Positions 1 to 11,577 of a stretch of 11,577 nucleotides of DNA are shown here, in pieces. Location: contig JANPJS010000178.1 of the NCBI GenBank assembly GCA_031425655.1, positions 1 through 11,577 of the forward strand, written 5' to 3'. Origin of the DNA: Abditibacteriaceae bacterium (GTDB lineage: Bacteria; Armatimonadota; Abditibacteriia; Abditibacteriales; Abditibacteriaceae). The stretch's first letter is position 1; the number at the start of each line of letters is the position of its first letter. Position numbers and translations under genes: made by a program. The notes under the pieces are model-generated. The model saw only the letters and a program-made list of their open reading frames with translations, had not been told where the DNA came from and did no database searches.

Positions 1-123
1 TGTTTCGATGCTTGATGTTTCGATGCTTGATGTTTCGATGCTTGATGTTTCGATGCTTGATGTTTCGATGCTTGATGTTTCGATGCTTGATGTTTCGATG
101 CTTGATGTTTCGATGCTTGATGT
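1..123. repeat. Perfect 15-bp tandem repeat (TGTTTCGATGCTTGA) x8 plus TGT, running off the window edge
   Basis: Directly visible; eight identical units at 1-120 with no spacers. Confidence 0.98.
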
Positions 124-230
124 CTTGAGGCGCTACCGACATTAGGTCCATAGCAGAGCGCGGAAACTCACTTGGTGAGGTTTCATTGCTGCGCGTAGCC
201 GTGACTGCAAGCAGACAAAAACTGCCTTTG

Positions 231-368
231 CCACCCGGCGATTCGGGAACCCTTTGGGTGGTGCCGGGCTGAAATACCAAGCCTCTGCGAGGCTATTCAG
301 AGGCTTGGTATTTCAGCCCCGAAGGGGCTTTGTGTTTAAGCCCGGTCATCCGGGAACCCTTTGGGTGG
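231..368. repeat. REP/MITE-like palindromic cluster
   Basis: 18-bp direct repeat CGGGAACCCTTTGGGTGG at 244-261 and 351-368; perfect 22-bp inverted repeat 266-287/298-319 with a 10-nt loop; small hairpin AGCCCCGAAGGGGCT at 315-329. Confidence 0.75.
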
Positions 369-459
369 GAACGGGGTGGCGTAGGCTCATGCGTTTGCCC
401 TGTTTGCGGCACAGCCTCAGCGTTTGAGCGGCGCTAAATCTGATAAAATCAAGGCGCCC

Positions 460-1194
460 ATGAAAATCACGCTGGCCCTGCTGGCCTACAACGAAGCCGC
501 GACGATTGAACCCACCGTGCGCGAAGCCGCCGCGCAAATGGACGGCGATTTCGCGCCCGGCGACTGGGAGATTCTCGTCATCAACGACGGCTCGCGCGAT
601 CAAACCGGCGCGATTTGCGACCGTATCGCGCAAGACGTGGACGGTGTGCGCGTTTATCATCACGATCCGAATCGCGGCTATGTCGAAGCGACGCTTTCGG
701 CTTTGCGCGAAGCGCGCGGCGATTACGTTTGCATCTTCGACGGCGACGGACAGCACACCGCCGCCGATGTAAAACGCTTCGCAGACAAGCTCGATTCCGG
801 CTACGACGCGGTTTTCGGTTGGAAAAAAGCGCGCTTCGATCATCCGGCGCGGTTGGTTCTCAGTCGTGGCTTGCGTTTGATGGCGCGCTATTTTTTGCAT
901 TCGCGCCTCCACGACATCAACGGCGGCTGCCGGGGTTTTCGCCGCGCGCATTGGGAAAAACTCTCGGTCATCAAGCATCGCATCAACTTCATCGGGCCGG
1001 AATTGTTCACGCGGGCGCGCCTTAACGATTTGAGAATCGCGGAAATCGTGGTGCAGCACTTCGCGCGCGAAGGCGGCGAAAGCTCGCACGCCTGGAAGAA
1101 AATTCCGCGCGAAATCGCCGAAGTGCTGGCCTATTTGCGTGCCTTGCGCGGCGAATTGCGCGCCGCCGGCAAATGGCGCCGCTTTTTGCCGTGA
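460..1194 (+). CDS. Glycosyltransferase family 2, DPM/DPG-synthase-like (polyprenol-phosphate sugar synthase)
   Basis: Motifs LAYNEA, EILVINDGSRDQT, NRGY, DGDGQH and DINGGCRGFR. ATG at 460 is preferred to TTG at 424 because the GT2 fold starts at MKITLALLAYNE. Confidence 0.92.
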   Translation: MKITLALLAYNEAATIEPTVREAAAQMDGDFAPGDWEILVINDGSRDQTGAICDRIAQDVDGVRVYHHDPNRGYVEATLSALREARGDYVCIFDGDGQHTAADVKRFADKLDSGYDAVFGWKKARFDHPARLVLSRGLRLMARYFLHSRLHDINGGCRGFRRAHWEKLSVIKHRINFIGPELFTRARLNDLRIAEIVVQHFAREGGESSHAWKKIPREIAEVLAYLRALRGELRAAGKWRRFLP

Positions 1195-1209
1195 TACGAA
1201 AACGCCCGA

Positions 1210-1340
1210 TTGCCCCGAATGAATTCGGGGTCTATCTTTACGAAGCCGGCCTTCGCCGGCTAAGCGCGTAGAGGCGATTTTGTGCGTCAACCCGCGAAGG
1301 CGGGTTTCGACATCGTAGACCCCGAATTCATTCGGGGCAA
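1210..1340. repeat. REP doublet (REPIN/BIME-like), GTAG-type
   Basis: Perfect 25-bp inverted repeat 1210-1234/1316-1340; each arm is itself a hairpin (CCCCGAAT..ATTCGGGG); the right arm starts with GTAG at 1315. An inner pair of related hairpins lies in inverted orientation at 1241-1261 and 1289-1309. Confidence 0.85.
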
Positions 1341-1346
1341 AAATTC

Positions 1347-3791
1347 ATGCCCCTCGCTACGTTTTTTGGTTGGCTTTTTCTCGTCTGGTCGCTGGGCTGG
1401 CTCATGCTGCCGCTCTCGCGCCGCGTGTGGCGCCACGCCGACGCGCCCCTGCTGCCCGACGGTGGCCTCGCCGCTGGGCGAATGCTGCTTCTGGCATTCT
1501 GGGCGCTCGGCGCGTTCTGGCTCGGTCATCTCGGAGTGCCGGTGCGATTGAGCGCGTTGCTCATTTATCCAATCGCGCTGTTCTTGCTGTGGCGCTGGAA
1601 ACGCGAACGCGGCGCGATGAAATCGCTGCTGCAAAGCCAAAAGCGCGGCGTCATCGCCGGTGAGATCATCTTTTTCTCGCTATTCGCCTTCTTCTTCGTG
1701 TTGCGCAGCTTCTGGCCGAGCATCGAAAACGGTGAAAAGCCGATGGACATGGCACTGATTTCCGCCTGCGCCCGCGCCAATTTTTTGCCGCCGCCCAATC
1801 CGTATGCCGCCGGTGAACGCTTGGCCAGCTATTACTATCTCGGCCATTTGCAAACCGCGCTTTTGACTGAGGCCATCGGCGCGCAGCCGCGCTGGACGTA
1901 TAACCTGATGGCCGCCACGCTGCCCGCGCTCTGCTTTTCGCTGCTGGCTTCGCTGGCTGGTGCGCTCATTGGGCGCGTGCGCTACGGCGTTGTGGCGGCG
2001 TGCATTGTTTTGGCGTGCGGAACGGAAGAAGCATGGCGTCAATGGCTCGTGAAATGGCACGAAGCGAGGCAAAACGGCACGCCGTTCGCGTGGTGGCCGA
2101 TCAATTACTGGGACACCTCGCGCGTGATTCCCTATGTGGACAAAGACGGCCCACACTTCACCATCAACGAATATCCGTGGTTCACCTTCAACTACGCCGA
2201 TTTACACGCGCATTATTTCGGGCAGCCGTTGGCGCTGCTGATTCTGGCGCTCGGCTGGGCGTTGTTTCATCAGGTGCGCGATGGCGCCAAATCAAAGCCG
2301 TGGAAAATCACCGCGCTACTCGCTGCCGTTGCGCTCGGCGCGCAAATCGTGACCAATACATGGGATTTTCCAGCGTATTCGCTGCTCATCTTTTCATGCG
2401 TCGCGTCGCTGGCGTTCTGGCCGGGCTGGAAAAGCAGAAAAGAGGCCCCAAAAGCCAAAAAACGCCATAATTCGGCAGATAAACGCCTCGAAGTGGCCTC
2501 GCAGCGACGCATTTTCTGGATGCGATTCGCGTTGGCCGTCGTTGCCGCGCTTGGCATTGGAATCGTGGCGCTTTTGGTCGCGTCTCCGTTTCTTTTGAAG
2601 TTGCATTCGGCGGCCAACCCGCCGCGACCTTTGGAGCAACCGGCATCGCCGTTGCGCGAATGGCTTTTGGTGTGGGGGCTTTTTGCCGGAGCTTGGTTTT
2701 GGGTGCTCCTCGCTCAGACCCAAAGGCGAAGGGCCGACGTTCCGACAAAATTCTTTGAATCTCTGGTTTTTCCCATTGTGACTTTTGGCGTGATTTACGT
2801 GAATGCCTTCGTGCAAAGTGGTCAATCTTGCTTCGTATTGAGCTTGTTGATTACTTTGTTGGTTTTGACGTTACCGGAATCGTTGTTAAGCGACGATGCG
2901 ACGCACGTTTTTTTGTGTCGTGTGGCTCTGTGCGGGCTTTTGGCGCTATTGTGGAGTGAGACGACGTGGGCCGGATTTCTCGACAAGCCGTATCATCGGC
3001 AGGACACGGTTTTTAAGTTCGGCCTGCAAGCGTGGTATTTGCTGGGCACAGCTTCGATTTGCGGCGCGCTGCGTTTGTGGTCGCGTTGGCGCGCCGCGAT
3101 GCCCGAAGAGCCGCCGCTGCGCTTGGAATTCGCGCGCACGGCGCTGGCGCTCCTCTTTTTCGCTCCGTTCATGGCGATGGTTTCGACGCCGATGGCGCGG
3201 GCGCGCATGGAATTCATCTCGCGCGGTCGTTTGCAGTCGGAATACGAAACGCCGTATCCGCCGGGCAAAATCAAGCCCTTCGTTTTGGGATTTCGCTGGT
3301 TCGGCCTACGAGCCGAGCGTTGGGACGGCTGGGACACTTGGACGCACCTCGCGCCCGCCGAACGCACTGCCGCGCAATGGCTGCGCGATGCGGCCCGCGA
3401 TGGTGAAAACTTGCTCGAAGCCGAGCAAAAAGAAGGCGGCGACTACTCCGAGTTCACGCGCTACACGCACGCGACCGGCGTTCCTACGGTGATCGGCCCG
3501 CAGGCGCACACCTTTCAATGGGGCGTAGATTGGGAGAAGGTTTTCGAGCGCAAAAACGACGCGCGCACGTTTTATACATCGGGCGGTGCGGGCAAAAGCG
3601 CGGAGCGCGCGGCGATTTTGCGAAAATACAAAGTGCGTTACATCGTGTGCGGCGAACTCGAACGCAGCCAATACGGACGGGATAATTTGGCTCGGCTCGA
3701 ACGCGATTTGCTGGAAGACGGCTTAAGCAGCGTAACTTTTCAGGACGTAGACCAAGACCCGCATCGCGTGACGATTTATTTTCGGAAATAG
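1347..3791 (+). CDS. DUF2298 / Chlor_Arch_YYY (TIGR03662-like) polytopic membrane protein, predicted GT-C fold glycosyltransferase
   Basis: 814 aa with many TM segments; family motifs GEKPMD, PPPNPYAAGE..SYYYLGH, TINEYPWFTF..ADLHAH, TNTWDFP, DTVFKF, and a C-terminal KYKVRYIVCGELER. Confidence 0.88.
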   Translation: MPLATFFGWLFLVWSLGWLMLPLSRRVWRHADAPLLPDGGLAAGRMLLLAFWALGAFWLGHLGVPVRLSALLIYPIALFLLWRWKRERGAMKSLLQSQKRGVIAGEIIFFSLFAFFFVLRSFWPSIENGEKPMDMALISACARANFLPPPNPYAAGERLASYYYLGHLQTALLTEAIGAQPRWTYNLMAATLPALCFSLLASLAGALIGRVRYGVVAACIVLACGTEEAWRQWLVKWHEARQNGTPFAWWPINYWDTSRVIPYVDKDGPHFTINEYPWFTFNYADLHAHYFGQPLALLILALGWALFHQVRDGAKSKPWKITALLAAVALGAQIVTNTWDFPAYSLLIFSCVASLAFWPGWKSRKEAPKAKKRHNSADKRLEVASQRRIFWMRFALAVVAALGIGIVALLVASPFLLKLHSAANPPRPLEQPASPLREWLLVWGLFAGAWFWVLLAQTQRRRADVPTKFFESLVFPIVTFGVIYVNAFVQSGQSCFVLSLLITLLVLTLPESLLSDDATHVFLCRVALCGLLALLWSETTWAGFLDKPYHRQDTVFKFGLQAWYLLGTASICGALRLWSRWRAAMPEEPPLRLEFARTALALLFFAPFMAMVSTPMARARMEFISRGRLQSEYETPYPPGKIKPFVLGFRWFGLRAERWDGWDTWTHLAPAERTAAQWLRDAARDGENLLEAEQKEGGDYSEFTRYTHATGVPTVIGPQAHTFQWGVDWEKVFERKNDARTFYTSGGAGKSAERAAILRKYKVRYIVCGELERSQYGRDNLARLERDLLEDGLSSVTFQDVDQDPHRVTIYFRK

Positions 3792-3818
3792 GTCTCTCGC
3801 AAAGACGCCAAGTCGCAA

Positions 3819-3963
3819 AGAGGTCCTAAATAAAAGACATATTGGTTATTCCAAGAAGTAGGAGTTGTCATTCTGAGCGGAGCGGAGTGAGGCACGAATG
3901 ACAAAACTCTTCGTTGGTTTCATCTCACAGAAATTTCCTCATGGTCATTAATTTAGGAACTCT
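3819..3963. mobile_element. Putative MITE nested in the outer IR
   Basis: Imperfect terminal IR AGAGGTCCTAAATAAAAGAC vs AGAGTTCCTAAATTAATGAC (17/20), AT-rich interior, AA on both flanks, no ORF. Confidence 0.5.
3865..3904. repeat. Short GTCATTCTGAGCG...GAATGACA-type palindromic repeat
   Basis: TTGTCATTC (3865-3873) pairs with GAATGACAA (3896-3904); resembles a widespread intergenic repeat type in internally deleted form (recognised from memory). Confidence 0.6.
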
Positions 3964-4049
3964 AAGAGAAAACCCTTGTAATCAAGCCGTTTCTTGAAAA
4001 ATCTCAAGACTCTTTGCGACTTGGCGTCTTTGCGAGAGATTAAAAATCA

Positions 4050-6191
4050 ATGGCCAAAAATAAGCATAAAATTACGATCCAGCCAAGAAAAATAGAGAAA
4101 AATACGGCGCCTGAACCCGTCGCCGCTGCGTGGGGCGAAGACGACGCGCGCTTCTGGAAAATGTCGCTGCTCCTGCTGCTGGTTGGCATCGCGCTGCGAC
4201 AAATCGCCCTTGCGAGGGCGCCTTATTCGTCGGATGAAGCGATTCACGCTTGGTTTTCGCTGGGCTTCGAGAATTACAACTACGACCCGGTTTACCACGG
4301 GCCGCTGATGTATCATTTGCTGGCGACGGCGTTCGCCTTTATCAAGCCGCACGCGGCGGGCGATTTCGTAGGGCGCATGGTGCCGTCGCTACTGGGCATC
4401 GCGCTTTTGGCGGTCACGATTGGCCCGGCGCGGCGCTGGCTGGGGCCAAAAGGTGCGCTGTGGAGCCTCGCTCTGCTGGCGATTTCCCCCGTCATGGTCG
4501 CGTATCATCGCTTCCTGATTCACGATGCGCTGACGATGTTGCTGACTTTCGGCGCGGTTTTATGCTTTCAGCGAACGCTCGAAACGCACAGTTGGACGCA
4601 AAGCGGACGGCAAGCGCGTGTCGGTTTGGCCGCGTTGCTGGCGCTGTTTTTGGCGACAAAAGCGAACGCCTTTTTCATCATCGCCATGCTTTTGGCGTTC
4701 TGGATCGTGGTTTTGCTGACGCGAAAACGCGGAGCGATAAGCGAAGAGCGTGCACTCCCGAAATCACTCGAAACATGGCTGCCCATCGCGCTTTTTGGCG
4801 CTGTTGCCATTGCCTCGCATTTCGCGCTGCGCGACCCGGATTTCAAGCCGTATATCGACAATTTGCAAAAAACCGGTATCGGCGATTTGCCTTTAGCCTT
4901 CGCAAAACTGATTCACAGCGAAACCACTTACAAGATATTTTGCGTGTTCAGCGTCGGATTGCTGGGCTTGTGGCTGCTTTTCGCGCCGCGTGCCGCGCAG
5001 CCGGACGCGCCAACCGCTGACGAAGCCGCTGCGCGCCCGAAATTCGATTTACGCACGCCGCTTTTAGCCGGATGGGTGACGGTTTTTCTTTGCGCTTATC
5101 TTTACGGACACGGCGTATTGTGGTGGAAAGTGCCGGTCGAAATGGCGCGCAATCCCGATGTGTGGTCGCAGAAATTCGCGGCCAGCGCCGGAGCCATTAA
5201 ATCCGCCGCGTTTCGTCAATATCAGTTCGATCCGGCGACGGACGGCAATTGGACGGCGCCGAAAATCGGCGAAGCGCCCGACTGGGATTCCGCGACGATG
5301 GCGATTCCGCGAATGCTGCACTATTGGGGCGGGCAGCAGGCCAAACCGCGCCTGCCGGGGCCGCACGATTACTATTTGGTGCTGATGATTCTTTATGAAT
5401 TGCCCCTCGTTCTTGCAGCTATCGGCGGCATCGTTCACGCTGCAAAAAAGCGCACGCCGTTCGGTGATTTGCTGCTGTGGTGGGCGTTCACGTCGTTCGT
5501 GCTTTACGCCGTAGCCAACGAAAAAGTGCCGTGGCTGCTGACGCAAATCATGCTGCCGCTGATCCTCTTAGCCGGGATGTGGCTGGGCAGTTTGGAATTG
5601 AAAGCCGAACGGCGCAGCGTGTTTTACGCGGCGTGCGCGCTCAGCGCGATTTTCCTGCTCCGCAATGTCGCTGCGACGAGTTTCGGGCGCCCGGTAGACC
5701 AACACGAGCCGCTTTATTACGCGCAAACAACCGAAACTTTCCGCGACGAATACGGAAAAGCCTTGCTTAAAACGGCGCAGCAGCCCGGCGATGTTTGGGT
5801 GGATTTTGCCGTGCAATGGCCCGTCGTGTGGTGGTTGCGCGAAGGCGCGCCGCTCAAAGGCGCGTCCAACATGATACTCAGCGGCATCCCACCGACGCAG
5901 CCGACGCGCGTTGCCATTGTTTCCGTCGAAGTGTGGGAAAAACACAAGACGCAAATGACAGATTGGGAAGCGAAGAAAGTGGATTACTTCGTCTGGCCGC
6001 GCGCCTCGTGGCCGGCGATTCGCCCCGACCGCTTGTGGAAATTCTGGGTGCATCGCCTCGTCAATCCCGAATATAAACAACCCGGTTATCGCGAGTGGGA
6101 TTCCAACGGCAAAATCAAAGACAACAGCCTGCTCGCCGCTCCCGGCGAATGGAGCCACAGCGAAATCATCATAGCGACGAAAAAGGGATGA
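4050..6191 (+). CDS. TIGR03663 / Agl23-like polytopic membrane protein (PMT/ArnT-like GT-C superfamily; 'flippase activity-associated')
   Basis: 713 aa; motifs DEAIHAWFS, YNYDPVYHGPLMYH, LLAISPVMVAYHRF, ATK, GPHDYY..LYELP and EKVPWL. Confidence 0.88.
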   Translation: MAKNKHKITIQPRKIEKNTAPEPVAAAWGEDDARFWKMSLLLLLVGIALRQIALARAPYSSDEAIHAWFSLGFENYNYDPVYHGPLMYHLLATAFAFIKPHAAGDFVGRMVPSLLGIALLAVTIGPARRWLGPKGALWSLALLAISPVMVAYHRFLIHDALTMLLTFGAVLCFQRTLETHSWTQSGRQARVGLAALLALFLATKANAFFIIAMLLAFWIVVLLTRKRGAISEERALPKSLETWLPIALFGAVAIASHFALRDPDFKPYIDNLQKTGIGDLPLAFAKLIHSETTYKIFCVFSVGLLGLWLLFAPRAAQPDAPTADEAAARPKFDLRTPLLAGWVTVFLCAYLYGHGVLWWKVPVEMARNPDVWSQKFAASAGAIKSAAFRQYQFDPATDGNWTAPKIGEAPDWDSATMAIPRMLHYWGGQQAKPRLPGPHDYYLVLMILYELPLVLAAIGGIVHAAKKRTPFGDLLLWWAFTSFVLYAVANEKVPWLLTQIMLPLILLAGMWLGSLELKAERRSVFYAACALSAIFLLRNVAATSFGRPVDQHEPLYYAQTTETFRDEYGKALLKTAQQPGDVWVDFAVQWPVVWWLREGAPLKGASNMILSGIPPTQPTRVAIVSVEVWEKHKTQMTDWEAKKVDYFVWPRASWPAIRPDRLWKFWVHRLVNPEYKQPGYREWDSNGKIKDNSLLAAPGEWSHSEIIIATKKG

Positions 6192-6274
6192 AGGCGGAAG
6201 GATGAGGGATGAAAGAAGCGCCTCCGGCGCGAAGCGCGAATTTTCATCCCTCATCCTTCCGCCCTCATCCCTTT
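6182..6274. repeat. Inverted array of heptamer-like units (GGATGA core) between convergent genes; likely bidirectional terminator
   Basis: 33-bp IR 6182-6214/6242-6274 with one mismatch; overlaps the TGA stop at 6189-6191. Confidence 0.85.
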
Positions 6275-6277
6275 CTT

Positions 6278-6943
6278 TTAGTCTCGTTCGAGGCCTTTGC
6301 CATAGCCTTCGAGAAACTCGCGCCACTCGGCGCGGCGGATGGCCGAAACGAAGCGCGGAAACGAAATGTAGGGCACGTAGCGCGGCTTATAAGGCGGACG
6401 CGGCAGTCTCATGCCGCATTCCTGCGGCGTGCGGCTGCCTTTCTTGTTGTTACATTTCAAGCAGCTACAAACCACGTTTTCCCAGGTCGTCTCGCCGCCG
6501 CGATGGCGCGGAAAAACGTGGTCAATCGTCAGAGTTTGCTTCGAGCCGCAGTAAACGCAGGTGTAATCGTCGCGCGCCAGCACGGCTTTGCGCGAAAGCT
6601 TTAGGCGCGGCAGCGGACGGCGAATGTTGGTGTGCAGACGCACCACGCTGGGCACCTCATGCGCGCCGCCCGTCGAGATCAGGATAGTCTCCGACCAGCG
6701 CAGCACTTCGGCTTTGTCCAGCCACACCAATGCCATGCCGCGACGCACGCCGCAGATGTTGAGCGGCTCGAAGTTGTGATTGAGCACCAGCACGCCGCTG
6801 TCGGACAACCCGTAATGGGCGCCTTGCAGCTCGTGCTCGTGCTCGCACAGAGACGGTGGATGTTGCTGCTCCGGCACGTTCGCCGAGCGCACCGTGCGGC
6901 GCTCGTGGCGAGTGGCGGAAGCAGACTTGCGATTGTGCTTCAT
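6278..6943 (-). CDS. HNH endonuclease (McrA/HNH_5-like) with N-terminal VLVLNxxxEPL domain
   Basis: RDDYTCVYCG, LTIDHVFPRHRGG, WENVVCSCLKCNNKKG (Zn-binding CxxC pairs plus HNH); SD AGGAGG 4 nt before the ATG at 6943. Confidence 0.92.
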   Translation of the reverse strand: MKHNRKSASATRHERRTVRSANVPEQQHPPSLCEHEHELQGAHYGLSDSGVLVLNHNFEPLNICGVRRGMALVWLDKAEVLRWSETILISTGGAHEVPSVVRLHTNIRRPLPRLKLSRKAVLARDDYTCVYCGSKQTLTIDHVFPRHRGGETTWENVVCSCLKCNNKKGSRTPQECGMRLPRPPYKPRYVPYISFPRFVSAIRRAEWREFLEGYGKGLERD

Positions 6944-6947
6944 GTTG

Positions 6948-7075
6948 CCTCCTGGGCATCGCTACCCGTGAGCCGATAGGCTCGTAAGCCTTCAGGTTTC
7001 CAGCCTGACGGCTCGTGCCGGCGGCTTAGCTGAAGAGATGAATAGATTTCTCTCCTTTGCGCCGCCGGTCTTCAT
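6948..7075 (-). ncRNA. Candidate structured RNA leader of the HNH gene
   Basis: Four consecutive stem-loops folded by eye: 7068-7018, 7014-6986, 6983-6970 and 6967-6954 (GCGA GNRA loop), ending at the SD. No family recognised. Confidence 0.4.
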
Positions 7076-7080
7076 ATATC

Positions 7081-7104
7081 GAAATAGCCCCGAAAGGCTT
7101 TTTC
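7081..7104 (-). terminator. Small UUCG-loop hairpin after the TPR gene
   Basis: Minus strand AGCCT-TTCG-GGGCT followed by ATTTC, just after the stop at 7106; weak U-tract. Confidence 0.4.
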
Positions 7105-7105
7105 T

Positions 7106-7846
7106 TCAAATTCCCAACTCTCGTCGCCGCTGATCGTTGATGCGCGCGGCGACGGTGGTGGCATCAATGGCCGATGCGACGTAAACCATCAGCCACGCGA
7201 ACATCATTAGCCAGAAAAAGAACTGCGTGCCGCTGCTCATCGCGTCAATGGCATCGCCGATGCCGGGCACGAATCGCTGTCCTTTGGCCTCGTTCCACAC
7301 ACGGCGCAGATGCGTCATCAGCGGATACGACCAACAACTCAAAGCCGCCAGCCACAACGCGAAATGGATTCCGGCTTTTTCCCACTCATCGTTGTAAAAC
7401 TGCCCGGCGCCCGGCACTAAAACCGAAAGTCCCAGCGCCAGCGCCGGCTTTTTGTCGAGCAGCTTGTCGCTGATGCCGCCCGACTCCAAAATGTCCTGCT
7501 TGAGCAGCTTGTCGCGCTCCACTTCGGCCAAATCGAGCCGCGCGACGGCCATTTTCTCCTCGAACGGTGCGTAATCGGGATGGCATTTCTGTCCGTGTTC
7601 GAAGACTTGAATCGCCTTTTCCTGCTCGGCGTCTTCGAGGAAAATATCGCCGAGCAATTCCAGCGCGCCGATGTCGGACGGATCAACTTTCAACGCCTGC
7701 GCCAGCGTTTTCTTGGCCTCAGCGCGCTCGCCGCGTCTGAGCGTCATGCGCGCCGTCATCACCAGTTGCCCGGCTTGCTCCGAACGCCGCTCGGCTTCCA
7801 ATTCACTCGCTGCGCTTTCCCGATTTTCGGTCATGCTGTCGTTCAT
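7106..7846 (-). CDS. Tetratricopeptide-repeat protein with C-terminal membrane domain
   Basis: TPR-like helices (AKKTLAQALKVDPSDIGALELLGDIFLE..AIQVFE), then a TM2-like motif LALGLSVLVPGAGQFYN and hydrophobic helices ending ASAIDA. Start could also be 7834. Confidence 0.8.
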   Translation of the reverse strand: MNDSMTENRESAASELEAERRSEQAGQLVMTARMTLRRGERAEAKKTLAQALKVDPSDIGALELLGDIFLEDAEQEKAIQVFEHGQKCHPDYAPFEEKMAVARLDLAEVERDKLLKQDILESGGISDKLLDKKPALALGLSVLVPGAGQFYNDEWEKAGIHFALWLAALSCWSYPLMTHLRRVWNEAKGQRFVPGIGDAIDAMSSGTQFFFWLMMFAWLMVYVASAIDATTVAARINDQRRRELGI

Positions 7847-7849
7847 TTC

Positions 7850-7919
7850 AAAAACAAAAACCCGGCGGGAATGCGCCCCACACCTCGAAGGTGCGACAGG
7901 TCAGCAATTCCACGCCGGG
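7850..7919 (-). terminator. Long imperfect hairpin plus U-tract between rsfS and the TPR gene
   Basis: Minus strand CCCGGCG/CGCCGGG, GGAAT/ATTCC and apical CACCT-TCG-AGGTG, then TTTTTGTTTTT. Confidence 0.6.
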
Positions 7920-7940
7920 CAGAAATCAAGGCCGGATGCC

Positions 7941-8438
7941 TTAGATGTTTTGCCTCGCGGGGCTTTGCTCTATCCTGCTTTCGCTGCCTTCTCCGTCGCT
8001 TTCGTCGCTTTCTTCACCATCGGGCGCCTCGATGAACGAGGCTCTGGCATCGGCCCACAAGCGTTCCAGATCGTAAAATTCGCGCGTTTCGTCGTCGAAA
8101 ACGTGCAAAATCACGTCGCCATAATCGAGAACGATCCACAAACTGGCCGAATCGCCTTCGGCTCTGGCGCGTTGCTGTGCGCCTTCACGCAAACGGTCGC
8201 GCACGCCTTGCGCGATGCTTTGAATATGCGTGGTGCTGGTGCCGCTGCACATCACGAAAAAGTCGGCTAAAGTCGTGACTTCGCGCACATCCAAAACCGC
8301 GATATTATGCGCCTTCATCTCGTCGGCGGCCTCGACAATCAAATCGCGTTTGAGTTCGGGGTCAATCTGCGGCTCAATCGGCTGCGACGGCGCGGCGTCG
8401 GGTATGAACTTTTCGTTGATCAATGTTTCTTCAGTCAT
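7941..8438 (-). CDS. rsfS: Ribosome silencing factor (iojap family)
   Basis: KAHNIAVLDV, ADFFVMCSGTS, EG..WIVLDYGDVILHVF..REFYDLERLWADA; ATGA overlap with nadD, the usual synteny. Confidence 0.96.
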   Translation of the reverse strand: MTEETLINEKFIPDAAPSQPIEPQIDPELKRDLIVEAADEMKAHNIAVLDVREVTTLADFFVMCSGTSTTHIQSIAQGVRDRLREGAQQRARAEGDSASLWIVLDYGDVILHVFDDETREFYDLERLWADARASFIEAPDGEESDESDGEGSESRIEQSPARQNI

Positions 8439-9049
8439 TTGCTAAAAACCGGCTCTAAATACAACCCTCGTGCGCGAACTTCACGTTCCACGGCGTCGGG
8501 CACTAAATAGCGAATCGGCAATCCGTCCTTTACACGTTGGCGAAGCTCGCGGCTGGCAATATCCAACCCGACCGTCTCCACAAAATCCACTCGCGCACGC
8601 TGCGCGTCATTCAACTGCGTATTCGCGGCATTTAAATCGAAATCGGGCCGCGTAAACGCCAAAAAGCGGCACATTTGGAACAACTCCGCGCCGCGAAACC
8701 AAGTCAGCACTTCGCCGATGGAATCGGCGCCTACGATATAACAAAGCTCTGCTTCGGCGCCGAACTGTTTTTGAAACTCGTTCAGCGTATCGAAGGCATA
8801 CGACGGGCCGGGCCGATCAATTTCGATGCGCGAAACTTCAAAGTGCGGGTGAAGTTCGACGGCCAGACGCGTCAGCGCGAATCGCGTTTCCGCATCGGCG
8901 TTGGCCGTTTTGCCCTGCTTGTGCGCCGGTTTGTTATTGGGAAAAAAGACTACCTTTTCCAGCCCGCAGCGCACTCTCGCTTCTTCGGCGATGAACAAGT
9001 GTCCGTGGTGAATCGGGTCGAATGTCCCGCCCATCAAGCCAATTCGCAC
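8435..9049 (-). CDS. nadD: Nicotinate-nucleotide adenylyltransferase
   Basis: GGTFDPIHHGH (HxGH), PAHK, GPSY, IVGADS..W, DIASRELR and IRYLVP; GTG start. Confidence 0.97.
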   Translation of the reverse strand: MRIGLMGGTFDPIHHGHLFIAEEARVRCGLEKVVFFPNNKPAHKQGKTANADAETRFALTRLAVELHPHFEVSRIEIDRPGPSYAFDTLNEFQKQFGAEAELCYIVGADSIGEVLTWFRGAELFQMCRFLAFTRPDFDLNAANTQLNDAQRARVDFVETVGLDIASRELRQRVKDGLPIRYLVPDAVEREVRARGLYLEPVFSK

Positions 9050-9062
9050 ACTTGCATTATAC
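9002..9062. repeat. 61-bp direct repeat, copy 1 (nadD promoter plus first 16 codons)
   Basis: Matches 10358-10418 at 59/61 (mismatches 9019/10375 and 9045/10401). Confidence 0.97.
9050..9061 (-). promoter_or_regulatory. -10 box for a probably leaderless nadD transcript
   Basis: TATAAT (9061-9056), then 6 nt, then the GTG start; no SD sequence. Confidence 0.6.
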
Positions 9063-9120
9063 AGACGCAGCTAATAGCAGTCAATTTAGGAAGAAAAAGA
9101 AAGGAAGCAGTGACTAAAAA

Positions 9121-9573
9121 TCACTTGTCGTCAGTTGGCTTGTCGGAGGTAGAGCTATCCTTCTCTTTGTCCAACATAATCTCATCTATATAGCTTTTTA
9201 CACCAGAGACATTGTATTGGACAGCAGATAGCAAATCTTGCAAAATGGGCACAGTTGGAAAGCGCCAAAGGCTATTCCATGACTCGTCGGCAATTTCAAG
9301 ATAAACATCATCCGTCCACTTAGGTGAGTCAAAGAGTGAAGTTAACCTCACAGTGTTCAATGGCTGCGGTGCGCGTGGATCAAACCAGTAACGCTTTTTG
9401 ACAAGACGCAAATTTCGACCTTTGTCTTTCGTCTGGAATGACATCTCGATATATTCAGGCGGAACCTTTTGGGGAGCAGGACGCACCTCAGACCTCCAAA
9501 CTAACTTGCCCTCCTGCGTCAACCGCAGCAAGTGCTTCACTGTTTCATGAATCCGTTCGTCTCCAGTTGCCAT
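9121..9573 (-). CDS. Hypothetical soluble protein (150 aa), low GC
   Basis: ATG 1 nt after the upstream stop (TAAcATG); globular-looking sequence; 41% GC counted over 9121-9240. Confidence 0.8.
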   Translation of the reverse strand: MATGDERIHETVKHLLRLTQEGKLVWRSEVRPAPQKVPPEYIEMSFQTKDKGRNLRLVKKRYWFDPRAPQPLNTVRLTSLFDSPKWTDDVYLEIADESWNSLWRFPTVPILQDLLSAVQYNVSGVKSYIDEIMLDKEKDSSTSDKPTDDK

Positions 9574-9574
9574 G

Positions 9575-10012
9575 TTATGCCCTTGTTGTCCTTTCCAATT
9601 GAATGTAAGGTAAACGACTTTCGACTTCTCCTATTGCCTTCCACGCATCGTAGAACGGCTCTTTTTCGGTAGCGATCTTTGCCTTTTCTATTGATTCCAA
9701 AGCAACCTTAACAAGGCTGGTGTCATCGGTAGAAAGTTCAACGCCTGACAATGAAACCAAAGCAGCTTTCACTGATGACAAGGCTGGAATGATATTATCT
9801 CGTGAGTCTGGAAAGTTTCCGAGGGCCGTTGCAACCGCAGCATTATGTTTCCTCAAATCTTCCATGACAACTGGGACTGTGGCAGCAAAGTTCCGCATGG
9901 CATCCCACTTCTTAACTCTTTGCAAGGTCATGAACGTGACTACTAAGCCAACAATGGATACGATCAAACCTAAGATTGACGCCCAACTTGAGATAGTCGA
10001 AAGCTTGTCCAT
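9575..10012 (-). CDS. Hypothetical protein with single N-terminal TM anchor and helical soluble domain (145 aa)
   Basis: SD GGAG upstream of ATG at 10012 (preferred to 10096); hydrophobic ASILGLIVSIVGLVVTFM followed by basic QRVKK. Confidence 0.78.
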   Translation of the reverse strand: MDKLSTISSWASILGLIVSIVGLVVTFMTLQRVKKWDAMRNFAATVPVVMEDLRKHNAAVATALGNFPDSRDNIIPALSSVKAALVSLSGVELSTDDTSLVKVALESIEKAKIATEKEPFYDAWKAIGEVESRLPYIQLERTTRA

Positions 10013-10105
10013 TGTATTTTCTCCCGTCCTGATTGCATCAAGTGGGCTAAGCATCGTTCCAATTGGCAAGTAGAGGTGTCCGATTCGTATCAGCATCTCT
10101 GTTCT

Positions 10106-10405
10106 TCACTTCCCGATTTTGCGCCGCGTTTTCTTGACTTTTTCCAGCACCACGTCGTCGGGAGTCGCTTCGGTTTTAACGACTTCTGCTGGCGGAACGG
10201 AAGCGAAAGATAATTTAATCGCTTTGCCTACGTCGTCGAAGAAATGAAATTTCAATGCCTTGTGGACTTCGTTGGGGATGTCGTCCAAGTCGCGGTCGTT
10301 TTCCTGTGTAAGGATGATTTCGGTTAATCCAGAGAGGGGCACGGCCAAGACTTTTTCTCCGTGGTGAATCGGGTTGAATGTCCCGCCCATCAAGCCAATT
10401 TGCAC
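10106..10405 (-). pseudogene. Chimeric ORF: nadD N-terminal 16 codons fused in frame to a Lon protease C-terminal fragment
   Basis: MQIGLMGGTFNPIHHG is the nadD copy; EKVLAVPLSGLTEIILTQENDRDLDDIPNEVHKALKFHFFDDV..AIKLSF resembles the Lon tail EKxLAAHRAGIxxIILPxENxxDLxxIP. Confidence 0.85.
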
Positions 10406-10418
10406 ACTTGCATTATAC
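10358..10418. repeat. 61-bp direct repeat, copy 2 (includes the TATAAT box at 10417-10412 on -)
   Basis: Matches 9002-9062 at 59/61. Confidence 0.97.
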
Positions 10419-10617
10419 CGGCGCCCTGACTAATACGTCAATTCTTTATAGCAGCCATGAGTATTTGAGAGCATTTGAAAGCTGACGACAACGGCGCAGA
10501 CATTGCCTTTGATATAAACAAAAATGAACGTGTTTTATTTTTGTCTCAATTTTGTCCCATTTCGGCACGAAAATCGCATTGTTCTGAAGCAGACCCTTCA
10601 TGGGACAAGGAGAAGCT

Positions 10618-11154
10618 ATGAAAACGAGACAAGTCACAATGTTGGTCGTGGGTGCAACAGGTCTGGCCGCGTTATCGCCACAAGTGGGACGCGCCGACAA
10701 TATTGCAGAAGTGGCGATGAGTGCGCCGGATTTTTCGACTCTGGTGACCGCAATTAAGGCAGCAGGCTTGGCCCCGGCCTTGATGGGCAAAGGGTCACTC
10801 ACTGTTTTCGCACCGACTAATGAGGCATTTGCAAAGTTGCCTGCCGGAACGGTGGAAAATCTACTGAAGCCGGAAAACAAGGCTACGCTGGTGAGCATTT
10901 TGAAGTATCACGTCTTGCCCATGCGCGTGTCGGCTAAGAAGGTCATGGCCATGAAAAGCGGTTCCAATGCAAAAACGCTGAATGGGGAAATGGTTGCTGT
11001 GCGGATGATGCATGGTGTTTACCTTGACCCCTTTATGTCAGGCAAAGCGAAAGTCGTGAAAACCGACATTGCGGCCAGCAATGGTGTAATTCACGCCATT
11101 GATACCGTCCTCATTCCACCGACAGTGGCTCAGGCCATGATGAAAAAGCCTTGA
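10618..11154 (+). CDS. Secreted fasciclin (FAS1) domain protein
   Basis: Signal peptide; FSTLVTAIKAAGL, LTVFAPTNEAFAKLP, ILKYHV and DIAASNGVIHAIDTVLIP; SD AGGAG at 10608-10612 favours ATG at 10618. Confidence 0.95.
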   Translation: MKTRQVTMLVVGATGLAALSPQVGRADNIAEVAMSAPDFSTLVTAIKAAGLAPALMGKGSLTVFAPTNEAFAKLPAGTVENLLKPENKATLVSILKYHVLPMRVSAKKVMAMKSGSNAKTLNGEMVAVRMMHGVYLDPFMSGKAKVVKTDIAASNGVIHAIDTVLIPPTVAQAMMKKP

Positions 11155-11196
11155 AAACATCCGGTTGGTGCCAATGAAGCGTATTTCGCCAGCCTC

Positions 11197-11241
11197 AAAA
11201 GAAAACAGCGGCGCCCAGATTGGGCGCCGCTGTTTTCTTTT
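11197..11241. terminator. Bidirectional intrinsic terminator
   Basis: Perfect 21-bp IR 11197-11217/11221-11241 with a 3-nt loop and A/T tails, between convergent genes. Confidence 0.93.
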
Positions 11242-11524
11242 AATTTCTGATGGCCTTATGTTCCTGTTTGGTTAGCTGAAGTCGCGCCTGATTCCTTTCT
11301 AATGCAGAACATCTCCACCGAAGCAATTGAACTAAACCATGGAAAACCCAAATGCCGCTAAAAGAAAATAGAATGGCCGGAGGCGCATTAATGGGAAGAA
11401 AAGGAATCGGCACAGTCGAAATAAAGATAAATAGAACAACACCGAAGAGGCACCAGCAAAATCCTCGCTTCGCTGTGCGGATTTCACTTTCTGTTCGCTT
11501 CAAAATTTCTACCGAGGTTTCCAT
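11240..11524 (-). CDS. Small two-TM membrane protein, unknown function
   Basis: Two hydrophobic segments; SD GGAG before the ATG; TATAAT at 11566-11561; ends in the terminator. Confidence 0.7.
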   Translation of the reverse strand: METSVEILKRTESEIRTAKRGFCWCLFGVVLFIFISTVPIPFLPINAPPAILFSFSGIWVFHGLVQLLRWRCSALERNQARLQLTKQEHKAIRN

Positions 11525-11577
11525 TTCTTACTCCGCATTAAGAGGCATTAAACAATTTGCATTATAGGGCATTTTAG

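Follow-up and report, generated by a model that had tools for sequence, protein, structure and literature searches.

The window, by which we mean the whole analysed stretch of 11,577 nt, carries on its minus strand a gene for a 221-aa HNH nuclease that is preceded by a gene for a TPR/membrane protein and, further upstream, by rsfS. The coordinates of the genes and of all further elements are compiled in Table 1. The order rsfS–TPR–nuclease is stable in the family: the TPR gene lies upstream of the nuclease gene in all 25 family loci L001–L025, and rsfS was found beyond it in 20 of 136 ortholog loci, a count that is limited by flank length. The named close homologues of the nuclease come from the Abditibacteriaceae, phylum Armatimonadota.

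Table 1. Genes, protein domains and leader elements at the nuclease locus
Feature	Position	Strand	Basis and remarks
IshB-type PLMP+HNH nuclease gene	6278–6943	–	221 aa; ORF and Pfam HNH; single copy, vertically inherited
N-terminal extension, residues 1–48	6800–6943	–	Homologue comparison; basic, His-rich, variable, HPPS motif
PLMP domain, residues 49–110	6614–6799	–	Profile-profile, Pfam RRXRR and structure searches
HNH nuclease core (His-Asn-Asn type), containing four cysteines of the zinc type	6404–6592	–	Invariant residues; TbaIscB profile match
Shine-Dalgarno (SD) sequence AGGAGG of the nuclease gene	6948–6953	–	Sequence; start Met common to close relatives
Conserved hairpin with 3-nt bulge and internal loop	7018–7068	–	Five sequences; genus-level 5′ leader element
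Outer (first) hairpin, stem arms	7068–7061 and 7025–7018	–	
Three small hairpins	6954–7016	–	Among the loci seen, present in this genome only; z –2.9 when folded alone
Second hairpin, arms	7014–7004 and 6996–6986	–	
Third hairpin	6983–6970	–	
Fourth hairpin	6967–6954	–	
AT-rich element just 5′ of the conserved hairpin	7069–7086	–	Possible –10 region
27-codon upstream ORF, probably chance	6992–7075	–	ATG not common to four relatives
TPR/membrane protein gene	7106–7846	–	Pfam; conserved upstream neighbour in the family
rsfS (ribosome silencing factor)	7941–8438	–	PF02410; next gene upstream of the TPR gene
33-bp inverted repeat, REP-like, 3′ of the nuclease gene	6182–6274	.	Outside the nuclease system

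At a match threshold of E 1e-25 exactly one copy of the nuclease gene was present in 138 of 150 genomes of the phylum, and none carried two. Among 82 neighbouring ORFs that were scanned (from 116 listed) there was no transposase; housekeeping families were found, and 5 of the 82 were trpS genes lying directly downstream. The nuclease gene is thus chromosomal, domesticated and vertically inherited, and it is not transposon cargo.

Some further observations were made along the window and among the homologues. The inverted repeat at 6182–6274 sits between convergent genes and belongs to an abundant, genome-wide REP-like family with 202 BLAST matches in the genome at E 0.01. The short ORF at 10106–10405 resembles at its start the cytidylyltransferase gene at 8435–9049, runs on as a C-terminal fragment of Lon protease and looks like a recombination scar beside a low-GC insert (9121–10096, GC about 0.45). 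Apparent fusions of 340–600 aa, three of them with parts of a CCA-adding enzyme, were rejected as true fusions and are interpreted as adjacent genes joined by frameshifts in the assemblies. In one lineage, the frameshifted read-throughs P0179, P0189 and P0216 suggest a CCA-adding-enzyme gene directly 3′ of the nuclease gene.

Domain architecture of the nuclease

An HNH domain was assigned by Pfam to residues 129–180. Its catalytic residues H142, N156 and N165 as well as the cysteines C129, C132, C161 and C164 are the same in all 71 aligned family sequences. Among solved structures this HNH is closest to those of IscB and Cas9d, with TbaIscB as the best solved relative by profile (E 4e-18). The IscB model itself matches only with its positions 184–242, which are the HNH, and its score of 54 bits lies below the cut-off of 175. 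The 173-aa core is fully covered by PLMP, HNH and two C-terminal helices; according to this accounting and the IscB model match, the protein contains no RuvC, bridge helix or TAM-interacting region.

Many homologues carry the name McrA at JGI, and the HNH is indeed similar to that of EcoKMcrA (E 1.3e-5), so that a stand-alone McrA-like restriction or defence nuclease with an incidental leader has to be considered. However, this match is confined to profile positions 71–120, i.e. the HNH, and the N-terminal fold is that of PLMP. Defence genes show a patchy spread, unlike the strict single-copy presence among housekeeping neighbours that we observed here. We therefore regard an McrA-like role as very unlikely.

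Searches with the sequence of the N-terminal domain gave faint signals. A full-length Pfam scan of the 221-aa protein yielded no RRXRR match, a pairwise BLAST comparison with IscB of the same phylum aligned the N-termini weakly (E 0.016), and a sequence-profile search of the domain against the PDB returned spurious repeat-protein matches only. A profile of 71 family sequences aligned over 35 columns with a profile of five IscB N-termini (probability 84.8%, E 6.6e-6), and 29 of 60 isolated family N-termini matched Pfam RRXRR below its cut-off (best E 0.0019), compared with 4 of 60 for the next family. The link to PLMP came from folds: an AlphaFold model of residues 49–110 (pLDDT 93) was compared with 48,161 solved chains using VIA-align, and the top five were residues 1–56 of IscB or IsrB, with Z 8.0–5.4 and rmsd 1.7–3.1. 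The next row was IF3 (Z 2.9); the likeness of PLMP to IF3-N has already been published (PMC9581776, in the part consulted). With the same model the top seven Foldseek rows were IscB or IsrB, none at E 0.001 or better, whereas Foldseek with the full-length protein was dominated by the HNH. A search of the ESM Atlas found unnamed clusters only. As judged from this predicted fold, the N-terminal domain is a PLMP domain.

A PLMP domain together with an intact HNH and no RuvC corresponds to the IshB architecture. The preliminary description, made from the sequence alone, had proposed a PLMP-like N-terminus, an HNH nuclease of the IshB kind and its domestication, and all three proposals were borne out by the profile and structure searches, the invariant catalytic residues and the single-copy occurrence, respectively. 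With the N-terminal profile as query 5,768 clusters at 50% identity were recovered, which makes this a very large family.

The core of the protein is 60–87% identical across the family and is preceded in the window by a 48-residue extension. Extensions of at least 25 aa occur in 94 of 118 homologues; some genera of the family lack them, and in L018, L020, L022 and L025 only 5–6 aa are present. A PP pair was found in 48 of the 94 extensions against a shuffled mean of 24.7 and maximum of 33, in a set in which kin are not independent. The HPPS/PP motif of the extension (window, P0001–P0120) is similar to the PP(S/T) motif found in some of the upstream-ORF peptides described below, and the extension could be a fused leader peptide.

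Folding of the leader

The 162-nt gap between the TPR gene and the nuclease gene (6944–7105) folds on the minus strand with –67.8 kcal/mol (z –4.2), and none of 200 shuffles was as good. All stems that the preliminary description had named were confirmed at their places on this strand, together with the SD sequence and a 7-mer repeat that begins at 7016 and 6985. Yet the plus strand of the gap folds equally well (z –4.7), and in the genome 45 of 83 control gaps reach z –4.2 or lower, with a median z of –4.7. These controls were co-directional gaps of 120–220 nt between long ORFs, taken from a crude ORF caller and scored with 25 shuffles each. Since 45 of 83 comparable gaps fold as well, shuffling is the wrong yardstick in this genome and the fold of the leader is ordinary. 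The three private hairpins would resemble those that occupy many other gaps of the genome. An origin of the leader from a genomic repeat was also considered and rejected, as the gap is single-copy in the genome.

A stretch similar to the AT-rich element was seen in several family members; a sigma-70 scan of the gap found no promoter and no consensus match at 7069–7086. No intrinsic terminator was found in the window leader, whose longest T run is 3 and which has no U-tract. One predicted alternative fold masks the SD sequence.

Conservation of the leader among relatives

The first hairpin is known in five sequences, namely the window, the metagenome relative L123 and the genomes G001, G002 and G003. 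Of 27 family genomes, 4 contained it according to an exact-pattern search, and these 4 belong to one genus; L123 carries it as well. In L123, the protein of which is 84% identical, the hairpin is preserved almost letter for letter, hairpins 2–4 are missing and the SD sequence follows after 2–3 nt; in G001–G003 hairpins 2–4 are replaced by unrelated short hairpins. In the alignment of the five sequences 90% of the cells are paired; one pair is compensatory, and one alternates between G-C and G-U. Covariation was not above that of shuffled columns (195 of 500 shuffles were as high), a test in which five close sequences cannot show it either way. Among 67 sources a covariance model of the hairpin recovered the window and L123 alone; when 150 candidates were scored in each of the 27 family genomes, high scores were confined to the four training loci, three others reached 25–29 bits, and nothing was found strongly at ortholog loci outside the five close sequences. 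Another sub-lineage of the family (L008, L011, L015 and L144) has its own conserved two-hairpin leader, which is unrelated according to the covariance model.

The unpaired bases of the hairpin are invariant over the five sequences, which suggests a putative binding site and is a feature that an ordinary leader does not explain. An 11-nt indel inside the hairpin shifts the frame of the 27-codon ORF, which argues that the hairpin has been kept as nucleic acid and not as a peptide. Most likely the conserved hairpin acts as a stabilising or protein-binding cis element. The gap as a whole is best read as a locally evolved, fast-evolving mRNA leader composed of one genus-level hairpin and three private ones.

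In principle the protein bound by the hairpin could be the nuclease itself: PLMP would bind the 7018–7068 hairpin or the SD-adjacent hairpin and repress its own translation, replacing a lost attenuator. In the consulted parts of the structural reports the PLMP domain of IsrB contacts the terminal omegaRNA hairpins as well as the SD of its own gene (PMC9581776), and that of IscB binds terminal hairpins for the most part irrespective of their sequence (PMC9640706). The position of the hairpin in L123 immediately before the SD and the predicted SD-masking fold of the window are consistent with such an operator, as is the finding that 15 of 39 family-level loci have a fold of –10 kcal/mol or lower immediately before the SD, against 22% of 337 control genes, although this enrichment is weak and the kin are not independent. 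On the other hand, the hairpin is confined to five close sequences while the protein core is well conserved family-wide, and in the window 65 nt separate it from the SD. Between the TPR stop and the nuclease start there are 3 to 315 nt (median 102), with at most 80 nt in 16 and at most 60 nt in 12 of 38 distinct loci; duplicate leaders and five loci that lacked an SD-backed start were left out of this count, and one of the loci counted, L147, is a more distant relative. Autoregulation is therefore doubtful, but it is compatible with an otherwise ordinary leader, to which it would add a function for the conserved hairpin.

Search for an omegaRNA

A true PLMP domain, an IscB-like HNH and structured sequence directly 5′ of the ORF had led the preliminary description to a nuclease–RNA pair, in which the gap would encode an omegaRNA- or HEARO-like RNA guiding an IshB nuclease. 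According to the available text of a commentary, omegaRNAs are encoded with IshBs too (PMC11610941). We searched with Rfam and found no HEARO (RF02033) in the window, the gap, 18 ortholog loci, 20 further loci or the genome. The positive controls worked: in the run with the 18 ortholog loci HEARO was detected beside the true IscBs of L035 (90.6 bits) and L036 (86 bits). Rfam searches of the whole window, of 6900–7150 and of 40 related loci likewise returned nothing relevant; the best match in the gap was P26 on the plus strand, with 19.6 bits against a gathering threshold of 36. L035 and L036 are true IscB genes with HEARO RNA in the Armatimonadota genomes G098 and G122. In these two genomes (88% and 92% complete) the single-copy nuclease ortholog was not found with this query.

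Further findings speak against the pair. At most 162 nt are available, about 50 of them conserved, compared with an omegaRNA length of 200–400 nt (PMC9640706, in the part consulted); many ortholog gaps are so short that there is no room for such an RNA. The closest relative lacks three of the four hairpins, the 221-aa protein has none of the additional IscB domains, and signs of mobility are missing. The preliminary description had itself named a lack of leader conservation in orthologs as evidence against its proposal, and this is what we found outside the five close sequences. We give almost no credence to an OMEGA-like pair at this locus. An RNA partner may be encoded elsewhere and be absent from Rfam.

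Attenuator-like leaders in other Armatimonadota

Outside the family a different layout prevails. In 47 of 65 loci of the phylum a terminator-like hairpin with a U-tract was detected no more than 170 nt from the conserved core, compared with 11 in shuffled sequences and 10 on the reverse strand. For named Armatimonadota, a set that partly overlaps these 65 loci, the count was 17 of 18 versus 1 on the reverse strand, and in other named phyla 8 of 59 versus 8, so that the attenuator is not universal. An ATG-started ORF of 20–65 codons ends at the terminator stem in 26 of 46 cases (shuffled mean 9, maximum 18 in 200 rounds). Because kin are not independent, all these counts overstate the significance. 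In most of the loci L063–L122 and L205–L223 a promoter-like site, a short upstream ORF and an intrinsic terminator precede the gene, and the encoded peptides share clade-level motifs (RLLxDSF, FRI and PP(S/T)W). A second clade (L169–L202, 39–49% identity, many near-duplicates) has the ORF-plus-terminator layout with a different peptide. In this clade we also noticed peptides with a PxKH-like motif and an extra conserved small hairpin just before the SD. No Rfam family matched the attenuator-like leaders. As read from the order of these sequence elements, promoter-like site, upstream ORF and terminator would constitute a ribosome-dependent transcription attenuator. Our literature search found no study that combines an HNH endonuclease with attenuation, a leader peptide and ribosome stalling.

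Within the family, terminator-like matches occurred in 4 of 25 gaps (three weak and one repeat-like) and none in the window. The lineage of the window, in which the gene is placed behind rsfS and the TPR gene, lacks the attenuator and is a useful natural control. The 27-codon ORF of the window (7075–6992), with its PP and R-L-E stretch, is reminiscent of the leader peptides of the phylum, and its stop lies inside hairpin 2; upstream ORFs are moreover in use among relatives from other parts of the phylum. The leader could then be a leader-peptide attenuator in the form of a terminator-free translational or Rho-dependent switch. However, start and frame of this ORF are shared by none of the four relatives: the ATG is absent in G001–G003 and L123, and the indel described above shifts the frame. 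Neither an SD before the ATG nor a U-tract is present. A leader-peptide switch in the window is accordingly highly doubtful.

Possible function of the nuclease

Taken together, we consider it probable that the locus encodes a housekeeping-like single-copy PLMP+HNH nuclease which is neither transposon cargo nor paired with an omegaRNA, and that the gap is an ordinary mRNA leader. That a PLMP+HNH protein occurs once per genome throughout a phylum and is not preceded by an omegaRNA argues for a cellular, unguided role. In the lineage of the window the gene is probably transcribed with, or just after, the rsfS–TPR genes. Where the attenuator is present, it would tie nuclease expression to translation of the upstream ORF; the nuclease would then be made when translation is disturbed, pointing to a role under translation stress. 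By analogy with IscB and IsrB, PLMP is the likely RNA-hairpin-binding module, and the nuclease probably acts on RNA or on translation-connected nucleic acid, the substrate being a guess. In the literature searched we found no functional study of IshB.

Phage tRNA clusters commonly harbour HNH genes. Of 9 viral loci, 7 have tRNA genes at a distance of up to 1.5 kb, and of 8 annotated phages 4 have them at up to 2.5 kb, compared with 3 of 60 cellular loci; together with the trpS neighbours these counts, which carry no control for the tRNA density of large phages, are weak hints at a link to tRNA. Phage copies (L052–L060, L291, L292, L294 and L296) are often situated among tRNA genes, and all listed phage records exceed 110 kb. 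In Tunturi_5, 11 tRNA-like genes that are unannotated in the record surround the nuclease gene.

A more far-reaching reading, which we put forward as speculative and rather unlikely in its entirety, would see IshB as an old cellular translation-stress nuclease and not as a miniature RNA-guided transposon nuclease. Its IF3-N-like PLMP would bind tRNA- or SD-proximal hairpins, and an upstream-ORF attenuator would induce it in most Armatimonadota. In the lineage of the window this control would be replaced by binding of PLMP to the hairpin of its own leader, with the PP-containing extension possibly being a fused leader peptide. Large phages carry the gene among tRNA genes. If true, the PLMP and HNH of IscB, and hence the HNH of Cas9, would derive from IshB as a cellular source that still exists. 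For the window alone the value is modest: the leader is ordinary for its genome, and the more interesting attenuator is found in other genomes.

Comparison with known systems

In contrast to McrA, to which the similarity does not extend beyond the HNH, the window protein shows no match to the modified-base-binding N-terminal domain. Upstream-ORF attenuators of the vmlR, whiB7 and topAI type resemble the layouts found in other Armatimonadota and in L169–L202, whereas the window leader lacks a terminator and a conserved upstream ORF. WSL9 of rice, a putative member of the PLMP+HNH family of the window, differs in being eukaryotic. It is encoded by a 564-bp CDS, bears a C-terminal HNH and affects chloroplast RNA splicing and editing; in the part of the report consulted, no endonuclease activity was detected after expression in E. 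coli (PMC7354284).

With IscB and IsrB the window protein shares a homologous PLMP, with IscB also the HNH, and in all cases structured sequence lies 5′ of the ORF. Unlike these proteins it has neither RuvC nor other guide- or target-binding domains, its leader is short, not conserved and without a HEARO match, and the PLMP beta-hairpin is ∼12 residues longer (62 model residues align to about 50). IshB was named by Altae-Tran et al. 2021 and is described, in the accessible parts of later accounts, as a protein of about 180 aa with PLMP and HNH but no RuvC (PMC11610941, PMC10734217, PMC13284715), a combination that serves two reviews as its definition; it has been named as a possible forerunner of IscB and Cas9 that targets RNA (PMC13284715). 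The gene in the window is single-copy, vertically inherited and free of the IS200/IS605 context that the name implies by its reference to a mobile element, and its product has a 48-aa basic extension and no recognisable omegaRNA. In its architecture, a 173-aa core in which PLMP is followed by HNH without RuvC, the window protein is like IshB.
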